A stretch of 64,000 bases of DNA from an uncultured delta proteobacterium (lineage in GTDB: Bacteria; Desulfobacterota; Desulfobulbia; Desulfobulbales; Desulfocapsaceae): assembly GCA_963806525.1 (NCBI GenBank), contig CAWDYJ010000026.1, forward strand, positions 133,175 through 197,174, written 5' to 3'. The notes beneath the pieces are model-generated. The model was not told where the DNA came from. It did not search any database and was given only the letters and a program-made list of their open reading frames with translations. Made by a program: the position numbers and the translations under genes. Shown one piece after another: positions 1-64,000 of the stretch (its first letter is position 1; every line of letters starts with the position of its first letter).

Positions 1-196
1 TCCCCCGGGAAACCCCCATGCTCAGGCCGGCTTCTTCCTGGGTCATGCCTTCCCCGTCACATAATCGCAGGGCTTCCAATTCGTCCCGGTGCAGTTCGAT
101 CTTTCTGAGTTCGGTCAGAGGAGTTCCCGTCGGCTTGAAAGCCTTGCCACAGAACCTTCCATGACAATTCCTTGTTTTCTTTGGTCGTGGTGACAT
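1..196 (-). CDS. DUF134 (UPF0251) family predicted DNA-binding protein, runs off the window start
   Basis: Not in the ORF track. Manual translation from ATG 196 gives MSPRPKKTRNCHGRFCGKAFKPTGTPLTELRKIELHRDELEALRLCDGEGMTQEEAGLSMGVSRG, with the PRP / FKP / ELEALRL.D / QEEA...MGVSR signature of DUF134. Confidence 0.9.
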   Translation of the reverse strand, partial: MSPRPKKTRNCHGRFCGKAFKPTGTPLTELRKIELHRDELEALRLCDGEGMTQEEAGLSMGVSRG

Positions 197-378
197 TATT
201 TTTTACTATGCATGAAACGGTGTCCAAGTGAAAACTCACGGCATGCCTTCACTCTTTACCTGTAATTTAAAATACTAAAAATTAACCTCTTGCTGGTACA
301 AAATCCTGTGAATTATATCCAAGGTGACCACCCATCCAGAAGTTCTTTATACCGGCAACGGTCTTAAAATTCAATCAA

Positions 379-477
379 TCAATGGTGGCAATTGCCCGCC
401 TCCTGACAAATCTGATCTTGATCCTAACCTTGCGCATCAAGACCGCCCGCGGAATTTGTTGGAATAGCTATACGCAT
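379..477 (-). pseudogene. Internally deleted remnant of a NifB/NifX-family (Fe-Mo cofactor-binding-like) small protein
   Basis: RBS-like AAGGGTGA, then MRIAIPTNSAGGLDAQG*DQDQICQEAGNCHH*. The family-like N-terminus and Cys/His C-terminal tail are in one frame with the middle missing. It lies upstream of DUF134, a usual neighbour of this family. Confidence 0.6.
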
Positions 478-876
478 ATTTATCACCCTTTCTTCTTTTA
501 AATTTATGGCCAAATAAACCGACCGGGATGCATCCTTTCCGGCAGATTGTAAACATATGCGCATTACGATGTTTCGCCCTGACTGTCAAGCAGCTATGTC
601 CGAAATTTCAATAATAACACAACAAGTCCATTTTATAGAACCAAACAGCTGATCACAGAGAATAAGGGAATAAAGAACAAGCAATAGACATCCACAATGA
701 GATCAGTTAGATTAGCAAAAGAAAAGAACACAGCCACGTGACATCGACGAGATTACACCACAAAAGAAAATATCACCAGACGTTAAGGACCCTTTGACCC
801 GGCATGATTTTTCTCTCAGATACGGCAGTCTTTCTGCCCAAATAACCCTATCCCTGCTGCACATAATTAAAAACCC

Positions 877-1455
877 ATGCCCTGGAAACCTTTTTTGTTT
901 TTCCTTATACTTGTCCTCATTTTATTTTTTCCGGCCATGACCGCGAAAGAGGCCATTCCAGTGCGACAGGCAACCATACATGAATTGACGGCCACCACCT
1001 CAGATAAATATCTCATCGTTTTTGCCACCCTCGAAAACAGTTTCACCGCCGAAATGACAGAGATACTCCATAGCGGCATTCCCTTACGTTTTTCATTTTT
1101 TGTTGAGTTGTATAAAACAACCGAAAACTGGCCAGACGAACTGATTATCGCACTCAATTTTCATCATATCATGACCTTTGACACCCTCAAAGACAACTAT
1201 AGAGTAACCATCGAGGAGGACAACAATAAGGTATTGTCATTGAGAACTCTCTTGGCAGCACAGCAAGAGATTAATGAAGTAAACGGGGCCAGAATTATTG
1301 AACTCAAACAGCTCCTGCCGGACAACAGCTATAAACTCAGAATGAGGGCGGAACTCTATCAGAAGACCTTACCTCTCAGCCTGCACAATATCCTCCCTTT
1401 TTTCTCCTGGTGGGATGTTGCCACTGACTGGCATACCATTACGTTTACGTATTAG
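877..1455 (+). CDS. DUF4390 family exported protein
   Basis: Signal peptide, L.SG(I/V)PL.F motif, W...T.W C-terminus, and the typical position upstream of an ntrY-like kinase. Confidence 0.8.
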   Translation: MPWKPFLFFLILVLILFFPAMTAKEAIPVRQATIHELTATTSDKYLIVFATLENSFTAEMTEILHSGIPLRFSFFVELYKTTENWPDELIIALNFHHIMTFDTLKDNYRVTIEEDNNKVLSLRTLLAAQQEINEVNGARIIELKQLLPDNSYKLRMRAELYQKTLPLSLHNILPFFSWWDVATDWHTITFTY

Positions 1456-1463
1456 CATTGACC

Positions 1464-3767
1464 ATGGAAACACCTTCACCGGAAGGAAAGAAAAGCAAGC
1501 CGCCATATACGACAAAACAGGTTCGGCAAAAACGAAAACTGATCCGTCGGACCATTGTCATCTGTCTCCTGCTCATTCCGATATTTATCTGGCTGCAAAG
1601 CCATCTTCTGCGCAACGAAATCGGTTTACCGGGGAACAACAGTATCCTCATTTTTGCCCTAATCAATATCAATGTTCTGCTGGTGCTCTTTGTCCTCTTT
1701 CTGGTGTTACGTAATCTGGCGGAGCTTTTATTTGAAAGAAGAGTCAACCGTCTCGGCAGTAAACTTAAAACAAAACTGATCGCGTCCTTTCTCTCCCTTA
1801 CCCTTATTCCAACTATCTTGTTTTTTTTTGTCGCCCTCCAGTTTGTCTCAACCAGTATGGATTACTGGTTTAATTCCAGTATCGAAGATTCTTTGACGGA
1901 ATCGCTTAAGCTGGCCCAATCCCTTTTACGTGAAAAAGAAGAGCAGGTGACTCTGATCAGTGATGGCATCGCCGTGCGTCTGAAAGATCTGGACATGGCC
2001 TCATATACCCCTGAGACGATCAGCAAAACCCTCGAAAATGTTCTCACCTTCAATCCTATCAACGGACCGGACAGTCTCAGTCTTATCAGCAACGATGATA
2101 ATCTGGAAATAAGCGTCAAAGGGCCGCAACTTCGGGGTATCATTCTGCCCCCAATATCCTCGGAAATCATTGGCAGGGCGCGGGCCAAAGACGGCAATGA
2201 GATCTTTATTCAGGAAATAAAAATTGGCGATCTGGTAAACTGTGTTGCCGAAGTACAGGTCGGCAACAATGATTCCAGGCGGGCAATACTCATCACCTCC
2301 CTCCTGGTTAAAAGCGAGCAACTTGCCCGCATGACCACTATTTCCCAGGGCATTGAAGGATACAGGCAACTCAAGCATTTCAAGGAACCGTTCAAATTCT
2401 GGCTCCTGATCATTCTGCTCATCGTCACCCTGCTGGTCATTTTCGCCGCTATCTGGTTTGGTCTGTATATTTCCAGAGGGATCACCGATCCACTTGAGAA
2501 ACTTGTGCTGGCCACCAAAAGAGTGGCCGAGGGTGATCTGGAGTTTGTCATGGAACGTGAGTCCAGTGACGAGATGGGTTTGCTTGTCGATTCCTTCAAT
2601 TTGATGACCTTCAATCTCAATTCCAGCAATAAAAAACTTGCCGAAACCCATACCGCCCTGCAGAAAAGTTCCCAGGAATCGGAACAGCGCAGACGGTATA
2701 CGGAAATCATCCTGCAGAATGTTTCTGCGGGGGTCATCTCCCTTGACGAGCACGGTCAGATCACAACCATCAACCGCTTTGCCGAGAAACTCCTCAATAT
2801 CGATAAATCACTCTTTATCGGGCTTAATTTCGCCGATGTTCTGCAACCTCATCAGGCAGCAATCGTTGACAACTTCATTGAAGAAATCAGAGTGACAGGG
2901 AAGATGACCGTGGAACAGCACATAAAAATCAATGTGCAGGGAAAAAACTTTTCCTTATTGGTCAATCTTACCCGCCTAGAAGATGAAGAGGGCAAACCGG
3001 TTGGTTTTGTGTTGGTCTTTGACAACCTGACCAAACTTGAAAAAATGCAGCGCATGGCCGCATGGCGGGAGGTTGCACGACGCATTGCCCATGAAATCAA
3101 GAACCCGCTGACCCCCATCCAGCTCTCTGCCCAGCGACTTCGCCGCCGCTATCCAGAAATCCTCAATGAAAACAACAGTATTTTCGACCAATGCACCAAC
3201 ACCATTATTACCCAGGTAGATGAACTCAAAAGACTGGTCAGTGAATTTTCCCAGTTTGCCAGGATGCCCAAGGTGCATAAATCCCACGATAATCTAACCA
3301 AACTGGCCAACAACACCCTCTTTCTTTACCAGGAAGCGCACAAAAATATCTCCTTTAGCTGCCAAGAGGAAACACCTATCCCGATTTTCAGTTTTGATGC
3401 CGAACAGATCAAACGCTGTCTGATCAACCTTCTGGACAATGCAGTTGCAGTTTTACCTGATGGCGGTACAATAGAAATCGTTCTTTCACTCGATCATGAG
3501 CAGGAGAACGTTTTTATCAAGGTGCACGACAATGGCCCGGGAATTTCCAAAGAAAATAAACTGAAACTCTTTGAACCCTATTTTTCCACAAAAAAAACAG
3601 GCACAGGTCTTGGGCTGGCCATCGTCTCGACAATCGTCTCCGATCACAGCGGATACATTCGGGTGCAGGACAACAAGCCGACCGGATCAATTTTCATAAT
3701 TGAATTGCCGCTTTTAAAACAAAAATTACACAACTCCCGAATAACGTTGTTCAGTATACCTACAAAA
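1464..3767 (+). CDS. ntrY: NtrY-like sensor histidine kinase (TM-HAMP-PAS-HisKA-HATPase)
   Basis: AAWREVARRIAHEIKNPLTPIQLSAQRL H-box, NLLDNA N-box, DNGPG and GTGLGL G-boxes. In this assembly it reads in frame into the downstream receiver domain, so the true end is uncertain. Confidence 0.85.
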
Positions 3768-5136
3768 ATGAGCAAACGCATACTGATAATAGATGATGAA
3801 GTAAGCATCCAGGAGTCCCTGGCCGGAATACTCGAAGATGAAGGTTTTTCCTCCATCTGTGTCTCTTCAGCCGAAGAAGGGATCGAACTGCTGGAGACCA
3901 TGAATATCGATCTGGTCCTCCTCGACATCTGGCTTGGCGACAACATGGACGGCATGACCGCCCTTGAGAAAATCCATGAGCAGCACCGGATGCCGATTAT
4001 TATGATCTCCGGGCACGGGAACATCGAAACAGCTGTCCAGGCTACCCGCAAAGGCGCCTTCGATTTCATCGAAAAGCCGCTCTCCTACGATAAAATCATC
4101 CTGGCCATTTCCAACGGGTTACGTTTTGCCAAATTGGAACAGGAGAATCTCCTGCTTCGCCAGGGATCAGCACAGAAATCGATCCTCACAGGAGAATCTG
4201 CCGGCAATTCAGGCACTCAAACAACAGATTGAGATGGTTGCCCCAACCGATGCCTGGGTACTGATCAGGGGGGACCACGGCACGGGAAAAGAACTGGTCG
4301 CCCAGTCCATTCATCGCGCCTCTCTTTCGAGCGATCAGCCAATGATCGAGGTGAATTGCGCGGCAATTCCCGAGGAGTTGATCGAATCGGAACTGTTCGG
4401 CCATGAAAAAGGCTCTTTTACCGGTGCTCATGTCAGTAAACGTGGTAAATTTGACCAGGCCGACGGAGGCATTCTGTTTTTGGACGAAATCGGCGATATG
4501 AGCCTTAATACCCAGGCCAAGATTCTGCGCATCCTGCAGGAACAAAAATTTGAAAGGGTTGGCGGCAGTAAAACAATCAAGGTCAACGTCCGGGTACTGG
4601 CAGCCACCAACAAAAATCTCGAAGAAGAGATTGAGGTGGGTAATTTTCGGGCAGATCTCTTCTGGCGCCTCAATGTGGTGCCGATCCACGTCCCGAAGCT
4701 GTGCGACCGACTTGAGGACATACCGCTTCTGGTTGATGCCCTTATGCAAATCCTGGTCAGCCGGGGGGTAAAACACAAAGAATTCAGCCCCGACGGATAC
4801 CAGGCCCTGATGGAGCACCATTGGCCGGGCAATGTCCGTGAATTGAGAAACTTTATCGAACGACTGGCGATCATGTGCCAGGAACCGACCATCACCGCAA
4901 CCCAAATCCGCCTGTTCCTCAGTCCCACGCAGATCACCAGCCCAGCCGAACATGGCTCCTCTATAGATCCCTTTTTAGCAACAGACTATAAAACAGCGAA
5001 AAGACTCTTTGAAAAAGAATACCTGCAGCAAAAACTCTTGCAAAATGACAACAATATTTCTAAAACAGCGGAGCAGGTCGGTCTGGAAAGAAGCCACCTG
5101 CACAAAAAACTCAAATCCTTTGAAATTATCCAGTGA
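3768..5136 (+). CDS. ntrX: NtrX-like sigma-54-dependent response regulator (frameshift near 4200)
   Basis: Receiver [11 protein letters not shown]...LLDIWL. AAA+ domain [30 protein letters not shown]-terminal Fis [13 protein letters not shown]. Confidence 0.88.
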
Positions 5137-5235
5137 CCTCAGATACCAGATATCATAGAGGGAGTAACTTGATTATTTGACGGATTCGACATCTTCTCCC
5201 GTACATCAACACACGCCTACCATAAAGGAGCATAC

Positions 5236-6214
<979 letters not shown>

Positions 6215-6341
6215 TAATTCTTGCAGGACTGAAAATAAAGGGGAGGGGGATGGACAAGGAAAAAAGGCAGGAGATTTTTTTTAGAAGGTATACGATGCCA
6301 GCTGCTCTTTTTGTACAGCAAAACGACCAAAGGCAGTCTTG

Positions 6342-6719
6342 CTAACACCTGATTATGGAAATTCTCCTGCGCCACCTTGCCCAGAAAAAACAGGCCATTG
6401 CAGCACCACCGCAATCAGCCACGACATCCAAAACACTGACCGACCTCCCCGGGATAAAAGACTGATGAAATTCATCGGAAATACCGTAAAGCAGACAAAA
6501 AACCACGGTCAAAAACATTACTTTTTGCGGTCTGGTATTTTTCTGGCGGGCACTGAAGGCAAGAATAGCCGTTCCCGCCAAAATTCCGTAGACCATCATA
6601 TGGCCAAATTTATCTATCCCCGGAAAAGGAGGCAACGAAAGACGGTTTCCCGGCTGATGAGACAGCAAAAAAATGGTTCCCATGGTGGCTGACCAGGGGA
6701 ACCATACGCAAAACTCCAC
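6342..6719 (-). CDS. VanZ family membrane protein
   Basis: DKFGH...YG and DEFHQSFIPGR...D...D motifs. Confidence 0.85.
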   Translation of the reverse strand: MEFCVWFPWSATMGTIFLLSHQPGNRLSLPPFPGIDKFGHMMVYGILAGTAILAFSARQKNTRPQKVMFLTVVFCLLYGISDEFHQSFIPGRSVSVLDVVADCGGAAMACFFWARWRRRISIIRC

Positions 6720-6731
6720 TCATTTTGTGAT

Positions 6732-7257
6732 TCATGAACCGGTCGATTGTTCCGGATGAGGCAAATGCACTTTTTCAAGCTGTTCTTTACTGAATTTTTT
6801 GCGAATACGTTTCATTGCTGCCTCCAGTTCCCGCCATGGCGCATTGCCAAGCGACGCAACTTTTTTGTCCGCATAAGCAGTAATTACAACCTGTTTGTTG
6901 TGTATCGCAAAAGTGTGGCTCCAGTTAATCTCGATGGTTTCGGAGTTTTCATCGATTGGAGCATCGAGGGGTTGCCCTGCCTCAGCAACCTGAACACAGT
7001 CACAGTCGGTCATCTCCATCAGCCAGGCGTCGCCTTTTGCTGTTGAAAAAAAGAAAAAAACTCCGAGTTCCCGAAACATCTTCTTTTTATTCACAGCATC
7101 CCGCTGTATTGCCTGCACTGCACTCATCAGAGTAATCTTCAACGCCTGCTCCGGAGAAAGCTGCGGACCGCTACTTTTGTTCTTTCAGGGCACAACAATG
7201 TTTGAATTTTTTTCCGCTTTGACAAGGACATTGTTCATTTCTGCCTATTTTTGCCAT
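6732..7257 (-). CDS. SEC-C metal-binding motif protein (frameshift near 7170)
   Basis: ATG 7257 gives MAKIGRNEQCPCQSGKKFKHCC (SEC-C). It continues in another frame into ORF 6732..7142. Confidence 0.75.
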
Positions 7258-7284
7258 AGAGTCCTCCTCAGTAATATCGTCTGT

Positions 7285-9459
7285 TTATGAACATTTGCTA
7301 TACCCACAATCGTGACAGGTTTCACAGCCTTCTTCAAACCGCAGTGGACCGGAGCATTCAGGGCACTCAGAGGAAAATCCCTGCTGGGTGCCGGCCAGAA
7401 AGGACTTGAACAGTTTGCTTAATTGTGCAGGCAGATCCTGCATATGACCACTTGATCGGTCGAGCTGTTTGATGATCTCATCCATCGGCACATTAAATCG
7501 CAATGCCAGAGAAACAAGCCGGCAGGTGGTCGTCCACATGGTCGATTTATCTTTTAAGTCAACACGATTATCAAAGGGGAATTTGGCAAAGACCTCCATC
7601 GGTTTTTCGTTTTCGTCAAAACAGACAATAATATAGACCGACTTCTGGTACTGATCCTTTACCCGATACCGCTTGGCATCCAGGGTATCCGGAAGGTTCT
7701 GCTTGACCGGCCCCCTCTCGGAGACGATTGCGGTTTTCTGATCCTTGGCGGATCCTTCCTTGGTATTGAGTACCTGATGATCTCTGGAACCGTCCCGGTA
7801 AACAGTAAGTCCCTTGCAGCCAAGTTTATAGCCACTGATATAGGCGAGTTTGACCTCTTCACGGGAGGCATTATTGGGCAGATTGATGGTTTTTGAAATC
7901 GAGCTGTCAACCCCGCTCTTCTGCAGGATTCCCTGCATTCTAATATGATCTTCAGGCTTAATATCCTGGGCTGTACAAAAGATTTCCTGCCACTTCACAG
8001 GAATTTCCTCATGGCCCATGACCGTTCCACTGTCGGCAACCTTGCTCATCAGCTCCGCCGAGTAAAAGCCTTCCTGCCGGGCAATTTGCTCGAAATACCT
8101 GTTGACCATTATCAGCCGGTCACCATCCATGACATGTTTGACCATAACAATGGAAAAATACGGCTCACAGCCCGAGGCACAATCGGCGATCATCGATACG
8201 GTTCCGGTTGGCTGGATAGAGGTAAGCGCTGCATTCCGGCGCGGCTTGTAGGTGTTGATCTTAGGATCATAGGCGGGAAAGGGTCCTTTTTCCTTGGCCA
8301 GCTCTATTGACCGCTCTTCAGCGGCATCCCTGATAAAACGCATCACCTCGCTGGCGGCTTCCCTTCCCTGGTCGCTGCCATAGGGAATCTCCATTTGAAT
8401 AAGCATATCATGCAGCCCCATGATTCCCATCCCAATTTTCCTGGTTTTCAGGGTCATTTCCTTAATCTCGGGGATAGGGAAACGATTGCAGTCTATGACA
8501 TTGTCAAGAAATACTGTCGCCGCACGGACAATCTGCTTTAACCTTTTATAATCAACCTTTTTTTTATCGACAAAATTTGCCAGGTTGACCGAACCCAGAT
8601 TGCAGCTCTCATAGGGAAGCAGCCACTGTTCACCGCAGGGATTGGTCGCTTCAAAATCACCCAGTTGGGGGGTCATGTTGTCTTTATTGGCGGTATCAAT
8701 AAAGAGTACTCCCGGTTCGCCATTATGCCAGGCAAGATCAACAATCTTTTCATAGACCATCCTGGCATTGAGTTGTTTTATTACTTCACGGGTTGACGGT
8801 TCGATCAGATCAAAATCCGCATCATCTTCCACCGCCTGCATAAAAACATCGGTAATTGCGACACTGAAATTAAAATTATTGAAGCTGTTCTGATCCTCTT
8901 TCGCGGTGATAAAATCCATAATATCCGGATGATCAATCCGCAGAACACCCATATTGGCACCGCGCCTTTTCCCCCCCTGCTTAATGGTCTCGGTGGCTGC
9001 ATCAAAAACAGCAGCAAAGGACAAGGGCCCTGAAGCCACCCCCTGGGTTGAACGTACCGAAGCATTTTTAGAACGCAGCCTGGAAAAAGAATAGCCGGTC
9101 CCTCCGCCGGTTTTATGTACCAGAGCACCATTACGAATAGCGGTAAAAATGCCATCCATAGAATCCTCAACCGGGAGGACAAAACAGGCGGAAAGCTGTC
9201 CCAGATCGGTTCCCGCATTCATAAGGCAGGGAGAATTCGGCAAAAAATCCAACCGATAGATCATGTTAAAAAAATCTTCCTGAAGCTGCTTATGGTTTTT
9301 TCGATCTTTATCAACATCCGCCACCGCATTGGCTACCCGTCGAGCCAGGGTCTCCCACGTTTCAATGGCGTTCCCTTTCAAATCTTTCAGATAATAACGT
9401 CTCGCCAGTACAGTTTCCGCAGTACTGGTCAAGACCTGTTTGGTTAAATCAGGTGTCAT
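7285..9459 (-). CDS. nrdJ: Adenosylcobalamin-dependent (class II) ribonucleotide reductase
   Basis: [44 protein letters not shown], and a C-terminal CPEC...C..CGYSKC. Confidence 0.95.
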
Positions 9460-9596
9460 GCAGCCCTCTTTCAGATGGAAAATTTTTCGCTCAGAAGTCT
9501 CTTGTCAACTGGAAATGTGCTCGATTCAACGCGCCAAAGAGGGGCTGTTTACCCGCTCTTTCAATCGAAGTCAGAAATAATCACAGTGGCTTTTAT

Positions 9597-9674
9597 ACAC
9601 CACATTTATGGCGGGCTCAAGACCAAACTACAATATATGGTGTCTTTTATAAAGAGAGACCCAATATCAAGAGC
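9597..9674. promoter_or_regulatory. Tandem NrdR boxes upstream of nrdJ
   Basis: 16-mers at 9628 (ctacaatatatggtgt, reverse complement ACACCATATATTGTAG) and 9659 (acccaatatcaagagc), plus a weaker one at 9597 (acaccacatttatggc). Starts are 31 bp apart and resemble acaCwAtATaTwGtg. Confidence 0.75.
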
Positions 9675-9906
9675 TTCACAGAAAAAAAAATTTTTCAAGT
9701 AAAAAATAGCTGGAAATGTATTTTTGGGAAGGCTGGAGCAGCTGCGAAGAGGCACCTACCACAACGTGACAGACACTACTGTCAGTCCACTGGAAGAACC
9801 GTGGGGGAAAGAAAGAAGTGCATTGTGAGGCATTTATAATGAATCGTCCGAAGTAGCGTCCAAAAATATTATGCCCCACAATGTCCGGGCTAAAAACTGC
9901 TCACGG

Positions 9907-10890
9907 TCATCTGACCTCTACCAAAGAGACAAGGGAGACAGGAAGTTTTTGTCTCATTTCCTCGTTGACAATCCGTGCTGGAATAAAGGGCGGCTGGCCA
10001 AGATCCTGGAGAATCTTCAAGCCATTATCCGGGGAAAGCAAAAAAGACAGGAAAGCTTTTGCAGCCTCTGGGTTGGCACTGTTTCTAATAATGGTTATGC
10101 CGTAGGTGACAGACTGCCCATTAATCACCTTCCATGTACCTGGCTCCTTGCCGGTTACCCTGACTTCAGCCTGGCTGTAAAAATCATCATCGCTGTAGTT
10201 GCCGAGATTTATCTTGTCATCAAGGGTCACATATTTCAGTCCGTGCTGCACGGCAACAGATCGATACTCCCAACCATAGTCCAGTTCACCAGATTCCAGT
10301 AGCTGAACCAGTTGTACAGCTTTTTCTTTTATGTTTTTTTCGGGCCTGTTCGCCAGCAAATCATTATAGAGATGGGGCACATCATAGTATTTTTCAGCCA
10401 GCTGCATTACCATCAAACTTCGATACCCGCAGGGGTCAAGATTAGGATCCGAATGTCCCCAGCGCACACCTTTTCTTTGCAGAATCTCATACCAATTCTT
10501 TTTGTTTATCTCACCGGCAAAGCGACTTTTATCTGTAAAACAGAGAACGAGCTGATTGGTCGCAAAACGAATGTTCCAGTCGGCAAAACCAGGGATGAGG
10601 TTATTGTCGATCACCTTGTAGTCTGCTGAGGCCATAATATCAGCCTTCTGTCCATCAGCAGATATTAATCTTGCCATGGCGGTACTCCCGCCGCTCTTGG
10701 TGACAACCTTGACATCTGGATAAAGTAGGTGAAATTTTTCAATCATTTTCTGCAGAGGAACGGTCAGACTCCCGGCATTGTAGATGACCAACTCACCAGA
10801 TGGTGCAGCATATCCACAGGCTGCCGATACCATCAAAATCAATGCACAGATAAGTGCTGAAACGCGCCGCAATGACTTTCTTTTCTTCAT
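9907..10890 (-). CDS. wtpA: Tungstate/molybdate ABC substrate-binding protein, WtpA type
   Basis: Signal peptide, [34 protein letters not shown] and INLG motifs of WtpA/archaeal-type ModA. Confidence 0.82.
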
Positions 10891-11032
10891 AATTTTTTTA
10901 CTCCCTTTTTCCCAACTTTTTATCCGATATAATTCTGCCAGTACTGCAACAAATCGGGGAAAAGGTTACCAATGATAGAAAAAAAAGAGCTCTTTCCATG
11001 CAAAAAATGACCAACAATCACCAGTACAAACC

Positions 11033-11079
11033 AAAAAGCCAGACAAAGGGGGAAAAAATTCCACCCCTGCCTGGCTTTT
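11033..11079. terminator. Intrinsic terminator-like hairpin after the thioesterase gene
   Basis: aaaagccag...gggg/cccc...ctggctttt inverted repeat with A/T tails on both sides. Confidence 0.6.
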
Positions 11080-11119
11080 ATTTTATCCAGCTGTTAAAAT
11101 TGATGGACATTACCGGGGA

Positions 11120-11524
11120 TCATTGAGCCTTTGCCATTCTGGCTACTGCCCCATCCATCAAACGTCCCTTATCAACAATGGCCCGGGTATGTTTCCCGCT
11201 GGCTACCTTTCCTGCCCGGTCAAAAACCTCTACCTCAAAAAGATACAATTTACCATCCAATTCCAGGAAAGTGGCGACAACCCTAACATCCTCTCCCACC
11301 GGGGTCGGGGCAAAATGCTTCACATCAATGCCAACGCCAACAGAGAGTTCTTCTGGTTTGAGCAGTGGTTTTAGTATTCTGGCTGCAGATACCTCCATCA
11401 GGCCGATCATCCTTGATGTCGCCAACACCTCTGGAAATGAATCCTCGCTGCTGACTGCCACCTCACTTGCGAGATCCTGCTGTTTTACAGTGTAGACAAA
11501 TTCGCCCTTTTGACCTTTTTCCAT
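11120..11524 (-). CDS. FlK-like (fluoroacetyl-CoA type) hotdog thioesterase
   Basis: VLATSRMIGLME, SVG...VKHFAPTPVG, G.H.R. Likely start MEKGQK at 11524. Confidence 0.85.
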   Translation of the reverse strand: MEKGQKGEFVYTVKQQDLASEVAVSSEDSFPEVLATSRMIGLMEVSAARILKPLLKPEELSVGVGIDVKHFAPTPVGEDVRVVATFLELDGKLYLFEVEVFDRAGKVASGKHTRAIVDKGRLMDGAVARMAKAQ

Positions 11525-11834
11525 ACAATTCTCTCCTTGTAAAAATGATCTTTTCGACAGGGTTGACTGTGTTGCGTCAAAGCTTTTATTTACTGCGATA
11601 CATGCACAATGTAAAGCTGTACATACGCCCCTCCCACAGGGGCTTATCATCCACCGGCAAAATTTCCAACCGTTGGCTGGCGGTCAGTGCATCGTATATC
11701 GTACATGATGCTTGCAATCCACACGTGTGTGGTTTACGCTCTGATTGTTTTTTCTCCCCCAGCTATGTCAGTCAGGATTTAGCAGGTTGGCGGCAAATTT
11801 AAAACCTCAATGCTGTTTCAATTACTTTTTGCAT

Positions 11835-12344
11835 ATGTTCACAAAATTTTTTAGGACGGTCGACAAAACTCTGCTGCAGATCGAAGAGTGGTCACTCTTT
11901 GTTGCAGTCTCTGTTGCCCTGCTCACAGCCATGACCAACGTAATCCTGCGCAAAGCAACCAACGACATGAATCTGTACTGGTCGGATGAGGTAGTAAGAA
12001 AGGTTATATATTTTTCTACCTATATCGGTTGCGTTGCAGCGGTTCGCAGCCGCTCACTCATACGCATCGATGCGCTTCCGCAGATGCTGCCCATTCTGAA
12101 AAAGCCTCTCACCGTTTTCTCCCATTGCATGGTGCTGATCTTTTCCGGGGTTATGATCTACCTCGGAGTGCAAATGACGATCATGATGTACAATGATGCC
12201 TATGCCCGAACAGCAACCCTGCAAATCCCTGAATATTTTTTCTATGCTGTCCTGCCTCTGATGGGACTGATGATGTTCCTGCGTACCTTAATCGTTATCT
12301 GGGAAGACTGGACCGGGAAAAAAGATATCACGGAGGGACAATAG
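11835..12344 (+). CDS. dctQ: TRAP transporter small permease
   Basis: Four TM segments, NVILR, WSDEV and IRID motifs, directly upstream of dctM. Confidence 0.85.
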   Translation: MFTKFFRTVDKTLLQIEEWSLFVAVSVALLTAMTNVILRKATNDMNLYWSDEVVRKVIYFSTYIGCVAAVRSRSLIRIDALPQMLPILKKPLTVFSHCMVLIFSGVMIYLGVQMTIMMYNDAYARTATLQIPEYFFYAVLPLMGLMMFLRTLIVIWEDWTGKKDITEGQ

Positions 12345-12347
12345 GTA

Positions 12348-13634
12348 ATGGATAATAACTATCTCCTTATTTTTGCCCTGCTGCTCGGCTTTTTGGCATC
12401 AACTGTGCCGGTATTCATGTGCCTCTTTTTTACCGGCACCATCGGCCTGGTTTATCTGGTCGGCATTGACCCGCAGATTGTCATCGAGGTGCTGTATCGC
12501 AGTATGGATAAGTTTGCTCTGGTTGTCGTAATGTTTTTTGTCCTGTGCGGCAATATTATGACCACCGGCTCCATTGTCGAAAAACTTATCAAAACGGCTA
12601 ATGTGATGGTCGGTTTTCTTCCCGGAGGGTTGGCCATGGCCGGCGTTCTTGCCTGCGGTTTTTTCGGCGCTATTTCCGGGTCAACCGTTGCCACAGTCGT
12701 GGCCATCGGCGGCTTTATGATTCCGGCACTGATCGAAAACGAATACCAGGAACCATTCTCCGTCGGCCTTATGACCACGGCCCCCATCCTTGGGGTTGTC
12801 ATTCCTCCGTCGATTGCCATGATCCTCTATGCAATGGTCAGTAACGACCAGCTTGAGGCACTGTTTCTCACCGGTTTTATTCCGGGTGTCATTATTATGC
12901 TGGCCATGAGTCTCTACGCCTACATTGTCTGTAAAAGAATCGGCATGAAACAGAGGAAACCACCATCTCTGGGTGAAGTGTTTAGTGTTTTGCAGGAAAG
13001 CGTCTGGGCCCTTATGCTGCCGGTAATTATTTTTGGCGGCATCTATTCTGGACTATTTACTGCAAATGAAGCGGCGGTTGTCGCTTGTTTCTATGCTTTT
13101 TTTGTCGAAATTGCCCTGCATCGAGACATGAAACTCCGCGATATCAAGAGGGTTGTGGTTTCTTCAGCGATCACCTCGGCAACACTGCTGATTATCGTTG
13201 CCGGCGCTTCGGTCTTTGGAGAATATCTGACCTTTGAGCAGATACCCGGTAAGATTGCCGCAGTTGTCGTCAATAATATTGCATCCCCCTGGGTATTTCT
13301 GTTGTCGGTCAACATCCTGCTGCTGTTTATCGGCATGTTCATGGACATCATTTCCGCAACCCTTATTCTCACTCCTATATTCCTGCCGCTTCTGGCAAAA
13401 TTTGGTATCGACACCATGCACTTCGGTCTTATTATGACCATCAATCTTGGTATCGGCTACTGCACCCCGCCGCTTGGCGTCAGTCTATATATTTCCGGGG
13501 CAACAGTCAATCGAGATATTGTCTATGTAACCCGTGCAGTCCTGCCATTTCTTGCAATCCAGATAATCATTCTTTTCATCCTGACCTTCTGGTCAGATCT
13601 CGTTTTATTTCTTCCACGTTTAGTGTATGGCTGA
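12348..13634 (+). CDS. dctM: TRAP transporter large permease
   Basis: FGAISGS, VIPPSIAMILY, FTANEAA and TPPLG motifs. Confidence 0.92.
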   Translation: MDNNYLLIFALLLGFLASTVPVFMCLFFTGTIGLVYLVGIDPQIVIEVLYRSMDKFALVVVMFFVLCGNIMTTGSIVEKLIKTANVMVGFLPGGLAMAGVLACGFFGAISGSTVATVVAIGGFMIPALIENEYQEPFSVGLMTTAPILGVVIPPSIAMILYAMVSNDQLEALFLTGFIPGVIIMLAMSLYAYIVCKRIGMKQRKPPSLGEVFSVLQESVWALMLPVIIFGGIYSGLFTANEAAVVACFYAFFVEIALHRDMKLRDIKRVVVSSAITSATLLIIVAGASVFGEYLTFEQIPGKIAAVVVNNIASPWVFLLSVNILLLFIGMFMDIISATLILTPIFLPLLAKFGIDTMHFGLIMTINLGIGYCTPPLGVSLYISGATVNRDIVYVTRAVLPFLAIQIIILFILTFWSDLVLFLPRLVYG

Positions 13635-13723
13635 TATAATTAAACGAGAAAGATACTTTCTTTTGGACAAGATAGGATTGTGTTCAAGGTACTCCGATTA
13701 CCAACAATAACGGGGAGATGGAG

Positions 13724-14153
13724 ATGATACCGAAGATATTAGTACCAATCGACGACTCACTTACAGCAGAGAAGACCATCAACAGTCATTATTGAGCTCA
13801 AAGACCACTTCCCTAAACACCTGGCCCTACTCCATGTGATCAATAGTACCCAGCTGGCCTATCGAATGATCCCTGTTTTTCAAGTGGACATGGTGAAAGA
13901 AAATGCCACCAAAGCGGGGAGGAATCTGCTTGAACGTGCCGATGCCAAACTCAAAGAAGCGGGTTTCACCAATGAACTTATGCTTGAATTTGGCGAACCC
14001 AGGGATATAATCAGTCACACGGCGAATGTGCAGGAATTTCAGCTCCTGGTTATTGGCCGCCATGAGGGTGGTGGAGAAATACGGGACGTGCTGTTCGGTT
14101 CTGTTGCCAACCACGTCCTCCACAACGTCAGGTGTCCGGTCCTGCTCTTTTAG
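13724..14153 (+). CDS. Universal stress protein (frameshift near 13790)
   Basis: MIPKILVPIDDS N-terminus from ATG 13724, then GEPRD, LLVIGRH and FGSVANHVLHNVRCPVLL. Confidence 0.85.
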
Positions 14154-14368
14154 TGCCTTATTCCAGAAAGCCTGTCATTTTAGATCAATCCCCCCTTGAG
14201 GGGGTTGTAACAATAAAAATTTTAAAGAGAAGACCAAACCACTTATCCCCGCAAAGCACGAGGACTGAAAAGAGTACCCGACAAGCGAGTACTAAAGAGA
14301 ATCCGGTTTACTTTCCGTTTACCGCGATCAGGGGATATGTTATCTCATTATAGTATTGAATCAATCAC

Positions 14369-14782
14369 ATGACCAATCTCTTCACCTATGGATCACTGAT
14401 GTGCAGTGATATCTTTTGCAAAGTTGCTGGCTGTCAAGCGGAATTCACCCAGGCAACCCTAAACAATTTCTTTCGTTCAAAAATTCGCAGCAGAGAGTAT
14501 CCAGGCATTATTCCTCGACCAGAAACTTCTGTGCCCGGAGTCCTTTACTTTGATCTCCCAAACGAAGCATTACAACGCCTGGATGTTTTTGAAGGTGAAT
14601 TGTATATGCGGGAAGATGTACAGGTTATGGTTGAACAGCGCGGATTAGTTTCGGCAATGACCTATGTGATTAAACCCCAAAACAGAGACATTCTGACCGA
14701 TAAGGCATGGAGTTATAAAGAATTTCTTGCTGTTGGCAAGGCAAAATTTGAAGAAACATACTTTGGCTTTGATGAGCTGTAA
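14369..14782 (+). CDS. Gamma-glutamylcyclotransferase (AIG2-like) family protein
   Basis: LFTYGSLM, YPGI and LDVFEG.LY.R motifs. Confidence 0.85.
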   Translation: MTNLFTYGSLMCSDIFCKVAGCQAEFTQATLNNFFRSKIRSREYPGIIPRPETSVPGVLYFDLPNEALQRLDVFEGELYMREDVQVMVEQRGLVSAMTYVIKPQNRDILTDKAWSYKEFLAVGKAKFEETYFGFDEL

Positions 14783-14985
14783 CGTAACCTCCCCAACATG
14801 ACATTTCTCCAGCTCTTTATACAAAATGTTTTCCCGAAAAACCATTAACCATTTTTTTTTATTACCTGTTTCTCTCTTCAGGGCCAACCAGTTGATGAAC
14901 CGTCACTCCGTTGATGACCGGCAGGAAGAAGCGACTCCTCGTTTTCTAACTATTACTCCTTGCAACTGACAACAGTACGCCCCAA

Positions 14986-15348
14986 TCATTCATCCCTGTT
15001 CACTCTGGCGGCTGTAAATGCTGGGAGACAGACGGCTATATATTCAGCACCTTCTTCAGAGGGACTGCTGTACTGAACCCACTCGCCTGCCTCAACAATC
15101 ATGGCCTGACCAGCATGCACCTCAAACATCCGCTTCTCTGTTTTCACCTGCAACATGCCTTTGAGAACAACCGTATACTCTGAGAATTCCGGGGTCTGCC
15201 CAGGTTCCAGCCAGCCCGCAGGGCTGCGCATCAGGGCAACACTCAGTTCTTCCGTACCAGAGTTCACGGAACCGATATATTCTTCTATTCGTTTCGGTTT
15301 GTTGTCGACAGCCTCTATTACTATCGGCTGATCAATAAATATCGCCAT
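14986..15348 (-). CDS. Cupin domain protein
   Basis: KRIEEYIG, EPGQTPEFSEYTVVLKG and YIAVCLPAF. Likely start MAIFID at 15348. Confidence 0.8.
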   Translation of the reverse strand: MAIFIDQPIVIEAVDNKPKRIEEYIGSVNSGTEELSVALMRSPAGWLEPGQTPEFSEYTVVLKGMLQVKTEKRMFEVHAGQAMIVEAGEWVQYSSPSEEGAEYIAVCLPAFTAARVNRDE

Positions 15349-15503
15349 TTTTTCTCCTTTTTCTGCCAATCGATTCCCTGTCAAGCGTCTTGCTATGATA
15401 CAGTAACCATTTCTCAACATTTTTTATACTGCAACATCATTATGTCTCCAGTTCAAGGATATATACATGCTGGACGGGTAACTGCTGCAGGAGAAAAGGG
15501 ACA

Positions 15504-16148
15504 CTAGCTTGTCTTGCTCATCAGCACTTTAACACCGAGCAGGATCATGGCCCCGCCGAGCATCCTGTCAATCCAGTGACCTGCCCTCTGGAACTTACTG
15601 TTAACAGATGGGATGGAAAGAACCATAACAACAAAAGAAAACCAGCTCAACTGGATCAGCATGATCCAAAGACCAAAAACGGCGATCTGATACAGTGGCA
15701 TATCAGGAGCAAGCACCAGGGTAAAAAGCGACAGGAAATAGATGGGTGCTTTGGGGTTGAGGGCATTGCAGAGGAATCCAGCGCCGATTATTTTAAGAGG
15801 CGATCTGGGAGGCGACTTTACTCCTTGCCTCCCTGTCCTGCCGATGCCTTGGCCTTCAGCCCTTTTGCGCCCAGGTAGATCAGATAACTTCCACCAAGAA
15901 CCTTTACCCACCATAGCAACCCAGAAGAGTGGGCAACGATCGCTGCCAGCCCAAACGCTGAATAGGCAATATGAACGGAAAGGCCAAGGGCAATCCCTAG
16001 GCTGCACAACAAGCCCGGTACGTTTTCCATTGGCGAGTGTCTGCTGGGAAACAAATACGAAATCAGGCCCTGGAGATGCTGCGGCAAGAGTGTGAACGAC
16101 TGTCAACACCAGTAAACCATGCACTATATCCAAGATTGTCTCCTGCAA
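15504..16148 (-). CDS. LysE/RhtB family amino-acid exporter (frameshifted)
   Basis: SPGPDF, GGSYLIYLG (alternate frame) and NALNPKA motifs. Confidence 0.85.
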   Translation of the reverse strand: MQETILDIVHGLLVLTVVHTLAAASPGPDFVFVSQQTLANGKRTGLVVQPRDCPWPFRSYCLFSVWAGSDRCPLFWVAMVGKGSWWKLSDLPGRKRAEGQGIGRTGRQGVKSPPRSPLKIIGAGFLCNALNPKAPIYFLSLFTLVLAPDMPLYQIAVFGLWIMLIQLSWFSFVVMVLSIPSVNSKFQRAGHWIDRMLGGAMILLGVKVLMSKTS

Positions 16149-16161
16149 TAAACCTAAACAA

Positions 16162-17459
16162 TCAGAGTTGACGCTTATCGATTACTCTGGCCCCTTTGCC
16201 ATTAAACCGCTCAAGAGAGCGCTCTTCAACGAGCTTAATTGTACACCAATGCCAAGTTCAGAGGCCAGTCTTTTTTTGATGGTATCGACCAGCGCCCGCT
16301 GCTTTTTCATTTCATCGAAAAAGATCGACTCAACGACCTCAACCAAAACGGTCATTTTGTCCTCGTTATTCTCCCGCTCGACAATCAGTCGATAGTGCGG
16401 TTCGGTTCCTTCTATTTCAAAGAGGACCGTTTCAATCTGGGTTGGAAAAACGTTAACTCCCTTGATGATCAGCATGTCGTCTGAACGGCCCATCATCCGG
16501 CTCATCCGCACAGAAGTTCGGCCGCAGGGACACGGTTCCGGGATAAAACGGGTCAGGTCACGGGTACGATAACGGATTACCGGAAAAGCCTCTTTAGTGA
16601 GGGTGGTGATCACCAGCTCTCCAACCTCCCCCGGAGCGACCGGTTCAAGGGTTTCGGGATCAAGAACTTCGGCCAGAAAATGGTCTTCGTTGACGTGCAG
16701 TCCATTACACTCCTGACATTCTCCGGCAACCCCCGGTCCCATGACTTCAGACAGTCCGTAATTATCGGTCGCTTTTATCCCCAACCGCTCATTGATTTCA
16801 ACCCGCATGGCTTCGGACCATGGCTCGGCACCAAACAGGCCGTAACGCAGGGACAAGCCGTTGGGATTAATCCCCATATCCATCATGACATCGGCCATCT
16901 TCAAGGCATAAGAGGGCGTGCAAACCAGGGCTGTTGTTTTAAAGTCCTGCATTATCTGGATCTGCCTTTTGGTGTTTCCTGAGGAAATGGGAATAACCGA
17001 AGCGCCCAATCTCTCCGCCCCATAATGCAGCCCAAAGCCGCCGGTAAAAAGGCCGTAGCCAAAGGCGATCTGAATAACATCATCGGGGGTCACTCCGGCA
17101 CCGCAGAGAACTCTGGCCACCAGATCCGACCAGGTATTAATATCATTTTTACTGTAACCAACAACTGTGGCCATCCCGGTGGTGCCTGAAGAAGAATGGA
17201 CCCGGACAACATCCCGGAGCGGCACGGCAAAAAGGCCGTAGGGATAATTATCGCGCAGATCCTGTTTCAGGGTGAACGGATAATCCCGCACATCATCAAG
17301 TGAGGTAATCTTTTCCGGATCAAGGTGTAATTCAGCAAATTTGTTCCTGTAAAACGGGACATTGGTAGACACCCTTTTGAGGATGTTTTTTAACCTTTCA
17401 AGCTGCAGTTTCTCAAGCTCCGGTCGAGGCAGGCACTCTTCTTCTTTTTGCCAATACAT
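16162..17459 (-). CDS. paaK: Phenylacetate--CoA ligase family protein (C-terminal frameshift)
   Basis: LRDNYPYGLFAV, HSSSGTTG, YGLSE and GRSDDMLIIKGVNVFP. The true end RVIDKRQL* is in another frame. Confidence 0.9.
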
Positions 17460-17542
17460 AAGTCGTCATATGAGTCAAGATGAATGGGTATTCCCGTAAC
17501 TCAGCTCACCATAGCTATCGCGACAATCGATGAACTGACTGA

Positions 17543-17974
17543 TCAAAGAGCACAGATCTGTTCTCTCGTTAAGATGGTAAAACCATCTTTTTTTAAGGCA
17601 GCAATCGCCTCTTCCATCTTCTCAAAACGGAAAATCAATACCGCATTCTCACCAGTTTTGTTGACGAAGGCGTACATGTACTCAACATTAATATTGGCAT
17701 TGTGAATACACTTCAAAACCTTGGCCAGCCCACCGGTTTTGTCCTCAACCTCAACAGCGATAACAGTGGTTTTGCCCACCGTAAAACCGTTTTCTTTGAG
17801 TACCGCTTTCGCCTTTTCAACATTATCGACAATCAACCGCAAAATACCGAAATCAGCAGTGTCGGCCACGGAAAGGGCGCGAATATTAACGTCGTTTTCG
17901 GCAAGAACAGCGGTTATCTCCGCCAATCGACCCGACTTATTTTCCAGGAAAACGGCAATTTGTTCTACCAGCAT
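17543..17974 (-). CDS. Tandem ACT domain protein
   Basis: [26 protein letters not shown] and NVEYMYAF. Typical paaK/ior neighbour. Confidence 0.9.
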
Positions 17975-17988
17975 GGCAACTCCCTCCC

Positions 17989-19299
17989 TTAGATTTTACG
18001 CTTATCGATTACCCGCTGCGCCTTTCCCTCGCTGCGCTGGATAGTCTTAGGTTCGACCAGTTTCACCTTGCAGCTGACCCCAAGCAGATCTTTGATCTCC
18101 TTCTGGATATGTTTGGTCAGATTCTCAAGAACCCTGATCTCATCGGAGAAAACCCCTTCACTGACCTCGACCTGGACCTGCATGGTATCGAGATTGCCTT
18201 CCCGATCAACAACGATCTGATAATGAGGCTCGACGCCATCAATACCCATCAGAACATGTTCAACCTGGGATGGGAAGACATTAACCCCGCGGATGATCAG
18301 CATATCATCCGTCCTGCCGGTCACTTTTTCCATGCGAACGAGGGTGCGCCCACATTCACAGGGTTCATAGAAAAGCCGGGAGATATCTTTCGTCCGATAC
18401 CGTATTATCGGAAAGGCCTCTTTGGTAAGAGTCGTAAAAACCAGCTCCCCTTTCTCACCCGGCGGCAGTACCTCTCCCGTCTCAGGATCAATGATCTCCG
18501 GCAGGAAATGGTCCTCAAAAACATGCATTCCCCGTGTTGTATGCAGACATTCCTGGGCAACGCCCGGCCCCATGACCTCGGAGAGACCATAAATATCTGT
18601 TGCCTTGAGGTTTAACTTGCGCTCGACCTCCTGGCGCATATTCTCACTCCAGGGTTCGGCCCCGAAGATACCCACCCGCAGGCTAAGAGATTTTGGATCA
18701 ACATCCATATTGTCCATAGCCTCGGCAAGATTAAGGGCATAGGAAGGGGTGGACAGCAAAACGGTGGAGCCAAAATCCTTCATGATGTTGATCTGACGCT
18801 TGGAATTACCGCCGGATACCGGAATAACGGTCGCCCCCAGTCGCTCGATACCGTAATGGGCCCCAAGGCCGCCGGTAAACAGACCATAGCCATAGGCGTT
18901 ATGCACCATGTCACCTTTGGTCGCACCCGCACAGCAGAGCGCTCTGGCCATAACATTGGACCAGGTAGTGATATCATTTGCGGTATAGCCGACAACGGTG
19001 GGCTTGCCGGTCGTCCCGGAGGAGGCATGGACCCTTACCACTTCGTCCAGAGGCACGGTAAAAAGCCCAAACGGATAGTTGTCCCGCAGATCGTCTTTAA
19101 CCGTAAAGGGCAGCTTGGCCAGATCGGCCAGGGTCTTTATATCATCGGGCTTCAGCCCAACCGCTTCCATCTTGCGCCGATACGGTTCAACCGTTCGATA
19201 TACCCGGGCAACCAGATGCTTCAAACGACGCAACTGGATGGATTCCAAGCCCACCCGGGGTAATGTCTCAATCTCCTCTTCCCAATATATGACTGACAT
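17989..19299 (-). CDS. paaK: Phenylacetate--CoA ligase family protein
   Basis: [26 protein letters not shown] and [18 protein letters not shown]. Confidence 0.93.
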
Positions 19300-19340
19300 T
19301 TTTATCTCCCTGCTTGTTCACTGATGGTACGAATAATTAC

Positions 19341-19930
19341 TCACTGACTGTTGCTGACTTTTCTTCCTGCGGCAAATGCCTGTAGATTAACATCCCTGAA
19401 TCGTTCCGGCACCCTGGCACGGATCACTTCCTGATATATTGCCGGATCAATGGGCAAAAAGGCTGAAAGCGCCCCCACCATGACCACATTGGCAGTCTTT
19501 ATCTCGCCGACCTCTCTCGCAATATCAAAAGCATCCACCGGCACCACGACAATATCCCGTTCAAGCAAATGGTTGAGCACATCCTGCGGGATATTCGGCC
19601 TGACCGGTAGCAACCGACGGCGGCAGAATCTTCTGGGTATTGACGATTACCTTGCTGCCCTTATGCAGAAACGGCAGATAGCGAACCGCCTCCATCATCT
19701 CAAAGGCCATCTGGATATCAGCACAACCCGGCTCAATCAGAGGCGAATAGACTTTTTTACCATAGCGCAACTGAGCGGTAACCGAGCCGCCGCGCTGGGC
19801 CATCCCATGCACTTCACTCTTCTTGGCATCGTAGCCTGCCGACAAGCAGAGCATAGACCGTAATTTCACTGGCCAGCAGAATGCCCTGACCACCCACCCC
19901 TGAAAAGAGGATATTTCCCGTATCTTCCAT
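19341..19930 (-). CDS. iorB: Indolepyruvate:ferredoxin oxidoreductase beta subunit (frameshifted)
   Basis: MEDTGNILFSGVGGQG start, SEVHGMAQRGGSV, and ANVVMVGALS, spread over several frames. Confidence 0.9.
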
Positions 19931-21742
19931 TACTTTCTCTCTCCTCTGGTGATGGCGTTAAATTTACAAAGCGATGCACACTGGCCGCAGTCATTACAGA
20001 GAATCTCGTCGATCTTGGAAATTCCTTTCTGTTTTTTCCGGTAGCCGCGCTCTTCGGCTTCACCTTCGGCAAAAGAGGTCCAGCTGATCGCCGGACAGCC
20101 AAGACGGATACAGGACATACAGCCAACGCAGTTCTCCTGGTTGGTGAAATAGGAGACCGGTTTGCGTTCTTTCATCTCCGGAAGCAGCACACATGGTGCC
20201 TCGGAGATGACCACCGACGGCTCCTGCAGTTCTACTGCTTCTTTTAACACTTTGCGGGTCTCAACAACGTCGTGGGGATTGACCTTATAGACATGTTTTA
20301 CCCCAACGGCCCGACACAGCGCTTCCAGATCAAGTGCACTGGCCGCCTCTCCTTTGATGTTATAACCGGTGGCCGGGTTCTGCTGCTGCCCGGTCATGGC
20401 GGTGATACGATTGTCGAGGATAATCAGCGTTGACGCGGAATTATTATACACCGTGTTGATAAGACCGGTAATACCGGAATGGATAAAGGTGGAATCACCG
20501 ATAACCGAAACCACCTGATTATATCCATCATCGCCCAGGGCCTTGGCCATCCCGTGGGCGATAGGCACCGAAGCCCCCATGCAGACGCAGGAATCCATGG
20601 CCGACAATGGCGGCAGGAAACCGAGGGTATAACAGCCAATATCTCCGGAAACGAAAACCTTCATCCGCGACAGGTTAAAGAAAATACCCCGGTGCGGACA
20701 CCCGGCACACATATTCGGCGGCCGGTTGGGCAGTTCAACCGGGGTAAATAATTCGGGTCCGGAACCCGGCTCAATCGCCTGGCGCACGATGGCGGTGTTC
20801 AGCTCACCCTGATTGGGAATGCAATCCTTGCCGTGGCACTGCAATACCCATGGCCTTGATATGGGTCTCAAGAAAGGGGTCAAGCTCTTCGACGATATAG
20901 AGTTCATCGACCATAGCGGCGAAATCCCGAATCTTTTTTTCCGGCAGCGGCCAGCACATGCCAAGTTTTAATACCGCGGCCTCGGGAAAGGCTTCTTTCA
21001 CATAGAGATAGGAAACCCCGGAGGTGATAAAACCTCTTTTGGTGTCCCCTTCATCCACCCGGTTAAATGCGGCCGTTTCCGCCAGTTCCCGGCACTTTTG
21101 CATGCGCTCTTCGACGACAGCCCGACGTTTGCGGGCAATAGCCGGCAGCATAACCAGTTTTCCCGGTATCTTGTTAATACCGCAGGCAGGATGGGAGCTA
21201 TTCTTCTCACCCCTCAGAACCACGCCCTTGACATGGGACACGCGGGTGGTAATCCGCAGCATAACCGGAGTATCAAGATCCTCACTGAGGTCAAAGGCGA
21301 GTTTCACCAGCTCCTTGGCTTCACTTGGGTCGGACGGCTCGAGCATCGGCAGCTTGGCGGCAAAGGCATAATTTCTATTATCCTGCTCGTTCTGGGAAGA
21401 GTGCATTTCCGGATCATCGGCACTGACCAGCACCAGTCCGCCACAGACTCCCGTATACGAGGCAGTAAAAAGTGGATCGGCCGCCACGTTGACCCCGACG
21501 TGCTTCATGGTGGCTAAGGATCTGGCTCCAGCAAAAGAGGCGCCGATGGCGACTTCCAGCCCAACCTTTTCATTTGGTGCCCATTCAGTATAGACTCCCT
21601 CATATTGCGAGAGGTTTTCCATGATCTCCGTTGATGGCGTTCCGGGATACCCGGAGGCAACCTTCACTCCGGCCTCATAGACGCCTAAGGCAATGGCCTC
21701 ATTGCCGGACATCCAGAGAGCCTTGTCATTTATTTTTGTCAC
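19930..21742 (-). CDS. iorA: Indolepyruvate:ferredoxin oxidoreductase alpha subunit (frameshift near 20810)
   Basis: GNEAIA, YPGTPSTE, MKHVG, SSQNEQD, CAGCPHR, GDIGCY, GDSTF.HSG, and two C-terminal 4Fe-4S motifs. Confidence 0.93.
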
Positions 21743-21951
21743 AATTTCTCCTGATAAATAGAAATCATATCCTGTTGATTTATGGATGCATCCCCCTTAC
21801 AAGCGAGCATTTTTTCTATTGAAATAACAGTGCAAACTACTCTGAAACTCTGTCAACAGGCAAGTTTTTTTTTACCCGTGCCGGTAACCCCACCGGCCCG
21901 ATGTATCGCCTTTCATGTTGATGATTGTGCAGGGTATTGTATGTCTTTACT

Positions 21952-21981
21952 TTGACAAGTTGGGCGGCCACTATATATTAT
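21952..21981 (+). promoter_or_regulatory. Sigma-70-like promoter of the CBS-ACT gene
   Basis: TTGACA at 21952, with TATATT after a 16-nt spacer or TATTAT after an 18-nt spacer. Confidence 0.55.
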
Positions 21982-22071
21982 AGGAACTTTTACAGTAAAA
22001 TTGTTTTTGTCGAGACGAAAATCACAAATCCAAATTCTAATTTTAAGCTGTCATCAGAGGGAGAGACAACT

Positions 22072-22743
22072 ATGTATATCGGCAGAATAATGCACACTGA
22101 CCTCATCACCGTATCACCGAAGACCACCCTCGTCGAAGCGAAAAATCTGGTACAACAGAAACAAATAGACCACCTCCTGGTCGTCAACGACCAGAAAAAG
22201 CTGGTGGGTATCGTCTCTGACCGAGACCTTAAAAAATACTGGGCTTCGCCGGCCACTTCACTTTCCACCCATGAACTCAACTATCTGCTGGAAAAAGTTT
22301 TAGTCTCCATGGTCATGATCAAAACAGTCGTTACGGTGCCCACCAACACCACAATCGAACGGGCGGCTCTGGTTATGCAGCAGCACCGTATCAGTGCCTT
22401 GCCGGTAATGGAGGATGGCGAACTGGCAGGCATCATCACCAGCACCGATGTGATGGACGTCCTGCTCCAGGCGATCGGAATAAGTGACGACAGTATGCGA
22501 CTCAGTATCTTTGTAAAAGACAGCATCGGCAAACTTGCCGAAGTAACATCAAGTCTACGAGACGCTGGGGTTAATATCCAGAGCCTGTTTTGTTGGCCGG
22601 AACCGAAATATCAGGGAATAACTGAGATAGTGCTGCGCATTAACAGTCAGGACGGGGACAAAGCAATTTCTGCCTTAACAGGAAAGGGTTTTAAAGTAAA
22701 AAGTAAATACGAAAAAGACATTACTCCTTTTTTACCAGCCTGA
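22072..22743 (+). CDS. CBS-pair plus ACT domain protein (AcuB-like)
   Basis: LVGIVSDRDLK...SPATSLSTHELNYLL, LPV..GIIT..D and a C-terminal ACT domain. RBS GAGGGAG before ATG 22072. Confidence 0.88.
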   Translation: MYIGRIMHTDLITVSPKTTLVEAKNLVQQKQIDHLLVVNDQKKLVGIVSDRDLKKYWASPATSLSTHELNYLLEKVLVSMVMIKTVVTVPTNTTIERAALVMQQHRISALPVMEDGELAGIITSTDVMDVLLQAIGISDDSMRLSIFVKDSIGKLAEVTSSLRDAGVNIQSLFCWPEPKYQGITEIVLRINSQDGDKAISALTGKGFKVKSKYEKDITPFLPA

Positions 22744-22780
22744 TTACTGCCAGCGGCAGAGTAACATCTGATGGCAAAAA

Positions 22781-22819
22781 GCAATCGTTTCATCCGTCAA
22801 CAACGAATGAAACGATTGC
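22781..22819. terminator. Likely bidirectional terminator between convergent genes
   Basis: Perfect 13-bp stem gcaatcgtttcat/atgaaacgattgc. Confidence 0.65.
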
Positions 22820-22830
22820 CAAAAGAGACT

Positions 22831-23676
22831 TTAGCCCCGTGCACCAAAGGCCAGTTTTCCACCAAGGTACCCGGCAAGACCTGTTACACCAAGCATGCCC
22901 AGAGCGATCCCCAAATATATTAATCGTGAAGGAGAGCCTTCGGCCATAACTTCTGGATCAAGCAGACGCCAGAAAACCAGCACATTGACCGTTCCCAGCA
23001 CAATCAGGCTGCAGATAATCTTTGTTATAAAGATTGCCGTTTTAATACCCTTGTATCGCTTCTGCCATTCGACAAAGCCGGTCAACAATACCAGCGGCAG
23101 CATAATCAGGACAAAGATCAGATTATAATACGCGGCAAGCTCCAGCGAAATAATCTTGAAATAGACGGACAGCCCGAGAAAAACCACAACTACCGGCAAG
23201 ACCCCGTTGGGGAAATGGGTAGTGATCGGATGAAGATGGTGCTTTAACGAAAGACTGGCCAACTTGTTCAGAAAAGAGGGAGACTGCTTCTCTGCCGTTT
23301 CGGTTCCGAGGGCCATTGCGGGGTCATCTTCCTCTGTTTTGACCTCCCCCAAAACCTTGCCATCGGCATCAATCTCCACAAACATTTTCCTCGGGGCATC
23401 ACAAACAGGACATTTTTCCGGTGGCTCATCTCCGGTGTGGACATATCCACAAACAGTACATCGCCACCTTTTCTCAGCAGTTTTTTCCTGCACAGCAACA
23501 TCAGGAGCATTTTCCGGAGCAGCAACTTCGGGGGCATTTTCCTGTTCAGTGCCACCTTTACTCTCTTCCGTCAGTTCCTTAAACATCTTGGCTGGAGCCT
23601 CACAAACAGGACACACTTCCGGCGGCTGGTCTTCTTTGTGAATATAACCGCAGACACCGCACTCCCAATCGCTCAT
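22831..23676 (-). CDS. Double rubredoxin-like domain plus DUF2231-like membrane domain protein
   Basis: Two WxCxVCGY..CPVC motifs, then HPITTHFP and four TM helices ending GYLGGKLAFG. Confidence 0.8.
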   Translation of the reverse strand: MSDWECGVCGYIHKEDQPPEVCPVCEAPAKMFKELTEESKGGTEQENAPEVAAPENAPDVAVQEKTAEKRWRCTVCGYVHTGDEPPEKCPVCDAPRKMFVEIDADGKVLGEVKTEEDDPAMALGTETAEKQSPSFLNKLASLSLKHHLHPITTHFPNGVLPVVVVFLGLSVYFKIISLELAAYYNLIFVLIMLPLVLLTGFVEWQKRYKGIKTAIFITKIICSLIVLGTVNVLVFWRLLDPEVMAEGSPSRLIYLGIALGMLGVTGLAGYLGGKLAFGARG

Positions 23677-23830
23677 ATGTCATTCCTCAATGGTTCATGA
23701 TTGATCTGTTGATAACACCATTTCTTTATTACGAGAATTCAACAGGAAATTCAAGAACAGAAACAAGAATTTGATCGATCAGAGAACCATAAAATCGACG
23801 TTAGTGCTGGTTCTCATCTGACCAACTGTT

Positions 23831-25429
23831 TCACTGGTTCTCGATCACACTGATTTCAACACGTCTGTTCATAACCCGACCCTCGGCCGTATCATTTCTA
23901 TCAACCGGATTCTTATTTCCCAGGCCTTGTGTTCTGATCTGGTCAGGAGGCAAATTCTGGCCCAACAGAAAACTCTTAACCATATTGGCCCTGAATTCTG
24001 ATAATTTTGTGTTATACGTTGGATCACCAATTGAATCTGTATAGCCCGAAATGTCAACCATGGCATCTGGGTGTGTCCGAACAACCCTGGCGAATTCTTT
24101 CATCCTGTCAATATCGGACACACTAAATACATTTGAATCTGACTCAAACTGTATCACCAGGGGCGCATCAGGTAATGGCAGTTTTGTATTTTCCGGAATT
24201 TCGTCAGCAACATCACTCTGTCACCTTTGCAGCGACAGGCACCGGTTCAGGTTTTTTTTGCGCTGGCAGGGAGAAACCGGAAGAAACCGGACGGGATTCC
24301 AGTTCATCGTCAGGCGCAGGCGAGACCGTTTCGCGCTGGGGCTCCGGTTGAGCACTCTTTTCCTGGTGATCCGGGATTACTCGAAAGAACCTTTTCTTGA
24401 ATTGTCGTAAAATGAGCAGTGGCTTCCTGGAATTTCAAATTTGTATAATAAAGAAAGTAAAAACCAAAAGACATGAGCAGCACAATAATAACAAGAAGCC
24501 CACCGACAGGCCAGGAGATAGACACCTTCATTGTTTGGCTTGGCTGTTTTGCGAAACCAGACGGCTGGCCTCCAGGTTGTGCTGCTGTTATCTGACCATC
24601 TTGATCCTGTCCCCTTCTTGCCTCCGGTATCTGTAATTCCTTGGATGACTCTCTGACTATTGCACTTGTTATCGTTTTTTTATCATCAGCATATCCGCTC
24701 ATCAAGCAATGATCACAGATTATGTTGATTTTTCGGGGAAATCCATCTGAAAATGCATAAATCTCCTTAATTGCCGAACTGTTAAATATTTTTTTCGTCG
24801 TTCCGGCAATTTTCAACCGGTGCTTTATATATTCCCCTGTCTCTTCAAGGGTCAATGGCTCAATATAATAGTTTAATGTTATCCTCTGGGCGATAGCTCT
24901 ATTCTCTGGGCGTCTGATTAATTCATTGAATTCATATTGGCCAACAAAGAAAATATTCAGCAGAGGGTTGCTGTCTGTGGTGACAATATTTGACAGGAGG
25001 CGTATTTCTTCCAACAATTCCTGCGTCATAAGCTGGCGACTCATCAATAATCAGGAGTACCTTCTTATTATTTTCATAGGACCTGTGCAGAAAACTGGTG
25101 AAACTGGCAAGAAACTTTCCCTTACTGTCAAACTCACGGCCAAGACCAAAAGCTGCAGCAATATAATTGAAAAAATCAATCTTCTCCAGATTCGGATCAG
25201 GAACAGAGGCGTAGATCACGTCACTGCTCAAGCTGCCAATCAACGCATTGATCAGGGTCGTTTTTCCGGTGCCCACATCGCCTGTTAAAAGCAGAAAACC
25301 TTTATTGTCGAGGATACCATATCTCAGAGTTGCCAATGCCTCTTTATGGTTTTCCCCCAGCCACATAAAGGTTGAATCGGAGGATATCTGAAAAGGCTTA
25401 CGCTTTAAATCATAATGCGCTGTATACAT
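23831..25429 (-). CDS. ExeA/GspA-like AAA ATPase with TM segment and C-terminal OmpA-like peptidoglycan-binding domain (frameshifted)
   Basis: MYTAHYDLKRKPF, GDVGTGKT, LIIDE, QRI, GFPRKINIICD, then GYTDSIG..YN.KLSE.RA and GRVMNRRVEI. Confidence 0.82.
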
Positions 25430-25818
25430 AATTGACTGTCAAATTGAATTTTATGATCTTATATCTAGTGATTCATTCTGGTGCCACTGCCCGCAGGCAG
25501 AACTCCCAGCAACATCGATTGGATAATCTTTAGCGACAAAAGACATCTCCATTTCTCACTAATAAAATTATGGAATATTAGCAATAGGATGTCACTGTCG
25601 ATCTATTGTTTATCATATACGGTAGAAGGCAGCCTTGACAACAACTTTGTGGAGTCGGTGGGGCGAGATCATTGGCATAAGTGTATCTTCAGCTATATTC
25701 CTTGTTGCAGTAAAGGGTGAATCTTAACGCACAATCATCCCCAAGGCATGATATAGTTACATTTACCAAAAGAATCCTTCCCAGGTCTTCGTTGCTGCGT
25801 TAAATTATTCTGCATTGA

Positions 25819-26010
25819 AGTTTGATGAACTCGTAAAAACCTTAAATTTCAATGGATCAAGTAAAACGCTTCATATTGGAGGCGTGCAATTTTTATAGTA
25901 TTACGGCGTACACACGGTACCTGTAATGATATAAGAATTTGTACCCCAAGGCACTTCCTTCGGGCGTAACACGAGCATGATGAAGGGTTTTTACGACTGT
26001 CATCAAGTTT
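25819..26010. mobile_element. Non-autonomous MITE-like element, about 190 bp with terminal inverted repeats
   Basis: Left tttgatgaactcgtaaaaacc and right ggtttttacgactgtcatcaag are imperfect inverted repeats. Related ends occur at about 38185, 40636 and 62138. Confidence 0.6.
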
Positions 26011-26118
26011 AAATAACAATTGTGGATTGGACACCCTCGGTATAGTCTCAATTGTCAACGGTATCAAAAATTGTGCCCTTCCGGCCCGGCTGAATTAATA
26101 TCAAAGGACGAATATAAA

Positions 26119-27656
26119 ATGATCGATGAAATAGAACACAAACTTAAAACAAGACATCTCCGCATAGAAGACTACCCGGTATTGCATGATCTGTCTGTTA
26201 AGGCCTATAAAGAGGTTGCAGCGCCCTGGACCAAAGAAGAAATAACTCGATTAATAAAATTATTTCCGGAAGGCCAGATATGTATTGAAGATAATGGCAT
26301 ACCTGTGGGCATTGCCCTGTCGGTGATAATCGATTTCAGCCTTTTCGGAGACCAACACTCCTACAAGCAGATTGTACGCAACGGGACCTTCAAATCACAT
26401 GACCCTGAAGGTGATTATCTCTATGGCATCGATGTTTCTGTAGATCCAGAATACCAGGGAATGCGCCTTGGACGCCGCCTTTATGAAGCTCGCCAGGAAC
26501 TGGCCGAAAATCTCAACCTCAAAGGAATATTGCTCGGAGGACGGATACCGGGTTATGGTAAATATTCCCATGAGATGAAGGCCCAGCAATACATCCTCAA
26601 GGTAAAAAACCGGGAACTGTATGATCCGGTGCTCACCTTCCAGCTCTCCAACGACTTCCATGTCCGCAACCTCCTTGATGACTATTGGCCGGCTGACAGC
26701 AGATCCCGCGGCAATGCAGTTCTTTTGGAATGGATCAACATCTATTACCAGAAAAAAACCAAGCTGATAGGCAAGACCAAATCCATTGCCAGGCTTGGTG
26801 TCGTCCAATGGAAGATGCGGCGCTTTGAATCCTTTGAAGATTTCATGCAGCAGGTCGAGTTTTTTGTCGATACAGTGAGCGACTACAAAGCCGACATAGT
26901 TCTTTTTCCCGAACTGTTCAATGCCCCGCTCATCCATAAATACGAAGGCAATAACCCGGCTGAGGCCATGCGCATGCTAGCGGGTTATACGGAAGATATG
27001 CGCCATGGCGATGACGGAAATGGCCCTGAAATACAATATCAATATTGTGGCAGGCAGCGTTCCCCAGGTTCATGATGATGGAAAACTGTACAACGTCAGT
27101 TATCTGTGTCAGGCGAGACGGCACCTGGGACAGCCAGGAAAAATTGCACATCACCCCGGACGAAGCGATTTGCTGGGGAATCTCCGGCGGCCATGAGCTC
27201 AAAGTATTTGATACTGATGTGGGGAAAATCGGCATCCTGATTTGTTATGATGTCGAATTTCCCGAGCTGGCCAGACTGCAGGCTTTAAAGGGTGTAAAGC
27301 TGTTGCTGGTTCCTTTCTGGACCGACACCAAGACCGGATATTTAAGGGTTCGGCGATGTGCCCAGGCCAGGGCAATTGAAAACGAATGTTATGTGGCTAT
27401 TTCAGGGAGTGTCGGCAATATCCCCAAGGTCGAAACCATGGGCATTCAATATTCGCAGTCGGCGATTTTTACTCCATCAGATTTTTCCTGTCCCCACGAT
27501 TCAATAGCCGCCGAAGCGACCCCAGGCATAGAAACAACTTTAATTGCTAATCTTGATCTGGATTTGATAAAGGAAATCAGAGCGATGGGAAGTGTGAGAA
27601 ATTTCGAAAATCGTCGAACCGATCTGTATGAACTGCGTTGGCTTGATGATAAATAA
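26119..27656 (+). CDS. Bifunctional GNAT acetyltransferase / carbon-nitrogen hydrolase (frameshifted)
   Basis: FPEGQ, LGRRLYEAR, GGRIPGY and DPVLTFQLSN, followed by nitrilase triad motifs FPEL, KLHITP and ICYDVEFPE. Confidence 0.9.
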
Positions 27657-27712
27657 CTGCAATTCTCGTGGCACGATTCGATCATTATTTCACGAACTAA
27701 ATTCAAGGACGC

Positions 27713-28684
27713 ATGGAAGAAAAAGGATTGATCCACGCCCTTCTCCTTGACGGCAAGGGCGGCGGTCAACTACTTGACTGGCAGGAAATTGCCAACTGGT
27801 CCCCTGAACAAGGGGTGCTGTGGGTGCATCTGTCCTGCACAGTCCCGGAAGCGATTTCCTGGCTCGAAGAGAAAAGCGGACTGGAATCACTCATTGTTGA
27901 AGCACTGCTCAGCGAAGAGACAAGACCCCGGTCAACGGTTATGGGTGAAGGCATACTTCTTACTTTACGGGGAGTAAACCTCAACCCAGGGGCAGACCAT
28001 GAGGACATGGTTTCCATTCGTATCTGGGCGGAAGAGACAAGGATCATCACCACCAGGAGGCGCCGTTTGCTGTCTGTCACCGGTCTGATTGACAGTTTTT
28101 CAACTGGACAAGGGCCGGTGACCAGCAGCGAATTTATCAACACACTCGTTGAACTACTGACAACATATATTGAAGAGACGGTGGAGGATATTGAAGACCA
28201 GACGTCTGCCCTGGAAGAACAGGTGATGAGTTCCCATGACAGCAGATTACGTTCACAGATTTCAGGTCTTCGCCGGCAAGGCAATCATGCTGCGCCGCTA
28301 TCTCGCCCCCCAAAGAGAGGCCATTACTCGGCTTCAGGTTGAAAAAATTCACTGGTTCACAGAAAGAGACAAGAGGCATCTTTACGAGACAGCAAACAGC
28401 CTCATCCGGATTGTTGAAGACCTTGATTCTCTGAGGGAGCGGGCAAATGTTGCCCAGGAAGAGCTGGTCAATATTCTTTCGGAACAGATAAATTCCCGAA
28501 TGTATACCCTCTCCCTGGTTACAACAATTTTTCTGCCATTGAGTTTTTTAACCGGATTGCTGGGAATTAATGTTGCCGGTATCCCAGGGCCGACAAACCC
28601 ATGGGCTTTCCTGATCGTTGTGGCCATGCTCCTCTTGTCTGCTTCGGCCAGTTTCTCTATTTCCGTAAAAAACACTGGATCTGA
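27713..28684 (+). CDS. zntB: Zinc transporter ZntB (CorA family), frameshifted
   Basis: WVHL, EETRPR, LRGVNLNPGA.EDMVSIRIW, RRYLAPQR and FLTGLLGINVAGIPG (GIN motif). Confidence 0.88.
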
Positions 28685-28939
28685 ACCAGTTACGTCGCAT
28701 TCAGCTGGAGAATGTACACGTAAAAACCTGCAGGCCAGCGAAGAAAATTGGGCAATGAGATTTGCGCGCTCTTTAAGCAGACCATTCTGATTACGTATTG
28801 GTGTCTCAACCTGACCCCGGTAAACGGGAAGAAAGCCGGGATTAGTTCCTTGTGGGTATTTCCAACTACAAAATTTCAATCTACATTTCTAAGTTTCTTG
28901 TTTTTTATTACATTTTTCCAGGAGTAAGGTACTAAAATC

Positions 28940-30047
28940 CTACTGAAAAGATTTTATGAACCTGCGATCGATGAGATCTTTAATCCGAAAAGCGAGCCTG
29001 CCTGAAAAAGTTACAAACCACTTGGAGAGAACCCCCTCTCCGTCGCCCAGATTATAGATAAGCAGATAGCTGCCTCCGGGAGAAAATTTCTCAGGCTCTT
29101 TCCCGTCCAGACAGGCCATCAGGTTTTCATACAATACTAAATTTTGCCGCACAGCGTACACCCCCACCTTGTCGAGCGGCGTGGGACTAAAATAAATACA
29201 GTCTCCCCCACCAAAAATATTCTTATACCGTTCCGACCGCAGAAACTCATCGACCAGCAGGCCGCCATCCGGTCCGACCGGCAGGCCGGACCGGGCAAAA
29301 ATCTGCGAAGGCTTGACACCAACTGCCGGAAAAATAATATCGGCCTGATAGACCTGGCCATTTTCCAACAAGAGCCGGCCACTTTCTATCTGCTGGACAT
29401 ATCCGCTCGAGATTATCTCAACCCCTTTCCTCTCCAGTATTTTTCTGCAGAGATCACCGACCTTTTCAGGCCGCCCTGACATGAAATTTCGCCCGCCAAA
29501 CAGTTGTATCTTCGGGATATTGTCCCCTTTCTCCCGGCAGAGCTGGTGAATATTCCCGGCAATCTCGATAGAAGACGGACCACTGCCGACTACCGCAATA
29601 GTGATCTTTCTTGTCGCTATAAGTTCAAGAATTCTCTGCCTGGCAACGAGTAATTCCTCAATAGGTTTAGCGGTGAAAATATCCTGGGCTTTTCCATGTA
29701 TCATGTCCCGGGGAACATAGGAACCGGCATTGCAGGAAAGAACATCATACGGAATTTCTTGACCACTATCCTCTAAAAGAACACAGCTGCTTATGGGGAT
29801 CAATCCGGTACGCCTTTCCAAGGATAAACGTGCCTCCTTTTTTTTCCACAAGTTTACGGGTCGCAAAACGAATGTCATCCGGGCCATATGTCCCCCCGAG
29901 CATCCCCGGCCCCATACCACTGTAATAATGGTATTCAGAGGGCTGGATAACGGTAACGCCATAGCCTTTGGCAATAAAGGTATCGAGCCTGGCCAGCGTC
30001 ACCATGTGGGCGTGGCCGCCGCCAATGAGAAGAAGTTGTTTTTTCAT
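28940..30047 (-). CDS. FAD-dependent pyridine nucleotide-disulfide oxidoreductase (NDH-2/SQR/SelD-N-terminal-like), frameshifted
   Basis: LLIGGGHAH, YYSGMGPG, KPIE, VVGSGPSSIEIA, IFGGGDC, KVGVYAVRQ and KDLIDRRF. Confidence 0.85.
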
Positions 30048-30887
30048 GTGAGCTCTTGATGCTGGTCGATGTAGTTGCTTAATCGGGCGATGTGGCTGCG
30101 CTCCTCATCGGCGATCTGCAAAAGAATTTTTCTTGTTTCTTCCTTATCACTTCGCTCCCCTGCCCGCAAATAGAGATCAAGAGCCTGTGCTTCAATAGCC
30201 AGGGCCATACCCAGCACCTCCAGCTCCGAATCAAGATCTATCTTGTAGAGCTGCAGATATTCTTCAGTGGTCAATCCCCCTTCCATGGCCGGTTCGGCTA
30301 TTTTTTTGAGCGAATTCCTTCCTGGTAATGGTGGAACCGGTTAAATCCCTATAAAGTTCAACTAACCGCTGCTGATGAAGGATCTCAATATCAGCAAGTT
30401 TACCGAAAAGTGTTTTTGTCGATTCCCGTGAGACCTTCGCCTGCATTGACAGGTAAAAATCCCGCAGCCCCATTTCCAGGCCAAAACCGACAATAACGGC
30501 CTGTTCAGCAGTCGCTTCTCGGGTAAAGAGATGCAGACCGGTCTCCTGCCCACCGACAGCGACCTCTTTCCCCCAGGCTTTAATTCCTCCGGTCAAATTA
30601 TATACTTTGCTAAATCCTTTGCCGGCCAACATTTGTGCAGCAACCCGGCTGCGTACTCCACTGGCTCAATAGATGATAATCGGTTGGTCTTTGTCCAGTT
30701 CGTCCAATCGGGTCTCTAATTCCCCGAGCGGAATGAGTTTTGCCCCCGGCTGATGCCCGTGAGCATATTCCTTTGGCTGCCGCACATCAAGTAAGACGGC
30801 ATCATGACCAGCTGTTTGGTCGACAAGCTGCTGCGCTTCTTCCCAATTGATGGAAGAGACAGGGGTGAAAAACTGCATCCATTTCAT
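30044..30887 (-). CDS. Selenocysteine-containing rhodanese fused to a ferritin-like (rubrerythrin-type) domain
   Basis: LLDVRQPKEY..GH.PGA, then IIIY-UGA-ASGVRS with UGA (30666-30668) in frame at the catalytic Cys. It continues LTGGIKAW, then two E...ExxH helix pairs. One frameshift lies in the A-run near 30300. Confidence 0.85.
30637..30652 (-). promoter_or_regulatory. Candidate bacterial SECIS of the rhodanese gene
   Basis: GCAGC-CGGGUU-GCUGC hairpin starting 13 nt after the UGA, with a G-rich loop. Confidence 0.6.
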
Positions 30888-31174
30888 ATGGACCTCCGCT
30901 GGTTTATTTTAGGTTTCTTAAGTAACAACAATTTGATACATTAAATTTTCATACCGTCATTTGCTGCCTGTAAAAAGAACGAAACAGTCGACGGGTAAGA
31001 TTCATTTTTTAAAGATAGAAAATAGAATTTTCAACATTTTTTTTCATCCTTGGGTATACTGCGCAACGGAAGAGAGATCGACTTAATTTGTGCATATGTT
31101 ATATTGACGCAATCTTCCCTCTGTGTCAAGAAATCCATACAGATAAAACCTATTTAAAACATAGCAGAAACAAA

Positions 31175-31603
31175 ATGGAACAAACTGACTCCGATCCCGC
31201 TTTTGCAAACCACCGTTATTGTCTCATGTGCGGTACGGATAACCCCTTGTCTTTTGGTTTGAAGTTTAAAAAAAAAGACGACGGGACAGTCTCAACCACC
31301 TTCACCGGAAACAAAAATTTACAAGGATATAAGGGTATTATGCATGGGGGCGTCCTCTCTGCCCTGCTCGATACGGCGATGGCTCAATGTCTTCTCCATC
31401 AGGACATTGAAGCAGTAACGGGAGAGCTGGTTGTTCGATATCTCGAGCAGGTCGACTGCGATGACACTCTCAGCATCAAGGCCTGGGTAGCCGCATCTCT
31501 GCCGCCCCTCTATCATCTCAAATCGCAAATCCGCATCGGCGACAAAATAGTTTGCAAAGGCAAGGCAAAATTTATGCAGCGTGAGCACCAGGAGTATTTC
31601 TGA
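31175..31603 (+). CDS. PaaI family thioesterase
   Basis: CLMCGTDNPLSFGL and QGYKGIMHGGVLSALLD. Confidence 0.88.
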   Translation: MEQTDSDPAFANHRYCLMCGTDNPLSFGLKFKKKDDGTVSTTFTGNKNLQGYKGIMHGGVLSALLDTAMAQCLLHQDIEAVTGELVVRYLEQVDCDDTLSIKAWVAASLPPLYHLKSQIRIGDKIVCKGKAKFMQREHQEYF

Positions 31604-31632
31604 TACGGAACCAGAACACAAAAAAGAGGCAG

Positions 31633-33009
31633 ATGACGACAGCAATAACACCAGAAAAGTATCTGGAAGAGAATCAGGACCGATACATCGAGCAATTGAT
31701 GGAATGGCTGGCAATCCCGAGCATCAGCACCCTTCCGGAACATAAGGGGGATGTCGGCAGAGCCGCCGGCTGGGTAAGAGACCGGCTCGAGACAATCGGG
31801 TTTTCCGATGCGAAGATCATATCAACCAGCAACCATCCATTAGTTTATGCAGAGTGGCTCGCCCATGACAACCAGCCGACACTGTTATTCTATGGACACT
31901 ATGATGTTCAGCCGGTAGATCCAATGAATGAATGGGACAGTCCACCCTTTCAACCAACCATCCGCAACGGCAATATATACGGCCGCGGGGCAAGTGACGA
32001 CAAGGGTCAGGTCATGCTGGTGCTTGGAGCGATCGAAGCGCTGATCAAAGTGCATGGAAGCCTGCCGGTCAATGTCAAAATCCTCCTCGAAGGTGAGGAA
32101 GAAGCCGGCGGGGCCTCGATAGCCGAATATATTAAGGCAAACCAGGCAGCACTCCGTGCCGATGCGGTGTTAATCTGCGACACCCACATGGTCGACCCGG
32201 TCCAGCCATCACTCATTACCGGCCTGCGCGGTATACTCTATAGCGAGATTTCTGTCTTCGGGGCCAAAACCGATCTCCATTCCGGCAGTTATGGCGGTGT
32301 GGCACCCAACCCGGTCCATGCGCTCTGCCTCCTGATGAGCCGCCTGAAGGGAGAGGACGGGGTCATCAATATCCCGGAGCTCAGTGCTGTCATCCCCTCA
32401 CCCTCGGCTGCCGAAAAACGTTTCTGGCAGGAAGACCCTTTACACATCGCAAAAGCGCTGCACCTGGAAATGGGCGTGGCAAAACTGGTCGGTGAAACAG
32501 CCTATCCTCCCCTGGAAAGGATCGGCTTACGACCAACCTTTGAAGTCCACGGTATTCGGGGCGGTTTTACCGGGGAAGGAGCAAAAACTGTTATTCCGGC
32601 AGCGGCTGCGGCCAAAGTGAGTTTACGTCTCCCCGCAGAGCTCGACCCGGATCAGGTTTTTGGCTGGCTGAAAAAGGCGGTGCACCAAAACATGCCGGGG
32701 GGACACAGTGTACAACTCACCAAACTGCACACCGGCAAAGGCTTTACCATACATCCCGAAAATCACTATATCCGTGCAGCCGCCGAAGCCCTCGAAGCAG
32801 TATTTGATAAAACGCCGGTTTTTATGCGGGAAGGCGGTTCAATCCCCATCGCCTCACTTTTCGATACAGTACTTACCGCACCTGTTGTGTTGATGGGTTT
32901 TGGACTGCCCGATGACACCATTCATGCGCCAAATGAGAAATTCAGCCTCGGCCAATTTCATCAGGGGATGAAAACAGTTGCCGATTTTTTACGACGATTA
33001 GCCAAGTGA
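31633..33009 (+). CDS. M20 family dipeptidase
   Basis: YGHYDVQP, GRGASDDKGQ, EGEEE, DLHSG, GGSIP and HAPNE. Confidence 0.92.
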   Translation: MTTAITPEKYLEENQDRYIEQLMEWLAIPSISTLPEHKGDVGRAAGWVRDRLETIGFSDAKIISTSNHPLVYAEWLAHDNQPTLLFYGHYDVQPVDPMNEWDSPPFQPTIRNGNIYGRGASDDKGQVMLVLGAIEALIKVHGSLPVNVKILLEGEEEAGGASIAEYIKANQAALRADAVLICDTHMVDPVQPSLITGLRGILYSEISVFGAKTDLHSGSYGGVAPNPVHALCLLMSRLKGEDGVINIPELSAVIPSPSAAEKRFWQEDPLHIAKALHLEMGVAKLVGETAYPPLERIGLRPTFEVHGIRGGFTGEGAKTVIPAAAAAKVSLRLPAELDPDQVFGWLKKAVHQNMPGGHSVQLTKLHTGKGFTIHPENHYIRAAAEALEAVFDKTPVFMREGGSIPIASLFDTVLTAPVVLMGFGLPDDTIHAPNEKFSLGQFHQGMKTVADFLRRLAK

Positions 33010-33041
33010 TGAAAACAGATCAGGATACGGGTTGCAGACAT

Positions 33042-33284
33042 TTACCGGTCCTTATTTTTTAGTGGATCAAACAGATATTCCAGTCCATTGACTTTTATTT
33101 CATAAACAATGGCCAGCATTTCTCCCAGTTTTCCCTGTGGAAATCCTTTCTGGGCAAACCAGACAACATAGGGTTCAGGCAGATCAATCAGAAGTCTTCC
33201 GGCATATTTACCAAAAGGCATCTTCATCTTTGCAAGCTGCAGGAGCTGTTCGTGATCCAAGGGGACACCACTCATTTTTTTCAC
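33042..33284 (-). CDS. DUF3820 family protein
   Basis: MPFGKY.GR.LIDLPEPY..WF...GFP.GKLG...EIKVNGL. Confidence 0.85.
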   Translation of the reverse strand: MKKMSGVPLDHEQLLQLAKMKMPFGKYAGRLLIDLPEPYVVWFAQKGFPQGKLGEMLAIVYEIKVNGLEYLFDPLKNKDR

Positions 33285-33508
33285 CCAAATCGCTTAATCA
33301 GAAAAGTTGGCAGAATTGCTGTCTGCGGCAAGAATGGGAAAAAATTGCTCCTGTCAATTTATTTTTGCCCAAAAGTTCTCCCGGGATCATCTTTTCTTTT
33401 GTTAATTCTTTACCATACGCTAGTTCTTGATATTTTTCATAAGAAGTCATAGGCTTTATAGACATCTAACAAGATAACAGCATCCACTGGAGTAAAACGG
33501 GATTTCGC

Positions 33509-34721
33509 GTGGAAACAATAATTGCCAGACAACCTATATTTGATAGAAAAGGGCGCCTTTTTGCCTACGAGCTTTTATACCGGGGTGCTGACATGCTGAG
33601 TCTGGCCAACGTCGGCGGCGATCGCGCCACAAGCTCCCTGCTCACCAGTTCATTTATTACGGAGGGTTTGGAAAAAATCAGCGGCAATAAACCCTGTTTT
33701 GTCAATTTTACGCAAGAACTGCTGCTCGAAAATCTCGTTGAAAGTTTCCCCAACAATAATATTGTTGTTGAAATTCTTGAAGACGTTCAACCTACCAACG
33801 AAATTATTGAGGTCTGCAGAGAATTAAAAGAGCTTGGATATATTCTTGCCCTTGATGATTTCGTTTATCATAAAAAATTTATCCCGCTGATTGAGCTGGC
33901 CAATATAATAAAAATAGATTTCCGGCATACCTCCATTGACCAGATAGACACAATCCTCAATTTTCTTGCTCCATATAAAATAGATTTGCTTGCCGAAAAA
34001 GTCGAAACACATGAAGAATTTGCCGAGGCGTGCAAGCTCGGATTCAAATATTTCCAGGGGTATTTCTTTGCAAGACCGGAAGTGATGAGAATAAAAGAGC
34101 TGGCAACGTCCAAACTCACCCTGCTCATGCTTTATTCGAAATAAACAAAAAGTCTGTTTCTGCGAAAAAGATGACGGAAATAATTTCCGCCGACGTCTCT
34201 TTATCCTACAGACTACTGCGATACATTAACTCTGCCTATTTTTACCTCATAAAGGAAATTCAGTCTATCTCCTATGCGGTTACCTACCTGGGGGAAAATG
34301 AGATCAGGCGCTTTGTCACGCTGGCGGTTATCTCGGAAATTTCTTCCAACAAACCCGCCGAGCTAGTACGTTTGGCTGCTGTACGGGCCAAATTCTGTGA
34401 GCAGCTCGGGCAGGCATGTCCCAGACAGACGAAACCGAACGAACTCTTTATGCTCGGCCTTTTTTCCCTGCTCCATGCCATGCTGGACACCCCGATAGAT
34501 GAGATCCTGAGTAAGATTCCTATCTCGGATGATATTAAACAGGCACTCATCTCAACGAACAGGACCGCTTTCCGGATTTCTGCAAATTGTTCTTGCCTAT
34601 GAAAGAGGCAACAGTGAAGAATGCTTTCTGGCCTTAAAGAGTCTTCGTATCCCTGAAAATCAATTATATCCCATGTTATCTTTCTTCGTTAAAATTTGCC
34701 GATATGTTTGTCAATCTCTAA
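33509..34721 (+). CDS. EAL/HDOD domain signalling protein (frameshifted)
   Basis: ARQPI, YELLYR, ALDDF, AEKVET and FQGYFF, then HDOD motifs LLRYINSA, RAKFCE and GLFSLL. Confidence 0.88.
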
Positions 34722-35811
34722 ACATATCCCGCTCATCTCTTTCCCGCTCCATATCAATTGCCGCTGCGGTCTTTTTTACAAGCCATATCAGGCAAATAAT
34801 TCCGGCCAGCAGCGTAATAAAAAAGAAAACCATCGGTGAATATTGCGGTACAACCTGGAGCTGATCGAGGGTATAAACATCCTTCAGATATCCACTCCGC
34901 AACCAGCTCCGGATAAAGGTCATCACCACAACAAGTCCGATTGCATGGGAGAAGGCAAGCCAAAACCGTTTTTTATAGGCGGTGAAAAGGGCCCCGGCAG
35001 CGAGAAGCAGAGCGATACAAAAAGAACTGGTAGCTCCCATATTACCCCCCATAAAAAGCAGCATCTGTTCTCTGGGTAATGTGAGCAGATACCAGAGCCC
35101 GATCAGCACATTGCCGGAGGTAAGGACAAGAAAACTGCGCAAACCAACCCGCTCAGCATGGGTGGTTAAATCCGGATTGGCGGATTTTCCAAAACGTCCG
35201 AGCAGGGCAACAAACAGGCCGCCAATGGCCAGAGCACCGAGTAACATATGCAAAAACCTTGGCCAGAAGCTGGGCTGATCAAATGACAGCAAGGTACCGC
35301 TTTTATGAGAAAAATATTCACCGAATTGAGATGGCGTGGCCATCAACAGCATATTATTGGAAAAGAAAAACCCAATAACCAGCAAAAGAGCAAAAGCGAT
35401 AACAGCAATCCATGGACCAGCCGAACCGAGCTGGGTGAAACGGAAATCATAAAAATACGCGCTGTAATAGGCAATCATCAATACTGGTATAATCAGGATC
35501 CAGAATGTCCCCATAAGAATCGAGCTGCTATACAGAAACTGACCGTAAAGCACCTGCACGAAAAGCAGCGGAGCGACCCCGAAATTGACCACGAAGGCAA
35601 TAACCAGCGGCAGAGCGATGGCGATACGATGGGCCAGCTGTTTTTGCAATGTACCTCCACCCATATGCTGCACAATACCAATTGCCAGACCACCCAGCAT
35701 GGCATTCATAGCCAACAGGTGCAAAGGAAAGGTCAACAGCAGCAGGAACTGGAACCAGGCCCAGCCAACGGGAATTGTGTCCGGTTGTGGAATAAAGAGT
35801 TGATCCATCAT
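34711..35811 (-). CDS. Polytopic membrane protein, partner of the bd-like cytochrome c
   Basis: About 9-10 TM helices, FPLHLLAMN..LGG, FGVAPLLFVQVLYG and RFLHMLLG. Start overlaps the upstream gene's stop. Confidence 0.7.
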   Translation of the reverse strand: MMDQLFIPQPDTIPVGWAWFQFLLLLTFPLHLLAMNAMLGGLAIGIVQHMGGGTLQKQLAHRIAIALPLVIAFVVNFGVAPLLFVQVLYGQFLYSSSILMGTFWILIIPVLMIAYYSAYFYDFRFTQLGSAGPWIAVIAFALLLVIGFFFSNNMLLMATPSQFGEYFSHKSGTLLSFDQPSFWPRFLHMLLGALAIGGLFVALLGRFGKSANPDLTTHAERVGLRSFLVLTSGNVLIGLWYLLTLPREQMLLFMGGNMGATSSFCIALLLAAGALFTAYKKRFWLAFSHAIGLVVVMTFIRSWLRSGYLKDVYTLDQLQVVPQYSPMVFFFITLLAGIICLIWLVKKTAAAIDMERERDERDMFRD

Positions 35812-37570
35812 TGACCTCCCTGCTTGATGCTGTCAAGATAATTGGCTAAAGCTTCTCTTTCCTGCGGGGTACCTCTAAAAGGCGGCATGGCTCTCTGGAT
35901 CTGCTCAAGCTGCCCAAGCATCGTAAATATCTCCTCCCGATCCCTGTCAGCCATCTTCCTTTTTATATCGGGCTCGCCGTGACACATGGTGCAATGGGTG
36001 ACTAAAGACATCCCTGCCGTTAATCACCTCTTCCTGGACCTCCTGCCCTCCACCCCCACTCAGAAAAACGGCCAGCTGCTCCTGCTCTTCCTGACTGCCA
36101 GCAAATGGTTCCATTTCATCGGATATTTCATTCAGGCTTGTCAGCAGTGCCGATAATTTCCGTTGTGTCCAAGCCGTCAAAAGCTCCGGTCAACTCTTCG
36201 ACCGCATGACAGGAGGAACAGTTTTCTTCAAACAAGACCAGCCCCTTTCCGACACTGCCTGCAGGCTCCTGCGATTCCTGCACGTCTTTTCCATGCAGTC
36301 CTCCAGCGATATATGCTGCCAGAGCCCGACTCTCCAGTTCAGTACCGACAAAAGGCGGCATGAAATAGCGTACTTCGTGGATTTTCTGGATATAATTGAG
36401 TAGAGCTCGATAACTCATACTGCTGGTTGCCCTGACGATATCATTGTTCCTGCCGCCAAGGGTATGGCAGGCATAACACTGTTGCTCGAAGAGTTCCCGA
36501 CCAGCTTCGGCGAGGTTATCCTCCGACACGTCTCTGTTCTGCACCCAGAGGGCAGTCCTGAGATAGCCACTCTGGTTCACAGCTTCAACATCTTTTTTCA
36601 GAATGCTGTTGGAATACATCACCTCGTTGATCACATAGGGTCGGCGGGCCGCCTCCCTGGTCCACTCAAAGCCTCCCATTACCAGCAAAGCACAGATCAT
36701 CGCCAGGCTTGCCACGGGTTTGAGGTTGCGGCTTGGGCGGAGGATTCCGGCACCCAGCATAATCAGGAGAAACCCGAGCAGACCAGTCGTCAACCAGGGA
36801 AAAACAGCAGCAATGGTGGGTGATTTGCCCATGACCAGTCCATATGGCTCAATCGGCAACACCGATACATACCAGAAACCGGCAACAATGGCGGCAGTAA
36901 GGGTTATCAGGGCCCACTTAGCTGAAAACCGGGTCATGGCCAGCCGAACCTCTTCGTCTGCCGTAAATGCCGCTGACAGATAGCCGTAGCAGGCGGCAAT
37001 CATCAAGGCAATAAACGTTCGGAAAACCAGCGATGGGAAGAAACTCGGATTAAAAAAACCGGCCCAGAAATCCATATTTTCCGACCAGCTTCCAGGAGTC
37101 AGCATGACACCAATAATGCCATTGATCAGCAGCAGGGACATCCAGGCAGCTATGAAATAGAGCCAGCCCACCTGCAGGTGGGTTTTCGAATCCATCCTGC
37201 CAAACGTATAATAATAGACAAAAGCCGCCGCGATCTCAACTGTGAAAAACACCCACTCAGCAGCCCAGCCGAAGACAAAGTTATGAATAAGAAGAGATGT
37301 CGCCGCGGGATTAACCAAGGCGATGATGAACCAGATCCCCACTCCGGATATCGACCCAAAAACCATGGTAACAAGGAGAAAAAAGCGGGCATGTTTTTTT
37401 GTAAAATCAAGAATTGGCTGGCTCTGTTCCCGCAGCCCTTTTTTTTCTGCATAGATCAGATACAGACCGCCACCGACCGCAAAATGGGAAACAAATACGT
37501 GAAGAATTGAGATCAGCGCAATAAAAATACCGCCACCAGTCTCCGGCAGAAACCAGACCGGGTAATTCAT
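35808..37570 (-). CDS. Cytochrome bd subunit I-like protein fused to c-type cytochrome domains (three CxxCH), frameshifted
   Basis: HVFVSHFAVGGG, FGWAAEWVFF..E and EWTREAARRPYVI (CydA-like), then CYACH, CSSCH and CTMCH across frames. Confidence 0.8.
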
Positions 37571-37649
37571 ACTTCCTCCTCTTATCATCAATACCTAACA
37601 AGAAACTAAACGAGGAAGAGAAGATACCGTATCTGATAATGATTTTCAA

Positions 37650-38078
37650 TTACGACTTTGTGCCACCAGGTGTTGAATCCTCTTGCCTCAGAAGGTAATT
37701 TTCGACACTGCGCCGGAGGGTGATCTCCGCCAGCTGGGCACAATGCAGGTGGGTCTCAGGCAGTTGCCCGACCACATCCATGATGACAACCATATTGATT
37801 TTCTGTAATTCGCCAATATTTTTTGCATGAGCAAGACTGGCGGCTGCCTCCACACAATGTTTGCTGAAAGAACAGCCATTGGTCCAATGATGAGTTTTTT
37901 CCACCCGGCCACCTTTAAACTTCAACCCGATTTCCATGGTATCGCCGCAGTTGCCAACCACCCTGGCGATACCGTCAGGGTTTTCCAGGACAGGATTGGC
38001 AAAATAATAGATAAAAAACCAGGTGAGCCCGACAATCAGCAGAACAACAAAAGCCATGAATATGGTGAAAAACGACAT
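37650..38078 (-). CDS. IscU/NifU-N-like scaffold protein with N-terminal transmembrane helix
   Basis: GNCGDTM, GCSFS..C and HCAQLA Cys motifs. The first 25 residues are hydrophobic. Confidence 0.8.
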   Translation of the reverse strand: MSFFTIFMAFVVLLIVGLTWFFIYYFANPVLENPDGIARVVGNCGDTMEIGLKFKGGRVEKTHHWTNGCSFSKHCVEAAASLAHAKNIGELQKINMVVIMDVVGQLPETHLHCAQLAEITLRRSVENYLLRQEDSTPGGTKS

Positions 38079-38134
38079 GTGTTTTTCCTTATAATCAGCG
38101 TCTTACTGGCGATAAGCTTGCCAAAACACAAGCC

Positions 38135-38208
38135 AGCGCAAAAAAACCTCAGACGAGAGGCGCGCAAAATTTCATCCCTTTTTGGGGACTTTTACGACGC
38201 CATCAATT
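38135..38208. repeat. Partial copy of the MITE-like repeat
   Basis: gacttttacgacgccatcaa end plus an internal gaggcgcgcaaaattt segment resembling gaggcgtgcaatttt in the 25.8-kb copy. Confidence 0.55.
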
Positions 38209-40521
38209 TTTCAGCGCGTGGATTTTGGGGGAACCCAAACCACTGCGCCTCTCTTTGTGAACCGAGGACATCACCCGGTTCAGGTCCAACAATTTATAGG
38301 GTTTAGTAATACGCGCATAAAACCCCTCCTGCAGAAAGTTTCTGGGTTCAGCAGTATCAGGGGGATCAATTGCAGCAATGACTGCTGCGTCTGGATCAAT
38401 TTCCAAAAAACCGGCCGCCACCTTTTGCCCTTCCCGGCCGCCCGGGATGTCGAGGTCAATAATGACGGCACTAAACCGGGCACCAGCCGTAAAAGCCTCC
38501 AGGTAAAGCTGTACAGCCTCCTCTTTAGTCGCAATCAACTGCGCTCTGTAGCCAATATGCTGCAGCATCTCGCGTACCAGTTCACAGTCTTTTTTATCAT
38601 CAGCCAGTACCAGCACAACCCCTTTACCGGTTGGTACTATGGCAGACCCGCCGGACGGACTGTCGCTTTCGATGAGCCGGGCGGGCAGATACAGGGTAAA
38701 GGTCGTTCCTTTGCCAGGGAGAGAATCGACCGAAATTTTACCATCGTGCTTTGTTACTATGGAATGAACAATAGCCAAGCCGAGTCCACTGCCTTTCGCG
38801 CTGTCTTTTTCTTTGGTGGAAAAGTATGGATCAAACACCCGGTCCAGATCCCCCCCCTCTATGCCGCGTCCTCTATCCGTTACGCTTACGCGAACATATC
38901 TTCCGGGATAGAGTCCAATAATCTCATCATCCTCCACCACCTTATTGGTAAAGTTTATGAATATCGTACCGCCTTCCGGCATGGACTGGTTGGCGTTGCG
39001 CACCAGATCCTGAATGACCTGGCTGATCTGATTTTTATCCATGGATACCGGCCAGAGGTCATCCGGAATGTGAAAGCTGCACTTGACATTGCTGCCGGAA
39101 AGAACGAACCCTATGGCATCTTTGACCAGATCCGGTAAAGAAGCCGTTGACTTCACGGGATCACCACCACTGGCAAAGGTTAAAAGTTTCGCGGTAAGAT
39201 CTTTAGCCCTGAGCGACGCCCTCTGGGCAGCCCGGATATACTCCCGAGCCCTGCCGGTCTGTACTGTCATCTTTTCGGCAAGTGAGAGGTTGCCGATTAC
39301 GGCAAAGAGAATATTGTTGAAGTCGTGGGCAATACCCCCGGCCAAAACACCAATGGACTCCATTTTTTTGGCCTTCAGCAGTTCCTGTTCCATATCGATG
39401 CGGGTGGAGATGTCTTCCACACTCCAGATAACCCCCTCCAGTTCATTGGAGACCGGAATGGACCGCCCCCGCAGCCAACAGGCAATCTCAACCCCATCTT
39501 TGCGCATCAAAGAAGCTCGCCGCTCACAGAGGCCGCTTTTGGTCAGCCTGGGTAATTTTTTTTGTTTTGCTGTCCCATCAGAGCGCTCAATGCCAAAAAG
39601 GATACCTGCGGTTTGTCCGACAAGCTCGCCGGATCTGTAGCCGGTAATTTTTTCCATTTCTGAATTGACCCGTTTGATCACCTGTCGGGTATCAACAAAA
39701 AGAATTCCAACCGGTGAATTATCCAAAAGAGCCTGTAGCTCCGCACCAGCAACCAACAGGTGTTGACTGGTTTTTTCCGCAGCGATCTTGGCCTTTGATA
39801 AATCTACTGTCCTGTCGATTACCTTGTTTTCCAGATTTGCAAAACTCTCCTCAAGGTGGTTGGCCATGAGCCTGAAAGCCGATGCGAGACTGCCGATTTC
39901 ATCTCTGGTGTCAATCTCTATCCTGGTGTCGAGATTGCCTGCGGCAATAAGGTTTGCCGATCGCTCAAGCTTAGCTAACGGTTCAAAAACATAGTGCCTA
40001 AGAATGAGCATCGAGGTGCAGAGAATGGCGACAACTAGCAGGGTGAAAAGACCGATAACGCTGAACGCGGTGGTGAATGTTTCTCGATAAATTTCATCAC
40101 GGGACATGACAACCTGGAGCTTACCTATCAAGACCCCCTGGCGAAAAATATCAGCACTGCTAATCAGAAAATCTGCCGAACCCTCAAATTCAGCAAAATT
40201 TTTTTCTCCATGCATCGGCTTAACATGGGATATTACAATACTGTCGCCGACAAGGATACGGGCAAAAATGACCGCGTCACTTGCCAGAATCACCCGGAGA
40301 ATATCATTTATCGGCCGCTGATTCCCCTGCCAGACCGCTTCCGGCAAAACAGTTTCGGCAAGATGCAGCGTCTGGAGCAGCTGCCTTTTCAGTTCCGCTT
40401 CCTTTTTGGTGTAGTTATAACTAATGACTACTCCAGAAAAAATTACCGAGATAAAGGTCACCACCCCGATCAGGGTAAAGCTAAACCTCCGGCGCAGACT
40501 CCCATTAAAATTCATTGCCAT
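38203..40521 (-). CDS. Hybrid sensor histidine kinase (HAMP-PAS-HisKA-HATPase-REC)
   Basis: LAGGIAHDFNNIL, FDPYFSTK, GSGLGL and a C-terminal receiver domain. Confidence 0.92.
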   Translation of the reverse strand: MAMNFNGSLRRRFSFTLIGVVTFISVIFSGVVISYNYTKKEAELKRQLLQTLHLAETVLPEAVWQGNQRPINDILRVILASDAVIFARILVGDSIVISHVKPMHGEKNFAEFEGSADFLISSADIFRQGVLIGKLQVVMSRDEIYRETFTTAFSVIGLFTLLVVAILCTSMLILRHYVFEPLAKLERSANLIAAGNLDTRIEIDTRDEIGSLASAFRLMANHLEESFANLENKVIDRTVDLSKAKIAAEKTSQHLLVAGAELQALLDNSPVGILFVDTRQVIKRVNSEMEKITGYRSGELVGQTAGILFGIERSDGTAKQKKLPRLTKSGLCERRASLMRKDGVEIACWLRGRSIPVSNELEGVIWSVEDISTRIDMEQELLKAKKMESIGVLAGGIAHDFNNILFAVIGNLSLAEKMTVQTGRAREYIRAAQRASLRAKDLTAKLLTFASGGDPVKSTASLPDLVKDAIGFVLSGSNVKCSFHIPDDLWPVSMDKNQISQVIQDLVRNANQSMPEGGTIFINFTNKVVEDDEIIGLYPGRYVRVSVTDRGRGIEGGDLDRVFDPYFSTKEKDSAKGSGLGLAIVHSIVTKHDGKISVDSLPGKGTTFTLYLPARLIESDSPSGGSAIVPTGKGVVLVLADDKKDCELVREMLQHIGYRAQLIATKEEAVQLYLEAFTAGARFSAVIIDLDIPGGREGQKVAAGFLEIDPDAAVIAAIDPPDTAEPRNFLQEGFYARITKPYKLLDLNRVMSSVHKERRSGLGSPKIHALKN

Positions 40522-40855
40522 TTTTCAAAAGCCATTTTTCTGTCATTAAGATGGGTTGTCAGATATTTGCCGCAATCATAAAAATCGTTTCACCGATATT
40601 CTATCGTAGTATCATGAAAAGAGATATTTGCAAAATATGATGGGCTCTTAAAAAGTATAATTTCAGAATCGCTGCAGAGAAAAACCAGTACGAATCGCAC
40701 CTTTCTCTTTACAAGTTAGTGCAAGACATGTCGTGACAGAGAAATTGGACTGTATTTAAAAAAAGAATCATCTGGGCAAAGAGACAGATACAGGTTTTTC
40801 TTGCCTTGCGCTCTGCCATGTATCTGGATGAAAAATTTTCCCTGATAATTTCTTT

Positions 40856-41905
40856 CTATTTTGTCTTTTTGTTCTGCTGGAAAAATACTGTACCGTATTT
40901 GCGGATTTTTCCTCTGAATTGATCATAGGTGAGGCCAAGGTCTGCTGCGGCTTTTCTTTGGTTGAAACGACGGGTTTTCAGTGCCTTGTATATCATTGTT
41001 TTTTCCAACTCTACCACTGCTTGCTTGAGGGAGACAGCTTGCGGTTGGCTTGCTTGGGACCGGGCTGTGGTCTCTGCACTATCCGGCTCCTCACCTGCAT
41101 TCGCGCCTTGATACGGCGAGACAAAGGGGTCAAATACGACAGTATCAATAAGAGTGGTATCTGATCGGTATACTGCTCGTTCCACGACATTTTTAAGCTC
41201 GCGGATATTGCCTTTCCAGCTGTTTTTTTGCAACGCTTCTATGACCGATTCGGTAAAGATGGGGATGTCACTTCTGCCAAGCTCAAAGGACATGCGCGTT
41301 GCAAAATGGCTGGCCAGGAGCATGATATCCTCCCCCCTGCAGCGAAGAGGCGGTAAAAACAGCACCTCAAAAGAGAGACGATCAAGAAGATCCCGTTTAA
41401 AATCCTTTCGCTCAGCCATGATCGAAAGATTGGCATTGGTCGCCCCCACTATCCGCACATCTACTTCGATGGGCTGAGAACTGCCTACCCGTTCAAACGA
41501 ACCGTACTCAACCACCCGGAGAATTTTTTCCTGCGCTTCCAGAGGGATAGAACCAATTTCATCGAGAAAAAGTGTCCCCCCGTCAGCCGCCTCAAAACGA
41601 CCACTGCGTTGCCTTTCGGCCCCGGTGAAGGCGCCTTTTTCGTAGCCAAAAAGCTCCGCTTCAATGAGCGAGGGCGAAAGAGTGGCACAATTTAAGGTAA
41701 CGAATGGTCCCTGCCATCTCTGGGACAGAAAATGTAAACGACTCGCTGCCAGCTCTTTTCCGGTCCCCCGCTCACCGACCAGAAGCACCGGTCTGTCTAC
41801 CGGAGCGACACGGGAGAGGCGCTCCTGGAAATCAAGGAAAGTCTCCGACTGCCCCAGGGCCTCCCCGCGCGACGACGGGAAAACTGATTCTTTGCTTATC
41901 ACCAT
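40856..41905 (-). CDS. pspF: Phage shock operon sigma-54 activator
   Basis: GERGTGKELAASRLHFLSQRW, GAFTGA, VVEYG.FERVG and LTYDQFRG. No receiver domain. Divergent from pspA. Confidence 0.93.
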   Translation of the reverse strand: MVISKESVFPSSRGEALGQSETFLDFQERLSRVAPVDRPVLLVGERGTGKELAASRLHFLSQRWQGPFVTLNCATLSPSLIEAELFGYEKGAFTGAERQRSGRFEAADGGTLFLDEIGSIPLEAQEKILRVVEYGSFERVGSSQPIEVDVRIVGATNANLSIMAERKDFKRDLLDRLSFEVLFLPPLRCRGEDIMLLASHFATRMSFELGRSDIPIFTESVIEALQKNSWKGNIRELKNVVERAVYRSDTTLIDTVVFDPFVSPYQGANAGEEPDSAETTARSQASQPQAVSLKQAVVELEKTMIYKALKTRRFNQRKAAADLGLTYDQFRGKIRKYGTVFFQQNKKTK

Positions 41906-42031
41906 ATCACCAAGGTATTTATTACCATTTACTGACCATATTAACCATTTATTGGTAAATATAACACATATTGAAATTATTTTACCTTCGCTCAATGCCA
42001 CTGTTTTCCATGTTTTTCTTTTTTCCTCAAC

Positions 42032-42047
42032 AGGCACATATTGTGCA
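42032..42047 (+). promoter_or_regulatory. Sigma-54 (-24/-12) promoter of pspA
   Basis: aGGcacatattgtGCa (GG-N10-GC) about 40 bp before the pspA start, next to pspF. Confidence 0.8.
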
Positions 42048-42087
42048 ATGAGGAGAGTAAACCACAACCACATTTCTGGAGGAAGAT

Positions 42088-42765
42088 ATGGGAATATTTA
42101 CACGATTCAGCGATATTATCAGCTCAAACATCAACTCGATGCTCGACAAAGCAGAAGATCCCGAAAAGATGATCAAACTGATGATTCACGAGATGGAAGA
42201 CACCCTCATTGAGCTCAAAACATCCTGTGCCGGAGTTATTGCCGGACGGAAAAAGGTTGCAAGAAGGCTCGAAGAGATCCATGGCAAGAGAGATCTTTGG
42301 GCTGAGCGTGCCAACCTGGCCGTAGCAAAAGGCCGCGATAACCTGGCCAGAGAGGCACTCATCGAAAAAAGACGTTTCTCCGTAATAGCTGAGGCCCTTG
42401 AAAACGAACTGACTGAATATGGTGAGCTCATTACTCAATACCAGGAGGATATTGGCGAGTTGGAGAGTAAACTAAACAACGCCAAAGAAAAAAAGAGAGT
42501 GCTCGTGCAACGCCACAAAAGAGCTACCGGAAAGAAACGGGCCCATGAGGACATACGACGCAGCAACAGCAGCGATACCATGGCCCGCTTCGACAAGCTG
42601 GAAAGTAGGATTGAGCAGATGGAGGCTGAGGCCGAACTGGTTAATACGCCTCAAAAACCAAGTCTCGATGATGAATTTGACAACCTTGCCTCAGACGACG
42701 AGATTGAAAATGAACTTGCCAAGATCAAGGCGGCTCAATACAGTAGCAACAGGGAAACTCTCTAG
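42088..42765 (+). CDS. pspA: Phage shock protein A
   Basis: MGIFTRFSDIISSNINSMLDKAEDPEKMIKLMIHEMEDTL, coiled coil. Confidence 0.96.
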   Translation: MGIFTRFSDIISSNINSMLDKAEDPEKMIKLMIHEMEDTLIELKTSCAGVIAGRKKVARRLEEIHGKRDLWAERANLAVAKGRDNLAREALIEKRRFSVIAEALENELTEYGELITQYQEDIGELESKLNNAKEKKRVLVQRHKRATGKKRAHEDIRRSNSSDTMARFDKLESRIEQMEAEAELVNTPQKPSLDDEFDNLASDDEIENELAKIKAAQYSSNRETL

Positions 42766-42916
42766 TTGCCAGACGTCTGTGATACATTATTTGTGGCCAG
42801 CTATATGAGAGTCTCTCAACCATTAACCTCCTCATGTCCCAAAGGATCAAAAGTGCCAGAGGCTGTTACCGGGGCATTGACATAATACCGAAACCACTGA
42901 TCGGAGTGAGCACACC

Positions 42917-43162
42917 ATGTTGAATATCATTATCGTCGCCATTGTTTTCGGCTCTATCATCGCTTTGGCAACACTTATCTGCGGGACTATCTTGATAATT
43001 GTCAAAACCCGCACCAACAGAGGTTCCAGCGGAGCAGCAGACAGTGAGGAGGCGAGGATAATTCAGGAGATTTATCAAGGACTTGAAAAACTGGAAGAGC
43101 GAATCGAATCCCTTGAAACAATCCTGACAGAAGGTCAGGAAAAGGATGGGTATAAAAAATGA
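42917..43162 (+). CDS. pspB: PspB-like small membrane protein
   Basis: One TM helix plus LEERIESLETIL, located between pspA and pspC. Confidence 0.72.
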   Translation: MLNIIIVAIVFGSIIALATLICGTILIIVKTRTNRGSSGAADSEEARIIQEIYQGLEKLEERIESLETILTEGQEKDGYKK

Positions 43163-43539
43163 CCGAATATTACGAGAAAAAAGGCGGCATATACCGTGCA
43201 CGAAACGGTGTTTTCCTTGGCGTATGCAAAGGGATCGGGGAGTACTTCGATCTCTCCGTCTTCTGGGTCAGGATGGCACTGGTAGTTGTTTTTATTTTCA
43301 GTGGATTCTGGCCGGTAATCGGGGTGTATCTGGTGGCGGCTTTTTTCATGAAGCCAAAACCAGTAAAACCAATTGAAAGTGAAGAAGAGCGCGAGTTTTA
43401 TGACAGTTACGTTAATTCGCCCAAAACAGCCGCCCAGCGCCTGAAAAAGAAATTTGAAGAGCTGGAAAGAAGAATCCGCACTATGGAAGACAAGGTTACC
43501 GGTCGTGAATATGAATGGGAACGACGGTTTCGGTCATAA
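43159..43539 (+). CDS. pspC: Phage shock protein C
   Basis: YR...GVFLGVCKGIGEYFD....VR PspC domain and a C-terminal coiled coil. Confidence 0.9.
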   Translation: MTEYYEKKGGIYRARNGVFLGVCKGIGEYFDLSVFWVRMALVVVFIFSGFWPVIGVYLVAAFFMKPKPVKPIESEEEREFYDSYVNSPKTAAQRLKKKFEELERRIRTMEDKVTGREYEWERRFRS

Positions 43540-43697
43540 TACTTCTATAGAGCAGATGAAAAAGCTTGCTTACAACACGAAAGAGAGGTGGTTTTTTACC
43601 TCGTATGTATTATCAGTTTGAATGAACAGAACGATCTCCTTGAAGGATAGTCCACTACAAGTCAGTACGGATTTTTCAACATTAAAAGGAGGACATC

Positions 43698-43868
43698 ATG
43701 TTACAGATCATTCACTGTTGTCTGTTGCTCTACATTGTCTTTGTCATTGCCGAAATCAGAAATGTCCTTGTCCACAGTGACCCATCCCTGGCAGCACCAA
43801 TAACGATCTGGGAGGAGGTACAGCATACACCGGACAGCAGCAGCCACAAGGTAACCCATAAGCTATAA
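43698..43868 (+). CDS. Small hypothetical protein (56 aa) with hydrophobic N-terminus
   Basis: Strong RBS AAAGGAGG just before the ATG. MLQIIHCCLLLYIVFVIAEIRN...HKL*. Below the ORF track cut-off. Confidence 0.45.
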   Translation: MLQIIHCCLLLYIVFVIAEIRNVLVHSDPSLAAPITIWEEVQHTPDSSSHKVTHKL

Positions 43869-44024
43869 GGTGATCTTCTTCTAGGAGCCCGTCGGACTAT
43901 GCCCTTTTTCCCCATATCTTCGTTGTTTGAAAAAAATTAATGCTTGCAATATTAACTATATGGCTGTGCTTAATTTTCAAAAACATCTCGATCTAAGAAA
44001 AAATGACTATAAGCCAACAGGCTC

Positions 44025-45188
44025 CTAGCTGCTGAAGCAATTCCAACTGCTGACAACACTCAGGGCCGCGAGCTTGGTGCGTGCGGGAAGGCTCTCTCTG
44101 ACCATATACTCTCTGTCACTGTGATCACAGCTCCCTACCGGTCCCATTCCGTCAACTACCGGAATCCCTGCTTCGGCTATAGTGTTTACATCAGATACCC
44201 CACTTCGAAACTCCTCACAGCACGACATCCCAAGCACCTCCGCCTCCCGGCAGATGAGTTTGAATAATTGCTTGTTGCCCTGTGCCTGAACCATCGGCTG
44301 CCTTAAAGGGGTTTTATGCAGTTCTGCCCAGGTACCCGGCACACAACATTCCCTGGCTATCCGCTCAATCTCAATATCTATTTTTTCCGCATCAGCTATC
44401 CTGACAAAGCGTGTATCAATATCGGCTATAGCCGATTCAGCGACCGTATTAGGACCTATTCCTCCTTTAATCACCCCGACGTTGACAGTAACCTGCCTGT
44501 GGTGATCGTTGAGGTGCTCCAGAGCAATAATTTTATGGGCCAGTTCCAGAATGGCGCTCGCCTTGTTCGTTTCGGCAAAAGCGGCATGCCCGGCCTGTCC
44601 CTTGACAACAAGAAGATAGCCGGTTTTCCCTTTCCGGCCGGTAACGATGTCATTGTGCAGACCGCCACATTCAAATCCGAACCCCAGAAGACTTCTTGCC
44701 GCTTCTGTCCTGATAAGCGGTTCGGAAGCAGGGGAACCGATTTCTTCATCAGAATTACAGATAAATGTAAGAGGAATTTTCTCAAGCAGCCGGCAACCGG
44801 CCAACGCTTTGAGAGCATAAATAGCGGTGACCAGGCCTCCCTTCATATCAATAACTCCAGGGCCAAAAACCTTGCTGCCGTCATCTCTGTACCAATCGAA
44901 AATTGAGTCGACGGGATAAACAGTATCCATATGACCGATGAGTAAAAGCCCTGGACGTTCGATCCGGTAGGCGGGAGAACGAAAGAGCAGTTGATTGCCA
45001 ACCTCCGTTTCCCGTACTACATCCAAAACCATCCCCGTTTCCTGCAAACTGGCAGTTATTCTGTTGCCGACGGCATCGACCCCTGCTTTAAAACGGGAAA
45101 AGCTTTGCTGCAGTACCAACTGCTCCAACAGCCTGAATTGCTCTTTTTCATGCTTATCAATGAAGGTGATGAGTGATTCTTTGATCAT
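44025..45188 (-). CDS. M20 metallopeptidase (glutamate carboxypeptidase-like)
   Basis: GHMDTVYP, GPGVIDMKGG, SDEEIGS and DGMGPVG..DHS. Confidence 0.9.
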   Translation of the reverse strand: MIKESLITFIDKHEKEQFRLLEQLVLQQSFSRFKAGVDAVGNRITASLQETGMVLDVVRETEVGNQLLFRSPAYRIERPGLLLIGHMDTVYPVDSIFDWYRDDGSKVFGPGVIDMKGGLVTAIYALKALAGCRLLEKIPLTFICNSDEEIGSPASEPLIRTEAARSLLGFGFECGGLHNDIVTGRKGKTGYLLVVKGQAGHAAFAETNKASAILELAHKIIALEHLNDHHRQVTVNVGVIKGGIGPNTVAESAIADIDTRFVRIADAEKIDIEIERIARECCVPGTWAELHKTPLRQPMVQAQGNKQLFKLICREAEVLGMSCCEEFRSGVSDVNTIAEAGIPVVDGMGPVGSCDHSDREYMVRESLPARTKLAALSVVSSWNCFSS

Positions 45189-45646
45189 CGCAGATTAAAT
45201 TCACCCTCTTCCTGAACGACTATGTTGGATAAAAACCCACCCACATCCAGCTTCGCCGAAAAACTATATTTGAATGATTCCCTGGGCTCCTGCATCAGAG
45301 AGCTGATAAGCTTGATTCCTCTAACCAAATCGACGTTTGCCAGCAGGATAATATCTGCTTCGCCATAAGGTTCGACAATTGGCAAATCATTGGCCACTCC
45401 AGCCAGAACATCATACCCTTCGACAGCCACAGTATAGTAAATGCCTTTGAGGGTAAGGGGCTCACGATTGGGGTTTATGATATGCAGTCCAATTTCAAAT
45501 CCCGGGGTGACACTTTCCTGGGCAAGCATTTTAAAGGAACGCAGGCTAACAACCGGAGGGTCAAAATCTGGATTCATCACTCCTGCACAACCGCCTAAAA
45601 AGCAGACCATCCATATTGAGAGGAAAAAACTACAAATGTTTTGCAT
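45185..45646 (-). CDS. LEA type 2 / WHy domain lipoprotein
   Basis: Lipobox LGGC and I.NPN motif. Confidence 0.8.
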   Translation of the reverse strand: MQNICSFFLSIWMVCFLGGCAGVMNPDFDPPVVSLRSFKMLAQESVTPGFEIGLHIINPNREPLTLKGIYYTVAVEGYDVLAGVANDLPIVEPYGEADIILLANVDLVRGIKLISSLMQEPRESFKYSFSAKLDVGGFLSNIVVQEEGEFNLR

Positions 45647-45680
45647 ACTTTTCGTGAATGTTCAGCTGAGGTGAAAGGCG

Positions 45681-46352
45681 TCACTGACCATATTTTTCTC
45701 CATTATCGACTCTGATACGAAGCTCGATTTCTTTGATATCCTTATTGAATTTGAGAGTTTTGACAAACCCGTAAACAGTTCCAGCCAGGGCCTCCTGAAT
45801 GAAATCCTTCAGGGGAATCTTATTACCATTTACCAGCAGCGCCGTCATTTCTTTGCTGTCTTTTCTGGTAAGAAAGCGTTTTTCAATAAAAAGTGCAATC
45901 TCGGGTGCCTCATCCAGACGAAAAACATAATTTCCCGCGATCCCTTCAACGTCGGTGGCTACCGCAATAACACCCTGTACCTCATCGCGTAATTTCTGAT
46001 CACGATTCCGGAACACTTCTATTTTGGCAATTTTTTTGGCAGTTTTAAACCCTTCCCCAATGACGATGTCTACATCGGGAAAATATCTGTGGGCAAGCGT
46101 TCTCAAAGAAAGACCACTGTTTTGGGTTTGCAGCACCATCTGATCCGGCGCTACCAGCATGACGCTGTCTGCACCGGCCGCCTTATGCATGTACGTGTCG
46201 GTACCCGGGGTGTCAAACTGTATACCCGAGTCATTGCTCGACTTGATGACAGCGACTCGGTAGCCTAACTTTTTCAGTTCAGAAACGACCTGTTTTGTCA
46301 GTGTGGTTTTACCACTATCATGCCAACCGATAAATGTGACAATTGACGACAT
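45681..46352 (-). CDS. mobB: Molybdopterin-guanine dinucleotide biosynthesis protein B
   Basis: GWHDSGKTT, DTPGTDT and EGFK, with a C-terminal VNGNKIPLKDF extension. Confidence 0.9.
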   Translation of the reverse strand: MSSIVTFIGWHDSGKTTLTKQVVSELKKLGYRVAVIKSSNDSGIQFDTPGTDTYMHKAAGADSVMLVAPDQMVLQTQNSGLSLRTLAHRYFPDVDIVIGEGFKTAKKIAKIEVFRNRDQKLRDEVQGVIAVATDVEGIAGNYVFRLDEAPEIALFIEKRFLTRKDSKEMTALLVNGNKIPLKDFIQEALAGTVYGFVKTLKFNKDIKEIELRIRVDNGEKYGQ

Positions 46353-46491
46353 ATTCTCTCTATCCCCTATTAGACGAACTGCTCTCAGGCAGTCATGATT
46401 TCATTACCAGGAGCCTATTCATAGGTACCACAGTGACCCGGGATGAACATACCGACTCATATCGTATTTGACAAAGTTCTTAAAACCTACG

Positions 46492-47085
46492 TCAATCCAT
46501 CTTTTGCAAAGCTCTCACCACCACCTCAAGGGGTGGGCGGACATTGATATCCGCCACCTCAATCGCCCGTATTATGCCCGCAGTATCGATAAAAACCAAA
46601 GCCCTTTCTGTCATTCCATCAGATCGCAGCACCCCATATGTATCGGCAACTTTTCCATGGGGCCAGAAATCTGACAAGACATCAAACCAGAGGCCGCCCA
46701 TCTGCTGCACCCAGGCGTATAAAGCGGGAATGTTGTCGACAGTTATGCCAAGAAGTATCGCATTATTAATCTCAAAAATATTTTTACTGATATTGTAGCC
46801 GGGCCACTGATCCGAACAGACCGGTGTAAATGCAGCTGGAACAAATGACAGTACAACCTTCTTCTCTCCACGATACTGACTGAGGCTTACTCTCTTGCCT
46901 TCTATTGATTTGAGTGTAAAATCCGGGGCCAGCTGGCCAACCGACACTTTCAGTCTGCTGTCTACAGGTCTCAGATTCCCCGGATTGTAAATTAATTGCG
47001 GCAAACTTACATCTTTACAAACCCCAATATTAGCTGCGAAAACCAAGAACAAGCTCACGGTTAGCAAAATTCTCACGGTTTTCAT
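46492..47085 (-). CDS. Exported peroxiredoxin (AhpC/TSA family)
   Basis: APDFTL, PAAFTPVC (PxxxTxxC) and LSDFWPHG. Signal peptide. Confidence 0.85.
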   Translation of the reverse strand: MKTVRILLTVSLFLVFAANIGVCKDVSLPQLIYNPGNLRPVDSRLKVSVGQLAPDFTLKSIEGKRVSLSQYRGEKKVVLSFVPAAFTPVCSDQWPGYNISKNIFEINNAILLGITVDNIPALYAWVQQMGGLWFDVLSDFWPHGKVADTYGVLRSDGMTERALVFIDTAGIIRAIEVADINVRPPLEVVVRALQKMD

Positions 47086-47111
47086 AATATCTCTCCCTGT
47101 TGATCTTGTAT

Positions 47112-47683
47112 TTACAGTCCACTATTTTCAATCAACTCCTTCAAGAAATCGTCTGCGCTGTAAAACCCCCCGGAATTACGCAAAACGATCGTTGCTTTTC
47201 CACCATGATCCAATTCGGCACCCAATAAAGCCCGGTGTACCTTCACCAGCAAGAGCCTTATACATCGACATATCCTGGTCGGGAAAGAGCGGAAAAGGCA
47301 CGTTATAGGTCTCCTTAAAATGATCCACCTCGAACTGTGAATTCGAGGCACCTAGGCCGATAATTTTTACTACGGGTCCTTTTTGGGAAACTTCCTCCAT
47401 CTTTTCATAAAGCTCATTAACAATTGGTGCCTCATTCTGACAGAAAGGACAGTACATACTGAACAACTCAATGAGCAGAATATCTGCCTGAATATCGGTT
47501 AAAGCAAAACTCTCTCCCGTTTTGCCGGTCAATCCCAAGTACTTTTTGTAAAAATCATTTTCCGGAACTGTCAAGGTCAAGGTCCGGCAAAATTTCAGCG
47601 GTTGCAGCAGGTTCATTGCAAAAAGCCGGAACAGCCGACCCTATACCCAACAGAAGCACAAGATAGATTACAATTTTTTTCAT
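47112..47683 (-). CDS. TlpA/redoxin-like thiol-disulfide oxidoreductase (frameshifted)
   Basis: Signal peptide, FSMYCPFCQNEAP and FPLFPD. Confidence 0.8.
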
Positions 47684-47858
47684 CAGCATCTCCATGATTG
47701 ATGACGTTCTCTCAGACCCTGTTTTCCCTTCAACCATCGGGTCAATTTATTTATACAACACCCTGAAGGTAAAATAATAAGCGCTCTTTCTGCTCGTGCC
47801 TGAAAATTATACCTACCAGCTCAGGTGTTTCAATCTGTCAAATCGACAAGTTGTCCAT

Positions 47859-47911
47859 AAAAAAAAGCAAAAGAGCGGTGGTCACAAGGACCGCCCGCTC
47901 TTTTGCTTTTT
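47859..47911. terminator. Intrinsic terminator of the fdh operon
   Basis: aaaagcaaaagagcgg...ccgctcttttgctttt long stem with tails, right after fdhC. Confidence 0.8.
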
Positions 47912-47957
47912 AAACAGTGACTCTATCGGAAATACTCTTTCCTGTTTTCTTCACGTA

Positions 47958-48836
47958 TCAATATTTATATCTGCTGTGCAGTATGTCCACTTCTTCCTTA
48001 GGCTTGTAACCAGTTTTCATACTTTCCAGCGATCCGGCAATGGCAAAAACCGACATATAGACATGGGTCAGATAAAAGGCCAGGATCCCCATTCCGAGAA
48101 CATTATGAATGATGGCGTATAAGCGAACCGTTTCAATATCCGCTCCCATGCCCCATATTATATATCCGGTATAGGCCATAACTCCACCCCCGAAGGTGGC
48201 AAACCAGAAGTACATTTTCTGTCCGGCATTAAATTTTCCTGCCGGGACAGGTTTTTTCTTCTTGCTGAGATAGCCCGCCGAGAATAAACATCCAGGCAAT
48301 ATCATGCACCTGGGGAAGCATGTCTTTGAGCCACATAAAAAACATTATTATTCCCGGAATAACAAAGACTATCGCCGATACCAGGTGGACATATCTGGCC
48401 ATACGGATTAACAGCCCCGCCGCCAAGATAATTGCCAAAGATGATCATCAGCCCGGTAATAACGAGCAGAGAAAAACTGACAGCTGCAATAAAATGGATA
48501 ACCCGGGCAAAGAGACGGGAAAAAGAGTATCTGTTCACCGTCGTGGTCAAAATGTTTGGCCCCGATGATTACATAGTGCAGCAGGAAAACTGCCGGTACT
48601 GCGGTAATGATTACCAGAAATATCTTCCAGAACCATTGGCCCTGAAGGGTAGTGAATAACTGGCCGTAATTTTGCCAGTTACCGGTGATAGATCCAATCA
48701 ATGTATCGAAATAATCGGCCGATGAACCCGCTGAAAGACCGGCGAGAGCTTGGCCTTCCTGGGCGGAAACAAAAGCAGCGAATCCTGCCACAAGAAAAAC
48801 TGTGAGCAGAAACACATTTTTAAGAACCCTCTGCAT
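47958..48836 (-). CDS. fdhC: Formate dehydrogenase cytochrome b (gamma) subunit, frameshifted
   Basis: HYVIIG, RVIHF, YVHL, GKFNAGQK.YFW, IHN and THVYM heme-His motifs across frames. Confidence 0.88.
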
Positions 48837-48920
48837 AGTGTGCTCCTGTAGATGGTATGGTCCTTCAGCCTCTGTCACACCAGAAGCTGAAGGACTGAAC
48901 TATGATTAAGTCCTCGGTTG

Positions 48921-49505
48921 CTACTTTTTATAAGCCTTGTCCCAGCCCCAGGCATTGACGCCTGACCCACGCTGGAAAACACGCTCACGATACACATCCG
49001 CTACGACATCGGCATCACCTGCCAGCAGGGCCTTCGTTGCACACATGCCGGCACAGAGCGGTACCTTGCCTTCGGCGATACGGTTCTGGCCGTACAGTTT
49101 CTTCTCCTCAACACTGAAATTTTCTTCAGGTCCGCCGGCGCAGAAAGTGCATTTGTCCATCGCACCCCGCGCCCCAAAAACATTGTCATTGGGAAATTGC
49201 GGCGCGCCGAATGGGCAGGCCATAAAGCAGTAGCCACAGCCGATGCAGGTCTTTTTGCTGACCAGCACGATACCATCCTCCCGCTGATAAATCGCATCAA
49301 CAGGACAAACAGCAATGCACGGGGCATCGGCACAATGCATGCACGAGACCGAGATAGATTTCTCACCCGGCTTGCCCTGATCGAGGGTAATCACCCGACG
49401 ACGGTTCACACCAACAGGGACATGGTTCCCTTCTTTACAGGCGACGACACAACCGCTACAGTCGATGCAACGGTCAACATCGCATAAAAATTTTACTCTT
49501 GCCAT
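48921..49505 (-). CDS. fdhB: Formate dehydrogenase iron-sulfur (beta) subunit
   Basis: CIDCSGC..AC, CMHC.DAPC...CP, CIGCGYC..ACPFGAP, KCTFCAGGP and PLCAGMC. Confidence 0.95.
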   Translation of the reverse strand: MARVKFLCDVDRCIDCSGCVVACKEGNHVPVGVNRRRVITLDQGKPGEKSISVSCMHCADAPCIAVCPVDAIYQREDGIVLVSKKTCIGCGYCFMACPFGAPQFPNDNVFGARGAMDKCTFCAGGPEENFSVEEKKLYGQNRIAEGKVPLCAGMCATKALLAGDADVVADVYRERVFQRGSGVNAWGWDKAYKK

Positions 49506-49520
49506 TTCATATCCTCCTCA

Positions 49521-52321
49521 TCAGGCCTTGGCTATTTTACACAGTCCATCTTTGGTTGCCTGAATCTGTGTGATAATGTCATATCCATAGTTCGTGACAA
49601 CATTGCCAGGCTCGCCCACCACGTATGGTGCGGTTCCCTCCGGATATTTGTCAACATAGGATTTACCCTGCAATATGCCTGCGAAGTGATACGGCAGGAA
49701 GATGGTTTTTTCATCTACCCTTTCAGTTACAAATGCCTTGACAGTGATCTTGCCGCCTTCCGGAGACTCGACCGACATCATCTCCCCATTGCGAATTCCA
49801 AGGTCATTGGCAAGACGGGGGTTGATCTCAGCATACATTTCCGGCTGCAGTTCGGCCAGGTACTGGTTGCTGCGGGTCTCAGCCCCGGCTCCCATATGTT
49901 CGACCATGCGGCCGGTGGTAATAACATAGGGGAATTCTTTCACCAGATCCGGATTCTGCTCACTTTCAAATCGGGTATCAATACGGAAATGATCAGGCTT
50001 ATCCTTAAAGGTCGGATATTTGGCTACCAAATCCGGACGGGGTGAATGCAACGGCTCCCGGTGAATAGGTACCTGATCGGGAAAGTTCCAGACGACGCAG
50101 CGGGCGCGGGCATTGCCAAACGGCGCCATGCCACGGGCTATTGCATCCTTGATCGTTTTCTGGGACAGATCAGTCTTCCAGTTGGTTCCGGGGACAGTCT
50201 CTTTGAACTCAGAATAGCCTCCTTGAATTTCACTGCCCGGGTTACAAACACCTTTGGCGGCCAACTGATTTTCGATACGGCCACTGCCGTCGTATTTCAT
50301 CTCATCACCGAAACGATTTCTAAACGGCAGTCCGCCATCGGCCACTGATTTGGAAACATCATAGAGGATCGGAGTTCCGGGATGCTCCTCGGTCCAGCAT
50401 GGCCACGGCAGACCATAATACTCTCCGTCGCATGGACCGCCTTTGGCCTGAAGATCGTCGACATTAAAGGTATGCCAGTTCTCCATGTGCTTTTTGATGC
50501 GTTCAGGAGTCTGGCCGTTATACCCGATAGTCAACGATCCACGGCCCAGTTCACGGGTGATATCTTCCGGTACCTGCTTGATGTTCTTGTAGAACTGCTC
50601 GGCAAATCCAAGCTTATTCACCAGCAGTTCCATAATCTGGTAATCATCTTTACTGTTATGAACCGGATCGACGACCTTGTAGCGCCACTGGATCTGGCGG
50701 GAAGTCGAGGTGACGCTGCCGGAGGTTTCATACTGGCTGGCACTTGGCAGCAAGTAGACATTATCGGTCTCACAGGCAACGGATGCCATCGTTGGGAAGG
50801 GATCGACAATAACCAGCAGATCAAGCTTGTCATAGGCTTTTTTTACCTCGGAATATCGGGAGTTGGAATTTGAACCGCAGCCCCACTGAACCAAAGCCTT
50901 GATCGGAGTATCCTGGTAAATTTTCTCCGTTTCAAGAACACCGTCATACCAGCGGGCCAAAGTGAAACCCTTCTTATTCATCCACTCTTTGACTTTGAAT
51001 CTTCCCACCATCCAGTCATAATCAACATCCCAGACCCGGCACCAGTGCTTCCAGGAACCATCAGCCAGACCATAATAGGCCGGCAGGCTGTCGGCAAGAA
51101 CACACATATCGGTTGCGCCCTGGACATTATCATGACCACGGAAAATATTGGTACCACCACCTGATTTTCCCATATTGCCGAGAACCAGCTGGAGGATACA
51201 GAAACTCCGGGTAATGGAGCTGCCGATGGAATGCTGGGTTCCGCCCATACACCAGGTCAGACTGGTGGGACGGTTATTGGCCAGAAGTTCGGCAACGTGG
51301 ACAGTCTGCTCGGCCGGAATACCGGTGATATTTTCCACTTCTTCAGGGGTGTATGCCTTGGCGACCTCTACCATCTCCTCATAACCGGCCACACGGGTCC
51401 TGATAAACTCCTTGTCTTCCCAGCCGTTGGTTATAATCGCGTTTACCAAGCCCATCATAAAGGCGGCATCGGTACCCGGACGAATCCGCACGTAATCAGT
51501 ACCCTTGGCGGCAAGCTTAGTCCGCCGTGGATCGACGACAATGATCGGTGCATTGTTTTTTTCTTTGGCATGCAGAATATGCTGCATGGAAATAGGATGA
51601 GCCTCTGGTGCATTTGAACCGATAAAGATCAAGCTTTTCGCATGTCTCATATCGTTCAGGCTGTTGGTCATTGCTCCGTAACCCCAAGTATTGGCGACAC
51701 CTGCCACCGTAGTTGAGTGTCAGATACGGGCCTGGTGGTCGACGTTGTTCGACCCCCAGAAAGCAGCAAATTTACGTTGCAGGAAGGCCATCTCGGTGGA
51801 GACCTTGGCGCTGCCGAGAAACATCAGGGCATCCGGACCATCCTGTTCACGCAGGCTCAGTGAGTTTGTCGCCGATCTCGTTGATCGCCTGATCCCAGGT
51901 AATGTTGGTCCACTTGCCGTTGACTTTTTTCATCGGATTCTTGAGGCGCTTGGGGCTGGTGACCATATCAATTGCCCCGGCGCCCTTGCAGCAATGACGC
52001 ACCAAAAGATACCGGATGATCAGCGGCGATTTCCTGACGGACCCATACACCGTTATGCACTTCGGCTTCAATCCCGCAACCGACCGCACAGTAGGTACAA
52101 ATTGTTTTGACTTTCTCCGAACCGACATATGGTTCGCTCTGACCAGCTGCCGCATTGGCCTTAGTGGTCATCCTGGTGGTCATGGCCACCCCGGTCAGGG
52201 CGGCGGTTGCCGCCGACAACTTCAAAAAAGATCGCCGGGCGACCTTGGGATTGAGAGTCACTCTGCGACCGGCAGTTACAGCGCCACCCCCAGAGGAAAT
52301 CTTTAATTTGCTTCTAGCCAT
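49521..52321 (-). CDS. fdhA: Selenocysteine-containing Mo/W formate dehydrogenase alpha subunit with Tat signal (frameshifts near 52000 and 51855)
   Basis: [14 protein letters not shown]...[24 protein letters not shown] (UGA 51720-51722) and [11 protein letters not shown]. Confidence 0.95.
51693..51708 (-). promoter_or_regulatory. SECIS element of fdhA
   Basis: GGUGGC-AGGU-GUCGCC hairpin 11 nt after the UGA, resembling the E. coli fdhF SECIS spacing and loop. Confidence 0.8.
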
Positions 52322-52404
52322 TGATTTTTTCTCCTTCTTCTGTAAAAACTTTTTCGTGACCAGCAGCTTAAGAACTGCAGTCACCGGAAAACCTCACGGG
52401 TGGC

Positions 52405-52599
52405 TTATGATCGTAAGTTTTTGTAATATTTCTTAAAATCATCACTTTCATGGTAAAGCGTCTCATCCGCATGGTTGACCGTGGCGGCAGTTTTTGCTTT
52501 CGCAGGTCTGACAATGGCTGCAGTCCCAATCACAGCCGCTGTACCAGCCAGGATGTGCTTGAGGAATGAACGCCTTTTGTCCTCTTCTTTTTTCATCAT
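52405..52599 (-). CDS. Small twin-arginine peptide associated with fdh operons
   Basis: RRSFLK plus Y.ES..F..YY..L tail, located between the TorD chaperone and fdhA. Confidence 0.82.
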   Translation of the reverse strand: MMKKEEDKRRSFLKHILAGTAAVIGTAAIVRPAKAKTAATVNHADETLYHESDDFKKYYKNLRS

Positions 52600-52674
52600 A
52601 AACCCTCCTTTTCCTCTTATTATTCTTCAAGGACGCTCCCTTAATTGTGCTGATGGTGGAGCGCGAACAAAAAA

Positions 52675-53292
52675 CTACACAAGAATTATCAGGCTCTTTT
52701 CCAGATCAAGATAGCCACCAAGAATCCGGCAGCATAAATAATAAAAATCGGCATGCTCACTTTCCTGGAGTGTTGCCGTAAATTTCTCGATAAAAGGTTC
52801 AAGGAACTCTTCAAGCAGTCTTCCCTGAAGCCTTCTGATTTTCTCTCCACCACCGCTCCTTTCTTCTTCAACAAGAGAAGCAAAGGTATCAAGCATGACA
52901 ACCAGGGAATCCTCAGGCTCAGACACCCCTGCATCCTTTTGCACTCCCGCTTCATGCATTAAACCGCGGATGTCGACAAGAGCCTGATCGTAGCTGCGGC
53001 CATTCAAATAATACGAGGCAGTCGTCTCCACAAGACCGTCATCAAAGGGATTGACAAAAAGTGTATAATATTCTTCCTGCAGTTCCTTGAGCGTTTTGTC
53101 ATTCAGGGCTCGGGAAATTTCCTTGACGGCATTATCAAAACGGGGACTTATCTGCTCCAGGGCAAGCGCAGAAAAAGTTCCGCGCCAGCGACTCATTATC
53201 TCCGAGTCCGGCTCCGCTGCAAAAAAAGATTTAATAAGATCGAGAAAGCGTAATCGAACCCGAAAAAGATCCCGTTCGTTCAATTCATCCAT
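52675..53292 (-). CDS. TorD/DmsD family molybdoenzyme chaperone
   Basis: EYYTLF..P, ASYY..G and EPEDSL motifs, in the fdh operon. Confidence 0.85.
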   Translation of the reverse strand: MDELNERDLFRVRLRFLDLIKSFFAAEPDSEIMSRWRGTFSALALEQISPRFDNAVKEISRALNDKTLKELQEEYYTLFVNPFDDGLVETTASYYLNGRSYDQALVDIRGLMHEAGVQKDAGVSEPEDSLVVMLDTFASLVEEERSGGGEKIRRLQGRLLEEFLEPFIEKFTATLQESEHADFYYLCCRILGGYLDLEKSLIILV

Positions 53293-53294
53293 AA

Positions 53295-55191
53295 TTATTG
53301 TGTCTCAAAAAGTTTCACGACCCGACAGGTGTCGCAATATTCAAAATGACTTGTGTCGACCGTTTCCTTTTTCGACAGAATGGCCATGACCCGATCAAAG
53401 GCTTTTCTGGTGCCAAAAACCTTGCCACAGCTTTTACAGGCCATTGGATCAGCTTTGGCAAGCTCAACCGGTGCAAAAAAATCACCATTCAGAGTAAATT
53501 CGGCAGGAGATGGTCAGGGCATTCTCCGGACAGATGTGGACACAGAGCCCGCATCCCACACACAAAGCCCCCAGATGGTTCAGCGTCAACTGTTGCTGAT
53601 CGGCTCGCATGGCCTCGATGCGGCAGTCGTTGAGACAGGCCATACACTGGGTACATCGTTCGGTGTTACAGCTCACTGTGGCAAAAGGTATATATCCCTC
53701 CGGCCGCATGGTTATCTCGCGACCGCTGTTGGTAACCAGAAACTTCTAAAGCCGTCGCGAGTGATTGTCGGCGATTGATAAAACGATCTTCTTAGGTAAC
53801 CGCTGCCAAAGCTGCCGACTGGTGCTAGAGCCACAAGGGAATCAAAATCCTGAATGCGACAGACCGAAACAGCATCTTCTCTATCGAACAGTCGCGTCAG
53901 CATCTCATTGGCCAGATCAATTTGCTTCCCTGACAGCGGCTGTGCCTTGTTGCTCGTTCTCATTTTGCAAAACCACAATCCGTCTCGCACCCCGGCTCAG
54001 TAAAAACATGAAATGAAACAGAGACAGGCTTTGCACACGTGCTGTATTGCAGAAAAAAAATCTTCTCGTACCTTTTCCCCTGCTGTCGCCACCAGAGATT
54101 GTGCAGACTTTTTTCATTCCCGATAACGACTGTTCCATCCTGAGGAAGGGTCACATCGCGAAAGTAATCGACAAACGAGGCATCATTAAAACGTTCATTC
54201 TGCAGCGCCCCCGTGGGACAGGCGGCAACACAGGCGCCACATTCTTCACATTTAAAAGAGTCAACTGTCACGCCCTCTGGATTCTGCGCAATTGCATCCA
54301 TGAGGGCAGCTGGATAGACACAGGTCACAACCTCGACCAAGATTTCCGCTATACTGACAAAGACCATTGTTGCAGGTGACAACTTCATCAATCTGGCAGG
54401 GAGAAAGAGTGGCGAAATATTCAGATAAATTGTCTTCGTAATAGACATTTCCGACTCCCTGCGGGCAGGCCCAAACCTGATTTGCCGAGTATGATAAGGG
54501 CAGGAACTTCAATTGCAGTACGTCACCGCACCGTGAACATCAATTGCCTTTGCACCACAAACTTTTTCACACTCTTTGCAAAAGGTACAGATATCGTAAT
54601 TAACAAACAGATGTTTCAGAGATGCACTGCTCCGGGCAAACCGGACCGCAATCCCCGCAATAGGTACACAAATCAAAGTTGATGGGGGATCGAACGCTGA
54701 TATTCCAGACGGCACTTATTCCCATGATTATCGATGTGCAACTCTAGTCGCCGTCGGTATTTCCGGATGAAAGCCTTTGACCAGCAGGGGCGTAATATCC
54801 AACACGCCGCCATAGATACCAATAAATGAATCCAATTGCTCGACACTGTCACCGATAACACAGACGCGGTTGTCTGCTTCCACCGTATAACTGCGGTAAT
54901 TCACTGCATTGTTGCGTCTGAGTTCTGCCCGGGCTATTGCTGATAACTCTTCGGCGTTAAACGATGCCAGGTCATGATTGAGTTGGAGCTGTTGACGAGA
55001 AAGGGAAGCCGCTTTCCGGAGTAATTGAGGAAAAGCCCCCGGCAAGAAGAATAGTTTTCCCATGATCAGCAGGGAGAAACGACTGCCGGGATGGAGGTTG
55101 ACCTCGGTTAACTACAAACTCAGGTGCTATTCGAACCATCCTGGACAAGCAGACACGTAGAAAAGGGTTTACTCTTCAAATTATCAACCAT
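53295..55191 (-). CDS. Multi-4Fe-4S ferredoxin-like protein of the fdh operon (many frameshifts, start approximate)
   Basis: CTFCKECEKVC, CQY...GCDLC, CEECGACVAACPTGAL, CTQCMACLNDC, CVGCGLCVHICPE and CKSCGKVF, ending CRVVKLFETQ*. Confidence 0.8.
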
Positions 55192-55419
55192 TACTTCCAT
55201 GTTGTGCAGGACCAACTCCTGTCACCAACATATTTTTTAGGGTTACAGAAAACTGCAGCAAAGAAATTGCTGTAGCATCATGTACAAATACAGAGCAATC
55301 CTCTCAGGCAAAACTAGCAAGCGAACCTTCTGTAAGACTTGGTTAGTATAAGAAAGTTTAGCGAGGAAAAGAATCAGCCCGGTCCCTTTTGTTCCGTAAG
55401 AATAAAACAGCTCGTCCGC

Positions 55420-55436
55420 GTAGGCAATTAACCTAC
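55420..55436. promoter_or_regulatory. Palindrome GTAGG-N7-CCTAC, candidate NarL/LuxR-type operator for the fdh operon
   Basis: Perfect 5-bp inverted repeat between the regulator gene and the first fdh operon gene. Confidence 0.4.
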
Positions 55437-55440
55437 ATCG

Positions 55441-56107
55441 TCAGGATCCGGTGGAATGAGAAAATTCTTGTTCAGTCCACAAAACTGCCCGGCGGATAAG
55501 CTCCGCCGCTGTCTTGATGCCGAGTTTTTGTTTGACACGGTCCCGATAGGTACCGATAGTTTTGATGCCGAGTTTCATCTGCATTGGCAATTTCCCGGGT
55601 AGACAATCCAGCCCCAAGCAATCTGAATACTTCAAGCTCCCGGTCGGTGAGCAGATCGACGGTGCGGCTGACCGGCGTATCTGTTTTCAGCTGCAGTCTG
55701 TCGAGCAGCCGTTCCATTATTCTCGCACTGACATGGATCTTACCAGTGCGGATGTTTCGAAGGGCCGAGATGACATTCTCACTGGCCTCTTTTTTCATAA
55801 TATAGCCACGGGCACCGGCCCGAATTGCCCTTTCCGCCCAAACCTGTTCATCATGCATGGAGAGAACCAAGATCGGCAGCGGGTTCTTCTGGGTAGTAAA
55901 CTCCTTAACCAGATCGAGACCATTGTCACCGGCAAGGGTAATATCAACAATGGCCAGATCAGGAGTATGTTTGTCTATCAACTTCCTGGCACTGCCAATA
56001 TCTTCAGCCATGCCGCAGACCACAAAATCCTCTTCCTGATTGAGCAGTTCGGCCATGCCCATCCTGAAAATGGGATGATCATCAACTATTATCACCTTCG
56101 ATTTCAT
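55441..56107 (-). CDS. NarL/LuxR family response regulator (C-terminal frameshift)
   Basis: IVDDHP, DITL, LSMHDE, LTDRELEV and KTIGTYRDRVKQKLG. Confidence 0.92.
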
Positions 56108-58585
56108 TCCAGCCCCTCACCTGTCACTGATATTATCGTGCCGCCTTCACTCCCGGAACTGATGGTCAGCTCCGCTCCTATAGCCTTCGCCCGATACTTC
56201 ATGGTATGAAACCCCATGCCGGTTGCCGCCGGGGTAGTATCAAACCCGGTCCCATCATCGACAATCTTCAACGACAAACCCATCCTCCTCAAGCCGCATA
56301 TATACACCGATCTTCGTCGGTTTGCCATGACGGGCAGCATTAAAAACAGCCTCCCTGACAATATAATATAAATGCGTGGCAGAATTTTTTCCGAGGTCGC
56401 TACCCCCTTTTCCACCCTCCCATGAAAGATCGAAATGAACCTTAAAAATCTTTTCCACTTCGACTGCCAGCTCCTCAATTGCCGCTTCCAAACCATACTC
56501 AATGACATGCACAGGATAGAGCCCCTGGGAAAGTCGGCGGGTCTTTTCAATAGCGTCCCTGATCAGATTGCGGATCGTCCCGAGCTGTTTTTCACGCTCC
56601 GGCGCCTCTCCCTGGAGCTGTTGCTGCAAGGCCTTACTCAACAGTTCAACTCCGGTCAGATGGGAGCCGAGATCATCATGCAGATCCCGGCCTATTCTTG
56701 ACCTTTCTTCTTCGCTGACCGCAATAATCTGCCGCTCCAGCCGGGCAAGCTCCTTCTCCGCGCATTTATTCAGCACATGCAGCCACATACCTTCGAGCAG
56801 CATGGTCATCTGTCGGATATCAGAATTATCATATTTTTCACTATTATTGCTGACCCCGGCAACAACCACGATCTTCCCATCATTAAAAATTGGTACATCC
56901 AGATGTCGTTTAATCACTCGGCAATAGGGATAGATATCCTCTTTATTTATGAGATGAGAGGAATTGGTAATTATTGCAGTCTTTCTCATCACCGCCTTAC
57001 CGGGAAAACCGCCATGCTTCTATGGCCCGGGAAAGAATCAGCTCTTTTTCCTTATGTTTTTCGTCCTGCTGATTAAAGACAAAATAAGAACATATGGTAA
57101 TATGGGTCTGGGCATTATTGACCAGTGCCAGATACCCCTCTTCACTCCTGGTAATCTGCACAATTCTTCGGAGGATAAAATCATATTTTTCCTGCAGGGA
57201 ATATTTTTCCATCATTCCCAGACGAAGCAGAGTGTCCAGGCGCAATTCATCCCGATGCAGGAGGAGTTCGTTCTTTACCCGTTCCTCCACCATCCGATTG
57301 GCCAGATGGCTGAGGTCCTCAAATTCTTTGAACACAAGATCCTCATTATTAATTTTCACATTTGAATCAGCCGCTTCCCGAAAAAAATTAGTAAAGAGAT
57401 TGATTCCCTGTTTGATCTTGAACGAATAGTAAAAGGCAGAGAGAAGCAGAAAGGCAACAGCTATGGCAAAAAGAACAATAAAAGTAAATACATTCTTAAA
57501 AGATATTCCTCTGATAGGTTTCTGTTTCAGCCGCAATGGTCTGCTCCATTGCGTCCATAAACATCGATGTTCCCAAAACCCAGTCCCAATCCGGATATAT
57601 CTGCACAAAACTGAGCTTCTGGTGAACGTTGCCGGTCACCGGCCTCTGCACCGAATAGTGCACATACCCTTCCTGTTCACCCCTTCATCGCCGTCTCCAG
57701 CAATTCCTCGCCATACTCCATGCCGTTGACATCAACCAAATCCCCCACGGAACGACCGATAAGCCGTTCATCCTGATTGCTGAGAATGGTCCCGTCGGAA
57801 CGGAAACAAAAGACCTCTCCGTCTTTACCAAATTGTATATTGCCGATTCTGGAAAGGACCTCATGCTGCAGTATCTCTTCGAGGTCATCATTATAAATTC
57901 CCGCCCCAATAAACCAGTCAAGCGGTGGAAAATATTTAACAAAGGCAATTTTCGGAAAATTTTTTCCTGAAAACTTGGGCTTGACAAGATTATAGTGGTA
58001 TATACCCAGCTTCTTTATCCCGAATAATCGACACAATATCACCAACCACATCCTGGCCGGTAATTTTCTCGAACTCAGCCGCAGATTTCCCTTCAAAAAA
58101 AGGTTCATCGGCAAAGAGATCGATTACCCCGTCCTGGACTCTTCCGGCAAAATAATAGCCTCTCCCGTTATTCCACCGTATCGGCCGTAAAAGTTCAATA
58201 ATCATCGACCGTAGTTCATCAACACTCTGCTCATCTTTGTACAGCCGATAATTATGGGAAGCAATGGTATAGGCTGCCTGTACCCGTTCGCGAAGATCCA
58301 GTTCAACCCTGAACGTCATTTTGCTCCCGCCGGTAGTCTATCAGTTCGACAACCTTGGCCAATTCCTCCTTAACCCGCACTTCATATTGATTCCTGATAG
58401 GTGTTTCGTATATTTTCAATACTTTCCTGATACGCCTGATACTCGTTAATAGCCCAGAAAATGCCGATAAAAGCAGCAAGAGAGGTCACCACCACCAGGG
58501 ATGCGTAGAAAGGTGCCGCAGAAAGGGTGATTTTATTAAAAAGTCGCATTGATGGTCTGGCCACTGGATTTATCTCTTTCGGCAA
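56104..58585 (-). CDS. Sensor histidine kinase with periplasmic Cache domains, GAF and HisKA_3 (many frameshifts)
   Basis: LRPIRWNNGRGYYF, KIAFVKYFPPLDWFIGAGIY (Cache), RHLDVPIF (GAF), EERSRIGRDLHDDLG, REAVFNAARH and DDGTGF. Confidence 0.85.
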
Positions 58586-58586
58586 A

Positions 58587-59743
58587 TCATATGCCGTCCT
58601 TGAGTTCTTGCACAGTCGGATAGATCTGCGTCAGATAGATAATATCCATTCCCTGATGATCATCAGGACCAAAGCGAAGCTCAAGCCCTCCCAGATCAAA
58701 CCAGCCAACCTCTTCCATGGTCGCTATGAATTTTTCCCTGGTCAGTTCACCTTTCACCGCTAAAGCAATCTTGCCAAACAGTTTGCCGACAATAAATCCC
58801 TCCAGAGAGGTGAAACTAATCGGCGCATCATGCTGATACTTGGCCATGGTCCTTTTAAACTCACCGATCAAGGGAATATTTGTATCGTGGGGAGAAGGAA
58901 CCACCTGGGACACAACCACCCCCTCACCATAGCCGCCGAGTACCTCCCTGAGACTCTCGGTGCCGACAAAGGAGATATTGCCAAAGAGCACATCCGTGGA
59001 AATCTTATTCCTGCTCAGTTTGATAAATTCAGCACAGGCCGAATAGGCACCAACAAGCACTACAGCTTCCGGTTTCTCCTGGTAGATATCGCGCAGAGCG
59101 CCCATGACCGCAACAGTGTTTCGTTCATAGCTTCCTTTGGAAACAAGAGCCATCCCCCTTTTAGCCAAGGCAATTTCGATGCCTCGCAACCCGGCAAAAC
59201 CGTAACTGTCATTTTGATAAAAGCAGGCGACCCTGCTCAATTTTTTTTGATCAATCAGATAGGAGGCCAGCTTTTCCATCTCCTGAAAATAGCTGGCCCG
59301 AACATTTATAACGTATTTATTAAAAGGACTGCGCAAAAATTCAGCACCGGTAAAGGGACCAAAAAAGGGAATCCTCACCTCGCTGATAATCGGTGCCACC
59401 GCTTTGGAAGTGGGCGTACCAACGGCGCCGATAAGAGCAAAAACCTGATCATCGTAGATCAGTGCCTTGGTATTTCTGACAGCTTCATCCGGCTCATAAC
59501 CGTCATCCCGACTGAGTAGAATGATCTCCCGCCCATGAATTCCGCCATTATCGTTAATTAATGAAAAGGCCGCGAGCAGACCAGCCCGCATCTCAAGTCC
59601 AAGGTTTTGTGCAGGACCGCTCAGCGCACAGGATTGACCAAGAACAATTGGGCTGGCAAGTTCATCGATGCCGCCCTCGCACTGACGGCACAAAAAGAAA
59701 ACAACACATTCAAAAAAGAATCAAGGAACAACTGCCGCATCAT
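58587..59743 (-). CDS. Periplasmic type-I (LivK-like) substrate-binding protein
   Basis: LGQSCALSGP, DDGYEP, GAVGTPTS, PFTGA, RASY and ISFVG. The signal peptide is in a shifted frame from ATG 59743. Confidence 0.85.
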
Positions 59744-60057
59744 ACAATTTCTCCGACAACAGATCACGTCTCAGCAATCAAAACACCAATGTTTACAATA
59801 CCCAACTAATCGCCAAGAATAGGGAAAATATTTTTGAATTGCAAGGACATTGACGCATGCATAGCGACATTGGGGAGTTGACAAAGACATTTTCCGGCTC
59901 TATCTCTCTTGTTATTACCTGACCATAATGACAATTTTTTTGTTACAGATAGGGCGAAACACTCTCACAAAATGATACTTGAAATTCATCCCAACTCCTT
60001 TTAGGGTATCGGCCACAGAATACAATCAAGATTCCCCGACAGCCAACAGATACCAAT

Positions 60058-61830
<1,773 letters not shown>

Positions 61831-62137
61831 AATCTTTATCCCTCATATTTTCGAATGCGATCTCACGAGTATCTTCTTACAATACTCACCTCCCGAAACA
61901 GGCAGTTACTTTGCAAACCAGTATCAGCAAATTTTCTCGATCACAAAAAAATCCTCTGAGTGCTTTTAAACTACTCTCCCATACGATCAAGATCACGAAA
62001 AAAAATAAGTTTTTTTCAAATTCAGGTGACCTGTATCGATCAGTCAGCCCGGTAATATCACGCTGGCAGCTTTTAACAAAGAGTATCTGTTCTCTTTTTA
62101 AAACCCAATAAGCACATTACAACACGCCATGGTAAAG

Positions 62138-62159
62138 CCTGATGATGTCGTAAAAACTC
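62138..62159. repeat. Solo end of the MITE-like repeat
   Basis: cctgatgatgtcgtaaaaactc matches tttgatgaactcgtaaaaacc. Confidence 0.5.
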
Positions 62160-62192
62160 ATCGAAATTGTCGGGATGGACTCTGGAAAAAGC

Positions 62193-63552
62193 TTAAAGGT
62201 CCTTGCGGTAAACAGATTTTATATAGCCATCGACATCAAATTTACGACGACAGCCCGCTTCATTCATGTAACGGATTTTACCGAACACAGAACGTTCACG
62301 CCACGCCCTGTCATGCACTCCGCCTACTGACCAGGCAATACCTGTATAGCCATTGGGGTCACGACCATCAAGAGAGTAGCGGTCGTTGAGAGTTATGGCA
62401 TAATCAAGGGCGGTTTCCGGATCATATGTCCATTCAAGAATTTTCTTGGCCCAGTACATTCTCAGATAACCATGGAGTTTTCCTGTCTGGACAAGATCGT
62501 ACTGACATGCGTTCCAGAGTGCCTCATGGGTATTGCACTGTTCAAAATCAGCCAGGGAATAGACATATTCTCTTTTATCGCCGCGATGCTCTTCGAGGGT
62601 TTTGCGTGCCCACTCGGGAAATCCGGCAACAGAATCATAGGACGACTCATAGAAACAGAAATTATCGGCTAGTTCTCGGCGCACAACAAGTTCTTCAAGA
62701 AAAACTTCCCTGGCTGCATGGGGAACTTCAGAGCATCTTACCATCCAGGCCAGTCTTTGCGGGGACAACTGACCAAAATGCAGGTAGGGAGAGAGTCCCG
62801 ACTGGCCGTCCAGACAGGGATTATTGCGGGTATCCGGATAATCTTGCAGTTTGCTGTGGACAAAACATATTGCTGCCTGCATTGCAGCTGTCTCACCGGC
62901 AGGCAACCAGCTCTTTCGACCTGCAATTTGGTCAAAAATACTTTCGGCAGAGCGACTGGCATCAACAGCGACAGGACAGTCGAAAGGATGCAGTTCTATT
63001 GTCGGAATATCTGTTAAATAAACATCCAGGAGTCGTTTTATCTTGGGCCGCAGGGTGTAGGCGGCATATTCTTTTTTGTTCGAGACGGTCCAGGCAGGAA
63101 CGACGTTGTGACTGTCCACCTCGTAGAAGGGAATTGTCAGACGGGTGATAAGCTGGTTTTTCCAACGCTGTTTAATTTTGAGAGGATCAAAGTCGCAGAC
63201 AAGAACATGGGCGTCAATCTTCTGGAGAAAAAGAGGGAGTATATCTTCTGGGCTTTGTTCAAGTATTTGAAAAGTGATATGTAAACGACTGAGTTTGTCC
63301 GCCAGCCCGAAAAGCCCCTTCACCATGAAACTATAGTGGGACAAGGTGGCTCCAGGATAATCGGCAACCAGACAGAAGACCACAAGCAGGCCTTTCTTGC
63401 GGATGACGGCTTCCTGCTGGGCCCACAGAAGAGCCCAGTTGTCGGACGACCCTCTGATCACGTGACATCCAGTACACAACGGGGCCATTACCACGCCGCC
63501 CCTGGCAAAGAAGTCGACTCCTTCTTTCTATGTCAATGTTTCGTCGATTCAT
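62193..63552 (-). CDS. phrB: Class II CPD photolyase (frameshift near 63465)
   Basis: VVYWMSRDQR, DNWAL, LSPYLHFGQLS, RRELADNFC, HGYLRMYWAKKILEW and DGRDPNGY. Confidence 0.93.
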
Positions 63553-63771
63553 TTCCGTTTAAAAAGTCTGCAGCAACAAAGAAATGGTAGTGGCAGCTTC
63601 CGCTAACCTCCCGTTTATTAGCCATTGATACAAACGCAACATATGATTATACCATACTAAAGACTTCTGACTGAAGAAACAAAAGGAAGATACGTCACGG
63701 GTGTGCCGGAATGTATCAACAAAAGCAGCAGTGTTCAACCCCTCACCTAACCTCATTAAGATTTCGTCATC

Positions 63772-64000
63772 ATGGTAGATAGTCAAAAGAGCAGAACTGT
63801 TTTGATCACTGGTGCCACCGGTTATATTGGCCGACGACTGAAACACCGTCTGCTGGAAATCCCCAGCCTGTCGATACGATTGTTTGTCCGAAACAAGAAT
63901 AAAGTTCAAGTTTCAGTCGCCGACCGGGTCGACATCAAGGAAGGATCAACGTTTGACAAAGACTCTCTAGCGATAGCCCTTAAAGGAGTTGATACAGCAT
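63772..64000 (+). CDS. NAD(P)-binding SDR/epimerase-like protein, runs off the window end
   Basis: MVDSQKSRTVLITGATGYIGRRL Rossmann motif, open to the window end. Confidence 0.85.
   Translation, partial: MVDSQKSRTVLITGATGYIGRRLKHRLLEIPSLSIRLFVRNKNKVQVSVADRVDIKEGSTFDKDSLAIALKGVDTA

Follow-up and report, generated by a model that had tools for sequence, protein, structure and literature searches.

A predicted selenocysteine rhodanese/di-iron fusion and its coupled flavoprotein partner in an uncultured Desulfocapsaceae bacterium and related Desulfobacterota

The window analysed here, a stretch of 64,000 nucleotides from contig CAWDYJ010000026.1 of an uncultured delta proteobacterium, contains a rhodanese gene that seems to end at a TGA within its own catalytic loop, followed by a rubrerythrin-like sequence and a flavoprotein, with a change of frame in each of the two genes. 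The question this locus raises is whether these are the pieces of a decaying gene pair or an intact selenoprotein operon and, if the latter, what such an operon might do. An earlier note, made from the letters alone, had proposed a hidden selenoprotein, and the features on which that proposal turns are these:

30044 to 30887, minus strand: gene A, a predicted fusion of a selenocysteine (Sec) rhodanese and a rubrerythrin-like di-iron domain, of 280 codons once a one-base assembly indel is discounted
30666 to 30668, minus strand: predicted UGA selenocysteine codon, codon 74, which takes the catalytic position in the rhodanese loop and falls in the column of the invariant Cys74
30637 to 30652, minus strand: putative SECIS upper stem-loop, with a 5-bp stem (GCAGC/GCUGC) and the loop CGGGUU, 13 nt after the UGA

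The TGA, at 30668-30666, is in frame with the downstream ORF, and reading through it gives ...IIIY-U-ASGVRSR, which aligns with the YC(A)xGGRSR of homologues. In more than 50 homologues with cysteine, C74, R79, S80 and R81 are invariant, so that the proposed identity of Y-U-ASGVRS with the active loop of a rhodanese agrees with its alignment to the catalytic Cys. The Cys74 column is TGA in all 27 orthologues that were read through; across 78 named genomes it is TGA in 62 and TGT or TGC in 16, a clear alternation of Sec and Cys at this codon. These counts put the UGA of gene A far beyond chance, and the orthologues have an open 280-aa frame that is conserved on both sides of it.

The G-loop hairpin seen 13 nt past the UGA is likewise present, and conserved beyond coding demand. 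In the window it reads GCAGC-CGGGTT-GCTGC, with a G-rich loop and a stem of 5 bp, compared with 6 bp in most orthologues. Across 27 Sec sequences 97.5% of the SECIS cells are paired, with two compensatory pairs, and none of 500 shuffles was as good. Where the encoded peptide is identical (RSRVAAQ), all six SECIS pairs form in 44 of 52 Sec genes, against one of 12 Cys genes, and the upkeep of the hairpin at synonymous sites is restricted to the TGA forms. A possible lower helix of the SECIS, pairing columns 4-9 with 39-44, reached only 74% pairing, so no claim is made for it.

The same assembly carries tRNA-Sec with the anticodon TCA, selB (360 bits) and, on a separate contig (C28), a selD (385 bits) that has a TGA of its own and is itself Sec-containing, as is fdhA, with the FdhA Sec at position 51722 of the window. 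Searches of this 74.6%-complete assembly for selA with TIGR00474, PF03841 and tblastn using a congener's SelA were all negative; the gene is present in five of five congeners, close to a contig end in two of them. The check for sel genes was thus successful for tRNA-Sec, selB and selD and unsuccessful for selA, and because selA is absent from the assembly, the insertion of Sec is probable, but not proven in full, for this MAG itself. Nevertheless, the alternation of Cys and Sec, the conserved SECIS hairpin and the Sec machinery of the genome together uphold the proposal of a hidden selenoprotein, and the apparent stop of gene A is best read, on comparative grounds, as a genuine selenocysteine codon.

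The joined frame of gene A was correct at the TGA, which is read through in frame, but a one-base frameshift in each gene had been overlooked:

30301 to 30307, minus strand: A7 homopolymer with one extra base, an assembly error giving an apparent +1 frameshift in gene A, from comparison with homologues
28940 to 30047, minus strand: gene B, an NDH-2/SQR-like FAD flavoprotein (TIGR03169, PF07992), of 368 codons once an indel is discounted
29781 to 29786, minus strand: one extra base (CTG-T-GTT), an assembly error giving a frameshift in gene B, from comparison with orthologues

Frame 1 of gene A closes at 30264, leaving the last 80 residues in another frame, and at the A7 run the window reads AQKNSRTGHG... 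where homologues, one of them a 93%-identical fragment, have AQKIA(E/K)PAMEGG. In gene B, where the extra base lies near 29783, frame 1 closes with ...HKQLCSFRG* and frame 2 goes on VLLEDSGQEIPYD, where orthologues read HKQLVFLEESKEEIPYD with equal spacing. Removing one base per site restores the family lengths of 280 aa for gene A and 368 aa for gene B; of the 19 congeneric loci with an intact gene A, 18 encode 280 aa and locus L023 encodes 279. No frameshifted copy of gene A was found among its orthologues, and the orthologues of gene B are likewise intact. Both frameshifts are assembly (indel) errors rather than gene decay, because the essential genes rpoB and rpoC of the same assembly, each in four pieces, carry an equal density of frameshifts (about 0.7 indels per kb, with about 1 per kb in the A-B operon). 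These splits were the decisive test, the comparison of ORF-length coverage between the window genome and the loci of relatives being only suggestive; CorA is interrupted precisely at position 159 of its profile, and there are further split genes, IOR among them. Apparent pseudogenes are not trustworthy in an assembly with about one indel per 1-1.4 kb. We are accordingly highly confident that the locus is an operon encoding a selenoprotein and that its frameshifts are artefacts.

The protein encoded by gene A falls into two halves:

30567 to 30836, minus strand: rhodanese domain, residues 18-107 (PF00581), with an alpha/beta fold in the model of an orthologue
30047 to 30518, minus strand: ferritin/rubrerythrin-like four-helix di-iron domain, predicted, residues ~124-280, interrupted by the frameshift in the window copy

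In the Pfam profile search, the rhodanese profile PF00581 scored 78.9 bits (gathering score 22.2) over residues 18-107, and the rubrerythrin profile PF02915 scored 28.5 bits (cut-off 22.8). Both domains occur together in 1207 homologues, each of about 276-281 aa. The first domain has an alpha/beta fold in the AF2 model of an orthologue that is 76% identical, and PRF, CoADR-RHD and Npsr contain the solved domains nearest to it by sequence and structure. Its catalytic loop, U-A-S-G-V-R-S-R, fits the six-residue pattern C-x-x-G-x-R(S/T) with the nucleophile first, and the loop columns C74, G77, R79 and S80 are without variation in 52 gene A homologues. The curated rhodanese_LYCAU (seleno)protein family NF041203 was considered and rejected, since gene A scored 45 bits against a cut-off of 115 and its motif is UxxG, not CxU.

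The C-terminal half contains all six di-iron ligands of the pattern E, ExxH, E, ExxH, and the corresponding family columns (E138, E168, H171, E232, E262 and H265) show no variation. Sequence matches to 2fzf and 1vjx span residues 125-270, and a structure search with the whole model of the orthologue returned a flat list of ferritin-like bundles for this domain (VIA Z 15.6-13.3), an outcome that places it in the general ferritin-like superfamily only. Gene A is not a rubrerythrin sensu stricto: the ligand set and the bundle fit, but the rubredoxin domain is absent, with no rubredoxin-type Fe(Cys)4 domain and no CxxC pairs anywhere in its 280 aa. The claimed fusion of a rhodanese with a ferritin-like domain was therefore supported, both profiles exceeding their cut-offs and the ligand columns being invariant in the family, and the product is predicted to be a cytoplasmic 280-aa selenoprotein in which a single-domain rhodanese is joined to a di-iron four-helix bundle.

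Gene B follows directly, and the junction and the region upstream of gene A contain two further features:

30044 to 30047, minus strand: ATGA overlap of the TGA stop of gene A with the ATG start of gene B, suggesting translational coupling
30945 to 30974, minus strand: weak sigma-70-like promoter candidate (TTTACA-18-GAAAAT) upstream of gene A, with 9/12 matches in a consensus scan

The best-scoring family for gene B in NCBIfam is TIGR03169, which matches the window copy in two pieces (54.7 + 177.9 bits), and PF07992 matches it in Pfam. The flavoprotein type that the earlier note had recognised stood in its full-length TIGR03169 alignment and its GGGHAH motif, which occurs with YYSGMGPGMLGG, but needs qualifying as to membership. 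An intact orthologue covers positions 2-365 of the 365-position profile yet scores 251 bits, below the cut-off of 310, and gene B therefore lies outside the family and is the nearest relative, or sister, of these SelD-fused proteins. Both dinucleotide-binding motifs are present. A redox-active cysteine pair was not found in gene B, the sole invariant Cys of which lies in GGGDC, so that electrons could not leave B by a thiol-disulfide exit in the style of Npsr.

The ATGA overlap of the two genes (30047-30044), reported from the window, recurs identically in 15 of 19 congeneric loci, and linkage of the pair is kept in 68 of 78 loci of Desulfobulbales and Desulfobacterales, with B directly downstream of A whether A is in the Sec or the Cys form. 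Clustering of the ORFs of 80 loci turned up no third gene that is conserved, and what looked like antisense clusters around the A-B loci were shadow ORFs; among longer proteins neither an A-B fusion nor any other full-length fusion of A was found; there the rhodanese domain alone recurs, its closest relatives lying in PDO/sulfite-oxidase-like and CoADR-RHD-TusA-DsrE fusions. No family-wide operator was found upstream of gene A in 77 orthologues, where the pattern is promoter-like and local only, and sigma-70-like sites near gene A do not exceed shuffle expectation, leaving the promoter candidate as a weak lead. Overall, A and B are predicted to form a translationally coupled two-gene operon.

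As to what this operon does, pointers towards sulfane sulfur come from the closest rhodanese domains, which are found in PRF/CstB-type persulfide dioxygenase fusions, CoADR-RHD, Npsr and the CoA-persulfide reductase. In the mechanism that we propose, B would take electrons from NAD(P)H and hand them on, via its FAD, to the di-iron site in A, sulfane sulfur would be held on the Sec loop as a selenopersulfide (Se-S-S(n)), or as another oxidised chalcogen, and the bound chalcogen would then be reduced and let go, H2S being one possible product. A and B together would in this way act as a split, di-iron-containing functional analogue of the rhodanese-bearing NADH-dependent persulfide/polysulfide reductases. 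We infer that A and B form a complex, which way the electrons run and what the substrate is; the earlier suggestion that electrons pass from NAD(P)H to a selenosulfide and di-iron centre is a plausible one. A two-gene operon with this persulfide-reducing mechanism is, on balance, the probable and overall best explanation of the locus, while the sulfane-sulfur reductase mechanism taken by itself is tentative. We know of no di-iron centre that reduces persulfides, and as di-iron chemistry is usually the reduction of O2, H2O2 or NO, or the handling of iron, a peroxidase role for A-B is almost as likely.

That role is the core of the alternative that survives best, although it is on the whole unlikely: a rubrerythrin-like oxidative-stress enzyme, in which B would use NAD(P)H to reduce the di-iron site, which in turn would reduce H2O2, O2 or NO, with the Sec/Cys loop serving in place of a rubredoxin domain as a second peroxide-reactive or regulatory centre. 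The match of the C-terminal domain to the Pfam Rubrerythrin profile with its full ligand set is in keeping with such an enzyme, as are the resemblance of B, at low score, to rubredoxin/flavorubredoxin reductases (NorW, 27-31 bits), a rubredoxin-like gene after B in 11 of 80 loci, and hosts that, judging from their names, are anaerobes of oxic-anoxic interfaces. Sec is, moreover, typical of peroxide-reducing enzymes. However, to our knowledge no rhodanese persulfide loop takes part in reducing peroxide, and every one of the nearest relatives of this rhodanese domain belongs to a persulfide enzyme. The regions upstream of gene A orthologues yielded no recognisable PerR- or Fur-type operator, and A is without a rubredoxin domain.

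An improbable alternative is that the module supplies selenium, the rhodanese carrying a perselenide that B would reduce to selenide for SelD. Rhodanese can bind selenium in vitro, and TIGR03169, a domain fused N-terminally to SelD, is the nearest curated family of B. Fusions of this Ndh-SelD kind are numerous, and their presumed role is in selenophosphate synthesis (PMC2398784). Against this stand the sub-cut-off score of B, the location of selD on another contig, and the lack of any sel gene among the conserved neighbours in 80 loci; a selenium supply that itself requires Sec would also be circular, and the scheme leaves the di-iron domain without a role. The co-occurrence of selD is uninformative here, five of the five Cys-form genomes tested also having a Sec-SelD.

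Slightly less probable again is a helper in Fe-S cluster repair or assembly, with sulfane sulfur from the rhodanese, iron from the ferritin-like site, and electrons from B for the reduction of S(0) to sulfide, a logic like that of the di-iron protein RIC/YtfE. It would bring all three ingredients of Fe-S synthesis into one conserved two-gene unit, but the conserved neighbours in 80 loci include no isc, suf or nif gene, and the fold of A is ferritin-like, whereas that of RIC is hemerythrin-like. Least credible of all is a decaying pseudogene with selA lost from the genome, for although one TGA and two frameshifts fall within 1.95 kb and neither HMM nor tblastn detected selA, the TGA is a conserved Sec codon with a SECIS, the indels are technical, the assembly is incomplete where all five congeners have selA, and selB, selD(Sec), tRNA-Sec and fdhA(Sec) are retained.

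To return to the reduction of sulfane sulfur, a more ambitious and distinctly speculative form of this reading is that A-B is a previously undescribed split flavo-di-iron enzyme, with a selenopersulfide on the rhodanese loop as its catalytic intermediate. Such an enzyme would reduce sulfane sulfur (or both peroxide and persulfide) in the cytoplasm in a Sec-dependent manner, and would be specific to Desulfobacterota that reduce sulfate or disproportionate sulfur. If true, this would give both a Sec-rhodanese and the clade that is sister to the SelD-fused Ndh domain their first assigned function. Among the uncharacterised redox modules of Desulfobacterota, A-B is one of the more widespread, with more than 1200 homologues and two copies of the pair in some genomes, and it joins the chemistries of sulfane sulfur, selenium and non-haem iron that are relevant in sulfidic, micro-oxic sediments. 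Gene callers end gene A at the UGA, filling databases with half-proteins named as rhodanese fragments and rubrerythrin domains, which rejoin as one 280-aa protein once the Sec codon is recognised; the truncated proteins P0057 and P0114 are 91-93% identical to gene A of the window. As cultured carriers exist (Desulfopila sp. IMCC35006, Desulforhopalus sp. IMCC35007 and, for the Cys form, Desulfobulbus rhabdoformis DSM 8777), the function of the pair is directly testable. Literature searches found nothing relevant on fusions of rhodanese with rubrerythrin, ferritin-like or diiron domains, PMC3906813 concerning separate genes and not a fusion, and no biochemical or genetic data for any A-B member, in line with the view that no functional characterisation of this combination is known.

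Among known systems, rubrerythrins and erythrin-type proteins (PF02915; 2fzf, 1vjx TM1526, nigerythrin 1yux and symerythrin 3sid) share the four-helix bundle and the E, ExxH, E, ExxH ligands with gene A, which is 23% identical to 2fzf and 1vjx over the whole di-iron domain. Where rubrerythrins have a rubredoxin domain, however, gene A has an N-terminal Sec-rhodanese. These closest solved relatives, 2fzf and 1vjx, are structural-genomics proteins with no known function. The combination of a non-haem iron domain with a similar rhodanese, up to 43% identical by structural alignment, is also found in PRF (Burkholderia 5ve3), the CstB-type proteins, 3tp9 and 3r2u, but there the iron site is mononuclear, lies in a metallo-beta-lactamase fold and uses O2, whereas A has a di-iron four-helix bundle and an NAD(P)H flavoprotein partner.

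A pyridine-nucleotide flavoprotein is likewise combined with a rhodanese loop in Npsr (Shewanella 3nta/3ntd), CoADR-RHD (Bacillus 3icr), CoAPR (Enterococcus 8a56) and the Archaeoglobus protein 6pfz, and the rhodanese domains of these NADH-dependent persulfide reductases match that of gene A with E values of 1e-11 to 1e-16 by sequence, 31-36% identity and an rmsd of 1.6-2.0 A. These reductases are single polypeptides with a redox-active Cys and bound CoA in the flavoprotein part, whereas here the rhodanese is on the di-iron protein and B, NDH-2-like and encoded apart from it, lacks that Cys. A-B was accordingly rejected as a member of this group, gene B scoring 48 bits with TIGR03385 (cut-off 579) and lacking a redox-active N-terminal Cys, with the rhodanese in the neighbouring gene.

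The likeness of gene B to the Ndh-SelD proteins (TIGR03169 'Nterm_to_SelD', PMC2398784) extends to a full-length alignment and shared motifs, but whereas those are fused to SelD, gene B stands alone, neither fused to nor adjoining it, and with its score below the cut-off it was not taken as a member. Lastly, Sec-rhodaneses with a UxxG motif ('form 2/4') have already been catalogued, the motif being tabulated in PMC13188914. Like gene A they have the PF00581 domain, Sec at the catalytic Cys and the sequence U-A-S-G, are deltaproteobacterial, and are known from bioinformatic prediction only. Compared by motif and domain description, these catalogues cover the rhodanese domain alone, to which gene A adds a di-iron domain and a flavoprotein partner.

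Two genes of the same orientation occupy positions 28940-30887 on the minus strand: gene A, interrupted by an in-frame TGA, and gene B, encoding a flavoprotein.

30887-30666, minus strand: first open reading frame of gene A, 73 aa, ending ...IIIY at the TGA (30668-30666), with the next open reading frame in the same frame
30652-30637, minus strand: hairpin GCAGC-CGGGTT-GCTGC, beginning 13 nt past the TGA
30047-30044, minus strand: ATGA overlap, its TGA being the stop of gene A and its ATG the start of gene B
ATG in 30047-30044 to 28940, minus strand: gene B

Reading the TGA as selenocysteine (U) continues gene A as ...IIIY-U-ASGVRSRVAAQ..., with Pfam assigning residues 18-107 to a rhodanese domain (78.9 bits) and the last 80 residues to a rubrerythrin-type domain. 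An earlier note had proposed a hidden selenoprotein from the TGA, the same-frame continuation, the rhodanese loop, the G-loop hairpin, the four-helix domain, the ATGA and the flavoprotein, and all of these features were recovered at the positions it reported.

Over 1200 homologues, 276-281 aa long, have both domains, and C74, G77, R79, S80 and R81 are invariant across 52 aligned full-length sequences. When 60 related genomes were searched in six frames, the gene A orthologue turned up in 34 of 36 from the same genus (34 of 35 without the source assembly, GCA_963806525.1), always with exactly one in-frame TGA in an open frame of ~280-362 aa; TGA and no-stop forms both occurred in the order's other families. 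Among 39 loci cut out for comparison, 19 of them intact and from the genus and 20 more distant, 26 are Sec forms, in which TGA always precedes A-x-G-x-R-S, and 13 have TGT or TGC. The Cys/Sec alternation that the earlier note suggested checking is also seen across 78 named genomes (62 TGA, 16 Cys), including Desulfopila, Desulforhopalus, Desulfobulbus, Desulfobacula and Desulfatibia. The nearest Cys homologue of full length, P0002 (76% identity), carries the name Rhodopseudomonas palustris in NCBI; since every other relative belongs to Desulfobacterota, this record is probably contaminated or misassigned. Some genomes hold two Sec-type copies of gene A (Desulfopila sp. IMCC35006, loci L065/L095; L073/L081; genomes G008, G011 and G019), and in the two with both loci examined (L065/L095 and L073/L081) gene B follows one copy only.

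Across 27 Sec sequences (26 orthologues and the window), 97.5% of cells in the 6-bp upper hairpin are paired, one sequence carries two compensatory changes (CGCAGC/GCUGCG to AGAAGC/GCUUCU), and none of 500 shuffles did as well. The decisive control compared only genes encoding the identical peptide RSRVAAQ: 44 of 52 with TGA keep six pairs and the other eight keep five, against just one of 12 with Cys keeping six. Hence selection at synonymous sites maintains the hairpin only in genes whose UGA needs decoding. Support for a putative lower helix is poor (74% of cells paired). Locus L093, from Desulfobulbus rhabdoformis DSM 8777, has the Cys form (TGC) yet keeps the full 6/6 SECIS hairpin, and looks like a recent Sec-to-Cys conversion.

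The sel genes that the earlier note would look for were located in part: the genome encodes tRNA-Sec (anticodon TCA, 72 bits), selB (360 bits) and selD (385 bits, with its own TGA in GGGU-ASK), but selA was found neither by two HMMs nor by tblastn. All five congeners have selA (~620 bits), and its absence here is tentatively taken to be incompleteness of the assembly; in two of the five it sits close to a contig end (G018:C3:187-1545 and G011:C18:25225-26583), which points to a region difficult to assemble. A second selenoprotein gene in the window, fdhA, has a canonical HQARIUHS Sec site (51720-51722, minus strand) followed by a GG-loop hairpin, and is apparently frameshifted upstream, with its N-terminal part in another frame.

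In the AlphaFold2 model of a Cys orthologue sharing 76% identity (pLDDT 85, pTM 0.85), an alpha/beta rhodanese domain (1-107) is joined by a low-confidence linker (pLDDT <50 at residues 115-119) to a four-helix bundle with crossover (127-279). The rhodanese domain finds its closest counterparts in fusions with persulfide enzymes: persulfide dioxygenase-rhodanese fusions (3tp9, 5ve3), CoADR-RHD (3icr), Shewanella Npsr (3nta), CoA-persulfide reductase (8a56) and the Archaeoglobus persulfide reductase (6pfz), with its nearest relatives in longer database proteins being PDO/sulfite-oxidase-like and CoADR-RHD-TusA-DsrE fusions. In the C-terminal domain, all six di-iron ligand columns are invariant (E138, E168, H171, E232, E262, H265). 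By sequence it resembles 2fzf and 1vjx, structural-genomics di-iron proteins without assigned function, and its fold can be placed only in the ferritin-like superfamily, within a flat list (Z 15.6 to 13.3). Gene A is not a true rubrerythrin, because it lacks the rubredoxin domain, and no NCBIfam model covers the fusion above cut-off.

Gene B aligns end to end with its best family, TIGR03169 ("N-terminal to SelD"), the SelD-fused type named in the earlier note, but the score of an intact orthologue, 251 bits, falls short of the 310-bit cut-off; hence gene B is a sister of that family rather than a member. The dinucleotide-binding motifs, GGGHxHM and HYYSGMGPGMLG do not vary among 69 orthologues. 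The sole invariant Cys sits in GGGDC; gene B lacks the redox-active Cys of CoADR and Npsr. The pairing, whose conservation the earlier note also proposed to test, is borne out: gene B lies directly after gene A in 68 of 78 named loci. Unpaired exceptions include three at contig ends, L085, where the 854 nt past gene A are too short for a whole gene B, and two second copies in genomes that also hold a paired copy. Within the genus, gene B is entered through the ATGA overlap in 15 of 19 loci, and pairing extends to Sec and Cys forms alike, down to ~50% identity of gene B. Clustering of all ORFs from 80 loci found no third conserved gene, and no A-B fusion was found among longer database proteins. 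In 11 of the 80 loci (e.g. L094:5056-5886), a same-strand gene directly downstream of gene B encodes a 277-aa protein bearing two CxxC...CxxC motifs of rubredoxin-like type. This protein, which the window lacks, may carry electrons for the module in the lineages concerned. Upstream, the intergenic stretch separating gene A from the divergent plus-strand gene at 31088 contains a perfect 6-3-6 inverted repeat (GAAAAT-TCT-ATTTTC, 31018-31032), and several close relatives (e.g. L065, L067, L069, L080) have a related stretch, GGAAAATTCTG(A/G)TG...AAAAATATC, ~150 nt upstream of gene A; this could be an operator or promoter element.

On this evidence gene A very probably encodes a cytoplasmic selenoprotein combining a persulfide-type rhodanese loop with a di-iron centre, co-translated with a flavoprotein without redox-active thiols. 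A persulfide-reductase mechanism is tentatively proposed. B would oxidise NAD(P)H and, since it lacks redox-active thiols, its FAD would pass electrons to the di-iron centre of A, while the Sec loop would bear sulfane sulfur as a selenopersulfide, to be reduced and released. It is rather unlikely that the pair instead works like rubrerythrin, as an NAD(P)H peroxidase or oxidase. Selenium supply to SelD is improbable, as gene B scores below the TIGR03169 threshold, the sel genes are not linked to the pair, and the proposal is circular; a role in Fe-S repair is about equally improbable.

Both genes are broken in frame within the window, which the earlier note overlooked. The first frame of gene A ends ...EFAQKNSRTGHGRGIDH at a stop at 30264, with the last 80 residues (MEGGLTTEEYL...) in a different frame. 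Homologues, including the 93%-identical fragment P0114, read ...EFAQKIA(E/K)PAMEGGLTTEEYL across the break, and hence the A7 run at 30301-30307 has one base too many. The first frame of gene B ends ...RIDPHKQLCSFRG at a stop and a second goes on VLLEDSGQEIPYD; orthologues read HKQLVFLEESKEEIPYD with spacing equal to the window's, placing one surplus base near 29783. Removing both bases yields 280 (A) and 368 (B) codons, the family lengths. Single-base frameshifts also cut other genes:

27713-28790, plus strand: CorA, split exactly at profile position 159
19930-21742, minus strand: indolepyruvate-oxidoreductase-like gene
26020-27656, plus strand: GNAT/nitrilase gene
33509-34602, plus strand: EAL/HDOD gene
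contig C12 of the source assembly, 79226-87480: rpoB/rpoC

Each of the essential genes rpoC and rpoB is broken into four parts lying in differing frames, and their six indels in ~8.3 kb match the density of two per 1.95 kb in the A-B region. Given these broken genes, and that none of 19 orthologous loci is frameshifted, the A-B indels are very probably assembly errors, and it is highly improbable that the window copy is a pseudogene. The assembly has 30 contigs, yet marker completeness of only 74.6%; with pervasive frameshifts (about one indel per 1-1.4 kb), its apparent pseudogenes and this completeness value are unreliable. Among the public genomes, many congeners are MAGs of the "MFD ... 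contig_N" type, which would fit a long-read origin. What is particular to this window is technical: two frameshifts, and selA missing from the assembly.

Sec-rhodaneses have long been catalogued in deltaproteobacterial selenoproteomes (PMC1976440, PMC1088965). A 2026 review lists UxxG "forms 2 and 4" under PF00581, its text nowhere mentioning a rubrerythrin, ferritin or pyridine-nucleotide oxidoreductase partner (PMC13188914), and Ndh-SelD fusions have been described without assigned function (PMC2398784). Cys members are already named "rhodanese-related sulfurtransferase/rubrerythrin" in databases. The earlier note knew of no functional characterisation of the combination, and the literature search likewise found no paper on a rhodanese/di-iron fusion. 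The locus therefore belongs to a kind of selenoprotein that is already known, set within a conserved module without assigned function. Under the persulfide-reductase mechanism, the A-B pair would be analogous to the Npsr-type persulfide reductases, in a split form that contains di-iron.
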